DNA of 63,738 nucleotides, filler included, from Reticulomyxa filosa (Eukaryota; Protista; Foraminifera): assembly GCA_000512085.1 (NCBI GenBank). It is 19 parts of 19 records of this genome, joined end to end, with 100 filler letters (N's around TTAATTAATTAA, not from the genome) between each part and the next. Parts side by side here need not be neighbours in the genome. Positions count along the whole stretch, not along the records: positions 1 to 4,947 come from ASPP01025797.1; 18 more parts are not named here. The stretch is one strand, 5' to 3'. This document shows positions 1-63,738 of the stretch, in pieces (position 1 is the stretch's first letter; each line of letters opens with the position of its first letter). The notes beneath the pieces were generated by a model, which ran no database searches, was not told the DNA's origin, and saw only the letters and a program-made list of their open reading frames with translations. A program made the position numbers and the translations under genes.

Positions 1-139
1 ATATATATATATATATATATATTATTTGGAAAACAATGTTTTTTTTTTTCAATGAAAGTCCAACATGGTATCCAAATCTGCACTGTTGGATGCTTGCACG
101 AGTTTTGATGAATAGAATTGAAAGAGTGACAACAAAGCA

Positions 140-560
140 TCATTTTTTTTTTTTTAAATAAGTCAATTTGGGGTCTTTTTTGCTTTCGTTATTGTCCATA
201 GTAGAACCTGATAGCCTTGTTGCAAGATTACCAACAATTGGGCCATTACACAATTGATACCATACGCCGAGCCAAAGCTTTGTGGTACGCATCATTAGGA
301 TATCTTGTGACAGCATTGCCACAATTTGGTCAATCACGTCATCGTACTGTATTTGATATATATTGATCATTGCACATATGTATGCCATTGCAATCAACAT
401 GAAAGAAAAGAAATGCACAAAGGCAGTTGAAAGATAACAGCAAACTGTCATTAAGAATTGAAGCACTTGATGATATAATCACCGATTGAAATTATTACTG
501 ATTTCAGACAAGATACAATATATCATATTCAAAATGAATAAACCAGAATATAAATTTTCA
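140..560 (-). pseudogene. Decayed multi-pass (7TM-like) membrane protein fragment
   Basis: Hydrophobic segments LYSGLFILNMIYCILSE..NR*LYHQVLQFLMTVCCYLSTAFVHFFSFMLIAMAYICAMI..IDQIVAMLS..WYQLC with an in-frame TGA; no clear start. Confidence 0.3.
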
Positions 561-1289
561 TTTAAATAATATTACAATTCAAGGAGCATATAATGTGAAA
601 TAATTTATAATTTATTTTAGATCAATAAATGACTTTACATAATCAATTATGATTGCAAATTATCAAAGAAAGATTTATATTTAAACATTATTGTAATCTT
701 ATAAATGTATCATAACAAACTTATATTTGTATAATTTGAATATATATATATTTCATTAGTAATTAAGAAACAGAATCACACAAAAAGATATGATTATTAT
801 ATTGATTATTTTCAATATCATATGATAAAGTAAATGTGATATAACAAAGAATATCCAAATTAACAATGATTTATTGAAATATTTATAGAATCAATTAACG
901 AATTGTTACTAAGCTTTAAATTAAACAAATCTAACACTAAAATTTTGGTTATTAGCGACAATATATGTGAACATAAAACTAGAAAATTTTCAAAGAAATT
1001 AAAAATTTATTTTGGCAACTAATTTATTGTTTGGTTTATAATTGTACTTTTTTCATTGTATTATTTAATGTAATTCTATTTTAGGCTATACGCTTTTTTT
1101 TAACTTGCTTTTGTTTGCACTCTGTTGTAAAAATAATGACTAAAAATATTAACAAGTTGATATGAATCAAGTAATAGTCTGTCACATTCAGGATTTCACA
1201 GTGCAAAAACTTAAAAAAACTCTTATTAGTATTGAGTAAAAAAAATTCAATCATTTTTCTTTTAAGCTGATCCCAATAGAAAAATTACT

Positions 1290-2574
1290 ATGAGTACGCT
1301 GCAATTAGTTTTGGTAACTTATATTCAAATCTTTTCAAAAAGCTACTTATCCTTATGTCTATGTACTTTGTGACTGAAAACAGTCTAATGAAGATATTCA
1401 GTTTATTACCGAACACTGGACTCGATCGTCTGACGTTTCATTTGGATGGAATAATGATATATGCAATATTGTTGCTAAATATGTTATGTTTTTCATTATT
1501 AATATACTAATAACATTACAGTTAATTAAATTAATACAGGTAAACAATAATTTCAATTCTAATCGTTTCAGAAAGTTAAACAAATTACTTAACACATTGA
1601 CTGGATCTAATTGTATTGTATGGAGCATTGATTATTTGGCATCCAATGGTGTTCAATTTATTTGTTCTGGATCAGGTGATAAAAGCGTGCGTGTTTGGGA
1701 TCTGAAAACCAATGAACAAATTCGATGTTTCAATGAACATTCAGCTACAGTTTTTTGCGTTAAATTCTCTCAACATCATAAAATTAATCTTAATCGTGAT
1801 GTCATTTGTTCATCATCACAAGATAAAACAATTCGTTTTTGGGATGTAGATAACAACAAACAACTAAAAATATTAAATGGACACAATGGTGGTGTTTTTT
1901 GCATTGGATTCTCACCACTTGAAGGGGGCCGATATTTATTTTCTGGATCTAGCGACAACACGATACGTGTATGGAATGTTCAAAGAGCTAATTTATTATA
2001 TACTTATACTGGTCATACAAATATTGTCAGATGTTTAGATTGTTCACCAGTGCAAACTAATAGTGGAAGTGGATATATAATTTGTTCTGGATCAAATGAT
2101 AAAACCGTTCGTGCATGGGATATAGAAACAGGCAGACAATTCATGGCATTCCATGGACATTCAGAAGGTATTACTAGCGTAAAATTTGGCTCAAATGAAT
2201 TAGGATATTATGGTGGATCAAATTTAATAATATCTGGAGCATTAGATAAAATTATTCGTTTGTGGGATATTCGACATCAAAAACATATTGGATCATTCTA
2301 TGGGCATAATTGCGCCATTTATGACATTGAATTTTCACCGTTTATAATAAATAATAATGATATTTGTTGTAATTCAAATGTGATATGTTCAGCATCACAT
2401 GATAATACATTACGTTTTTGGGATTTAAGGTCATGTTCCAAAGAATTATATGTCCATCGTGGTGATAAAGATGATAACGGAATTCTTAGTTTTAAGTTCA
2501 TAAAAACGAAAGATCAATGTAGTTACAATATATGTTTATCAACAAAAAAAGGACAACTTCGTTTTTGGGGATAA
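1290..2574 (+). CDS. WD40-repeat protein (spliced: probable short exon MSTLQL from ~1290, linker exon 1384-1482, WD40 exon 1540-2574)
   Basis: About seven GH..WD repeats (SGSGDKSVRVWD, SSSQDKTIRFWD, SGSSDNTIRVWN, SGSNDKTVRAWD, SGALDKIIRLWD, SASHDNTLRFWD), ending QLRFWG. Upstream exon EDIQFITEHWTRSSDVSFGWNNDICNIVAKY is followed by a GTTATG..CAG intron at 1483-1539. Start codon uncertain. Confidence 0.9.
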
Positions 2575-2765
2575 ATTTAAGTTTGTGTTTGTCAAGTGTC
2601 CCATTTTTCAATTCATTAGTAAGTATTTATTTTTAATTTTGTTATTGATTAACATGTTTGATTTTTCTTTTAGAAGGGCCTTGAAAATCAATGTTCAAAA
2701 CAAAACAAAAAAATGATCAAACCAAAAACACATTTTTAATTATGATCGACAAACTCAAATTTTTT

Positions 2766-4947
2766 TTATGCCATCAAAGTTGCATTGATCCATACACTCT
2801 GTTGCAATGTTTGGTAGCCCTATCTTGGATTGGTTGGGTCAAAAGAGAACAAGCAAGCAGGATTCGGAGTCGATGTTGTTCTTTGTTGATTCCTGTCTAT
2901 CCCATTGCAAAAATAAATTCTCTTTGTATCTTCCAAGCCCACAATGCACAATGTGTATTTCCATCCACTTACAACTTCCACATACTTTCAATAAGTGACT
3001 GTATTTACCTCCCAAATACCACCACCTCATATGTACATGGTTGATCCAAAAATACCAAGTCTATAAACGTTTATAGGACATCAAGAATGGGAAAATGCAA
3101 CCCACATGAAAAGCATTGGCAAACATCTGTATATAGTATGTGGCCTCCCAGGTTAATAGATTGTTTATCATTTTGTTTTTTTTTAATTTTAATTTTTGTT
3201 TGCTTGGACCAATCCACCACCGCCTTTGCATCCATAAGCCTTGCCTCATACTATGTATACTTTATCCGAACTTCCTATATTTCAATATGTATTTTCTTCA
3301 TTCACATGATTTTTGAAACAAAAAAAGGAATTTACTGCTTAACTTGCCATACACTTAGCATTTTGCCAATCAGAGCCAACATCTTCATATCTTCCAGTGC
3401 GAGAGTCAACACGATACAAACATCCCCCTCCAGTGCCATCTCCTGCTAGTCCGCACACAGCGTAGATGAAATCTCCAGCATTAGTCATGTTAGTACAATT
3501 CGCATATCCTTTGCAAACTTCAGATTATATTCTGGTCTCAACATCAACATCCCAAATTCCACCTTTTTGTTTGTTTAGTTATTTGATTTTTTTATAGAGA
3601 AAAAGTATGTCACTTTTCCTTCTTTGTTGCTACAATGTAAAAAAATATACATACTGTCTCCTTTTGCGCCAAAGGATGTGCCAGCGCAAATGTACAACTT
3701 TTCATTAGAAATGCGACACATTGATTGTCCGTTTACGTATCCATCTTCGCGAATGCACGTGTATTTGTGTGGCGATGCGATGTCCACGAGATATATACAT
3801 CCTCCTCCATTACTTCCTCACAAACGATGAAAATTTTCTCTTTTACTAAAAAGTTATTACTGACATAGTCATCATCAAATCACATCCATGTGTCTTGTTT
3901 AAACTTATGCAGCTGGAACAAAGTATACAAAAATTAACTAGTTTTTTGTTTCTCTCAAGCCAGAATTATCTTCTTCGATTTGTTCTTTTTTTTCATCCGC
4001 TGGTTTTTGTCTGTACAATCTCTTTCTCTTTTTCTTCAATCTCTTTTTCTTCTTTTTCTTATTTTTCTTTATCTTCCAAAGATTTGAAGTAATTGTCTCT
4101 GTTTTTGATAAACTGTTTGCGATGTCCTATTTTTTTAAAATTCACACTTGTTTGTAGTTTATCAATTTTTTCTCTCAATCCTCAATTAAAAAAAGACAAA
4201 AATGCGACATACCAGGCTTAAATTTCATTTCCTTCAAATCATCATCATTCAAGTCTTTCAAGCCTTCAACTTTGTCGTATCCTTGATCCACTAAAATTTG
4301 AAGATATGAGACTGTTTTGCAGTCTTCTGTGATGCCAGCAACACCATCTTCATCATTTTTATCAGTGAACCATTCCTTGAGCAAACTGGACACAGTCACT
4401 TCTTTTTTGCCATGATCGTCGTCATCATCCTTATTAAATCTCGAAATCTTTTTTGTTTGGTCGCAAACATCAATTAACAAGTTTATTTGATTCGATTTTG
4501 CAAAAGGGGAAAAAAAAAATGTTGCATTAAAATAAAGTTTACAGCTTACATATTTTTGCTTATGTGGAATTTTGGATTTGATGTGATCAGTAACGTATTC
4601 ATAGGCCAAGTTGCGTTCGCCAACGTCAAAAAGACGTTTTCTTTTGTATACGCAGTGACTGTCTTTTTTGGAATCATAAAAGATCTTATGGTAGAACTGC
4701 ACCTCACAAACGACCGAAGTTCCTGGACACATCACATTTACAAGTAAGTAACGGTAGCCAAAAGGCATCTTTTCGGGATCAAATCGGTCCTTGGCACGCA
4801 ACACGCCACCTTTCATGTCTGATTTTGAGTTCGCTACATTCTCAAACACGCCAAATGCTTTATACAAATCGACAAATGAATCAAATACAAACAAGCAACG
4901 CAACAAATCCGTCAATTGAGCGTGATCTCCTTTGTAAACGTAATAAG
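2766..4947 (-). pseudogene. RelA/SpoT-like nucleotidyltransferase + SAM domain + charged coil + beta-propeller, multi-exon, 5'-truncated by contig end, with nonsense codons and frameshifts
   Basis: YKGDHAQLTDLLRC..LRAKDRF..GYRYLLVNV..VCEVQFYH (RelA_SpoT-like). Spliced SAM YLQILVDQGYDKVEGLKDLNDDDLKEMKFKPG|HRKQFIK (intron 4212-4127). Repeats of ~45 aa, W/Y.N...M....(L/I)Y.(V)CG...GG.(I/L)(W/Y).VD..G.Y. Stops at 4059-61, 3246-48, 3027-29, 2988-90 and 2820-22; frameshifts near 3880, 3820 and 3530. Confidence 0.75.
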
Positions 4948-5047
4948 NNNNNNNNNNNNNNNNNNNNNNNNNNNNNNNNNNNNNNNNNNNNTTAATTAAT
5001 TAANNNNNNNNNNNNNNNNNNNNNNNNNNNNNNNNNNNNNNNNNNNN
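4948..5047. other. Artificial contig spacer N44-TTAATTAATTAA-N44 (first of 18; others start at 12414, 13767, 16649, 18256, 30394, 32946, 37229, 39323, 41783, 45943, 47361, 49769, 51827, 54414, 57306, 59909, 62629)
   Basis: Identical 100-bp unit recurs 18 times; the palindromic core has TAA in all six frames, typical of contig-joining linkers. Confidence 0.98.
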
Positions 5048-5049
5048 AT

Positions 5050-5250
5050 GATTATGATCATGATTATGATTATGATTATGATCATGACCACGAACATTCT
5101 TCACCGCCAACACCGGAAAATGATGAACCTGCTGATCATACCATTGAAGACTCCCCTACTGGAAATGGACACAAAGTCGATCCACAACCCACTGACGATA
5201 GCGCTGGAGAAAAAGAGGATAGTCCATTGGAAAAACAAAGCTTACAATAA
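5050..5250 (+). CDS. 3' end of an unknown acidic low-complexity protein (DYDHDYDYDYDHDHEHSSPPTPENDEP...EKQSLQ*)
   Basis: Frame is open from the contig start with a (GATYAT)n repeat and protein-like composition, ending TAA at 5248-5250. Confidence 0.45.
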   Translation, partial: DYDHDYDYDYDHDHEHSSPPTPENDEPADHTIEDSPTGNGHKVDPQPTDDSAGEKEDSPLEKQSLQ

Positions 5251-6281
5251 TTTTTTTTTATAAGGCGTTCATTTTTTTTTTTGAGGCGGCTTATCTTCGT
5301 ACGGCCGAGTGTTTCTTTTATCTCTTTTCTATGTTTTTTCCTTTCTCTCATGCAAAGCATACTCATCATTACATCGTACAAAACGCTTGAAGAGACACTT
5401 TTTTTTTCCTTCTCCTCCTTTTCTGCTGACAGATCTTCACATACTCCAAAAGGGCCCCACTATCTGTGAAGATTCCCTGCTATATGCCAGTTGCCAATTT
5501 TTTATCAAAATATGGCACTCTGTTTTAAAAAGGTCAAGTGCACGTTAACAGTATGTATGAAAAAAAACATCACGACAAAAGATAAAAAAATAAAGTATTT
5601 ATTGATGCTGGTTATAGGCTCTTGTTTTAGTATCTCAATTGAATGCGTTCAATGTCACACATGATTTTGATTGACTTCTGTGGACTGCGTTCTGTACGCG
5701 AGTTTATGTGTTTTGTGAGATAATACTTTATGTACATTTGTGCAGAAATGTGTGATCTTTTAAATTGTAATTTTCAGAATCTTCAACGACACATTTTTTG
5801 TTTATTATTAAAAGTGCATTAAATTTTATTTTTTGTTAAAAAATTCATTGAGTAAGGTGGTCATCGTTGAGCAGAGTTAGTAATCATTTAGTTGGAAATA
5901 TTCTATGGGAATGTAACAGCTTAAAGAAGAAAGTCATGTATTAACGAAACTACTGACTGAAACGACTTGAAAAAGAGACAACACAAATTGAAAAAAAGAA
6001 TATGTTATAGTAATCATCGCAAACGAATAGTTTAGAAAATTTATCTGCATAAAATTGTTTAATCCTAAGATATATAAATAAAAATTTTCATTACAAGAGG
6101 TAGTTTTTGATTATTAATATTATTTACATTACATATAATTTATCTTTTGTTTGTGATAAAACAAAGCAAGCACGTTGTTGATACAAACTTGCAACACTTC
6201 ATTAAGTTTCTTTTAAAATTGTTCAACATTGGAGACCCTTTTTGGGCAAATTAATATTAGGCGTGTGGTTGATATTTACAC

Positions 6282-7289
6282 ATGTGTCAATGCAAAAGCA
6301 GAGCGCAAATCCTTAAGATCATACTATGGGTTTTGATGTGCTTAGTGGGGATTGGGACTATTAGCTGGGGGATATATTTGCATGGAAGCCAGCGAGCGTG
6401 CGATAACTGTGCGTTGCAAGCCCTTCCACCAAATTTTGTCAAACATGCACTTTCACTTGAAAAAAAAGAGCAAACGAGAATACCCAAAATAATAATTCAA
6501 ACGAGCAAAAATCTCCCCGAAAGTGCACTTTCATGGATTTTGGCAAACCCAGCTTACAGCTATATGTATTTTGACGACACACAAATGATGGGCACATTAA
6601 TTCGGTATTTGCGAACAGTGAGCAATGACAACACTTGGATTGTTTCATTTTTGAAAAAACTGTCGAAAAGAGAGAAAAACGACTTGTTTCGCTACATAGC
6701 AGTATACGAATATGGGGGAATATATGCAGATAGTGATGTACAATGTTTAGTACCGATCGAAGAATGGTTGTTGCGGTATCATGTGTTAGATCAGGCAGAT
6801 ATGATTGTAGGAATTGAACATACTCAAACAATGTATTCAAATCCTTTTCAACTTGTGCAATCAACTTTTGCTGCAACTGCACATAATCCCATTTTGCGAC
6901 GGATGATTGACACATATATTCATCTCATTTCGAAAGAGCAATCTTTCGACTTGCGATATTCCGAAAATAAGGGAGCAATAATATTCACTCGCACCATTTT
7001 AATGTATGTGATCGAACACAGTCCAAAAAGCGATAAAAGTCTTGTTGGAAAACACATCACAAGAAGCTCGTCTTTTTCACTATTGGACGATTTACAATAT
7101 CCAAACGATATTATTAGTCCTATGAATCTATTGGACGAATTTGGTCAATTTTTAACTTGTAAGGATGATAATAATACAGTTTCCCTTTCCATACTACCTT
7201 TTCGTGCTTTTGGAATCAATTCACATTCTCTTCAGCCTTTTGCCTCTATATCCCCGCGAGCACAGCAACTTGCTCAAGCAGTCCTTTAA
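6282..7289 (+). CDS. Glycosyltransferase family 32 (OCH1/SUR1-like, DXD motif), type II membrane protein
   Basis: N-terminal TM anchor, IPKIIIQT, W..ANP.Y.Y.YFDD, DLFRYIAVYEYGGIYADSDV; intronless 335 aa. Confidence 0.88.
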   Translation: MCQCKSRAQILKIILWVLMCLVGIGTISWGIYLHGSQRACDNCALQALPPNFVKHALSLEKKEQTRIPKIIIQTSKNLPESALSWILANPAYSYMYFDDTQMMGTLIRYLRTVSNDNTWIVSFLKKLSKREKNDLFRYIAVYEYGGIYADSDVQCLVPIEEWLLRYHVLDQADMIVGIEHTQTMYSNPFQLVQSTFAATAHNPILRRMIDTYIHLISKEQSFDLRYSENKGAIIFTRTILMYVIEHSPKSDKSLVGKHITRSSSFSLLDDLQYPNDIISPMNLLDEFGQFLTCKDDNNTVSLSILPFRAFGINSHSLQPFASISPRAQQLAQAVL

Positions 7290-10200
7290 CAGTTATTTAA
7301 TGTAGGACAATTTTTTAAATGAGGCTCATTCGTAACCTAGTATCAAAAGGCTCATTTTTCTTTCACAAGGAAAATTTTTTTTTTCTATAATGGCAAATGT
7401 TCTCATATTAATTCTTTGTCTAATGGCAACTTTTCACTCACCCTGCCAAAAAATGTGTCCGATGTGAACGTCGCCTACAAAAAAAAATGCTGATATAATA
7501 AACAGTAAAGAATTAGTCACTTACTGTGACACAAAAGTTTATTGGTCATTATTTTTCCATCTCAAAGCACTTTTTGCTTGTACTCAAGAACTGCTAAATG
7601 ACTTTTTTTAACATGATCTCTCAATTATGATGTATAGTTGCGATGATACAAAGGCCATACTTGGACAATGATCATCTTTTTCAAATTTAAAACTTATAGC
7701 TAATTTTCATTACAAATGGCAGAGCATTGTTACATTCGCACTTAAATAGCAGAAAATCTAAAATGTAGATTTACGGAACAGAGAAAAGCACTGCAAGGCA
7801 GAGTACGAACAGTAAGAAAAATTCAGCCAAAATATTAAACATCTTTGCTCGTAATGGGAATGCCGAAGCGGATTTCTTCAATTTAGTTCTATTGTTTTTT
7901 CTCGAAGATTGGAAAAAAAAGATGCGATGTAATCATACAAATGTTGTTTTTTCGTCATTTAAATATTTTAATGATTATATTTCTCTTTCAAATCAAAATG
8001 TCAATGCAATTTCATTTCTTCAAAATTAAGCGTTTGATTCTTTGTGGTAGTACTTTTTATATTTGCTTATTTAAAAAAAAACGCAGTGTCATCAAAAAAG
8101 AAAACTCCGATACCGATGATGAGCAAGCAAAAAACGTACCCAAAATTTGTTTAAAGAGACAAACGTATACATTTTTCGGATTTGGGAAAAAAAATTGGAC
8201 AAACAAAACACGAGCAAATATCAAAATATGAACTTGAATTCAAAATTGATGAATGTGAAAAACAATCTCCTGAAAGCCAGAAGGAAAAGAAAAAATGATG
8301 TTCTTTTTGATAAAGTCCGGAAAATAACAATTGAAAAGAAAAAATGTCCAAACAGCAAATTTTTTAGGTTTCGCACTTTTAGTCTTTTTTTGCTGATAAC
8401 GCTAATGACGAATAAATTATTCTTAGTAATCAAATATTTCTTTTTCAATCGTTGTCAGATATACCAATCTTTGCACAGATAACTTTCTCAACATTGCAAC
8501 TATCAAAGCATAAAAAACGAAATTGAAACGAGAGCTATTCCAAAGGTTGAGAGAATGTGGAAAAAATATGATGAATAAGCAATTTCAGCCAAAAAATTTC
8601 TCCATAAAAACAAAGACCGAAAAAAGTATTGTTTTTATTGTTGCAATTTTATCGCAAAAAAACTTTGCCTCAGGAAGAATACAAAAAAACCGAACAAATA
8701 AGCGTAAACCAAAAACGTTGGCAAAATTGATTCGTCAGCTAACGAAAACAGCATGACAAAACTCAAATAAAGATTAGTATACCAAAAGTTTGAAAAAAAA
8801 ATTTCTTTCATAAACTTGTTCATGCTTCACGTAAAGAGCAAAAAAACTACGAAATTTGCTATGTCATAAATGTAACACGGCGCAAAAACAATGTCCGTAG
8901 ACGGGAAATTTTCATAAGTATCTTCAATCGGAAACGATCAAAAACTGAAAAAAAGATCATAGCGAAGCAAAATAAGAAATTAGAGACAATTTCACACTTG
9001 AAAAAACAAACACTACATAGCGAAGCAAGATTATGTAGCTTTTATACAGCGTCTGTTGCAAGATATTAACAATTACGAATTAAAGAGAATGGTCTCTTAT
9101 CCGATCATGATAAGTTAAAACTAAATTTCTGCAATTATTTTGAAGCATATCTAAGATTGTTTTTTGTTGTTTTCCATTCACAGTAGGAACTTAAATCAAA
9201 GTACGAAATTCAAGTGCAAATCGGATGAAAAACACGAAAGCAAAAGTGAAACATGTCCGAAAGAAATAACGGAAGGCAACAAAGTGGCGTAGCATCAAGA
9301 ACTATACAGAATGAAAGACTCGCATTCCTTGATCGGAATAACAAATAAATTAGCGCTCTTCCAACAGTTGGACAAGAGAATGAGATATACGAGCACTTAT
9401 TACACAACCCAAGTCTTTGGTTGGGAAGACTTGTAAATCTCTTTAACGTTTTTCATGTCCGAATTTTGCAACAAGCCAAAAGAAGCATGATCTAATTTTT
9501 TGAAGTTTGTTCAACGGAATTTTTGTCAAATGTAACATACAATATATATACGTATAAATCGATACACACAAATAAAAAGGGATAGAACGCAAGTGAACTT
9601 TGAATTTTCTTACTCAATCACAAAGTTTTTTTTGTATCCTTATTTCCACATTTTTTTATTAAAAAAAATACGTCGCATATGAATGATAACACTAGACTAG
9701 TGATAATATTTTGTTTGTCAGTGGAGTTCTTAAATATTTACGAAATGAACACAAGTACGAAGAAAAAGCATACAACATATATAGAACAAAATGCAACAAA
9801 CTAGTAACATCAGTATAAGCGAAAGATGACAATAACATTAAAGAAAATACAAATCAATACTAATTCTAATAAAGCAACTGCAGATAGCAAATTACTTCGT
9901 ACAATAATACATTTCTTCATTCGCATTAACGAGTTATAAAATAGATTTAGAAATTCAGCAAGTGATTGATCAAATCTTTCAACTTTGATGAATTGATGAT
10001 ACTGCAACTGCACGCACAAATAAAGGTACCATATGGATATGTATACTCGTCCGACCGAAACACTAAGTCTATGATTTGCTTTGAGTGAATCAAGAACATT
10101 GCTGCACATGCTAAATAAAATCATTGTTGCAATAGTTGTATATGATGATACACTTCCGCAACACAATCATTTGCGAAAGAAAGAAAAAAGCAAAAGACAT

Positions 10201-12182
10201 TAAATCAGAAGATCAAACTAATTCAATATTATATCAAGTATTGATAATATTTTAGTATATCACATTGTCGGAAACAGTTAATATATACATTTCAGCAAGA
10301 TAATGCAACTAGCTACAAAGCAAGTACATTCAAATAATGTTTTTAACAAAATTATATCAAAGTATTTGATTTCACTACAAATTCTACATAGATGAACACA
10401 ATCAAAATCTACATTTGATAGTGGAAACAAAAATATACAAAAATTGACTACGCAAGGACTTTGTAAATAATTTAAATTAGAACGTGAAAAACATGCACAA
10501 GCTTAATAAAATAAATGTCATAGCGAATACAAACATTATACAATGTAAAAAGTAATTTAATCAAATGATAATTTTCACTAAAAAAATTTTCAGTTCTTAA
10601 GCTTTTGAATTATTTAATATTGGACAAAAAAATGCAAAAAACCAATTATAAGTTAATATAAAGCAAAAAGTATTCAAAAACAGTCATGTTTTCACAGTGT
10701 ACAAACTTTGAAAATAACATTAAGTTATGTAGAAAAAAATTTTTTGATAACAAAAAATTGAGTTTTCTCAAAACTACTAAACTAGAACGCTTTTTTTTTA
10801 AAAAATATATGCTCATTGAGCAATGACAAATTTCATTGTTATGACATTCATATTGTCAACTTTTCTCGAAAATTTTCAAAAATCAATAAAATATTCAAAT
10901 TTTTTAAAAAATTATGAAAGATTTAATAAAAAACCAAAAATGATATTTAAAAACTACAATATTCGTATATATTTTTTTAAATAAAAAAAAATTATGTCTG
11001 AATGTTGTTTTTTCATGAAGAAAATCAATCATTTCTATGATATATGTAGAAAGTTAGTAGCTTGTTTCGACTGGAATGTCAAGTGTAATACGAATAATTG
11101 CTCTTTAAGCAATCTTTCAAAAACGAAACTAGTTAAAAAAAAATATAAAACAACAACGACAATAATAATAAGAGAATAAAAGAAGTTGGAAGAAAGGTAA
11201 TTAAGTTGTAAAAAAGGGATTTCCTAGGCTACGTAGGAACTTCCCTTTACACTGTTAGTGCACTACCATACAGATGCCGTTTTATGTCAACTTTACTTTG
11301 CGTTATACTGTATATTATACATTAATTTTCAGAAAAGTTATTATGCTACTTATGAAAAAATTAATTGCAAATGGTTATGATTGATCATACAATCTCAATG
11401 AACTGAATAAAAAGACAAATTAAAAATTATAGCAAAGATAGAAATATTGATATCGGCATTGTCATAAACAGTATCTAACCTGTTTTTTTAAATGACATAA
11501 AATGTAGACTATTGTACATATTCTCATATTACTGTTTTGAACAGATGAAAAAAATATTTCAAAAAAAAGCAATACATTCACAATCAAGCATTATCTGTAA
11601 TGACTCGTTATGCATTACTTAAGTTACGACAATCTATCCAACGTAAGTGATAATAGCTTTTTCTTGACTGTTATATGCTCGTTTGGACGATTTACTTCTC
11701 CAAGTTCGTAACACGTTTAAAGAGATCAGCTTAAGTCGTATGCAGCCGAAGCAAGTGTCACAAAAGCGTCCAATGTAGACATTTCTTTTTAGCTTGAAAG
11801 TTTAAATTTAAACACTAAACACTGCTTTATAAGGTTTTTTTTTGGCAAAGGAAGAACTCTACTTTTTTATGAAAGGAAATAAATTCTTTCCGATATTTAG
11901 AAATAATTTAAAAAGCATTTTGTTTGCATTGTGTTTTGAGATTTTGAATATTAAAAGACAAAACAGTTTGTTAATTATTTTTGGAACGTTCTAAGGCCAC
12001 ACAAAAGTAGGACCAAGGAGGGAGAGTCGAGAAGAAAAAACTCGACGACATTTTAATCGTTTCGAAAGAGGTGGCTTAACGCTAGTGAATCCTATCAGCA
12101 AAGTGAAAATAAAACTAAGGATTGGAAACGTTATTCAAAAGCAGAGCAAAACAAAGGAAGAAAAAGAGAGCAGTGAATAGAA

Positions 12183-12378
12183 ATGACAAGCTCTTTTCTA
12201 AGCACAAAAAGTGCACTTGATTTGTTTTTGGCAGCATTGTTGATGCGAGAGGTGGTGATTGTGCCACTGTTGTGTTATTTGTTATATAACTTTTGGAAGT
12301 ACCAGAGACTGGAGTTTATTTACCGAAGAAGACCATTGACAACAATTGTGTTAGTAGTCTGCAGTGTCATTGAAATTG
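12183..12378 (+). CDS. First exon of a multi-pass membrane protein (7TM/RGS-receptor-like N-terminus)
   Basis: TM1 (VIVPLLCYLLYNFW), basic loop IYRRRP, TM2 (LTTIVLVVCSVIE), then GTAATT donor at 12379; rest lost at the gap. Confidence 0.45.
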
Positions 12379-13939
12379 GTAATTTTTTTATTTTTTTATT
12401 TTTTTATTTTTTTNNNNNNNNNNNNNNNNNNNNNNNNNNNNNNNNNNNNNNNNNNNNTTAATTAATTAANNNNNNNNNNNNNNNNNNNNNNNNNNNNNNN
12501 NNNNNNNNNNNNNCCTTGTATTTGATATCACTAATCCTCCAATGTTTCTTTAATTTCATTTTCACTCTCATGAATTGAGATTTATCACTGCTTCTTCTCG
12601 TTTTTTCTTTTGTTCGGTAGCAAATATCTTACGATAAATATCACATCTTGTGTGCTTTACAATTCTTTGGTTATCGTTGCTATTATCTTTTTGTTCAATC
12701 TGCACATTTTTAGAATTGAAGTTATGAGCAAGCTGACTCGGTTGCTGATCATTAACATCAACTGCAAAATGAACAAATAATGTCCTGAAATTTCCAGAAA
12801 ATGTATGTGCCAATATTTTTCTGGACAATACATTCAATCCAAGTAACTTAATTACTGAGTCGCTGATTCGAGTTCTTTGGATTTGATATTTGTGACTACA
12901 ATCGTTGGAGTGTTGGACTTTCATATTTTTTTTCCACACATTTTCAAATGTCACTTCTTTTCTTTATTTTGTTACAAATTCGAACTGTGTAATACAACTT
13001 GAAGCGTTGACGATTGAAGTTTTGATTTCTTTATAACATTATCTGTTAATCCACTGTCTGGCTGCTTTCGTGTCAACATCTATATTATCATTAGATCGGA
13101 TGCTTGATCCAATTCCATATTGGGTTTGTAGTAGAGCCGATTGGAGTAAGACACCTTGCCTCGACCGTCCAGATCGCCTTCACAAGCCTTGTTATCAGCG
13201 AGTGGATTTATGTTTTGCCCGAGGTTCAGTAGAAATCACCAGATCCTCGGAGTTCTGCCAAACACAAAAGACGGTATTTGCCTCGAGAATGCTAATTTCC
13301 CGAAAGCGTCGAATACTCTTAAGGCTAAACAATGATCGATACAATCTCGCACAAGCCGCCCGTTGCCAGGAGTTTGCACTAAAGCAACTGATGACAAGAT
13401 ACGCTGTAAGTTTAAAAGCACTTCCACCTATAACCTCCCAAAAATGAACTGCAACAAAAAAACGTTAACAAAAATGTTTAAAGTCACACTCCTGCCTACA
13501 ATCTCTTTCAAAATATTCTTTTTAAAAGTTAATATTAATGATGAAGGAGGTAATATTAATTTTTTATTTTTTTTCTGCAAAGGGAATATATTCAACATCA
13601 CTAAAGAATGAAAAAAAAAAATATCCTTCATCATCTAGATAAACTTTTGAAAAAAAAGTTGTATTTTGAAGGAAGGCAAGCACATAACAACTAGATACTG
13701 CAACATCTAGCAGTATCTGAAAAAAGTTCGAAGTTAATATTCGGTTATTAACAACGATTTTCGTCGNNNNNNNNNNNNNNNNNNNNNNNNNNNNNNNNNN
13801 NNNNNNNNNNTTAATTAATTAANNNNNNNNNNNNNNNNNNNNNNNNNNNNNNNNNNNNNNNNNNNNAAAAAAAAATTTTGGCACAAAAAGCGTGCACCCC
13901 TCCCCTCCTTTCTGCATACTTTTTTTTTTTTTTTTGCAG

Positions 13940-14793
13940 ATTTATGCGGTTTTGCGGGGGTGAAAAAAAAAAGGTGTCGAAGGACCTCTTGCAAAAAACT
14001 GCCGTTTCTGAAGTAAAAAGTTTTATTGACAGGGAACTGAATGACCAAAGCAGTAGAATAATAAAGGCAATGCGATCGATCTCAAAACAAGCTAATGCAA
14101 CCAACAACTCCAGAGGGGCACAACTGAACGCACAGTTGCTGCAAAGATGCATGGATGAATTAAACAACCTTTCTTACCATGCTGCAAGCCCTCAGTCCAT
14201 TTCGATGAAGATCAAAAGCGCTACCACAGTTTGTTTGTTTGTTTTTTTGCCTTGGCTTATCAACTTTGAGCCAATTGATAAAACAATTTGTTTTACCCAC
14301 TTTTTTTTTCTATCCCCTCTTCATGACTACTCATTCAATATGAAAGGCGAAATATAAAGGAATGGCCAGTGGAAGTTTGCTGAGTGGAGCAACGATAGCA
14401 GCGATGATACAAACCTTTGGATTGCCTCATTTCTGGCTTGTTACTGTTCCATGGGCGGGCAGCATGGCAGCTAGCAAAAAATATCGACAAGAACTTGAAA
14501 AAATTTGGAAACAATTGATCCAAGATTTTATTATAAACGGGAGACAAGTAATTGTTGACATTATCAAAGAAGAAGTCAGCAAACAGACACAAATTGCCTC
14601 AAATGAGCTCCAAAGAGAAATCTCTCGCTCTAAGAAAGAATTGGATAAACTACGATATCATCAGTCTGTTTTGGAAGAGTTTACAGCTGCTTTGGAAGAC
14701 CTCCAACACAAAATTCAAGATAATAAACAACACAGAGAGCAAAGTATTCATCATGAACAAATAAATGCCACTACTTTGCCTAAACATGAATAG
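13940..14793 (+). CDS. 3' part of a helical protein with a hydrophobic hairpin and C-terminal coiled coil (dynamin/mitofusin-like tail possible); exons 13940-14228 and 14347-14793
   Basis: In-frame phase-0 GTTTGT..AAAG intron; small-residue segment GSLLSGATIAAMIQTFGLPHFWLVTVPWAGSMAA followed by heptad-rich helices. Confidence 0.5.
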
Positions 14794-15358
14794 CTATTTC
14801 AATGCTTTAGTTGTTGCGATATGCTTTCGCAATTTTGAATACTGTTAAAACAAACTTTGATAAGTTTTTTTTCTTATTAAAACTTTTTTTGAGTATAGTT
14901 CAAATTTATCACTTTAATAAAAGTCCAAAGAAATACAGTACTAAAAATTGTTTCGACAATATCACAGTCATTTGATGGATGCACTCGCCATAATTCTTTG
15001 ATTTGAAATTTTCCTCACTTTTGCTTCAGTGCTCATGCCAATTAATTGTCGATAAATTAACAAAAGCGCCAAACAAATTCTTTTTCAATTGGCAATACAT
15101 TAACACATGTTTATATTATCAATAATTTTCATTTGTTTAAATAATATTAAATTTTCATTCAAAAAATTCATTAAGAAATTATTCCATTTAACATAAATGC
15201 AACAACTGTTGGAACTTTCGATTTATTTTAATTAATTCTTTTATTTTTAAAGTATCAAAAACAGTTTGAACAACTTTTCGTGTGATTATTCCTTAGAAAA
15301 GTAGCACAATGTTTAAACATATTATTTAACAAAAAAATGATAATATAAAAAAAGTCTG

Positions 15359-15829
15359 TCATTTGTGAACAAAAGGTAAACGTCTATGCCTATTCCAAAA
15401 CACAAACCAAATCACTGGGAAAATCACATAATCCATGATGATTCCTAATCGTGTATGGTAAGTGACTTCATCAGTTACAATACAAGTATCATTAGCTGAT
15501 GAAGTAACCACTCGATGATGAGTCCATTGTTTCTGCAAAATGGAATACGAATTTTCAAGAAGTTCGTAGCATCCAACGCGTGATGATATTTGAGACAAAA
15601 TTAAATAATGTAAATCTATTGGAATGATACAAAATAATAATAAAACGCTATGAAAAAGAATCACATTCAAAGGTGCTGCATCGATTCGATACTTGTCTTT
15701 TTTGAGTTGTTTAGGGTATGTCATTCGAATAAATGGCCACAACTCGTTGTTAACACCATCCATTGTTGTTACCTTTTCCCAGGCAGTCGACGCATTTAGC
15801 TTAACCTCAGTTGAAAAGTTTATCTTCAT
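15359..15829 (-). CDS. SRPBCC/START-like ligand-binding protein (bacterial-type family)
   Basis: FSTEVKLNASTAWEKVTTMDGVNNELWPFIRMTYP..QWTHHRVV..CIVTDEV..FVFWNRHRRL; intronless 156 aa. Confidence 0.75.
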   Translation of the reverse strand: MKINFSTEVKLNASTAWEKVTTMDGVNNELWPFIRMTYPKQLKKDKYRIDAAPLNVILFHSVLLLFCIIPIDLHYLILSQISSRVGCYELLENSYSILQKQWTHHRVVTSSANDTCIVTDEVTYHTRLGIIMDYVIFPVIWFVFWNRHRRLPFVHK

Positions 15830-17770
15830 GACTTTTGCAAGTTAATTTATTTGCCCAAATTTCACAAAGTCGGAGTTTTCACAAAAAAAGGGGACATAAA
15901 CAAAACTTTCTGATTAATCAATTACAAAATATTATCATATTTTAAAATTATATGCAATTTGCAACAATGAGATAAAAATGGATGCCAGTGGAACATAATT
16001 AACTAAATCAAAATTAAAAAAGAAAGTGTCTACCTTTTTTTTAGTAAAAGAGCTAATTCTGTAATTGTTTTATGTTAAAATTAAGCAGAAAAATCTTATT
16101 ATCTTGAAAATGAAGGCACTGTTGTCAATATTATGTTTGAAAAATTTGACAACTGTAAGTCGTTATGTGTATATGTATAAAATTGTTTTAAATTTGTTAT
16201 AATTTTTGTTGTTTGAACATTATGTTTCTAAAAGCAAGTGATTACACATTTAGATAAAACAAAAAATGTAGATTTGATTTATATGTGGTTATTGAAAGTA
16301 AGGTTCGTAATAGGCAAGCTGACATAACATTATGTATTTCACAAAGATATATTTTTGTTTATTTAGCAATTCTATTTAGATATAAGTGACATTATTTGTT
16401 TTGTGTTGTGTGTTTGCGAAAAAGATAACAACATCAGATGTTTTGAATTAGATATCAAAATGTATAATTCTGTCGAATGTGAGAATTAAATGACAATATT
16501 CGACAAGATCAATAGTGTAATAGAATAAGCATGCGATGTAACAATTATCAAGAAAAAATCATAAGAGAATGGAAGAATTAATGTTATATTCGAAATGGTG
16601 ATAGTTGAGAGCATTTGGTAGATAATTAAAGAAAAATTATATAAATGCNNNNNNNNNNNNNNNNNNNNNNNNNNNNNNNNNNNNNNNNNNNNTTAATTAA
16701 TTAANNNNNNNNNNNNNNNNNNNNNNNNNNNNNNNNNNNNNNNNNNNNGGTATCAATTAATTGGCAGACTTTTGTTTCAAGATTGTGTCAAATTATTTCT
16801 TGAATCTCAAAGCAAAAGCAAAGACAAATAACAAATATAAGCTCTTCAGCAGTTACTTGACATTTTGGAGTTGTGTGAAGTGTGTCATTTCTAAAACGAA
16901 ATTGTAAAGATTCTGATGCCGTTTGTCTGCTGCAAAGCTGTCGCTTCCAATTTTCGAATTTCGTCTAAGTTTCTTTAGTCTAATTTTTGCCTTCTCCAAT
17001 TCCGTTTGTCAATATTGCAAAAGAATATACCACTAATAAGCGGATCCAATTTTCCACTCTTTCAATTTCTAAGTGTTGCACTAACAAAAAGTCATTTTTT
17101 TGAAGTGTAATTAAATTTGTCAGAAATGTCCCTAGAATAAAAGATTACCAAATGATGTCACCAACATGATATGACAATCTCTCAATTTATCAAGAAGAAT
17201 AAAAATTCACCTATCCAAGTGAGCATTTTTTCAAGAATACAATGGATCCAAAAAAACAAAAGACGCCGTAATTGACAAGGAAATATCAAAGAACACACAA
17301 AAGGAGCGACACAGTCACAAAAAAAAGAAAGAGAGGGAAAGAAGGTAATAACAAACCTCCGATCTCAAACAGAAAAAAAAGAAAAGAAGCAAGCCCACCT
17401 TTCATCAACATAAAAATTCATAACCGACCCATGAACTATTGTTTTTTATTTTCCCATTTTCTAAACCCGTTGAAGATGAAAGATCAGACGTCCCTCTAAT
17501 CTTTTGTCTAAAAAAACAAACAATGCCACTTTTATTGTTGTTTTGTTTTAGCGATGTATTTCATTTCAACAATTCCCGCAGTTGTATATGTTAAAGTATC
17601 TTTCCCTCTTTCTTTTTTTTTTTTTTTGCTTTGATACATTCGGACGAAAGGAAATAATCACGCTATTTGTAAAAGAAGCCCACGTACACACATAAAGTGC
17701 AAATATAATCTTAAAAAAAAATTAGTATCATAATCAAACAACTAGTATATACGTACTTACCACACAAAGT

Positions 17771-18255
17771 CTATCGTCGCCAAGTGCAAAAAAAAAAAGA
17801 AAAAGGAATTATTTGTTTGTGGCGATAGTAACAAATTCTGCAGGATGCTGAAGAGTTGTCACAGTTGGATGAATCTTTGTTTGGTGGATTATTTTGCAAG
17901 ATCATGTTAGGATAAAAATGTGTATGCGATAAAGTTTGCTGATGAGAATGAGAATGAGAGTGTGAATGGTAATGTGGATGTGTATGCTGATGTTGTGGAT
18001 ATTGTGGATGAGAATGGGGATGAAGATAAGGGAAAGGTTGTACAATAGAAACAGGTGATGTGGAAGCGTCAAAGTAAGGATGAATCAACGCTTGTTCCAC
18101 TGTAATCCGTGCACTGGGGTCCCATTGTAACATATGGAAGACCAAATCGAACAACTGCTTGGCTTCAGGATCATTGCCAAATTTGGTAAAGTATTCTCGC
18201 AATAGCTTGCACTTGCACTGCACAGGACTCACACGAGCAGCGGCAAGTTTTAACC
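17771..18255 (-). CDS. C-terminal lobe of a CMGC kinase (CLK/LAMMER-like) with His-rich tail; 5'-truncated
   Basis: CKLLREYF..QLFDLVFHMLQWDPSARITVEQALIHPYF matches kinase subdomain XI; HSHSHSHSH tract follows. Last exon boundary uncertain. Confidence 0.8.
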
Positions 18256-18486
18256 NNNNNNNNNNNNNNNNNNNNNNNNNNNNNNNNNNNNNNNNNNNNT
18301 TAATTAATTAANNNNNNNNNNNNNNNNNNNNNNNNNNNNNNNNNNNNNNNNNNNNAAAAAAAAAAAAAAAAAAAAAAAAAAAACATAACAAAGATAAAAC
18401 ATATTTTAATCATCTTTGATTAACAAATATATGCAATTGATTATTCGAATAAATAAAATAAACATAGAATAAATCTTTTTAGATAC

Positions 18487-19177
18487 CCTTCAGTTCATTG
18501 CAGCAATGAAGCACAAACTGATGGGGATAGATCGTGTTAAATTGAAAATGAATAATATCCAAGATTTTTGACTCCAAACTAATTAATTCAGCTTTCCATT
18601 TATGCCATTTCTTTTTTTTTTTTTTTTTTATTTTTATACCCCCTTTCCTTTATTGTTTTTTTTTTTTTTAAAAATACTTGGGTCATGGGTATAGGTATGG
18701 GCTTTTCTGGAAATTGCAATCGATAGGTTGTATTCATGACATCACGGATTCGACGAGGTGTTTCTTCAATTTTACAAGCACTAAAGATACATGCACGACA
18801 TATGTCCTCCATTATTACAACAACAAAGTGAAGAAGTACAAAAAAAAAAAAAAAACAATTCCATAAATATACATACATGTGCATTGTAATATGTTGCACA
18901 AATACAAACACAAATCCGAACTTACATGAATATTGCCTTGTTTTGTCAACTCTTTTTTTTTTGCGCAATAGCGATGAAAAATCATTATTGCTGTGTTCGT
19001 CGTTTTCACCGGTCTTATTTCATGTGTCCATAACAAACAAGATAACATGATTTTCTTATTTTAAAAGATTTTCAAAAATGCATACACTTTTAATGCCATG
19101 GTTGCACTTCGTATAAAGTTAATTGACTCTCGACGAATTTGCTCATTTTGATATTCCCTACGCCAAGTTAGTGCCAT
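18487..19177 (-). CDS. Transcriptional cyclin (cyclin L/K/Q group), multi-exon, 3'-truncated
   Basis: Spliced cyclin box: MALTWRRE..INFIRSATMALK|PVKTTNTAIMIFHRYC..|DICRACIFSACKIEETPRRIRDVMNTTYRL..|..LISLESKILDIIHFQFNTIYPHQFVLH. Confidence 0.82.
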
Positions 19178-22176
19178 AAATAATGTAAAACACAGAATCG
19201 AAAGATAACACAGTTATTATTTAACTCTAACTTAGCGCCACTAACAGACTCAGTTATTTTTCCTTGCGTCATCTAAATGATTTCAATAGTTTTTTTGACT
19301 AGCACCTTTCTTTTATTTTTTTTAAGCTGTTTTTGAGAGAACGAACTTGAGTAAAACCGTTTCCGTCTTTAAAAAAATTCAATGTGCAATTTGCATGAAT
19401 TTATAAATCAAATTTTCTCAAATCATTCTAAGCTAAGACACTGCACATAAAATAAATGTAGCAAGAGATAAAGAAGAGAAAATGCTTCCGACGATCCCCT
19501 GAATATAATGGAGAGCCCAATAAATTGTATACTCATTCTATTTTTTGAAGAGATGAAAAACTTGCACAAAAAATATTTTCCTGGAAGGAATTGATTGAAA
19601 TACACAATCTTAGATTTGATTTATGAAAATATAATTCAAAGAACAGTGCTAAATATCACTAATGATGTAAGTTTTGAAGTGAACAAATATAATTACTTAT
19701 AAATGTAAAAAAACAAATTTTCAGCATAAATTTCGTAACAAATCTTACAAATTTTCACTGCAAACAAAATAAATTTTATTCGTTAAAAAAATAATATTAT
19801 AAAAAGTGTTATGAATGTGATGCAATCCGGAGGTATAATTAAAATTAAAAGTTGATGTTATTTGGTGAAAATATCACCAATTGTTGCCTAAGTCAAGTGC
19901 ATTTGATTTTTATAATTTTTTTTTTTTTTCATTTTCATCACCATTACCGCAAACAGAAAAAGATTTATCATTTATACCCTTTTCATTTCACATTAGTCAC
20001 ACTTCTTTTTTTTTGAAAGAATTATTTTAATGAAAATTATTTATTGAAGTTGTTTATTCTACAAAATAAGATAACAAACAATACAGTAAAAATTGTTTGC
20101 AAATCCCAATAACACTTTGGCGATTTATTGTTGAGTGAAAAAGACTTTGTTATAGTGCTTTCATTTGCATGACTTTTGAGAAAAGATACCAAGTGTAATG
20201 TCAGCCATTCATAGATCTTGGCAGACTTGTGCTAGTTATTGCAGAAATACCAATAATAAATATAACTTTCTCTTTGTTTCATTTAATGTACTTGTCTTGC
20301 AAGAAAATGTAAGGTAAATGAAAAATTCTTATGTCTGGAGCAGTGTCTCGACTGATCAAATAGGTCGCAGGTTTACTCAGAGATCGTCATATACGTTTTG
20401 ATAGATGAAGTTCATACACGATTATTTGCTAAAATTAGTATTCTTTTGACATTATATTATATAAAACAAAATGTGTAAATACAAATCGTTTTAGTTTTAA
20501 AAATACAAATTTGTTCCAATTGTGGGACGTCTGCTGATGGGGTAGTGGCACACTAACTGTAATACGAGAGGTGTTTACCAAGAAGAGAATATTGATTTCG
20601 TAAAACGAAAGGAATTGAAATAATAAAACAAGATAACAAAAGAAAACTAAAGAAAAGCAAGAAAGTAGTAAGTAAGTTTAACCTACTGAGGATTCATCCG
20701 CTCCCTTAACGTTCAGATACTTATAATATGGACTTGCACTACACAATCATACTTATATCACATAAAATTTTCTTTTAAACACAAGTGTAAACGTTTGTTA
20801 AATTGATTATTTTTTTACATTTTGGATATTTAATAAAATTTTTTTTAAAAAAAAGGCATACTGCAAAAGCAAGCAAAAAAAATTGAATGTATCTTTCAAA
20901 TAAATGCAATATAATATAGTGCAACATATTGAAAGATATTATGTGATTTGTTCTATGTATCTATAAAATTATTTTTACTTTAGCTCTTTTCAATAAAGAT
21001 ATAAAAGTCAAATACTAAAAAAGCACTTTTTTTTTGTTATACGGTTTTTTTTGCAAACTACTGTAGTTCTGTTACAATTTGTTTGCAATTGTATATAGTG
21101 TTTACGTTTTGTTAAATATAATTTTTTGTTGTTCAATAGATTTCCTCAAAAGTGACCATATTATTTTTGTTCTTTGTGTTCGGTAGCTTTCTTTGTCACA
21201 ATGATAATGCTTTTATATTTGCAAAATTTATATATGCTTTCTTTGCGTACAAGAAATTTATTTTTCGAATAATTATCATAATCTTATAGCTCGCAATTCA
21301 TAGCGAAAATTTTTTAAATTTGAACAACAAATACATATTTTCAGCAATTACATTTTCGGTACCAGTGAAGTAGCTATATTCAAATGAAAACTATAAGTCT
21401 TGCAAATTGCTAGACAAACATTGTGATAACAAATATTTTTATAAAAATAATCATGAATTTATGTGCCAATAGTTGTCTTTGCCAATGTGGACGTATCTGT
21501 TTCAATTGAAGATATATCGAAAACGATTTTATAGTTCAACTGTCAACTTCATTAAATCATAGTCGGAATGACCAACATATAGGTCTGCAATACTAGTCCA
21601 TGTCAATAACTGACAATATTTACAAATTGCTTTGTTTATTCTGATTGTATTTCGACCAGATTTCAAATAGTGAATTCCAAGTTAAGCATTGCTAGTACAA
21701 AAGCTTGTTCATTGATCAAATTAACTGTTTTTGAACGCAGATTTTTGCAATATTAGTTATTGAGAAGTTTAGCACACTGTGGACTCCTCAGACAATTTAT
21801 AGCTACTCTATCATAGTAGAGGCTTGCAATACAAAGTTTTAGAGAAAAAATCAATTTTTTAAAAATCTGACAATACATTTTTTCACAAAGATAAAAAATA
21901 GTCTTTAAAAAAAAACTATCAATTAATGTAAAGTTTTATTGTAAACTAAATTTAAGATTTTTATTCATATTATTGAGGCTTTCTTAATGAATTTCATTTA
22001 GTTGTATGATCTGTAAAATTAATTTTAACCTTTAATGCATTATGACAAAAAATATAATCTTTAAAGATAAGAATTAAAGAGATTTTGCGGGTTGGTGCAA
22101 CACTTAAAGAGTTTTTCAAAAAACGGAAGTTTTTTTTCTTCTCTTTTTCTTTCCAAGTAAAAAGCAAAGCAGAATC

Positions 22177-25100
22177 ATGAAAATGCACATCTTCCGCTCA
22201 CTTTGGTTGTGTGTACTAGTATTACTGACCCTGAACCAAGGTCAGTATGCTCCGTTCTCGTATCAACAAGAACGAGGAATAATAGAAGGTGCGTACAAAA
22301 TGCACCGATGCCATTTTGAACTATTCAGTAAACCAGTGAAAGGAGTTGCTGGACTTTTCGCTGACTGTCCAAGTGATCTTCTCTATAACCCTTATTGGCT
22401 CACTTTTGGTGCTTGTTATGGGACTCGTTGTAGTATTGTTTACGTTGCTGCATCAGTCCCTTCTTTATGGTTTAACTTAACGACGACATCCACAACCGAC
22501 CAATTGGATTCAGCCTATTGGTACTACAAGTAATGTTCCGTGACCAAAAAAAAAAAAAAATATACGTACACTTTTATTCTCCACCTATGTCTTTTGGATA
22601 AAGCAAAAAAAAAAAAGAGAGGGTAGGACAAAAAAAAAAATTATGAAAAACAAAATAGAAAGAACAAGGTAGTAGGATTTTCAAATACATCATCAGTAAC
22701 CTTAGGGGGATCTGGTGGTTGCGACTCAGCAAGTCCAACATCCCACCGTCGATTGTGTTTTGTGATTAACGGCACAATTGGTGGTGGACGAATTGGCAAC
22801 ATAACTGATCTATCGACGACGACAGAGTGGTACCGGGCAGTGTGGTATCGACGCGTGGACGGAATTCAAACGGCGATTCACCCAACGATGTTGACAACAG
22901 GATTGGGATATACGTCGTGTTATGATCAGTATTACTCAGTAACAACGACATTGAGTTCAATAGTAGGGAGCTGCCCTTCAGATTTGATCACAAATACCAA
23001 TGGTGCTTACGTTATTGCCATGGGAGCAATTCCTGCATCCGGTTCATACCTTTCCCCTGTTGCCTTTTTACCTGGAACTGTGCTCTCCACCTCGTATGGA
23101 AGTAATATTCAGACCTATAGTAACAAAGCCACCATTTATTGGTACCACAGGTAAAAAAAACATAATAATGTCATTTTTTTTTTTTTAGTCAATTAGGAAT
23201 TTGACCCATACATATGTGTATATACATATACATATATAATTTTTTGTAACCTTCCGCTATTTGTCCTCCTCCTTCTCACGCACACATTAACTGATATTCG
23301 ACAATATTCCTCCCGTTGTTTTGTGTGTTGTGTGTGTGTGTGCGCATTGTTGCCATATCAAGTTCGTATTACATCGGCTTTGCAGCTGATTCCAATATTT
23401 ACATCAGTTATTACAGCGGTTATTATTACTATTGCGACTATTCTTCTACCACCTCGTCCACAGCATACTCGCATCTTTGTTGGTGTCTTGATTTTAGCGG
23501 TTAAGTGTCTCAATGTCAAAAAATAAAATAAAATAAAATAAAAAAACTTAGAAATGAACAAAAACAAAAAGGTGGTTCCAGAGCTGGCGCAACGATAACC
23601 ATTTCAAATGATTTCCGCAAATTATTATACTACCGCAAGAAATACGTGCCTGGAACCTGGGAACCGACGCCAACTCCTACAAATGATCCAACGTACGATC
23701 CAACAAGAGCTCCCACGAAGCATCCGACGAAACCACCTACCCGACATCCTACTCGAAACCCCACACAACGTCCTACAAAGATTCCCACCCGACGCCCAAC
23801 GAGACGCCCCACGGCAACTCCCACCAAACGCCCCACAGGACGGCCCTCGAAAAGGCCGACTCGCAGACCCTCGCATATTCCCACCCGACGTCCGACACGA
23901 CATCCAACAAAGATCCCTACTCGCAGACCCACGAGACAGCCATCGAAACCACCCACAGCGGCACCCAGCAGGGCGCCAACTCGCAGACCGACGGCTGCAC
24001 CCAGTGCGAAATGGGCGAATCCATTTTACAAATTAGTATCAATATTCATCGATGGACCCTACACAGAACAGGCACTTGTGAAAAACTATCAACCGGCCAT
24101 CCGCTCTACCATCACCGCTGCATACCAGGCGCTGTCGAAATGGCGAAATCCCGACGACTTCCGCGTTCGATTGTATTCGATTGGCGAAACGACCATGACC
24201 AAGAATCAACAAGACCCGAACAAGGAGGCTCGACGATTGGCAAACACGAAGCCATCCGGGGTTCGAGTGTACTTCAAACTGTACAGCAACAAAACAAGCA
24301 ACCTTGTCAACTTGCAGCTCGTAATGGAAGACCCAGCCTTTGAAAGTTGGCTGTCAACTGCTTTTACAAATTCGTGGAACTCCACCACTGTGGTCCAACT
24401 TGGAAGCATTGATGGACAAAACTATTTTCAAACGCTTGCACCAACATTCAGTCCTACTCGTGCTCCGACAGGACGAAAGCCAACTGCGCCTACAAAGCCA
24501 ACTGCACCTACAAAAGGTGGTAATGCACAAGCGTCCACCTCGGGAAAAGGTTCGACCATGTCATCCTCGGTCCTTGTCGCCATTATTGTCGTTGTCATTG
24601 CTGTGGTTTTGTTTTTTTCTGTTGCCTTCTATTTCCGATTTAAACGTCAACGTCTCGAAAAAGAAACCAAAACAATGGCTACTTCAATACTTAATCAAGT
24701 TGAGGAAGAAGGGGAAAGAGAGAGAGAGGGTCTTAAAGAAAACTTTTTTCAAATTAAAAAAGTCAATCCTTTTTTAAAAAAATATTCTGTTTGTTTGAAT
24801 TCTGACACAACACATTAGAAACAAGTTGTCAATTCAGACGACAAAACAGATCCAGGTGCAACTACTTCTGGGGAATCGAAGGGAGAGTCTCAGAAAGTTA
24901 CTTCAGTGGACGAATCACAGGTCAATTCTCCTAGTATCGCTCAAGCCGCTTTTCCAGTAAATAACGTCAGTTCAATGGGTATGAATCCTATGGGCATGAA
25001 TCAAATGGGCATGAATCAAATGGGTATGAATCAAATGGGTATGAATCAAATGGGCATGAATCAAATGGGCATGAATCCAATGATGAACCCGATGGGTATG

Positions 25101-25465
25101 AACCCAATGATGAACCCAATGGGAATGAACCCAATGGGCATGAATCCAATGGGCATGAACCCGATGGGCATGAATCCAATGATGAACCCAATGGGAATGG
25201 GATCCATGGGAATGAATCCGATGGGTATGGGCATGGATATGAATGCAATGGGAGTGCAACCTGGTAATAACACTGACTTGGGTGGTGAAGGTGAAGGTGG
25301 ATTGCCAGATATGCCAGATGTTGGCAATGATGCTAAATTTAAAGTTACCTCATCGCTGTTTGCCCGTTTTTGTTTTTCTTTTGCATACACCACTCAAACA
25401 TATACGATGCCCTTTTTAAAAAATAGCTTGGAGCGTATCAAGACCATGATAGCGATGATGATTAA
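22177..25465 (+). CDS. Type I cell-surface protein, ~890 aa: signal peptide, two copies of a Cys-containing domain, PTxx stalk, SEA-like domain, TM helix, Met-rich tail; exons 22177-22529, 22659-23150, 23363-23499, 23572-24698, 24819-25343, 25427-25465
   Basis: All five GT-AG introns join in frame (2673 nt total). Signal MHIFRSLWLCVLVLLTLNQG; TM VLVAIIVVVIAVVLFFSVAFYF followed by RFKRQR. Confidence 0.85.
23661..24010 (+). repeat. Coding tetrapeptide (12-bp) P-T/S-x-x repeat stalk, mostly basic
   Basis: PTNDPTYDPTRAPTKHPTKPPTRHPTRNPTQRPTKIPTRRPTRR... Confidence 0.9.
24972..25250 (+). repeat. Coding 15/12-bp repeat encoding (MGMNQ)n/(MGMNP)n/(MMNP)
   Basis: Tandem ATGGGYATGAAYCMA units. Confidence 0.92.
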
Positions 25466-26818
25466 AACATGTTACCAAAGCTGAATTTTTTTATTTTGTT
25501 AATAGTTTTTCTCTTTGTCAAGCGTATTATTTTTTTTTGTATGAGATTAACTCCATCTAAAATCGAAAGAGGTGTTGTAACTTTGGACGTTTCAAATGAA
25601 ATAAAATTACTGTTTGTAAAATTCTTGACAATTTGCTGATTAAAGTGTTGTATGGTTTTAATGGTTTCTTTGTGCTAAATTTCTAACATTGATTAGGCAG
25701 TTGTATTACTTTGGTAAGAATCGTTACCTATCTCAGAAAAAATTGTTGTGGCGTGAAGAACCAAAAAAATTTCTCATATTGCAACAAAAAGGAAACACAT
25801 AAAAAATTCTCGCTTTAATTTTTTAAGATATGTTGGCTTGGATTATTACCTGTTGAGTATGTATGCTATTAGAAAGAGAGCATTTAAGCAAGAAGAGGGG
25901 CTACTTGCCAAGCTAACCAGTAGAAAGGTAAGCAGTCAAAATCAATGGGACTTGGCAACAGTCGCTCTGGACTGCATTGGCGAGGATGACCAAGAAAGAT
26001 GGAAGATTCGTGAGTTGATGGAAAGAAGAAACGTATGCGCATGCAAAATGTAGTCACTTTTGCTAAAAAAAATGTTCAAAGCAATATCCTGAAGATTAAA
26101 CTCTGACAAATCGATGTTCAATATATGGGGACTGAAAAACGCGATTATTCTTTATTATTATCAACAGTGATCTTGCTGTACTATTACATTAGGAAAAATC
26201 TGCAAATGGAGTTGTGCATTTCATAAAAATCCGTTTTTTTCTAACCACGCCATATTCAAGTAGTACTCCAAGGGGGTTTTTAAATGTGTAAGGCCGTCTA
26301 ATAAGTAGAGCAAGTCAAATGAGAGACGACATCATAATGTACCCACCATTTTGCTTAATTCCTATCGAGCTGTCCAATGAGAGTTATCATTGAGGGGCAT
26401 GTTTTGTGTTGGTTGTTCTGATTCAATGCCAATAACCGCGTCGCTTGAACATAAGTCTGGAAATCTTTAAAAAAAACCAAATATAATATGTACACATACA
26501 TATCAACGTTTTCAATAACAAGTTCAGAAAATATCATTCATGAGAAATCATTTTTTTTTTACTCATGTTCAATATGTTTATTATTATTATTTTGTTTTAT
26601 TTTATTTTTTGAAAAGTTGATCGTTTTTGCTGAACAAAGGCTTGAAAAAGTTTTTTGGTATGTGTTCAATAGGTGGTTGCCCCTTTTTTTTTTTGAATTT
26701 TTTTACGCAACCGTTACTGAAAATTTCTTGAAGTTATTCGGGATTTGTTTTTTTCGTGTGCAGCATGATTGAAAAATAAAAGCGATATTAAAGGACTAAA
26801 GTGTTGAAAAAAAGAAAA

Positions 26819-29800
26819 ATGGAAAAAACTAAAGAAAACAGTGACAGTGTTGATCCTTATTGGCTCTGCACTGACGACGAGGCACCAGATCTGAAACCAA
26901 AAGACGTTTCAAAAACAAACAAAAAAAAAGCCAAGTCATCTAAATCGACAAAAAGAGCCATAAAAAGGGCTCAACCCGACTCAGACTTGTCACAGCCACA
27001 GCGTTCCCTTAGTTATTTTTTTTTTTGAGAAAAGGGGTGATCTTCAAAAAAAAAAAGTTGTATACGTACAAAAAAAAAAGAAAAAAGAAAAACGCTCCAA
27101 TGTGACAATTGTCCATCACAATCGAATGAAACTAGTTGAGTGAGCAGGAAGAAAAGAGGGACTCAAACTCGACCAATCGAAATTTGAAACTTACATTTTG
27201 CTATCAACCCCCTCTCTCCCTTTTTTTTTTTTTTTGCTCCCCTTTTTTTTTCTCCCCTTTTTTTTTCTCCCCCTTTTAAAAAAAAAACTTGAGTTTTTTT
27301 GAAGTTCACCTACCCCTTTTTTTAAAAAAAATTGCTGTGAGTGTACGTATATTGGGGGTGATGGAAAAAACAAAAAGTGTGCTCGGATGAAGAAGGGTCC
27401 TGTTCTTCAAAGGGTAAAAGGAAAGAGATGGGTGCAAAAAAATCCCTCCATATAAAAAAGAATAACGAGACGATTGCGGAAGAAATTGAATATATTGTCG
27501 GTGCTCGTCTGTTTCTGGTATAACATGCCGTATGCGCTTTTTATTTATTTATTTATTTTTTCGTATGTTGCCTTTGGTTATTTAAATCGTGTGTGGAATG
27601 ATACATGACGTGTACACTTGAAAGAGGAACACCAGACTGTGCGAGTGCTGCAATGCCGTAAAACCCGCAGCTGAAGTGGAAACAGAAGAAATGGACCATT
27701 GGTTTTGTTACGAGTGTAAGCTCGAAGAATGTGCGATAAAAGTGTGTAGTATGTATGCAAGAGCAAAAGGGGAGAAGGGAAGGACAACTTTTGCAACATG
27801 TTTGGGGTGTGTATTTTTTTTCACACTTAACGTTGCAATAATAAAAAAAAAAAAATTGTTATTGTGAAACCGACTTACTTTGTTCTCGTCGAAAATGTTC
27901 TTTTTTTTTTTTTGGAAAAATTGAAAAGAAAAACATTTGAGAATTTTATTATGCAATTGTTTTACTCTTTTTTTTTTTTTTTTTTTATGTGTGTTGGTCC
28001 CTTTGCGATCATTGGAAGGTGCCCAGTGAGTGCTTGCTGCTACAAGTGCACTCAGTGCAAGACTACAAGTGGAAGACTGGGCAAATTGTGGACTGGAGTC
28101 CGATGGGCGATGGAGAAAACAGTGACAGCGACGGAAATGAAATGGAATGCAACAGTAATGGCAATGGCAATAACAATAGCACTAGCAATAGTACTAGCAA
28201 TAGCAATAACAATGGCAATGGTACAGAGTCGAAAGGACTGAGAAAAAAAAAAACACATCCAACAAAACATGGAAAGTATCCGTATTGTATATCGACGACG
28301 AAGTTAAGGATTGTTTGTACATTCACGGCAAACCCCCTTATCTTAACGAAAACGTGGATCAAGTGTATTGGATCAAGCATCCCGATTCTCATAAGCACAC
28401 GTCACCCCAGCTTTTAGTTGGGTTGTCCGTTTATTGTGTTTATTCTTATTGTTGTTGTTGCTTTATTCTCTCTTTCTTCTCCACTTCTTTTTCAAAAACA
28501 AAACTAAAAAATAAAAAACAATACAAAGAATGTATTTGTGTTTGTTTTTTTTTTTTTTTGAAGAAAAAATTGGGGATAATCACAAGCGACGACCACAATG
28601 AAATCGACAATCACAGCCCTACTGACAACATTCCACCAAAAAAATGCATTGAAAACTTGGAGGAAAAAACCTTGGAGTTTTTAGTAAAATATCGAGACAA
28701 GTCATATCTCCATTGCGAATGGCGCAGCTACAATAATCTTGTATCTTGTTTGGATGAAAAACAAGTGACCCGAATCATGCGGAAGTGGACGAGCGACGGA
28801 AAGCCACAATGCTATTATCAACAGCCTGTGTTCTCCGCTCCTTTGGGAGAAAACGGTGAACATATTGACCACTCAAAACATAGTGTTGACGTGCATTATT
28901 TTGATCCCCTTTTCACCGTCATTGATCGAATCCTTGATGACAACCCCAAAACCAAAGGCAAAAAAAAGGAATATCTCATCAAATGGCAAGGACTGCCATA
29001 TTCTGAGGTTATTGCGTTTGTCTTTTTCAAATTTTTATTTCATTTCAAATTTATATTTTTATGAAAATGTATATACATATATGGCTTTTTTTTTTTTTTT
29101 TTTTTTTATGAACCTGATAACCTACATAAGCACAACTACATACTTTTTTTCTTCTTTTTAAAAAGGCAACTTGGGAATCAAAAGAAGACCTGGAAACACA
29201 CGATGCTGAAATGTTGGAAAAAATGTTAAAAAAATATAAAATGTTTAAAACAATGACCGCAAAGACAGCCTCGAAAGCACATACAAAGTGAGTTCGGTTG
29301 CCACAAGCTCTTAACATTGTGACTTTTGTCTGTGTACTATCGCAACTCACTAGAAAATAATGGACACACATTATACATATGTATATGTATAAAAAAAAGA
29401 AAAGAAAATAAGCCAATGATTGAAGATGGCCATTTGTCTACTTGTATCCCCACTTGTGGGATGAAGTTGAAAGATTATCAAAAAGAAGGCGTGGACTGGC
29501 TGTGTTTTAATTGGCATCAACATAGAAATGTGCTACTATGTGACGAAATGGGATTAGGAAAAACATGTCAAGTAACTTTACATTACTTTTTGAATGTTGC
29601 TTGTACTTTTATGCTTAAACAAATGACCAATTTTAAAAAATATTGTGTTTTATGATTACTTATCATAGAGTATCGTGTTTTTGAATTACTTGAAAGAGAT
29701 TCAAAAAATCAATGGACCTTTTTTGATTGCAGCACCTTTGTCGACCATTGGTCATTGGCGTCGAGAAACGGAACGCTTTACGGAAATGTATGCGGTGGTG

Positions 29801-30355
29801 TATCATGGTGACTCGGACAGCAAGCGCGTGATCAAAGAGTATGAATTTCCGGCTAGAGATTCTAAAAACAAAAGAATTGAAGGTGCATACCGCTTTCATG
29901 TACTGATTACCACATATGACTCTTTAATCACAGACAAGTATGTGCTATCCAAAATCCCTTGGAAGGTGTTGATTGTCGATGAAGCGCATCGCTTGAAGAA
30001 CAAAGACTGCAAATTGTGGACCATTCTTCAAAACTCGTATTCCTGTGAGTTTTCGCTGCTGTTGACGGGGACACCCGTTCAAAACAATGTGGAAGAATTG
30101 TGGTCGTTGCTACATTTCATCGACCCTCAACATTTTTCCAATCTGGCTGATTTCGAAACAAAGTTTGTTTTTTTTTGGTATTTTGATCACGTATTGTCAA
30201 ATTCTTGTTACATTATTGTCATCATTTGAATCACAAATAGATATGGAAGAATCTCTGCAATGGAACAGGTGGACGATCTCAGAAATCTTTTGGGTTCACA
30301 TGTGCTACGGTATATTTGTTTGTTTTGTCTCTTTTTCCTCTTCCCTTTTATCATT

Positions 30356-30392
<37 letters not shown>

Positions 30393-30393
30393 G
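26819..30393 (+). CDS. CHD-family chromatin remodeler (CHD6-9-like SNF2 ATPase with tandem chromodomains), multi-exon, 3'-truncated
   Basis: Chromodomain motifs [16 protein letters not shown] and [20 protein letters not shown]|ATWE; SNF2 motifs [58 protein letters not shown]. Confidence 0.93.
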
Positions 30394-33078
30394 NNNNNNN
30401 NNNNNNNNNNNNNNNNNNNNNNNNNNNNNNNNNNNNNTTAATTAATTAANNNNNNNNNNNNNNNNNNNNNNNNNNNNNNNNNNNNNNNNNNNNGATGAAT
30501 TTATGGAAATGAAATATAAATTGTAATGAAATGCCATGCGCTTGCAATCACACAACGACATTCAGATTAGCACGCACCACTTTCATTTAACTCACTCCAA
30601 ATCAATAATGTGCATAATCAATCAAACATCAATCGTCTCTATTTACATATATTTGCGATTATGCCATATGTTATTCCCCAGATGTCGACACATCAAAGAC
30701 TCATCGAGTTATTTCCAAGATATGATGTTGATTTGATGGAGAATATCAAAATCGTAATATACTGCCAGTCAAGTAAAATTACCAGAGAATCATTTGCATT
30801 ATTGCTTGGAATGCATTTGAAGTTAAAAAAAACATAGATTATTTGTATCTTTCTAAGCAACTTACATTAATTTGTTTTTGTTTTTTTATTGTTACAACAG
30901 TTAGAATATGCCAAGTCCACAGGATGTATGTGATGAAACCAGTGCGCAAAAATGCGGAAGCGAGTACTGCTGTCTTGGTGAGAACGGATGCATCACAAAA
31001 ATAAAGAACATTTGACACGCAAACGATATCAAGATAATAGTAATAATATATTGACAACAGCGAACAGTGTCAATGCAAAGATATTTGAAGAGATTGTGCC
31101 TGGAAATGATATCAGTCCGTCCACAATACCTGGGATACCATTTTACGCTCAATCAAACAAGTCTTTTCCAAGGCAACATGAATCAAGAAAGCAATAATTA
31201 TCTCCGATATCTTATCTTGTAGTAATATCTGAGTTCTCCGGAGTCACTATGTTATATCAGGTACACGAACAGCTATGCTATTGTAAACGTGAATACACTC
31301 CATTATTCCGCGTCGATGCAATGCTGATCTTTACCTTCATTCATATCAGGAGACAAAGCGACAGATCTAACTCACATTTAATACAATGATCAAATCATTG
31401 TATTAAATGTGAGTTAGAACAAGGCCACGAATACCACCTTCCAATCGATTGTCATTTCTATTGGCTCCGTTTTTTGTCGCTATTTTGTCATTGATACTTG
31501 AGATGATGTCGATATCATTGCCTAATCTGGGGTCACAGTTATGCCAGTGTAGCTCCTCTTTCTTCTTCTTCGCTTCTTGCATTTGCTGCTGCCAAAGATG
31601 CTTTCGACTTAGTCTCAAAGATGACGATGATGTATTGCAAAGCGTGTTATTGATGCACCAACCAAAGCAAACCAAATGCACTTACCATGGCCTTGGAATG
31701 CGTACAAACAATAGGGAAAAGAAAAACAGTATTGCAGCAATATATAAAATTGTGCAATGTTGTTTGTCCATTTCCTTCGAATGACATGAAGTACTCTGCC
31801 AACAAGGACATATTGATTCGTCTTTAGTTGTGATTGATACTGTGATCAAATGTTTTGTGCCTAATTGTTGTTGTCTATTTTCAATATAGTTATATTTTTG
31901 ATATGTATTCTCTCAGCCATTGCACTTTTTCTTTATTCTCATCAATATCTGAACCAATTGATCGAAACAAGCAACTCAAATAAGATTGAATCAATCCTTT
32001 CTTGTATTCTTCTCTGTTCTGCAATCTAAAACATCTCGTCTCCAATTGTTTCCTCATTGGAGAGTTTGTTTATGCATTAATTTTTCTATCTCACTAAACT
32101 TTTGCAATAAATAATGTTAGTTGAGAAAAAAAAACAAATAATCCTTTTCTTTTTAAAAATAACAAAAAAGTGAAAAATATTAGGAACAAAAGAATGAACA
32201 AATAACGCGTACAATAAGTTAACATATTTCAATCAACGTATACAAAAATGACACATACAAAAAAATGATTAATCGCTAGAACGTGTATACTTATATAGGG
32301 ACCACAACTAATAAAAAAAAATGTCGATAAGAGGGCATAGCAGCTATACGAAACAGTAACATGCTGTGATGTGGTGCACATGCACCATTTGATTCCATTG
32401 ATAAAAGTAAATACATGAAGGAATAAATAATAATAATAATAATAATAATAGAGATAGAAATGATGTTGTTTGGTCAATTTATACACCAAAGGATTGGAAA
32501 TAAACAAATGACGAAAAGAATGAGCACAGACAGGCAGGCCAAAGAGCTGGTCTCCAGAAAGGAAAATATGTGCGCATTTTTTCATTCAGGACCTCTTGTA
32601 GCTCTTGCAGCTCAAACAATTCACCCAACAATTTCAACACATCCTTCATCGTCTGTACATCAGTTAGCAAGCCTTCCACATACTGCTGTATATACGAAAA
32701 TGATCTCATTCTTTCGTTGGAGTTTTTAAGAAAAAAATGACAAATGCAAGGAGCAGCAGTGCGAAAAGTGCAAAAACGTATTATTATTTTTGTGCTGGTT
32801 TGAGATTGATTTGACAAATTCAATGGTTTCGAAGTATTACCTTTTTTATAAGTGTTTAATGATATTCGGTAAATTGATCTAGCTAGTGAATAAAATAATA
32901 AACTTTTATACTCATAGGTCGTGCCAAAAAATTAAAAGCATCAACNNNNNNNNNNNNNNNNNNNNNNNNNNNNNNNNNNNNNNNNNNNNTTAATTAATTA
33001 ANNNNNNNNNNNNNNNNNNNNNNNNNNNNNNNNNNNNNNNNNNNNATTATTATTATTATTATTATTGTTGTTGAATAG

Positions 33079-33842
33079 TGCATAAAGTGCTCGTGTTCAT
33101 TTTGTTGGCTTTGCCTGCAAGAGATCGAAGACATCGCAGTTCCGAGCCATTTCAAAGAAGGCAATAGCAGTTGTGCAGGGAAGCAATTCGAAGGGGAGTG
33201 GTCGGACCCGCCACTTTGGCTGAGCATCATTTGGATGTGTCTTGCGTGTATTTTCTCCATTCCCGCTTTGTTTATTGCTATCCCGTTTGCTTTTGTCTTC
33301 TTTGCTTGCACTCAATGTTGGAAGCATGTCTGCATTCAATGTCAGGACAATCCACCGAGTTTTGGGAGCACTTTAAGTAAGTACATTTGTATGTATGTGT
33401 GTACGTATATGGATGCATGCACATGCGTCCATGTGCATGTGCATGCGTATGGAAAAAGGGAGGGGCTCTAATTTTAATGAACTTTGTACATATCGTGTTT
33501 TTTTTTTTTTTTTTTTTTTGCGGCCTTAAGGTGGTTGTTGGATGGGTTGGCTTTTTTTTTTGATATGCCTTATCCTTGTCGTTCCTGTGACGATCATATG
33601 CGCCATTAAGAATTTGCTGGCTTGCTGTGGTGTGCAAGCGTGCAATGGCACGTGGCAGCGCCCTGATGCGCAAGAACAAGAAAATAATGGTGCAAGGACG
33701 TTGAGAACATCCACCAACGTCACCATTAGCGTTATGTCTTTAAGATTACCTTTTTCACTTTCAAATAAATGAAACAAATGATTACTGATAAAATATCAAC
33801 CAAATGTCACATATAAATATATAATTACAGATTGACGATTAG
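33079..33842 (+). CDS. C-terminal part of an RBR E3 ubiquitin ligase (RING2 + TM helices, RNF19/RNF144/RNF217-like); exons 33079-33376, 33531-33730, 33831-33842
   Basis: CIKCSCSFCWLCLQEI..HF..SC is the end of an RBR RING2; two hydrophobic segments follow; introns join in frame. Confidence 0.75.
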
Positions 33843-34522
33843 TCCGTCCCAAGGATAATGGTTTTGTCAATAATAATAATATAATAATAAAAACAAGACA
33901 TACTAAATTTCACAAAAGAACACTTTTTCAAATGTATGTTTCATGTTCAAATTTCAATGAAAGTTCAACGCATTTTCTGCTAATAACTCTTTTAAAAATC
34001 GTGTGTAAAGTGGTTCAGTGGTGACACACATCCTCAATTCTTCAGAACTAGTTCTGTACTTTCCAAGTTGTAGTTGATGGCGGTCAATTCAAAAATGTTT
34101 CTTGCTTTATTACAGAAGCAGCCTTCAAATTCTTGCCGTTACAATTGTCTTTCATCTCGTAGGCGAGAACTTTGAATGTTTTAATTTGTGATTTCCTTTG
34201 TGAACAAACAACATTTTAAAAATATACTTTGATTTTTTATTCAATCTTTTGTATTTTTGCAAAAATTGGATTTTGATAAATTTGACAAAAAGTTAACAGT
34301 TATGACTCATAATCCTGAAATTTGCCAAGTGCAATCAAATAAATCGTGTTTATTATTTTGACAAAGAATCTTAGTTTTTTATACAATTTATTGTTTGGAT
34401 AATTTACTGCAGTGTAAAACGTTTCAATTTAACAAATTGGATTTTTTGCGTTCAAAAGAGTTTTTCTTTTTTTCAAAAAACCAGTAAAAACTAACTACTA
34501 ATAATTCAGCAACATTAACAAT

Positions 34523-36797
34523 ATGAGCCAAATTAAACAAAAGGAAAACCTTACTACCTCAATCCCCTTTCAAGATTTGAAGGATTCTTTCACTCCATTT
34601 GCTAATCTTGAAACAAAACCCGAACAAGGTCAAATTATTATTGCTTCGACTCCCTTTGAATGTTTGAAGGATTTGCCCGTTCCAATTTTAAAATTGCAAT
34701 GCGTGTTGCACAAACACGAAATTCTCATTTGTGGGGGTTATGAACAAAGAGCTTGTTATTCTTACAATACACTCAAACATGAATACAAGTTTATCTGTGA
34801 GTATCCAAGTGAGGTCAAATTAGATGGGCACTGTGTAGTGAAACTTGTAGATAACAACAACGACAATGAAATTACTCTGTTGTCTTTTGGTGGACATAAA
34901 TATAAACATACATTGGTGATGAAATATGTAAGTGTTTGGAGTAATGGCAACGATGTAAATAAATCAAACAATTATAATCAATGGATTCCTTTCACAGACA
35001 ATAACAACCACATAATTCACATTGGAAGAGATGAAGATGATTACCAAGGAATGCGTGCAGTGGTTGGTGGGAGTAACAATCATTTGTTATTTATTACTTA
35101 TTTTTATAATATCAGTGTATTTGATTTAAATAAATTTCAATTTATTAAACATGATGCTTTACCAATTAAAGATGGAATATTTTATCATTGTTTTGTAGTA
35201 ACATCAGAAAATGGACAATATATGACAAACACAAATGAAAAAACAAACAAGAAAAAAAATAACGAAATGCTGTTGTTTTATAAAAGGATAGGATTATCAA
35301 TTGAATATAACGAAGGTAACAACACCTTTCAATTTCATCAACTACCTGTTTGTAATAATATGGCATCACTATATCATTCTTCATGTGTATGTATCAATGA
35401 TTTTGTTTTATTTTTTGGTGGATATGGTTGGAAGAACAATAAATATATTGTGTCCAAATCATTGCACAAGTATTCAATATCAAAGAAAACATGGGCTACA
35501 CCTGAACACACTTTGCCTATTCAATTGTATGATTGTTTTGGGATATTAAATGAAAAAAACACACATATACATATCATTGGGGGAAGAAATGACAAAGATA
35601 TCCCAGCATTAACGCATATCAAGACAAAAGTGAGTATATGGATGGATGCTTCACAGCTGGTACTTTCATTTCAGTATTTTAGAACTGCTTGTTTTTTTGT
35701 AATCAAGCATAAGTGAATTTTTTTGTACGAAATTAATTAACGCACAGATGAACTTGTTTATTCAATATTGGATTCAAATCTTTAAGATAAAATTAGGATG
35801 GATCAATGAGTTCAACAAAATGATTATCAAATATGTTAAGTGATGCGTTTTTTAAACATACAAATGAAAATGTATATCATTCGCCGTTTATATGTATCAC
35901 ATTTTCAAATAGGTAAGAGGTTTTCAATTGTTGATGGTTTTACAAGCACATAACGATGCAGTCAGTAGTGTAAGGTTTTCTAGAGATGGCCGAAAGATTG
36001 TTTCGGCATCACATGACAAAACTGTAAGAATATGGGATGTTGCATCGGGAAAACAGCTTCAAACTTTCAGAGGACATACTGGTCAAGTCTTTGCTGCAAC
36101 ATTTTCACCAGATGGACGTACTGTTGTTTCATGCTCAAGTGACGGAACAATTCGATTATGGAATATCAATGCAGGAAGAGAAATGATGAAATGTGTAAAG
36201 TATTTAAATGGAATATGGGATGTAAATTTTTCTCCAGATGGAAAATATATTGTGTCAGGTTTGCAAGATAGTACAATACGATTACGGGATGTACATTCTG
36301 GAATAGAAACAAAACAATTGTTAGGACATTCAAAAGATGTATTGAGTACACAATTTTCATCAGATGATAAAATAATTTTATCATCATCAAATGATAAAAC
36401 AATTAATTTGTGGAATGTAGAATCTGGTAAAATATTGAAACAATTCAAAGGACATTCTGATTGTGTAACACGTGCGAAATTTTCTCCAGATGGTAAATTT
36501 ATTGTGTCATGTTCACTGGATAATACAATTCAGATATGGAACATTGAAACTGGAAGAGGATGGAAAATATTGAAAGGTCATTCGAAATATGTAACTGATG
36601 TAAAATATTTTCCAGACGGTCAAACAATTGTATCGTGTTCAAGTGATAATACAATTCAATTTTGGGACGTAAAGTCAGAAAAGAATATACAAAAATTGGA
36701 AGGATATTCTAATTCTGTGAAATGTGTGGATGTTTCTCAAAATGGTAATACAGTTGCATCAGGTTCTACAGATTGTAAAATCCGAATTTGGGGATGA
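34523..36797 (+). CDS. Kelch-like propeller + linker + WD40 propeller fusion (~702 aa); exons 34523-35659, 35748-35834, 35913-36797
   Basis: Kelch-like ILICGG, LLSFGG, VLFFGG, IHIIGG; phase-0 introns GTACTT..CAG and GTTAAG..TAG join MNLFIQYWIQIFKIKLGWINEFNKMIIKY to seven WD40 repeats ending KIRIWG. Confidence 0.85.
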
Positions 36798-37329
36798 TTA
36801 ACATTCGCACAAACAAAGACAATTTTTTTAAAGATGCATAGGACTGTTTTTTTATTGGTGTTCCTTTTGAGCATAACTTATAATCAAAGATAGAAGTTTG
36901 ATGCCGTAATAACTTGAACATTTAAATAATTTTTTTCAAGTTTTGAAAAATAAAAAGAATAAAAATGTAATCGTTAAGCACAGTCACAAAATGTTGATAT
37001 TTTGATGTCTTCATCCATTGTTGCAAACACACTAAGAGATATGACGCATCGCTATCATTTTTGCAAATCCGTCCATACGTAGAATAAAGTTTTACTCGAT
37101 ACAGTTGAGATTTCAAAAGATACACCAAAAACACACTTTTGTAGAACTCGGAAAGTACCACCAGGTCCGCGCTATCGCGACTCAATAACTCCTTTCCATT
37201 TGCGAGAAAACTCAATTATATGTCACTTNNNNNNNNNNNNNNNNNNNNNNNNNNNNNNNNNNNNNNNNNNNNTTAATTAATTAANNNNNNNNNNNNNNNN
37301 NNNNNNNNNNNNNNNNNNNNNNNNNNNNC

Positions 37330-39322
37330 ATTCGCAGCCGGAAGCACGATGTGCCTGCTCAGGCCCACCGTACTGCGTTGTTATCCGCACTGATGCTGAC
37401 TTGCCTGCTGCCGCGTCGGCAGCGGATGCCGCTGTTGAAAATGCAGCTGATGCCGTGTTGCCCACGGTGAAGGTTGAGGCTACCCCGGTCAAACCGGCTT
37501 ACAAGACGGAGTCATCCGCTTCGAGCAAATTCACCGCCCCGCTGCTGGACACCCCAAAAACCGTCACCATCATCCCTGCAGAGGTTATCCAGCAAACCGC
37601 TGCGGCTACCCTGGCAGAGGCTTTGCGGGCCACCCCAGGTATCACCATGGGCTCCGGCGAAGGCGGTAACCCGATTGGCGACAATATCTACATCCGTGGC
37701 TTCATGTCGCAGAGTGATACCTTCATCGATGGTGTCCGCGATACGGGCTCTCAATCGCGCGAGGTGTTCAACCTGGAGCAAGTGGAAGTCAACAAGGGTC
37801 CGAGCTCTGCCTACGGCGGGCGCGGCTCTGCGGGTGGTAGCGTCAATCTCATCAGCAAAGCACCCAAGCTGGAAGAGTTCACCCGTGGTTCGCTGGGTGT
37901 TGGCACCGATGATTACAAACGTGGCACGCTGGATATCAACCGTACACTGGATGACACCACCGCTATCCGCGTGAACGCGATGGCTTATGCCTCCGATGTG
38001 GCAGGGCGTGATGCTGTCAATATGAGCCGCTGGGGGATTGCACCCAGTATCGGCTTTGGCCTGGGCACGGATACCACGGTATTGCTCAGCTACTACCACA
38101 TGCAATCCGATGACTTGCCGGATAGTGGCATCCCGTTTAACAACCCCTTTAGCTCCGGTACTAACGTTGCCAAGAACGGTGGCGGCCAGCCGGTCAGCGT
38201 TGACCGCAACACCTTCTACGGCCTGGTTAACCGCGATTTCCACAAGACCGAAGCCGACATCGCCACACTGGATGTCAAACACACTTTCGGCAGTGGTATG
38301 ACGCTGCGTAACGTGGCGCGCTACGGCAAGACCAGTAACGACTATGTCTGGACCCAGCCCGATGACAGCAAGGGCAACGTGGTGCTGTACGGCAATGTCT
38401 GGCGTCGTGCCAATAGCCGCTTTACCGAGACCGAAACCGCTACCAACCAGACCAGCATCGATGGCAAATTTGAGCTGGGCGGTATCAAGCACAGCTATGT
38501 GCTGGGGCTGGAGCTGAGTCGCGAGGAAACCAATCGTGGCAGCTACGTCTTCTCCCCGGGGACCAACAACCTGCTTACCGGCAATACCACCTGCGCCACC
38601 GCAGGTGCGGCGACCGGTTACAACTGCACTTCCCTGACTAACCCCGATTACAACGACCCTTGGGTTTACACCCGCAGCATTTCACCGGCTAGAACCAATG
38701 TCGTGACCGATACCAAGTCCTTGTACGGTTTCGACACCGCCGAGCTGAGCGAGCGTTGGTCGGTCAACGGTGGTCTGCGCTTTGATGACTACACGTCCAA
38801 GCTGCATACCCCTGCTTATGTGTCCGGCTCGACCACAACAGCAGCAGTGTCGGCCCGGAACCACAGCAGCTTCTGGAACTACCAAGCCGGCGTGGTGTAC
38901 AAGCCCGCTCCGCAAGGTAGCGTGTACGCGTCGTATGGTACTGCTAGCACCCCGCCTGGCAATGATGGTGGCGATGGTCTGGATGGCTTGACCACGGCAG
39001 TACAGAACCTGGACCCGCAAGAAAGCCGCAACATCGAGCTGGGCGTGAAATGGGAGCTGTTCGACCGTACCCTGCAAGTGGCAGCAGCCGTATTCGATAC
39101 TGACATGAAAAATGCGCGCGTGACATCTGCAGATGGCACCAGCCAGAACGTTGGCCGCAAGCGTGTCAAAGGCTATGAGCTGTCTGCCAGCGGTAATGTG
39201 ACGCGTAACTGGCAAGTGTTTGCCGGTTACACCCATCTGGATGCCCGGGTGGTGGATAACGGCTATCTGAACGTCGGCACGACCGCGGCCCCGGTGTACG
39301 TCGCATCGCCGTACAACGGTAA
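37330..39322 (+). CDS. Bacterial TonB-dependent siderophore receptor (Fiu/PiuA/BfrD-like), partial; contaminant or associated bacterium
   Basis: Markedly GC-rich, intronless. Plug KFTAPLLDTPKTVTII..PGIT.GSGEGGNP.GD.IYIRGF..FIDGVRD..EVFNLEQVEV.KGP. N-terminal IRSRKH..TALLSALML signal lies one base out of frame near 37400. Confidence 0.95.
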
Positions 39323-39424
39323 NNNNNNNNNNNNNNNNNNNNNNNNNNNNNNNNNNNNNNNNNNNNTTAATTAATTAANNNNNNNNNNNNNNNNNNNNNN
39401 NNNNNNNNNNNNNNNNNNNNNNCG

Positions 39425-40957
39425 ACTCTTGACCAACAAGTATTTCTGTACAAAATAAAAATTGCCAAAGACAAAAAAATTGAGCTTGATGAAAGTAGCG
39501 AATGGAATGAGGCAAACGAAAAGGCACATGAAATGGTGAATGAGATGATTGATAATAATCAACAAGGAATTGTCGTTGTTGCAACAAATATTGATCAATT
39601 AGCAAAGCCTAATGATAAACTGTTTTGGCAAGATATCCCATTTACAATGATGATTAATTCAAATGAATATATGAAAAAGAAAATAACTATTGGAGAGTAT
39701 TCCATTTGTTCATTTCATTCAAAAAAAATAAAATTGGATGATATCACAATTGATGGATGTGTTTATGCTGTTGATTGTGTCATTGACGGAATTGGAAATT
39801 GTCATATTACTCAACAACTTATTCACACAGGTAAATCTGTTATTCGTTATCGTTTCAATTCTCAGGTTATCACTTGTAATTGGCCTATTGACCCATGCAA
39901 ATTAATAGAATCGGGGATTAATTTATCAAGTAAATCTAAATTTGATGAAGCAATTGAATTTTTTCGTTTTGCACTTTGTGTTAGATTGCAAATATTACCT
40001 GATTCTGATATCGATGTCGCTGAGTCTTATGATTTGTTAGGCAAAGCATATCATCAAAAAGGAGGATATGAAACAGAAGCAAATATTATATTCAAATTGA
40101 ATTACTTTAAATCTTTTGAAGAAGATTTGGAAATACACTTCAATAAAATCGGATCTGATTATCATAGTGTTGTTAATTCACACAACAATGTAGGACTTGT
40201 TCGTGACACCAAAGGTATATATGACAAAGCAATCGAGTGTCTTGAAAAGTCATTAGAAATTAGATTGAATAAATTGGGACTCGATCCTCTTGTCGCTGAT
40301 TCGTACTGCCATTTGGCAGGCATTTATGATAGCAAGGGAGAATATGATAAAGCAATCAAATATTTTGAAAATACATTAAACATTTGGCTGAATAAACGGG
40401 AGTGTGAACAATATCTCATTGCTATTTTATACAACAATTTGGGGAGTACTTATGACAATAAAGGAAAATACAACAAAGCAATTGAATATTATGAAAAGTC
40501 ATTACAAATTCTATTGAATAAACCGGATTGTGAACGACGTCATGTTGCAATTTCATATAACAATTTAGGATTGCTCTATAACAAGAATGGAGAATATAAC
40601 AAGGCAATTGAATATTGTGAAAGATCATTGAACATTTGCTGCCAAGAATTTGGACACAATCATTTTAGCGTTGCCAATTCAAAAAACAATTTGACATTCA
40701 TTTATTATGGAAAACAAGAATACGAAAAAGCGATGCAAGTTGGAAAACAGGCATTAGAATTGAGGCTGAAGAGATTGGGCTCTAATCATCCAGATGTCGG
40801 TGTTTCATGTGACATATTAGGAGATATCTGTTATAAACAAAAGAATAAAATAGAGGCAAAGAATTATTATGAAAATGCGCTGTCGATTTTTACTCAACAA
40901 TTGGGTGAAAGTCATCAAACTACAAGTAGAGTCAGATCAAAACTGAACAATTTGTAA
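39425..40957 (+). CDS. TPR protein with ~42-aa kinesin-light-chain-type repeats and an unrecognised N-terminal domain; 5'-truncated
   Basis: Repeats VA.SYNNLG..Y..KG.Y.KAIEYYEKSL.I.L..; frame is open to the contig start. Confidence 0.92.
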   Translation, partial: TLDQQVFLYKIKIAKDKKIELDESSEWNEANEKAHEMVNEMIDNNQQGIVVVATNIDQLAKPNDKLFWQDIPFTMMINSNEYMKKKITIGEYSICSFHSKKIKLDDITIDGCVYAVDCVIDGIGNCHITQQLIHTGKSVIRYRFNSQVITCNWPIDPCKLIESGINLSSKSKFDEAIEFFRFALCVRLQILPDSDIDVAESYDLLGKAYHQKGGYETEANIIFKLNYFKSFEEDLEIHFNKIGSDYHSVVNSHNNVGLVRDTKGIYDKAIECLEKSLEIRLNKLGLDPLVADSYCHLAGIYDSKGEYDKAIKYFENTLNIWLNKRECEQYLIAILYNNLGSTYDNKGKYNKAIEYYEKSLQILLNKPDCERRHVAISYNNLGLLYNKNGEYNKAIEYCERSLNICCQEFGHNHFSVANSKNNLTFIYYGKQEYEKAMQVGKQALELRLKRLGSNHPDVGVSCDILGDICYKQKNKIEAKNYYENALSIFTQQLGESHQTTSRVRSKLNNL

Positions 40958-41515
40958 GTATGTTACATTTTGCTACGTCAAAATATATTTTCAAAAAAAA
41001 AAAAAAAAAAAATCAAACAACTTTAAAAATATTTTGTATATTTGTGTTGATTGTCCATTTGTTGCTGCATAAAACTTATGATTTTTTTCATTTTCATACA
41101 GTTCAAAATTTAAAACTCAATTGAATAACATTGTGCATTTTTGACTCTCTTTTTTTTTTTTTATACGTAACAACTAATGCTCAAAATGTTTGGTAGAGAT
41201 CGTCAAATGAATGCAATAAAAAATCCCAAAACAACAGACTAATTTTATTATGACTATGAAGTTACAAAGAACGCTCACGAAAATACCATACGACAAATCA
41301 AAAAGACCAATTTTATGCCTAAAAAAAAAACCAAGCATTTTGCAGTTCAAAATAATTTTGATCATTTGAAAGCAAAATATGCTAAATACTGCAACATCTT
41401 ATTTTTTTTTTTGTTTAAATAAAAAATCAAAAATTTTCTCTTCAAAAAAAAGTCACTCCAAAAAATCCACCCCACTCCAAAAAGACTAAAAAGACTAAAA
41501 AGACTAAATAAAAGA

Positions 41516-41678
41516 ATGTCTTTCAAAACCTTGGCTTTTTTTGAAAAAAGGCTGCCTGAAACAACGCTTGCCTCTCTGAGCTTAGCAAGACCAGAAAAAA
41601 ACGTGGTAAAGAGGATTAACACTATTAACTCTGGAAACGATAAAACAAGAAGCGCTACGTCCCATTTTAAGATTGCGG
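41516..41678 (+). CDS. Possible first exon of an unknown protein
   Basis: ATG-started MSFKTLAFFEKRLPETT..SHFKIA followed by a GTAATA donor; no recognisable motif. Confidence 0.25.
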
Positions 41679-41927
41679 GTAATATTGGCCAAAGCGTTAT
41701 CAATACTCAACAATTAAAGACTGTATTTCGAGCACAGCCCATTTCATTTTTTATTCGTTCCATTCATAGTTTTGATTTTTTTNNNNNNNNNNNNNNNNNN
41801 NNNNNNNNNNNNNNNNNNNNNNNNNNTTAATTAATTAANNNNNNNNNNNNNNNNNNNNNNNNNNNNNNNNNNNNNNNNNNNNTTTCCCCCCCCCCCCCCC
41901 CAAAAAAAAAAAAAAAAAAAAAAAAAG

Positions 41928-42697
41928 ATGAAGTGAAATCTCAGATAAATGAAAACGACGATTTTCGAAGCAACTTACGCGAATTGGTGTCAAATTTGTA
42001 TAGCTGTTTGTTAAGCATAAATTTGGATTATCAGTGGATGCCCGAAGGACGGGACTATCACAATGATTTATTTTTTTCGTTGATATTTTGCAATCACAAA
42101 GATATAATAGAAAAATATAACCAAATATTTATTTATTTGTTATACATAAACCACACAAAACGCTTGTTGGCCGATTTGTGGTTGGAACTTCACAAGCATG
42201 CTCGTTGTGAGTGGACGTTTATGCTGAACGTATTCATTCGTGAGTGCCTCCATGTCATGGAAAACATAATGAATTTTACAAACACACAAATTCATTACCA
42301 CATTTGGGAAAAACACTTGGTTCATAAAATCACATACGAAATGACTAATATTTTCGACTTTGAAACTATTCATCGTGAATTTGTTGACATGTTACTAGAG
42401 ACATGCTTCTTGCACAATACACAGCAAGAGCTGAGAAAATGTATCAAAAAATGGATGGACACGATTCATCAGCTTATTTCTTGTGCCAACCAATTAATAC
42501 TGTCTACTTCCTCGGAAACAACATTAGAGTCCACAACTGAGATAATACAAGGCATTGCACATTTGAGAAGAGAATTTCAAATGACAAGTAAGTTCGTTAC
42601 CAAATTGCTCCAACAGCTGTCTCAGACTAGAACTGGCACAAATGCAATTAATTTGCTCACCCATTTGGATTTTAATCGCTTTTATGAGCTTTGTTGA
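41928..42697 (+). CDS. Gamma-tubulin complex protein (Spc97/Spc98 family, GRIP2 region), last exon
   Basis: L.LDY..IIEKYNQIFIYLL..TK..L..LW, H..F...L.ETCFL, C-terminal LLTHLDFNRFY. Confidence 0.85.
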
Positions 42698-42953
42698 CTT
42701 TTTTTTTTTGTTTTGTAAGTTTTTAATTGTTATTGTCGGGTCGTATCGGAAGAATAAAAACAAATGAATGACGAATTTTTATTTAAACATTTAAAGTATT
42801 ATTTAAGTTAATATAATGAACTTTCATCTTCTAGCTTTATGCAAAAATATCAGAAATCGATGTTATTTTGGTTTTGATTCAAAAAATGAAATTGTGCTAA
42901 AAAAAATTTACTATTTTTATTGTATCGTATTGTAAAATATGAACGTTGCAAAG

Positions 42954-44530
42954 TTAGTCATATATGCCAGTCCACAGTGCTAGATACTTGAAGAGGTCTT
43001 CTTTTTCAGGAGTATTGGCCGAGTTTGGCTCGGGGGCATCACTGGGAGCATCGTTTACATCACTTTGTTCTTTGTTTGAAGAAGACACTGGATCATCGTT
43101 ATCGTCGATCAGATTCACAACAGTATTGGACGATGAATCGTCTCGCATTTGTGATAACGTCCGTTTCAAGTTTTTGTGAGATTCCTCTTTTTTTTCTTCT
43201 CTTTCTTTATCAGTATCACTTGGAACATTTAAAGAAGTTGTCTGGTTCTCAATAGGTGCAGCATTATCATTGGTATTGCTTTTGTTATTGTCATTGACCT
43301 TGTCAGGTGCAGTAACACGTGACGTGACTTGGTCTTGAAAAATAAATCTTTGTCGAAAAGCGGCAGCATTGGGATTATTTTTCTGATTCTCAGTTTTGCG
43401 ATTATTATGGCCGGGGCCTTGTTGTTCTGGAACTTGAACCAACAAATACTTATTGTAGTAATCATCACCAGTACGAACACAGGGCGCACTATTTTCCACT
43501 TTTACAACTTCTTCTTTCACTTCTGTTGGAGGTTTGGGTTGAGCCGCTTTTACATTTTTATGGGATTTTGTACCTACATACATTATTATCGTTATTATTT
43601 TATTTTATTTTATTTTGGGCTATATTCTATATACGTATACAAACAAAACAGTCAAAAAAAAAAAAAAAAAACAAACTCTCAATCTCTTCCTTTCACACCA
43701 AATCGATCTAAAAACGGTGCGACAATAGGTCTAAATGGGACAGGGATGCCAAGGAAACCAGGATCGCCAAGTGGATAGATTTTTTCTAAAGAACGCACGG
43801 TGACAATGATTCGGAACTGAGATTTGACTGTTTGAACCACTTTGACATTTTTCAATAACATCACGCAATTTTTAGTGAGTTGCTTCCCAAAGGTATCGTG
43901 TTCCAACACTTTGGATGAGATATTGGCCACCACAACACCACTGCTTGTTGAACTCAAATTGGCATAGGATGTGATCGATTCATTAACATTACCGTTGATA
44001 TTGCTATTACGGTGTTGAAATCTTCGGTGGCTTAAATAAATGAAATCAATCGGGTCGCTTATCAATGCCTGGGCATCGTTTCTCACAATTATATCATCTA
44101 CAAATAGCAACAATTGTTTGCTTTCAAAAATAAATCGTTTGTTATTTCGGATTTTATGTAAATTGTAATGTTGAAACATATTGTTCGGTGATTTGTTTGA
44201 CAGTGTCATAAACAGTTTGTTCCCGTCTGTTGCGTTTATTGTTCCCGTGTTGTTCTTTGGAGTATTTTTATCTTTTTTTTTTTATTCATTTGTTTATTTC
44301 AATTAATTACCTTGGATTACTCCATAGCCTTGCTGATGAATTGCTTGCAGCCATGGACCTGAAAAAAATTTGGGATGAACTAACGCTATTTTACGATAAT
44401 CAGATTGAATTAGCTTACTCAAATCACCAAACACGTTCTCGTCGGTTTGCGCATTAGCATTTGCTAATTTTGAGCCAATTGAATGCGAAAACTCCCCTGC
44501 GGGGCCATGTACACGACGTATTCGAGACAT
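42954..44530 (-). CDS. HROB: HROB/MCM8IP-like OB-fold protein (DUF4539); exons 44530-44311, 44226-43699, 43573-42954 (455 aa)
   Basis: RVHGPAG, FFSGPWLQA, DAQALISDP, LTKNCVMLLKNVKV..RIIVTVRSLEKIYP match the family pattern; introns join in frame. Confidence 0.7.
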
Positions 44531-44826
44531 TATGGTTATTTTAAAAGCATGGTGTTAAATTTTTTGTTGGGAATCTCCCTGAGGAGCCAAATAAAAATTT
44601 GGTCAGCAAAAAATATGTAAGAATATATCTTTACAAGATTCTGTAAAGTCAAATTTATTTTAAATTATGTAATCCCTAATCGAAAATATAATATTGTAAT
44701 TTTTTCTGAATCAGCTACTTATCGACAATTGTTGAGTTTTTTGATTTGTAAATTGATGCAATTATTAAATGAAAAATATATTAATCAAGATCTTAAAAAT
44801 ATTTTGTTTTTAAAAATTCCAAAAAA

Positions 44827-45942
44827 ATGGAAACTACACAGCACCAGGGTCAGGATATAACAGAGCAAGTCCCAACAAATGAAGCCCTGACACCATCCAA
44901 CATCAAAAAAGCCAATATTAATCTCGATTTTCATTTAAACTTAAATGAAAGTTTGTTCTGCATAAAAAAATTTTCTTCAAATGCAGCTTGGTGGAAGAAG
45001 GAAAAAAATAAACAAAAAAAGAACTAGAGGAGTTAACCATTGAAAACTTAAACTTGGATAAAATCGCACCCAAAGAATTGCCAGATATTTTCAAAGAATT
45101 TTTTTTCCACAGTGGACCATTACGTGCAGATCCTCCACCATTTCGAGAATGGCCTCAAAGAGTACCTGAAACGGAGGGAGGAGCTCACTGGAATAACAAG
45201 TGTCAGCAAAAAATAAGTGATTTTATGTTTTTGGCAGAGGCTTGTCGACGAGCAAGTAAAACATTACAACAAGCCAACTGTTACTTTTGTATGGGCATAT
45301 TACATGACAACTGCAAACATTACAAAAAAGTTCAGAAGAAGTCTTGTATTTTAGAGTTGATTGTTATTGCATATCGATATACTAATATTTCTTATCATGT
45401 TGGACAAAATAGGCTATCAAATGTTACAAAAAGTTTTTAGACCTCTTTAAAGAGACAACTCAAAATAACGATAATGTAATACGTAACAATAAACTGAGTG
45501 ATGAAACTGACGTGAAAAATGCGCAAAACAGTTCTAATGTAGAGGCTCTATCTTTGCAAGGACTTGGAGTCACTGCAGTGTACAATGCATTGGCAGTAGA
45601 TTATCAATTACTCGGGTCAGGATATTTCAATCACTCATTGTATTACCACTTACTGTATCGAGACAGTGTCAAAAGTGACGATCGATTTGTCGCACACATT
45701 AATATAGGACTGCTATTATTAAGATGTGGCAAAGTGCACTTATCATTGAATCAGCAATTACATGCTTTAAAATATGCTGTTTCCTCTCAATCTGATATTG
45801 CACAAGCTATTGCAATCTCCAACATTGGTTTATGTCAGGTTGTCCTAAGCAATTGGGACATTGCTAGAGCATGTTTAGAAAAGTAAGAATCCTAGAAAGG
45901 AACAGGAGGGGAGTTATTGTTGTTAGTTTTAACTTTTTTTTT
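44827..45942 (+). CDS. TPR protein (TTC28/TTC29-like), multi-exon, 3'-truncated
   Basis: ANCYFCMGILHDNCKHYKK|AIKCYKKFL, AVYNALAVDYQ, VAHINIGLL, AIAISNIGL..ARACLEK. Confidence 0.7.
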
Positions 45943-46093
45943 NNNNNNNNNNNNNNNNNNNNNNNNNNNNNNNNNNNNNNNNNNNNTTAATTAATTAANN
46001 NNNNNNNNNNNNNNNNNNNNNNNNNNNNNNNNNNNNNNNNNNAAAAAAAAAACGACACATTTCAAATTCGAAAATGCAATGTTGCAACATTAG

Positions 46094-46560
46094 CCAGAGA
46101 TAAGACATCATGCACCGGACAGAGGATATTTGCTAATAGGATTGAAATCAGATTTAAGAACAGATAATGACGATAAAAATGGCGAGACAACTTCGGACAA
46201 CACCGACAAACAGGCCACCCCAATAATCCCAATTCACAAAATTATGGCTTTGTGCAATGAAATTGGGGCTGAAGCTTATGTTGAGTGTAGTGCATTGAAA
46301 GTTATTAATGTTGGCACTGTCTTTGAAACCGCCATGAAAAGATACTTACAGCCACAAAAAAAAAAGAAATTCTCAGGCCGGAAAAAGAGTTAAGTTTCAC
46401 TACTGTATTTTATTTACCCGATGTAAAAAAAAAAAAAGAACAAGAGGGGGGAGGGAAATGATAGAAATAAACAAATTAAATGAAATTTTTTATTGGTTGG
46501 TTTGATTTGATATCTACATTACAATATCGAACATTCCATGCACAGTGCAAGATGATGTGA
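46094..46560 (+). CDS. Rho/Rac-family small GTPase, 3' part (probable last exon CKMM*)
   Basis: PEIRHHAP..LLIGLKSDLR (G4), YVECSALK (G5), VFETA, polybasic tail; CaaX exon at 46546-46560. Confidence 0.88.
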
Positions 46561-47462
46561 TAGACGTCGGACTCTTTTTTTTTTAAAAAATATTCTCTTG
46601 TATTTTAATTTTTTTTATTATATTGATATTTTTGGAGAGTGTAATGATCAGCTCAACGAATGTCACTGTCGAACATGGCTCAAAAAAAAAAAAAATTCTT
46701 TTTTTCAAAATCATTTGTTGTTGTTTGTGGAGAAAAGAGAGATTTTCCGCTCACATACCTTCTTTACACGTCGCTTTCTTTGATTTTGTTTGTAATTCTT
46801 TTGTGTTTTTTTGAGTGTTCATATCTCATACAAAAACTGTTCATTTGTCACGTTTGTGTTGCTTTGTTTTATGGTGTTTGAAAAGATGTCTCTTTTTATC
46901 TTCCATCCTCCAAACAGTTTGATGTCTCCACAATACCTGAAAATTTTCTATTGTTATTTTAAGATCTTCAAGTTTTGTTCTATCGAAAATCTGCACAAAA
47001 ATAAAAACCAAGCAAGTTCAAATTTGATAAAAACCGAGCATTTGTAATATTTCATTAGCATTTGATTTTTAAAAAATTCAAATAGTGGCAAAATACCACA
47101 ATCTAAAAAGGGACTATTCTTTGTGACAACTTTACTGACGAAGAAATCAAAATTAAAAACTTGAGACTGTTGTTTGTTTCATACAACTCACAAAAAAAAA
47201 AAAGCTTTTTCAAATACTCTTGACGTTTTCACGTCTTTCTTTTATTTGTCTTTGTGTGCTGAAATAAATAATAAAAAAGTGTTTTTACGGTTTCGACGTT
47301 AGCCCTTTTGAAAGCTATCAGCAAGTGACGACCTGCTAACGTGGAAATCTATGCGTTTTGNNNNNNNNNNNNNNNNNNNNNNNNNNNNNNNNNNNNNNNN
47401 NNNNTTAATTAATTAANNNNNNNNNNNNNNNNNNNNNNNNNNNNNNNNNNNNNNNNNNNNGA

Positions 47463-47969
47463 AGTAAAAGTAAAAGTAAAAGTAAAAGTAAAAGTAAAAG
47501 TAAACATAACAATAATAATAATAATAATAACAATAATAATAATAATAGCAATAGTGATAGTAATAATGATAATATTAATAAAAGCGAAAAATATAAAAAT
47601 AACAGCCACAAAGACTTTGAGAGTGAGAGTGATGATGAAAATGCAAAGACATATCCACAACGACAACCCACGCCTCATCAACGTGTGCACGGCCCTGGGT
47701 ATGACGAAATCGAGGGGAAAGAAACGAGAGAAGGCAAAAACACCGACAGGAGATTGCATATGCAGTTGGAGGTAAAGGAGTGGCTGGAGCTGATCGACCT
47801 GGGAGAATACTTTCATTTGTTCATTGAAAATGGCTTTGATCGAATGGACGCCATCTTCGAAATTCAACGTGAGGACTTGGAAAAATTAAATGTCAAACTC
47901 GGACATGCCAAAATCATTTTGAAACAAATTCGTTCTCAAAATCTCGGTGTCACTCATCACAAACATTAA
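47463..47969 (+). CDS. C-terminal SAM-domain protein with SK and poly-Asn low complexity; 5'-truncated
   Basis: VKEWLELIDLGEYFHLFIENGFDRMDAIFEIQREDLEKLNVKLGHAKIIL; upstream (AGTAAA)n and (AAT)n are in frame. Confidence 0.88.
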   Translation, partial: SKSKSKSKSKSKSKHNNNNNNNNNNNNNSNSDSNNDNINKSEKYKNNSHKDFESESDDENAKTYPQRQPTPHQRVHGPGYDEIEGKETREGKNTDRRLHMQLEVKEWLELIDLGEYFHLFIENGFDRMDAIFEIQREDLEKLNVKLGHAKIILKQIRSQNLGVTHHKH

Positions 47970-48259
47970 ATATGCCAATCTTCTGTTGCCTTTGACCCAT
48001 AGTATAGGAAAAACTAATTGTTTGTATTTTCATTGGATACCACTTTTTTTTCTCCTTCTTCACTCCCTTGATACAAAGAGATTTCATTCCAGTGTATTGT
48101 TTGAAATGAAAGTAATTTTTTTGTTTTGTGGAGATTGAACCCTCTTTTTTTGAACCAGAAAAGCGTCTCTAGTATTTACACTATTTCCCTAACTTCACTT
48201 TTTAATGCGTTATCCAATGAACTAGAGATTGCATAATGCTATTTCTAATTTGTTTTGTC

Positions 48260-48620
48260 TCTGTCTTTGCTAAGACTTCAAATGATAACAAAGATAATCT
48301 GGAAAACTAACTGATCCTTTGTGATTCAAATGTTGCAGAATTTTTACCAATGCATAAATAGTTGTTTCTATATCAATGGATACACAATTTACATAGGGTG
48401 GGCATATATAAACATTTCTCTAGACGGTAAATATCTTGCAACACATCCAACGAATGAAAAATAGGACTACGTGATACAAACAAAAAGATGAAACAAGTGA
48501 CATGTCATTTAGGTAATTTAATAGATACAGATTTCATGTGATGGGCAAACAATAGAACAAGGTAATTACTTATGACGAAAAAACATGATAATACACTTTG
48601 AATCTGCAAGTGCAAACTGT
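48260..48620 (+). pseudogene. Highly decayed WD40 remnant
   Basis: Fragments ISLDGKYLA, IGLRD and DGQTI in different frames echo the WD40 exon at 35913-36797 (FSPDGKYIV, IRLRD, PDGQTIV). Confidence 0.35.
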
Positions 48621-49273
48621 TCCTAAAAAATATGTTGAATTGATATGAATAATTCAGTAATATTAGATTTTAATTATTCAATTTTGTTAAAAAAATATAG
48701 TATCATTATTTTTATATTTTTAATCGAATCATATTTATCAAAAATATTAACAAAAAAAAAGAATTATTTGATTATTAGAAATATTTTTTCTGCATTATTA
48801 TTTTGGAGTTATCCAAGAATTCCCTTCTGAAGTATGGTCACAGTATTTAGTCCTTGTATGCCAAAAGCAAGCAAACGACAAAAAGCAAAATGTAAACTCT
48901 TAACTTTTTCTACACACTTTTCCTCCTTTTTCGTTTTCAGTAATGACACTCTACAAAAATTCTATCTTGTGGAATTGTCAACAATTCTTACCATAAGTTG
49001 TAACATTTTTCATAAAATACAGATGAAAATTCAATTATATTTTGTTTTATTTCAAATGAAATTTGTGAAAATGTATATAAATTAATTTCATCGTAAATAA
49101 TTTCCTCCAAACACTTTTTTATTTTAAAAATTTAGATGCATTACTTACTAAAATAAGTTTTTTTGCTTGTTATTTTAAGGGTATAGTTTATCTCAAATGA
49201 AACTTAAAAAAGAAGTAGCTAGGTTTTTTCTTGAACAATTGACAACCTGAGAGAGTGCAAGTAAAGTAGAATT

Positions 49274-49696
49274 ATGTCAGAAAAACAAGCAGGCTTGGAT
49301 ATTGATGCTCTTATGTCTACTACTCTTATTTCGTGTACATCTCTGCCTCAAACATTGTTGAACGAACGACCAAACGAGAAAGCAATGACGGATCTGTCAA
49401 AAGACTTGGAGGATTTTTACAAATATATTTCACCAAATCCAAAATTAAAAACAAAACAAAAAAAAATTTTTGAACAAATTGCGGAAATCGTATCAATTCA
49501 ATTGAAGGCATTACCAATGATTTGTAAATATAGTATTTTTAAATTTGGAAGTGCAGAATGGAATTTAAACACAATTGACAGTGATATTGATATTGGTATT
49601 TGTATTGACAATCGTTGTAGTGATAAAAACAGTGATAGGCCTTTTATTATTTCATTTTTGCGATCCCTATTACCGTTGTTTTTTCAACATTTTTTA
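49274..49696 (+). CDS. Non-canonical poly(A) polymerase/TUTase (TRF4/Cid1 family), first exon
   Basis: LEDFYKYISP..FKFGSAEWNLNTIDSDIDIGI (GS..DxD pol-beta NTase motif). Confidence 0.8.
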
Positions 49697-51022
49697 GTTG
49701 AATTAAAAAAAAAATAAAAAATTATAAAAAAATAAAAAATAAAATTAATAAAAAAAATAAAAATAAAANNNNNNNNNNNNNNNNNNNNNNNNNNNNNNNN
49801 NNNNNNNNNNNNTTAATTAATTAANNNNNNNNNNNNNNNNNNNNNNNNNNNNNNNNNNNNNNNNNNNNAAAAAAATGTAACGAGCTCACAGAAGAAAAGC
49901 TAAGAATATCCAATGTGATAACCGAAGTGACTGAAATGACAGACCAAAAACAGAAGTTGGATTTGAAAAGATATAAAAAAAAAAACAAAAACGAACACAA
50001 TTCAAGCAGGAATCAACGCTGTATCACAACACCATCTGTTGCGTATGTGATTCAAACTGTCATGAAAGTTGTGGCTTAAATGAAACCATGGTCAAGGGAT
50101 CCGATCATCATTATACGTCTCATGTACACATGAGAGTGAAGTGGGTGAAAAAGGAACATTTAGTTGATGTCCTTGACATCGAACAACTCAAGTTAATTGA
50201 AAAGGCTTTCACTGACATTGATTCCAAAAATCAATTGTTACAAAGCTTGAGTGCAACAGTGGATAATTATGAAAAGGAAATCGCAAGTAAACAGACAGAA
50301 ATCAAAGACTTGATCATACAAATGAAAGATATATGTTCTGATTTTAATTATGCCAAAGAAATTGATTTGTCAATGAAAATACTCATCCACACCACTTTTG
50401 AATACTTTAAGAAATTAAAATCTTTTGATATTGTAGAGCCCATCCACTTCTTTGAAATTGAGTTCATTTTGCTTTTCCTCCTCACTCACCAAATAATTAC
50501 AATATTTCGAATAAAAAGAGATTACAATTTTATACTTTTTTACAATTTACGTTGTTTACGTCATTCAAACTGAAAAGTTCATTTACAAAAACCCAAAAAA
50601 AAAAAACAGATAGTCAAATAACTATTATTTCGGTTTCCTATAATGGATATAATTTATGCTTTGAGCTGGGGATATGTAGATACATCGACTTGTCAATTTT
50701 TTTTTCAAATAAATTACTAATCCTTCCCTTTTCAATAGAAATCATTTGATATTTCATCACAATTTGCCACATTTGGTTTTTGAGAAAACTTTATTTGAAC
50801 CTTCAAAGGTTACAATTGTCAGTTCATAGCAAGAAAAAGATGAAAATTGCACATTAAACTTTGCATTAAAATTGTGATGTTGTCAAAAAATTCAGCCCTT
50901 GCTTTTTATCTTTTTAAATATACAAGATTTTTTTTTTTTTTTTTTACAGTCTAATTTTTGGCATCATTTTACCATTAGATACACAATGCAATGCGAGAGA
51001 GAACAATAATTTTTTTTTTTTA

Positions 51023-51826
51023 CTATCGTCTTGATCGGAATTTCTGAAAGAATGACAAGAGACGTTGATCTTTTTTCTTCGATTCCTGATATGCACAGCG
51101 ATATGCAGCAGCACAGAACCGCCATGTCAAACATGGGAAGCAGCTCAAGTCATTTTCCGAAAGATGTTGCTGCAAGGAAAAAACAAGTTGAAATTCTTGG
51201 GCATTGGACTGCTTTCGTTCAATCTGTCCTTGTTTGTATGCAATCTCACGCCAAGCGTCTAACACCTCCTTCATTATTGCCAATGAAGTTTTTTTGACAA
51301 ATCCTTTGATTTGTTTTTGGAGTTCGTTTGGCAGCGAATGTCGATACATTTCAAGGACAAATGGAGTAATGAAGTCATCATGCAAGCGTTCGGAGCGAAC
51401 CAAGTTGTTTAAAACGCGCCACAATGCACCAATGTGTTTGATGCAAAGAGTAGTGCAATCGCTTTTGGCATGACTTCGAATGAAGAACAGGCTCTGATCT
51501 TTCTTTTCGAATTGTAGCTGCTGGAACAAGTCAGTCAAAGGTGTGTCCAAGTGGAGTTGATCGAGATCGTTGAACAAGAAGACAATGGCATTATTGAGCG
51601 CTTCCAATGCCTTTTGTTTTTGCATGGAAGAGATCGTGGACAAGTGAGTGTGTTCCCAAAGCGATTTAATCTGAGAAGTGCGAATCTCTTGAAACTGAGT
51701 CTCAATCGTGGCAATGCAATGGCGAATATCCAATTCGTTGCGATATTGGAACAAAGGAATGTCAAGTGCCAATAACCCCCGACCGTGAACAAAGGTGTGA
51801 TAGATATCATTTTCGATGGAAGCAAA
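51023..51826 (-). CDS. C-terminal domain of an RNF213 (mysterin)-like giant protein; 5'-truncated
   Basis: Colinear similarity by eye to the RNF213 C-terminus: IENDIYHTFVHGRGLL.LDIPLFQYR, IKHIGALWRVL, YRHSL..FVKKTSL, FSLQQHL, FP.L...CAAAYRCA. Confidence 0.7.
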   Translation of the reverse strand, partial: FASIENDIYHTFVHGRGLLALDIPLFQYRNELDIRHCIATIETQFQEIRTSQIKSLWEHTHLSTISSMQKQKALEALNNAIVFLFNDLDQLHLDTPLTDLFQQLQFEKKDQSLFFIRSHAKSDCTTLCIKHIGALWRVLNNLVRSERLHDDFITPFVLEMYRHSLPNELQKQIKGFVKKTSLAIMKEVLDAWREIAYKQGQIERKQSNAQEFQLVFSLQQHLSENDLSCFPCLTWRFCAAAYRCAYQESKKKDQRLLSFFQKFRSRR

Positions 51827-51928
51827 NNNNNNNNNNNNNNNNNNNNNNNNNNNNNNNNNNNNNNNNNNNNTTAATTAATTAANNNNNNNNNNNNNNNNNN
51901 NNNNNNNNNNNNNNNNNNNNNNNNNNTT

Positions 51929-54086
51929 TTATACGGAAAACAAAGACAGGCATTGGAACTATTTGTTCACGGAACCTTCCGAGCTGTTCCCGATGTATCC
52001 AGATCTATTGTCACTCGAACTCTGACACATACCAATGTTAAGAGGATTACTTCTTCAAACAAATTCATTAAAAAAAAAAAAAACTAACTAAAATAAACTA
52101 TTGATATGTCTCCAGCTAACTTTTTTTTTTTTTTTAAAAAAAATATATATGTACACAAATATATACACGCGACATTTATGATCTTGTTTTAACATTACTC
52201 TTTTTTTTTTTTTTTGTTTTTTGTTTTTGTTTTTTGGATTGTGATTTTAAATATAATCCCCTCTTCACAACGGATCCCACATTCGCATACATACACGGTT
52301 CACAAAAAAAAATGAGCAAAGAAAAAAATCAATTGCAATGATTTAGTGACGAAAGTATGTAAGGAAAACAAATTAAATGAGGAACAATCTTCGGCAATCG
52401 ACCGATGCTTGAAGTTTCCAATCACAATGATTCATGGGCCACCTGGCACTGGCAAAACAAAAACTGGAGCAGCAATCTTTCAAGTTGCTTTTTTTGTTTG
52501 CCTTGGAGTGGTGAAATTTGAAAAAAAAAAAAAAAACAAAAAAACAACTGGCGACAATGTTACACAATAAAAACCAAGTTGCTATATGGCCTAAAGACTA
52601 GCAACTACACTTTGATGAATAAAATATTTGCATGTGCGCACACGCATCATGCATGCGATCAACTGCTGGAATATCTGGATAAATTGCAATTACCCCAAGA
52701 TATATTTGAAATCACCCGAGTTGGACCCGTTCATAAACTTAACAGAAATGTATTAATTTCTTCTTTGCATTTTATATATATATATATATATATATATTTG
52801 CTTTGACAAAAAAAAATTATGTACACGTATTTTATGTATACTTAAAAGATACTTCGGTATTCATTGGATTACAAAATGAGCAAAGAATGGGAGAAAACAA
52901 AAATGGGTCGAGGACAAAAGAAACCAGATGCAATGTGGAAAAAGGAATTTACAGCAAAAATATTGACAAAATCGAGTGTTATTGTGGGGACATGTTATGC
53001 AGCGACTCATTTATTGGGCCATGAATTTGATGTGATAATAATGGATGAAGTAACACAAATATATGAACCTTTGTCACTGCTAGCAATCAATTTATTGGGA
53101 ACTCTGGACAAAAAAAATTCAAGTGGACTGGGCCAAAAACATTTGATTCTGATTGGTGACCCAATGCAATTGCAACCAATTGTCAAGTCTTCAAAACACA
53201 AAATGGAAAACTCATACTTCTCATTGTTTGAAAATTTGGTGTATTCTGGAATTACCAATGTGGATGTCAATAACGAACATTATTCCAAAAAAAAAGAAAT
53301 AAAATGTTCAAAAGGGCAACAATGGCCATGGCGGAAACCAATTTAACCACGACAACCATTTTTGAAGACAAAGCGCATTTTGCATTATCATTACCTAATT
53401 ATGTGCTTTTAAAAACACAGTATCGAATGAGACCTTGTCTTAGTGCATTTTCAAATGCCATCTTTTATTCCAGTTTATTGAAGAACGATCCTTCTGTTAT
53501 TGATGACGACAACCCAAAATATCAACAGATTGCTTCTATACTGAACCAACTAGAAACCAATTTTTCTTTGGTCAATAATCACAAATATGAAGTTATGAAA
53601 TTTGATAGCATTTTGTTGATCTCTTGCAATCAAAGCGAAATGGAAAGTAATGAAATGCATGGCATTGATTCAACAAGAACTTCAAAGTACAATATTTGTG
53701 AAACTCAAGTCATTGCTGATCACATCTTGCCTCTTGTATTCAATTCTGGGGTCCAAAATGATGACATTGGTATAATCACCCCATACCGTGCTCAAGTACG
53801 GGCATTAAAAATTGCCATTGAGCACTCAACCCAAAATGATTGGGTCCATGTTGGCACTGTAGACTCATTTCAAGGAAAAGAAAAAGATTTGATTATTTTG
53901 TCATTGGTTATCAGTGAAAATGGCTTGAATTTATTTAGTACCAATTTTATTGATCATTCCAGGAGAATGAATGTTTCACTAACAAGAGCTAAATATGGTC
54001 TTATCGTTGTCAGCAACAGAGATACTCTTACAAGTTGCACACTTTGGAAACAATGGCTGGCACAATACAACTTTTTAAAAAGGTAA
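51929..54086 (+). CDS. Upf1-like superfamily 1B RNA helicase, multi-exon, 5'-truncated, frame break at A9 run 53287-53295
   Basis: LNEEQ, HGPPGTGKT, DEVTQ..EP, LIGDPMQLQP, SLFE, LKTQYRM, IITPYRAQV, TVDSFQGKEKD, RMNVSLTRAK. Confidence 0.92.
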
Positions 54087-54544
54087 TTCACCACTGATGA
54101 CAGTAATTTTTTTCATACCTCCATTCATCTTTTACACTGTAATTGTGGAATTATTTGCAAATCTCATTCAATATTTAAAAATTATAAAAATATTTCACTA
54201 AATGTTTAAATAAATATTTTGTTTTATTAGTTTCGCTTCAATAAAAAAAAAAAAAAGAATCATTTTCATTGCAAAAACTAAGAACAACATAAATCTCTCT
54301 TTAATCGTGCAACAATCTTTTCTAAAAACAAGAAATAAATTTAATTTTTCGATATGTATATATATAGGGGGGTGGTCCCGAAAAATCACACATGAGTAAC
54401 ACTTTTTAAAAATNNNNNNNNNNNNNNNNNNNNNNNNNNNNNNNNNNNNNNNNNNNNTTAATTAATTAANNNNNNNNNNNNNNNNNNNNNNNNNNNNNNN
54501 NNNNNNNNNNNNNAAAAAAAAAAAAAATTCTTTTTTTTCAATAG

Positions 54545-54889
54545 AGAAACAATGGACTTGCTGATACAAATGAAGATGCTGAAAAAATCATTCGTAGCCA
54601 ATATCTTGGAATGCAGGAAGTAATGGCACCTGCATTAAGTCTTCATCAAATATGGGAAGAAAGATTCATAAGTGCAGTATGTGCAAGATTTGCGGATTTG
54701 AAGTCAGAGGATAATGTGTGGTTTGTCCTGAAGGCTCATCGCTGTGCTTATCAAAATGTTTTGACTTTTCGTGTGGCTGACGGATCGCAATTGGAAGCAC
54801 CACTCATGTATCACCAACAAATCGGTTGGGATCCATCCTTCACTGGAAGATGGGATTTATGGTGTATCAATGTACACTTCAGAAAGTAA
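54545..54889 (+). CDS. Last exon of an unknown protein
   Basis: TAG acceptor, then an open protein-like frame ending GRWDLWCINVHFRK*. Confidence 0.45.
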   Translation, partial: RNNGLADTNEDAEKIIRSQYLGMQEVMAPALSLHQIWEERFISAVCARFADLKSEDNVWFVLKAHRCAYQNVLTFRVADGSQLEAPLMYHQQIGWDPSFTGRWDLWCINVHFRK

Positions 54890-55532
54890 CTTTTTCTTTT
54901 TTTGACTTATTCCGTTTGTCAAAAATTTGGTTAAAGGTGAAGAAGAAACAAAGAAATTATTTTTCATTCGCACACAGAGGTCACATTAGCACACTTTTTC
55001 GGTTTTCTGTTTTTATTGGAGTTTGGTTGGAAGAGCTTCAAACAAATAAAAGTCAGTAGACTATAACCAATTCAAGTAATGCAACATCACATCTTTTTTT
55101 TTGTAATACAATTCACAGCTGTGTGAATTTCTTTTATTTTAATTTTAACTCGTTCAGTGCCACAAATACAAATTGGCCTTTCCATGAAGAAAGCATAAAC
55201 GTTTCAAATCCATATTGGGAGACAGACTGCTTTAATGCCTCAAGAAATTGTACAAATTTGGAGAATTTGCATAACAAAAAAGTAAAATAAGCATGTTGTG
55301 ACATAAAACAGAGCCAAAAAAAACACAAAAAAAAAAAGCATTAGTTAGTTCAATATTAATTTTTGTATCTAGCGATAAGACATAATTTTTGGTTTTGGTT
55401 CAATTTTCGAAACAAACAACAATTGACACACTGCAAATAGAAAAGGAGGGAAAACATAGAAATAAGAAGTGGATTTTTTATTATCAACCACTCACCCAAC
55501 CTTTAATTTGACTATACAATTGTAAAACTGCA

Positions 55533-57149
55533 TTAACACACACAAATGCTGCTAAAATAGTGGTAATCCAGCGTTGGGAAAGAGAAGTGCGATCTGTCTT
55601 CCACACCACAAGAGCAGGAAAAACGAAGCAGCCTGTATATTTTCGATGTAAGTTTATGTTTGGAAGGGAGGAGAGAAAAATAGCAAATAACAGTGCATGT
55701 ACAAGGAGTCAAGTACTCAACAGACGGGTAAAGTAGTACAGCCAATCAACGCATTGACTTGCCCAATGTTTGTAGCGACTAGGGCAACTCCAAAAGCAGA
55801 CAAAACAAAAACAACAGTGACAATGACATGTTGTTTCAAAGGCAATGCGAGAGGATCTTCGCTCGGTTTGGAAGGTGTGGCAGTTTTTGTTTTTTTCGGT
55901 TTTTTGGATTTGTGACGACCATCAGTAATATCATCATCTTCAAGACTATCACTACTACCTGATGCCTGAGAAGAATCATCCACCCATTTCGACCCGTTAT
56001 TGTTCTGTTGCGAATTAACCAACAGCTGAGAATGTTTATTTTCTTTCCCTAGTCTTTGCAATGTGGAAGGTGAAAGATTGGGAACATATGCGACATGAAT
56101 TGCAGGATTTTCAGCAATTCTAAGTGCCTCTGATTTCTATAATTATCAACATACATTTATATTTGCATATGTATTGTATACGTAATATTACAAGACAAGA
56201 CAAAACATCTTCAGGGGACAAGAGCAATTCAGCAAAGGACTTTCGAAAGGCATGAGCAAACAAAGGGACAACACTAATAACATAGATGCACAACAAAATG
56301 GCGGCGGCGAGCATGACAGGATTGTGGCGATAGTCGGAAGAGAGTAGATTGGGACTGACATCGTCGGGGAATGTGAAATACCCGAAATAGGCAAAGGCCA
56401 GATACAAGACTAAAGTGAAGCCAAACCCGTACAAGATGCACTTTTTAAAGCGGTCCGGCCCTCGTTTGTGCATTTCAAAGTAGATGGGCAGCACCGTGGG
56501 ATGTGCAGCAAACCCACCAAGCATCACGCAATTGAATACGTGTGCTTAAAAAAAAAAAAAAAATTCATTAAAGAAAAATTCTTCCTCCCCCTTTTTTTTT
56601 TTAAAAAAAAAAAACTTGAAGAAAATCATGAGCCACAAATTGCAAATCGGCGATACTTTTGAAAAAGCAATGTCTGTGATATTCACAATATGTGTCACCA
56701 TCCTCGACATTGCAAGGCGAGCCGTTACACCAGGAGAAGAACAGCCCGATGACAACGGCGCACGTGAAGCACAGAATGAACAGACCAGCCATGGACGAGT
56801 AGCGCAGCGCGCTGACCTTGCGCATGAGTGCCAGAGGCATGACGATGACGGCGACGCACAATGACAGCAGTATAACGTCATCGTCCCACACGCCGCTATT
56901 ATCTTCTCCGACAATGATATGCACAGCTGATGTCAGCAAGGTCTTTACTAATGTCATATACGACACGCACGCGCTCCACAGCAGTCCGATCAACGCTGCT
57001 TGCATCGCTATCGCCACTCCACCTCCATACAAGTGCTTCGCCAAACGTCGATAGCTATTGCATCCGCAGACCTCGCTGCAATACACTAACACGTTTGTCG
57101 TGTACGCTGCTCCAAAGCATGTCAGCAATAGGTACACCAGGCCCATCAC
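55533..57149 (-). CDS. Amino-acid transporter (AAAP/SLC38, Aa_trans), multi-exon, 5'-truncated
   Basis: SY..LA..LYG, MPLALMRKVSALRYSS, FAAHPTVLPIYFEM, FGYFTF..V.PNLL, V.ALIG.T. Confidence 0.92.
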
Positions 57150-58619
57150 TGTCCCACTTTGCTTTATTGCATACGATAATGTTAGTGTCCCTTTTTTTTT
57201 TTTTCGAATTTGCGGAGTGAACCTTTTTTTTTTTTTTCTTTCCTCCCTCTCCCCCCCCTCCTATCCCCCCCTTTTTTTTTTATTAAAAAAAAAAAAAAAA
57301 AAAAANNNNNNNNNNNNNNNNNNNNNNNNNNNNNNNNNNNNNNNNNNNNTTAATTAATTAANNNNNNNNNNNNNNNNNNNNNNNNNNNNNNNNNNNNNNN
57401 NNNNNACATTTGACAAAATCCAACAAAAAGATAACGTATCATTATTTAAAAGATACAATGTCTCAATTTGATTTGTATTTTGATAACCCAAGACGACAAT
57501 TCTTACTAAGGGGGAATTTAGGAGTCTCTGAACCTGCGCACGCATGAGTGAAAGCAATAACAAAATGTTGCCTCCGCACATAAATGCATTCAATCTCACA
57601 AGACATCCGAATTAATCCATTGTAGTGGATTGATGGTGTTTGGTAAAAAAAATAAAAAAACTTCCAAACATTTTGTGAGTCTTGAACGCTATACATAATC
57701 ACAAATTGAAATATTTTTTTATTTTAAAAAATAAACAACATACATTTGCTGTGGGCTGACAGCTCCAATCCCAATCAAAAACTATTTTTTTTTTCTTCGT
57801 TACGAGAGGAGTGGTAAATAAAATTTTTTTGGGGGGGCACGCCTATTGACAACAAACAAACATTTGATAAAAAAAAATTAAAAAAATAAAATATACAAAC
57901 CATTTTGTTTTTTTTGCAACACTGGATAGCTTCAACCCCGAAATTGTTCTTTGTTGAGAGTTGGGAGTGGGACGTATACATTTATTTTTTTGGACGGGCT
58001 GAGGCTGTTAATCAAACAAACAAAGTCAATTATGTCAAAAAAAAAAAGTATAAATATATAACAAACCATTAGTACTCCTTGCGGAGACGGGGCCTTACTC
58101 TGTATACTTTTTTTTTTTCTCTTGGTGAATGATGCAAAGCATCAACAAAAAAGATATCTTTTTTTTTCAGGTTGCGCGATCTGTTCAAAACAAAATCACT
58201 TTTTTATCCAAAAAAAAATTTTCAAAAGTGTTCGATAGGGGGGATGTAGTGCAAGTTTTTTTATGTTGGTTTTTGTAATGCTTCCTTTTCGACAACAAAG
58301 AATAAAGCTCCAATGGCCTTTGCTCTCAGAAAACAAAAGATGAAGAGCGTTGAAAGCAAATCATGGAAGTAATCAGTCGATTAAAGACATTATGTAAGTC
58401 GTTTCAACGACGGAAGAAGCGAAGGCATAATCATTGAGTAAATCGTCAAAAATACTTGATTGACGCTTAGCAAGCATGGGAGCAAGATTGGGTAACTGAG
58501 AAAAATCTTAGTGAATAGAGGATATTCCTTCTCAACAACCTCCGAAAAGGAAATTGTGCGGAGCATTAATGAAAAAAATAATAATTGTGCATATACAAAG
58601 CAACAAAAAAAAAAGACCG

Positions 58620-59620
58620 ACTATTGTTATAAAACCAATCCTAACACAGTTTCAAGAAAGATAGTTTGTTGAAACTGAATTCCGTTCAAGTGATCATTTA
58701 AAAACAGATGAATAAACAAAGCAAACAAGGTGATGCAATGAAAAATGTTGCATTGACCATGCTCGGCATACCAAGCACTGACTTTGAGTTTGTGATTAGA
58801 ATAGTCAATGCAAACATTTTCTTTATTATTCCAAACATAGTGTTTTTTTTTTGGAGTATTGATTGTGGAAAATAATAAAATAATAAGGAAACTTGGCATT
58901 CCGTGAATGAGCAATAACATCTCCATTGTAATCAACTTGAAAGTTGTCCACACAAGCAATTGTAACATATTCAAAATCACTTTGATACGTATTCAACTGA
59001 TTGACCTTGCGCAAGAGGATCCGCAAATGATGTGTAACCTGAAACGAGACAATGAAATGTTCCTCCTTAAACAATGCAAATAAACGCATGAATAACGTAC
59101 AATCAGACGAATCCAATTTATCAGCCGTCCATACACGAGTTGCATAAGTCCATTAAGTTGGTGATGATACTATGGTGTTGACCTTTTCCATAAACAAGGT
59201 CAAAGTATCCACATCTTGAAGAAAGCACTTGACTTTTTTCAGCAAGTGACAGATTTGTGTGAGATTGTTTATCTTTCGCTACCAGTTGCAGTTGATCATA
59301 GTTATCCATTAAAAGGTAACATTTGGCAATGGTAGTTGCTAAAATAGCAAAACGCTGTCTTTGCTGTGGATACCATAGCTTCAATTGTTCGATCAATGAG
59401 TCGAACTACTTTGCTTGTTTCTCCTCAAATGGCATGTCTTTGTTTACATAATTCTATTACAAACAATTGACTCTGTTCTATCCATTGCATCAGATTATCT
59501 CCAATGCCCAATTTCTGATTCACTTGCTTGGTTCGCTCACTCTATTCTTGCACACTTGGCTTTTCGAGTTTCATTTGGAGGGACTTTTTTTCTAGTTGCT
59601 TTTTGCAAATTTTTTGGAAA
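58620..59620 (-). pseudogene. Decayed helical protein gene (family not recognised)
   Basis: Overlapping protein-like ORFs in different frames (59121-59396, 58826-59116, 58627-58980) separated by stops or shifts without clear introns. Confidence 0.3.
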
Positions 59621-59832
59621 AAGATTGACAATTGTAATTATAGTGAGTTGATGTTAAGAAAAAGAAATGGTACTTGTTTAAAAAATCCAAATTTTTGAAA
59701 CAATAGGAAAGAAAATAAAAACCAAAAATTTTTTTGTCAAAAAAAAAAAAACACTTTGCTTTGTTACTTACCCCTTCTGTGCTAACTTCAAAAAAAAGAG
59801 ATTCTCTATTCCTTTAGTGAACTTCAAGAATA

Positions 59833-59908
59833 ATGCGCGAAATCATAACAATAGAAGTCGGTCAAGCGGGCATTCAGATCGGAAATGCAGTGTGGGAGCA
59901 GTACTGTG
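59833..59908 (+). CDS. Alpha-tubulin N-terminus, divergent (Retaria alpha2-type)
   Basis: MREIITIEVGQAGIQIGNAVWEQYC; too short for the ORF track and truncated by the gap. Confidence 0.85.
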
Positions 59909-60888
59909 NNNNNNNNNNNNNNNNNNNNNNNNNNNNNNNNNNNNNNNNNNNNTTAATTAATTAANNNNNNNNNNNNNNNNNNNNNNNNNNNNNNNNNNNN
60001 NNNNNNNNGCAAAGAACATGCCAATAAGTCATATCGTTTTTATACGTCATTTAATGCAAAAAGATTGGAGAAACAGTTGATTTTACAATTGGTCATGTTA
60101 AACAAAACAATATGGTGAATTCAATGAAAAAACTACCAACACATGTGACGATAAGCAGATCAAAAGAAGGAAGATTTTTGTCATATTCAATAGTAGAAAA
60201 TTGGTGAGTTGCATTACAAAGACTGTACTGAACAACATGAGATTGCTATAATGACTATACGAAAGGTATTGAGAGATTTGTGGCGTTTTCTGTATTTGGA
60301 TATCATGCTCTTGTACTCTTCGTAGAGGAATGCAACAGAGAAAAAGACTGCTTATTTACTTTTAGAATGGCGGCACAGTTATTTCGATTTTTTCAAATTT
60401 CAAACAAAAACCAAGTCAAGAAATTGTATGTTGTGTACTATATATAATTTTGGCATTTTAATGACATTGAAATAGCGAACGAATGCAAAGGTTTTGTCGA
60501 TATCCCGTCATTACATTACAAATTTGATCGTATGAAAGATAAACCATTTTTCTATGCCGACAGCTATGAAACACTTGTTCTTTTCTGTTGAAATTTACTG
60601 TGGTCCTGCTTTTCCATTTTTTGTTTTTAATTGGAATTATTTTTATTTTTATCCGTTAGGCTTTTTATTTGAGCGACTGAGATAGCTTGAAAAGAATTTT
60701 GAAATGAGAAAAACATCAACTTTTTTCTGCGTTTAGTTGTTGCGAATGTATATAAAACAAAGTGCAACAAATCACATTTTCCCAATGCTCGGCATTGCTG
60801 CAAATCATTTACCACAAATTTTTTGTTTTTCTTAACGTGACTTTATTGCTCGTTTGACGTTCTTCTGAGGGGACAAACTGAGTAGAAA

Positions 60889-62520
60889 ATGTCGAGTGGA
60901 GACTTTAGTTGTTGGAGCAGCACGAAATCCACCTTGGCGTTGGTGCTTCCACATTTATTAAATGTGCTCATGGTGGCGCTAGTGCAAAAAATGAAAATGT
61001 GCAGTTCAAACGGGAACGGACAAACATGTTTGGACCATCACGCCAATATAAATATATTTGTGATATCAATGAACAATTCTATCAGCTACGTGTAGAATTG
61101 ATAACATGGAAACGTGCACAATATCCACAAATCAATGGCCTGACAATCGTATCGTTGGTGCAAATATTCAACAAGGAGTCAATACCATCAAAGAATGAGA
61201 GTATACGTATTGCCCAACAAGCTACCGATAAATCCAAAGAAGAGCTCACATAACAAAACGCCTTCCATAAATATGTTCCCGTTTACGCCGACAATATCCC
61301 CAGCGTTTTATAAACTGGCCTTCAAATCGATATTGCACAGGTAAATAACATTGAGTAAAAGATCAAATGTGAAAAAAAAAAATGTTCATTAAAAAAAAAA
61401 AAGTGTACGTTTACGTATATCGGAGATAATAAAGTTGGTATGGATTGCACATATAAGGAATTTGATTCAAATGATTTTAAAAAAAATAATAACAAAAACA
61501 ATAGTGTACTTACAAATGGCGAATGTGGAAGTGTTGATGACACTAATATCGAATGGAATGTGCAGATGGTGCCAGCAATCAGGAATGAGTAGGACATTCA
61601 AGGCACTGTTTTGCAATCAATTGTTCCGGGTACCACATCGACACGAGCGCAGAATTCAGCTGCAAACACTATCTATCGTCGCAGCAAATTTGTCATATCA
61701 ACATATCGCTGCCCAATTCTTATAATCCATTTGCACAATTTCGCCTGCTATGTTAAGTCGTTTTTTTTTAATTATTTTTTTTAAAAAAAGCAACAAACAA
61801 AAAATTGTATATATCATACAGGTTATCAAGATACACAATGATTTGATGGTATTGCAAAGTTATTCATGGACAGACGGCGATGAAAATTCCAACGTATGGT
61901 TCGACCAGCAGCCGCTGGTACAAGTCGTAAATGAAAGTCCGTCTCCATTACTCAATTGCCCATCACATGCCCTTATGGCGATTGAAGCGCTATTGGCGCA
62001 AATAAGAGAAATATGCATAACGCAACCGACGAGCAATTCTATTGCAAGTCGGCCGTGATGCTTATACTCTTTTTTTGTCCAAAAATGCGCTGATTCTCCA
62101 ATAAGTGGCGTCCAGTGGCATCTGTGTCGTCAATGCAACACAAGCATGACTTTGTGCACCTATCGACTCGCTTGCATTCACATATCGTTCCAGCTACAAC
62201 ACGATAATTGTATTTACATATTTGCGATCAATAATGCCTTGAATCTACAAACAATTCCATTGCATACAATCTATGTCGACTATGTCCTGCTGCTAAGTTA
62301 GCTTTCTTTTCTTTTTTTGTTTCTGCAGCATAGACATTTTCTCTTGGATGTGACTTGTGCATAGTGTACGTGTGGAACGTGGAGATGTGAACGAGGCGAC
62401 ACAAATGATTATACAAATTGGCCAAGCCGCAAATGAAAATTGAATTCCGCCATTTATTGTTGTTGGCAAAGCAATGCGAGCGGTGGATTAAAATATTGCG
62501 CACCAGAGAAGGTAACATCT
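60889..62520 (+). pseudogene. Decayed intron-containing gene of unknown family
   Basis: Protein-like frames continue through stops (KEELT*QNAFHKY..SVL*TGLQIDIAQ|GTAAAT; SIASRP*CLYSFF) with retained splice signals. Confidence 0.4.
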
Positions 62521-62728
62521 TTTCTTTTTGTTCATGTGCAATCTGTAAATATATATTGTGTGTTTGTTACAATAGAATCCTCCCCAATTGTGATTAGAAA
62601 AAAAAAGAAGAAAAAGGGGTAGAAACCANNNNNNNNNNNNNNNNNNNNNNNNNNNNNNNNNNNNNNNNNNNNTTAATTAATTAANNNNNNNNNNNNNNNN
62701 NNNNNNNNNNNNNNNNNNNNNNNNNNNN

Positions 62729-63675
<947 letters not shown>

Positions 63676-63738
63676 TCAGCATGTCATTTGTGTTATTTGT
63701 GTTTCTCAAAACTCGTATTATTTAATCCTCCCCCCCCC

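Follow-up and report, generated by a model that had tools for sequence, protein, structure and literature searches.

Synthetases of the (p)ppGpp type are considered bacterial and plastid enzymes. The RelA/SpoT fold is also found in bacterial defence or toxin proteins (CapRel, toxic SAS and Tas1), where the enzyme has an appended domain that controls it or accompanies its delivery. In SARM1 (ARM - SAM-SAM - TIR) a recognition or regulatory domain, SAM domains and a nucleotide-metabolising enzyme are united in one chain. To our knowledge, almost nothing is known of cell-autonomous defence or signalling in Rhizaria. For eukaryotes outside plants, the role in which the synthetase domain is known is that of the uncharacterised effector end of fungal NLR-like proteins, which combine an N-terminal RelA_SpoT effector domain with a WD40 or TPR recognition module (Dyrka et al. 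2014, PMC4986451).

The DNA analysed here (the window; 63,738 nucleotides, 19 joined parts of the Reticulomyxa filosa assembly GCA_000512085.1) begins with an entire 4,947-bp contig (ASPP01025797.1), on which a single multi-exon gene runs on the minus strand from 4945 to 2766. Very probably this stretch is a copy, now decayed, of a gene from foraminifera that encodes a protein composed of a nucleotidyltransferase (NTase), a SAM domain, a linker and a propeller, and the NTase-SAM-propeller protein family is apparently undescribed so far. Like the fungal NLR-like proteins (PMC4986451), the foraminiferal family joins a eukaryotic RelA/SpoT enzymatic end to a repeat or propeller module and is extensively shuffled, but it has no NACHT/NB-ARC STAND NTPase, the place of this oligomerising module being taken by SAM; its propeller is not a WD40 propeller, and the fungal members match Pfam PF04607 whereas the foraminiferal ones do not. 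SARM1 is built on the same logic, with a recognition or regulatory domain, SAM and an enzyme of nucleotide metabolism on a single chain, but its enzyme is a TIR NADase, its domain order is reversed, its tandem SAMs form an octamer, and homology is limited to SAM. CapRel and Tas1 match the foraminiferal NTase; these two and toxic SAS are, however, bacterial proteins with unrelated appended domains and no SAM.

Window exons were compared singly with relatives, and the intact relative P0153 (634 aa) was used as folding proxy for the window protein. The window gene is co-linear with P0153 residues 66-634, with the NTase, the SAM domain, a charged linker and a six-bladed beta-propeller in that order; in a tblastn search, P0153 residues 66-412 aligned to 4945-3659 and residues 414-634 to 3563-2769 (joint E 7e-167). 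The 5' end is truncated by the contig edge (4945). The intact family form begins with an N-terminal helical extension, of which the window's share is lost past this edge. A database model of the R. filosa gene (P0001) is 100% identical to the window, and the NCBI model and the ORF list give only fragments of the gene. Its features are as follows.

Exon 1, 4550..4945, minus strand: 132 NTase codons, 5'-truncated, with TDLLRC (Asp), RAKDRF, GYRY and CEVQF (Glu-x-Gln).
Intron 1, 4448..4549, minus strand: 102 nt, GT..AG, in frame and stop-free (tat/gtaagc ... aaaaaag/att; slash, splice point); missing from the L005 and L003 transcripts.
Exon 2, 4213..4447, minus strand: acidic linker and first part of SAM, aligned to P0153 residues 198-278.
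Intron 2, 4127..4212, minus strand: 86 nt, GT..AG, interrupts the SAM domain; placed on the basis of sequence.
Exon 3, 3939..4126, minus strand: end of SAM and Lys/Glu-rich linker, interrupted by TAA in frame at 4061-4059; the frame changes by +1 in the A5 run 4004-4008.
Intron 3, 3860..3938, minus strand: 79 nt, donor ta/gttaat, acceptor tgtcag/t.
Exon 4, 3655..3859, minus strand: blade 1 and start of blade 2; a deletion at 3818-3819 shifts the frame.
Intron 4, 3563..3654, minus strand: 92 nt, donor a/gtatgt, acceptor aaaaag/gt.
Exon 5, 3344..3562, minus strand: blades 2-3, interrupted by TAA in frame at 3527-3525.
Intron 5, 3275..3343, minus strand: 69 nt, donor a/gttaag, acceptor atatag/ga.
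Exon 6, 3210..3274, minus strand: part of blade 4, interrupted by TGA in frame at 3248-3246.
Inverted segment, 3031..3209, plus strand: 40 codons (blades 4-5) at 3034-3153, then most of a former intron at 3154-3209.
Last exon, 2766..3025, minus strand: blades 5-6, interrupted in frame by TGA (2990-2988) and TAG (2822-2820).

The minus-strand frame from 4945 to 4178 reads YYVYKGD..LTDLLRC..RAKDRF..GYRYLLVNV..CEVQF; since intron 1 is in frame and stop-free, a long mechanical ORF runs through it. Exon 1 is 85% identical to P0153 residues 66-197. Splicing at intron 2 fuses KFKPG to HRKQFIKNRDNYFKSL, the uninterrupted equivalent in P0153 being KFKPGHRKQFIKSRDHYFQAL, and the join KFKPG/HRKQFIK agrees with P0153, P0152, P0003 and L001. 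Removal of intron 3 gives ..ETKN-Y-NNFLVKEKIFIVC, for which P0153 has ..ENANYSKFLASERIFLICG. The five uninverted introns are missing from L005 and L003, the contigs of which both carry terminal A-runs, and the natural stop (TAA 2768-2766, after ..WINATLMA) coincides in position with the stops of P0153, P0152 and P0154. An earlier note on this DNA had described one spliced minus-strand gene with these NTase motifs, a SAM domain completed by splicing at 4212-4127, a charged coil and about six blades of 45 aa, of which the ORF track showed only fragments. All of these features were recovered at their coordinates: the GT..AG intron joins the SAM halves as in uninterrupted homologues, and the Lys/Glu-rich linker is followed by the remains of six blades of about 45 aa.

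The fragmentary NCBI model and ORF list would also fit propeller exons that belong to a gene separate from the RelA/SpoT-SAM exons. This is extremely unlikely: in P0153, the NTase, SAM, linker and six blades lie in one uninterrupted 634-codon ORF, one ORF of L003 spans SAM, linker and blades to the last blade, and domain order and end point are identical between the window and P0153 or L003. The source of P0153 is a polyadenylated environmental transcript (intron-less contig with a 3' A-run). Thus the propeller exons are part of the same gene as the RelA-SAM exons, and the intact co-linear relatives that the earlier note had said should be sought do exist; they were reached via the P0002 contig and a word search with the ORF downstream of P0002.

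For the enzyme domain, a profile was made from a 112-sequence family alignment of the NTase (A3) and searched against the PDB, where it found RelP/YwaC (6fgk, E 1.1e-8) and RelSeq (1vj7, E 4.1e-8) with a motif-by-motif alignment, and further Tas1 (E 4.3e-6) and E. coli RelA (E 2.6e-5). A shallow 5-sequence profile gave only a thermonuclease match in the PDB, which was discarded as chance. The fold was analysed on P0153, which shares 85% identity with the window across the NTase; its AlphaFold2 model has pLDDT >90 across most of the domain (residues 1-195), and the best 50 Foldseek matches in the PDB were all Rel, RelP, RelQ, CapRel or Tas1 (E 1e-7 to 9e-5; TM by target 0.55-0.66). Pfam PF04607 (RelA_SpoT) gave no match to the window ORF at E<=1 nor to P0001-P0006 at E<=10, and it matched 4 of the 58 scanned relatives; P0072 passes it with 33.6 bits (cut-off 27), on a stretch that is also matched by the family profile, and TIGR00691 (spoT_relA) matches three family members. 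The Pfam misses are a limit of sensitivity and not an absence of the domain. A RelA/SpoT-type NTase, as had been suggested from the sequence, is supported by the profile matches to solved synthetases, the fold model and the PF04607 matches of some members.

The family columns K, R, K, Y, D, R, K, G, Y, D, N, E and Q are nearly invariant. The catalytic Asp (equivalent to RelSeq D264) and Glu-x-Gln (E323/Q325) align in the family and are found in the window in TDLLRC and CEVQF, while the N-terminal K-x3-R-x3-K lies outside the window copy, past the contig edge. With RelP/RelQ and the Rel/RelA synthetase the foraminiferal family has in common the fold, profile-level homology (E 1e-8), the basic ATP-phosphate residues, the Mg-binding Asp, R-x-K-D, Gly-Tyr and Glu-x-Gln. 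It differs from canonical synthetases in that the Arg after the Asp stands two residues earlier (DxxR for DxxxxR), Leu replaces the His of GYxSxH and His replaces the Arg of EIQIRT. In contrast to RelP, RelQ and Rel it is eukaryotic, shows no sign of an organelle role and has SAM and propeller fused to the enzyme; it is without hydrolase, TGS and ACT domains and is too divergent for PF04607.

Window exon 2 alone scores below the Pfam cut-off for SAM_2 (E 0.09) because the intron divides the domain, and P0153 passes it with 22.2 bits (cut-off 20.5). The family SAM profile (A5) matched solved domains, with Caskin-1 SAM at 5e-12 and SHIP2 and Eph receptors as well, and the domain is borne out by profiles and fold alike. 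It was present in 44 of 162 fetched proteins and stood directly after the NTase in 41 of the 43 that scored for both. Prediction of a two-copy SAM complex returned no answer (score 0.00), which counts neither way on self-association.

The propeller was modelled on P0153 residues 338-634, giving 24 strands (pTM 0.82), that is, six four-stranded blades, with TM 0.70-0.76 to the six-bladed Kelch domains of KLHL proteins and 0.65-0.69 to TolB. These matches bear out the six-bladed propeller proposed from the repeats, and the window retains remnants of all six blades in P0153 order, disrupted. The blades follow a repeat signature proper to these propellers (W-x-N-A-T-x-M ... Y-I-V-C-G ... G-G-G-G-L-Y-x-V-D). 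Kelch, NHL and TolB propellers likewise have six four-stranded blades, but none of the Pfam propeller models is passed by the blades of P0153, P0154 or the window: P0154 reaches 16.7 bits on a Kelch model (cut-off 50), P0153 has no propeller match, and DUF6923 is passed only by the distant blades-only relative P0155 (43 bits). A sequence search of the PDB with the propeller profile gave no match, a metagenome locus scan with the propeller alignment gave no confirmed locus, and a word search with P0154 together with Atlas features gave few relatives and weak leads to DUF6923 and DUF4394. No propeller resembling that of the window was found by tblastn against the window among the 151 family proteins gathered at that stage.

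At E<=1e-30 the NTase has relatives in 62 clusters, a number that rises to 1,080 when the threshold is relaxed to E<=1e-3, and the close relatives are foraminiferal (Ammonia, Elphidium, Nonionella, Bolivina). With intact, expressed relatives this is a real protein family, expanded in foraminifera. Its conserved foraminiferal unit is NTase-SAM, and the propeller is one of many interchangeable appended domains. No Pfam match to NACHT or NB-ARC was obtained in P0153, the window ORFs and 20 relatives scanned singly, and both were absent among the 25 commonest Pfam families of 58 relatives scanned together. In PADLOC, 112 members gave only four matches, all weak and to PDC-S33.

From these domains we infer function as a sensor-controlled pyrophosphokinase. 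The Lys/Arg/Lys residues that bind the ATP phosphates, the Mg-binding Asp, R-x-K-D, the base-stacking Gly-Tyr and the catalytic Glu-x-Gln are kept, which makes pyrophosphate transfer probable; with ATP as donor, the NTase would probably pyrophosphorylate either a purine nucleotide at its 3'-OH, which would yield a product like (p)ppGpp or (p)ppApp, or the 3' end of an RNA. SAM, directly behind the enzyme, would gather enzyme units, and the propeller, or the modules replacing it in paralogues, would recognise a ligand or partner and so control the enzyme. The full chain of pyrophosphoryl transfer, SAM assembly and propeller control is put forward tentatively, its chances being somewhat short of even. 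If the enzyme is active, the family would offer a testable alarmone-like or RNA-pyrophosphorylating signalling in the eukaryotic cytosol, a new enzyme-oligomeriser-sensor chain with an origin independent of TIR/SARM1 and STAND receptors, and a way into cell-autonomous defence or signalling among Rhizaria.

With regard to the acceptor, the family NTase may be an RNA 3'-end (tRNA) pyrophosphokinase like CapRel/FaRel2 that stops translation when triggered, and not an alarmone synthetase. CapRel structures (7ztb, 9erv) are among the best fold matches (E ~2e-6), P0139 has an eCIS-core-NTase arrangement, which is a toxin-like context, and the model of the XopAD/skwp effector has matches in 16 of the 112 members. 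RelP, RelQ and Rel nevertheless score equally well or better and no sequence feature discriminates the acceptor, so that we rate this specific activity as rather unlikely.

At the level of the organism, Foraminifera, and more distantly protists such as Guillardia, could have a new type of signalling or immune-like system in the cytosol, in which a core of RelA/SpoT pyrophosphokinase and SAM carries interchangeable recognition modules (propeller, lectins, TLDc, ubiquitin-binding, motor/EF-hand) that trigger synthesis of a messenger like (p)ppGpp or (p)ppApp, or RNA pyrophosphorylation. Taken as a whole this is speculative and rather unlikely; if true, the system would be independent of STAND and form a eukaryotic counterpart to SARM1 and to bacterial toxic-SAS sensors. 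A similar, rather low probability is given to the view that the enzymes of this family do ordinary signalling or regulatory work inside the cell (cytoskeleton, ubiquitin, calcium) and are not immune-type receptors, with the propeller as an adaptor of the Kelch kind. Kelch substrate adaptors are the best propeller matches, fusion partners include a kinesin motor with EF-hands, ubiquitin repeats and choline-transporter domains, and TLDc, WW and UBA domains are appended in paralogues. Other partners, however, recall immune receptors, being LRR, TPR or lectin-like domains (C-type lectin, galectin, AbfB); the lineage-specific expansion is large and accompanied by domain shuffling, and the decayed copy in R. 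filosa suggests rapid turnover of the family. The window copy itself is mainly an entry point to the family and evidence of this gene turnover.

Decay, which the earlier note had remarked on, was found in the contig sequence. All the lesions lie downstream of SAM: the frame meets six stops and is shifted twice, and a segment of 179 bp is inverted. With these the spliced copy does not have the uninterrupted reading frame of a functional coding gene. The stops are at 4061-4059, 3527-3525, 3248-3246, 2990-2988 and 2822-2820 on the minus strand and at 3064-3066 (TAA) on the plus strand; of the frameshifts, one falls in the A5 run 4004-4008 and the other at 3818-3819. The inversion (3031-3209) has its breakpoints within short palindromes (CATG, CATATG) and takes in most of a former intron with donor g/gttaat. 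It was detected in two ways: P0153, P0154 and P0152 match the plus strand at 3031-3153 (tblastn, E 1e-13 to 9e-16), and L005 1937-2006 matches 3083-3152 in an orientation opposite to all other L005 matches (blastn).

Errors of a fragmentary draft assembly could in principle have produced the stops, shifts and inversion in a gene that is intact in the organism: the contig is short, one of the frame changes falls in an A-run, and +1 shifts at A-runs are seen in related environmental contigs too. Such an origin is nonetheless very improbable, given that the six stops span all three stop codons and occupy sense-codon sites of all intact relatives, that the second shift is a multi-base deletion with no homopolymer there, that the inversion has clean breakpoints and takes in part of an intron, and that unusual substitutions are present in the NTase as well.

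The NTase-SAM portion of the window copy still has an open frame, and the copy at most yields an NTase-SAM stub. It is quite unlikely, but conceivable, that this is a shortened functional gene for a sensor-less NTase-SAM protein ending at TAA 4061-4059, which would be constitutively active as an enzyme, or would serve to regulate or decoy by co-assembling with full-length paralogues via SAM. The first stop lies shortly past the SAM domain, and all nine lesions are 3' of SAM with none in the ~232 upstream codons, a placement with a probability of ~0.008 given even spread. Set against this, the window NTase deviates at 2 of 18 strongly conserved columns, at none of which 27 of 30 close relatives deviate, so the open part may itself be drifting; the N-terminus of the copy lies beyond the contig edge, and a natural short form was not found. 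The apparent case, P0003, was rejected, since an A8 run precedes its stop and the +1 frame beyond the run is open as far as the contig end. In a comparison of three sequences with saturated dS, which neither dates the decay nor demonstrates relaxed constraint, propeller dN was not raised on the window branch (0.123, with 0.128 and 0.161 in the intact relatives). The window copy is most likely a pseudogene.

Window positions 1–4947 were found to be one entire Reticulomyxa filosa contig (ASPP01025797.1). On three-frame translation, a single open frame runs on the minus strand from the contig edge at 4945 to 4178 and encodes the motifs YYVYKGD, LTDLLRC, RAKDRF, GYRYLLVNV and CEVQF, as reported in the earlier note, together with the first half of a SAM-like segment. 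Removal of a GT..AG intron (4212–4127) joins KFKPG to HRKQFIKNRDNYFKSL, so that the SAM domain is indeed completed by splicing, and downstream of it lie a Lys/Glu-rich stretch and then repeated units of about 45 aa spread across three frames. GT..AG borders were present at all introns (donor types GTAAGC, GTATGT and GTTAAT/G), and the gene was laid out as follows:

4945–4550, minus: exon 1, truncated 5′ at the contig edge
4549–4448, minus: intron 1, 102 nt, in frame; the long ORF reads through it
4447–4213, minus: exon 2
4212–4127, minus: intron 2, GT..AG
4126–3939, minus: exon 3
3938–3860, minus: intron 3
3859–3655, minus: exon 4
3654–3563, minus: intron 4
3562–3344, minus: exon 5
3343–3275, minus: intron 5
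3274–3210, minus: exon 6
3209–3031: inverted block, codons now on the plus strand
3025–2769, minus: last exon, stop at 2768–2766

Exons of the window gene were compared singly, and natural intact homologues served as proxies for the whole protein. The search for intact paralogues proposed earlier yielded P0153, an uninterrupted NTase-SAM-linker-six-blade relative (634 aa) that is co-linear with the window gene (residues 66–412 with 4945–3659, residues 414–634 with 3563–2769); at a joint E of 7e-167 the similarity is not due to chance, and C-terminal residues and stop codon (TAA 2768–2766) coincide where the alignment ends. P0153 is encoded by one unbroken ORF (367–2271) of the environmental transcript contig L005, which covers enzyme domain, SAM, linker and six blades. 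In a second transcript contig, L003, ORF 838–2322 holds SAM, linker and six blades together, with the enzyme domain just 5′ in an overlapping frame and only an A-run shift between. NTase, SAM and propeller exons therefore belong to one gene, as had been proposed, and not to separate genes. Both contigs look like assembled mRNAs: each is without any of the uninverted introns of the window gene and terminates in an A-run about 125–160 nt past the stop codon, so the intact relatives appear to be expressed. Part of the minus-strand ORF corresponds, at 100% identity, to the database protein P0001 (‘TRAP-related protein [Reticulomyxa filosa]’); the P0001 model (window 4915–3578) starts within the enzyme domain, splices past the SAM end into the +1 frame and stops in an intron after blade 1, thereby avoiding the lesions, and neither its name nor its model reflects the gene.

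In a Pfam scan neither the window ORF nor the relatives nearest to it matched RelA_SpoT, and a 5-sequence profile gave no NTase match in the PDB. A profile search of 1.84 billion representatives retrieved 1,080 relatives (139 at E ≤ 1e-10, 62 at E ≤ 1e-30). PF04607 was matched by 4 of 58 scanned family members, one of which (P0072) exceeds its gathering score over a stretch also matched by the family profile; three members matched TIGR00691 spoT_relA. A 112-sequence NTase domain alignment (A3), searched as a profile against solved structures, matched RelP/YwaC 6fgk (1.1e-8), RelSeq 1vj7 (4.1e-8) and Tas1 (4.3e-6), as well as B. subtilis and S. aureus Rel and E. coli RelA. Family motifs were paired with the canonical synthetase motifs:

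K-x3-R-x3-K: canonical R-x-K-x3-S-x3-K
TDxLRC: canonical DxxGxR strand (Mg-binding Asp)
RxKDRF..PFGYRD: canonical RxKDYI..P..NGYxSxH
CEIQ: canonical EIQIRT

An AlphaFold2 model of P0153 residues 1–300 (mean pLDDT 84, >90 over most of the NTase) gave, among its best 50 Foldseek matches in the PDB, exclusively Rel, RelP, RelQ, CapRel, Tas1 or SpoT. By profile and model matches together, the NTase belongs to the RelA/SpoT synthetase superfamily as a divergent member that keeps its catalytic residues, in agreement with the original assignment; nearly all computationally testable features of the RSH synthetase superfamily were present, only the Pfam model threshold being missed.

The SAM assignment was likewise borne out: P0153 scores 22.2 bits against SAM_2 in Pfam (cut-off 20.5), and a profile from eight family SAM segments (A5) matched the SAM domains of Caskin-1, SHIP2, ANKS1 and Eph receptors (E down to 5e-12). 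The SAM profile was matched by 44 of 162 fetched proteins, and SAM lies immediately C-terminal to the NTase in 41 of the 43 scoring for both, which makes NTase-SAM the conserved core of the foraminiferal subfamily. Those close relatives (E < 1e-35) for which a source could be traced belong to foraminiferal transcriptomes (Ammonia, Elphidium, Nonionella stella and Bolivina argentea); Guillardia theta and environmental sequences are among the more distant ones. Around the NTase-SAM core the following architectures were found:

P0012: NTase-SAM-TLDc
P0023: NTase-SAM-C-type-lectin-like
P0030: kinesin-EF-hand-NTase-SAM
P0029: three ubiquitins-NTase-SAM
P0015: WW-NTase-SAM
P0013: UBA-NTase-SAM

Other members carry galectin, AbfB, LRR, TPR or choline-transporter domains. 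In a second R. filosa paralogue (L001, ASPP01020499, 536–3294), an N-terminal helical region precedes the NTase exons, SAM and linker, and the C-terminal domain (~190 aa) differs from the propeller and has no Pfam match; this paralogue is annotated as three separate genes and adjoins BEACH-WD40 genes. On the environmental transcript L004 (18–1540), C1, ZZ and FYVE-like zinc fingers (Pfam E 5e-9 to 8e-5) lie directly 5′ of an NTase ORF in an overlapping frame, one more family architecture. The XopAD/skwp type III effector model (NCBIfam) matches the NTase of 16 of the 112 A3 members, P0145 among them (best E 1e-7), within its last ~110 positions (1998–2104 of 2133), an indication that the C-terminal end of those bacterial effectors is a related domain. 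In P0139, a distant environmental relative (665 aa), the NTase is joined to an eCIS core domain (Pfam E 3e-31) and may there be the cargo or toxin domain in a contractile injection system.

Word search with the C-terminal region gave only three relatives, P0153, P0154 and P0155; the last consists of blades only and passes Pfam DUF6923. When modelled, P0153 residues 338–634 (24 strands, pLDDT 75, pTM 0.82) matched six-bladed Kelch domains (KLHL12/17/3, SAKe designs; TM 0.70–0.76), TolB (TM 0.65–0.69) and, in the ESM Atlas, propellers of the NHL, PD40 and SGL types. The region is a six-bladed propeller whose repeat signature is its own, matching the earlier estimate of about six blades.

Lesions in the window copy, described before as decayed, were defined against every intact relative:

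4061–4059, minus: in-frame stop
3527–3525, minus: in-frame stop
3248–3246, minus: in-frame stop
2990–2988, minus: in-frame stop
2822–2820, minus: in-frame stop
3064–3066, plus: in-frame stop within the inverted block
4004–4008, minus-strand gene: +1 shift at a run of five A
3818–3819, minus-strand gene: frameshifting deletion

The inversion was recognized from L005 1937–2006, which matches window 3083–3152 in the orientation opposite to that of all other matches; plus strand 3031–3153 codes for the missing 40 residues (blades 4–5; E 1e-13 to 9e-16 against three relatives). The inverted codons are followed on the plus strand by G|GTTAAT.., a donor resembling two others in the gene, so the block carried part of an exon and most of the next intron, and its breakpoints lie within short palindromes (CATG, CATATG). 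That assembly error caused all lesions is very improbable. The nine lesions are all located 3′ of the SAM domain, with none in the ~232 codons upstream (probability about 0.008 under even spread), a hint that selection maintained an NTase-SAM stub for some time. Against this, of 18 columns strongly conserved in the family, 2 are altered in the window NTase, and none in 27 of 30 close relatives. Non-synonymous change in the propeller (Nei-Gojobori, three sequences) showed no excess on the window branch (0.123 vs 0.128 and 0.161), with dS saturated; the coding history was probably long and constrained and the decay comparatively recent, the test being too weak to say more.

Since the catalytic set is retained, the family NTase would be an active pyrophosphokinase using ATP to pyrophosphorylate the 3′-OH of a purine nucleotide or possibly, as with toxic SAS enzymes, an RNA end; the acceptor is not readable from sequence. 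The SAM domain, as an almost constant partner, suggests that the enzyme works in assemblies of several units, and the variable appended domains suggest that paralogues differ in recognition or localization, the propeller being the putative module for this in the window gene's lineage. The full chain of pyrophosphokinase, SAM assembly and variable recognition domains is proposed tentatively, at somewhat under even odds. Bacterial SAS and Rel synthetases are nearest in fold and chemistry; nearest in concept are SARM1, bacterial CapRel and fungal NLR-like proteins with an N-terminal RelA_SpoT domain (PMC4986451), and RelA NTase effectors are also used by prokaryotic conflict systems (PMC7159879). 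No STAND NTPase was listed among the Pfam matches of P0153, the window ORFs or 20 singly scanned relatives, nor among the 25 commonest families in the joint scan of 58, so the family falls outside the NLRs. An immune-like role appears rather unlikely, and one in ordinary signalling equally so. A limited full-text literature search, which is not proof of novelty, gave no paper linking foraminifera to ppGpp or Reticulomyxa to an NTase-SAM fusion. The family is of real interest, whereas the window copy is a pseudogene or at most a truncated stub.

Frame changes in family contigs were in 5 of 5 cases +1 shifts at A-runs within Lys-rich stretches (window 4004–4008; L003 about 560–580 and about 960–990; L005 about 367–413; L002, another family contig, 1172–1182). 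The L002 run ends AAA-TAA, with the +1 frame open to the contig end. Homopolymer error, real indels, and slippage or frameshifting are all candidate explanations for these shifts.

A convergent neighbour gene (window 1486–2574, plus strand) codes for a 362-aa protein with a WD40 beta-propeller (six repeats, E 8e-44 for Pfam WD40), unrelated to the propeller of the RelA/SpoT-SAM gene. Because the first ~45 codons resemble read-through of AT-rich non-coding sequence, this gene probably has further exons upstream. Between the contig start and this gene, positions 500–1250 are very AT-rich (18–21% G+C) and hold short ORFs only.
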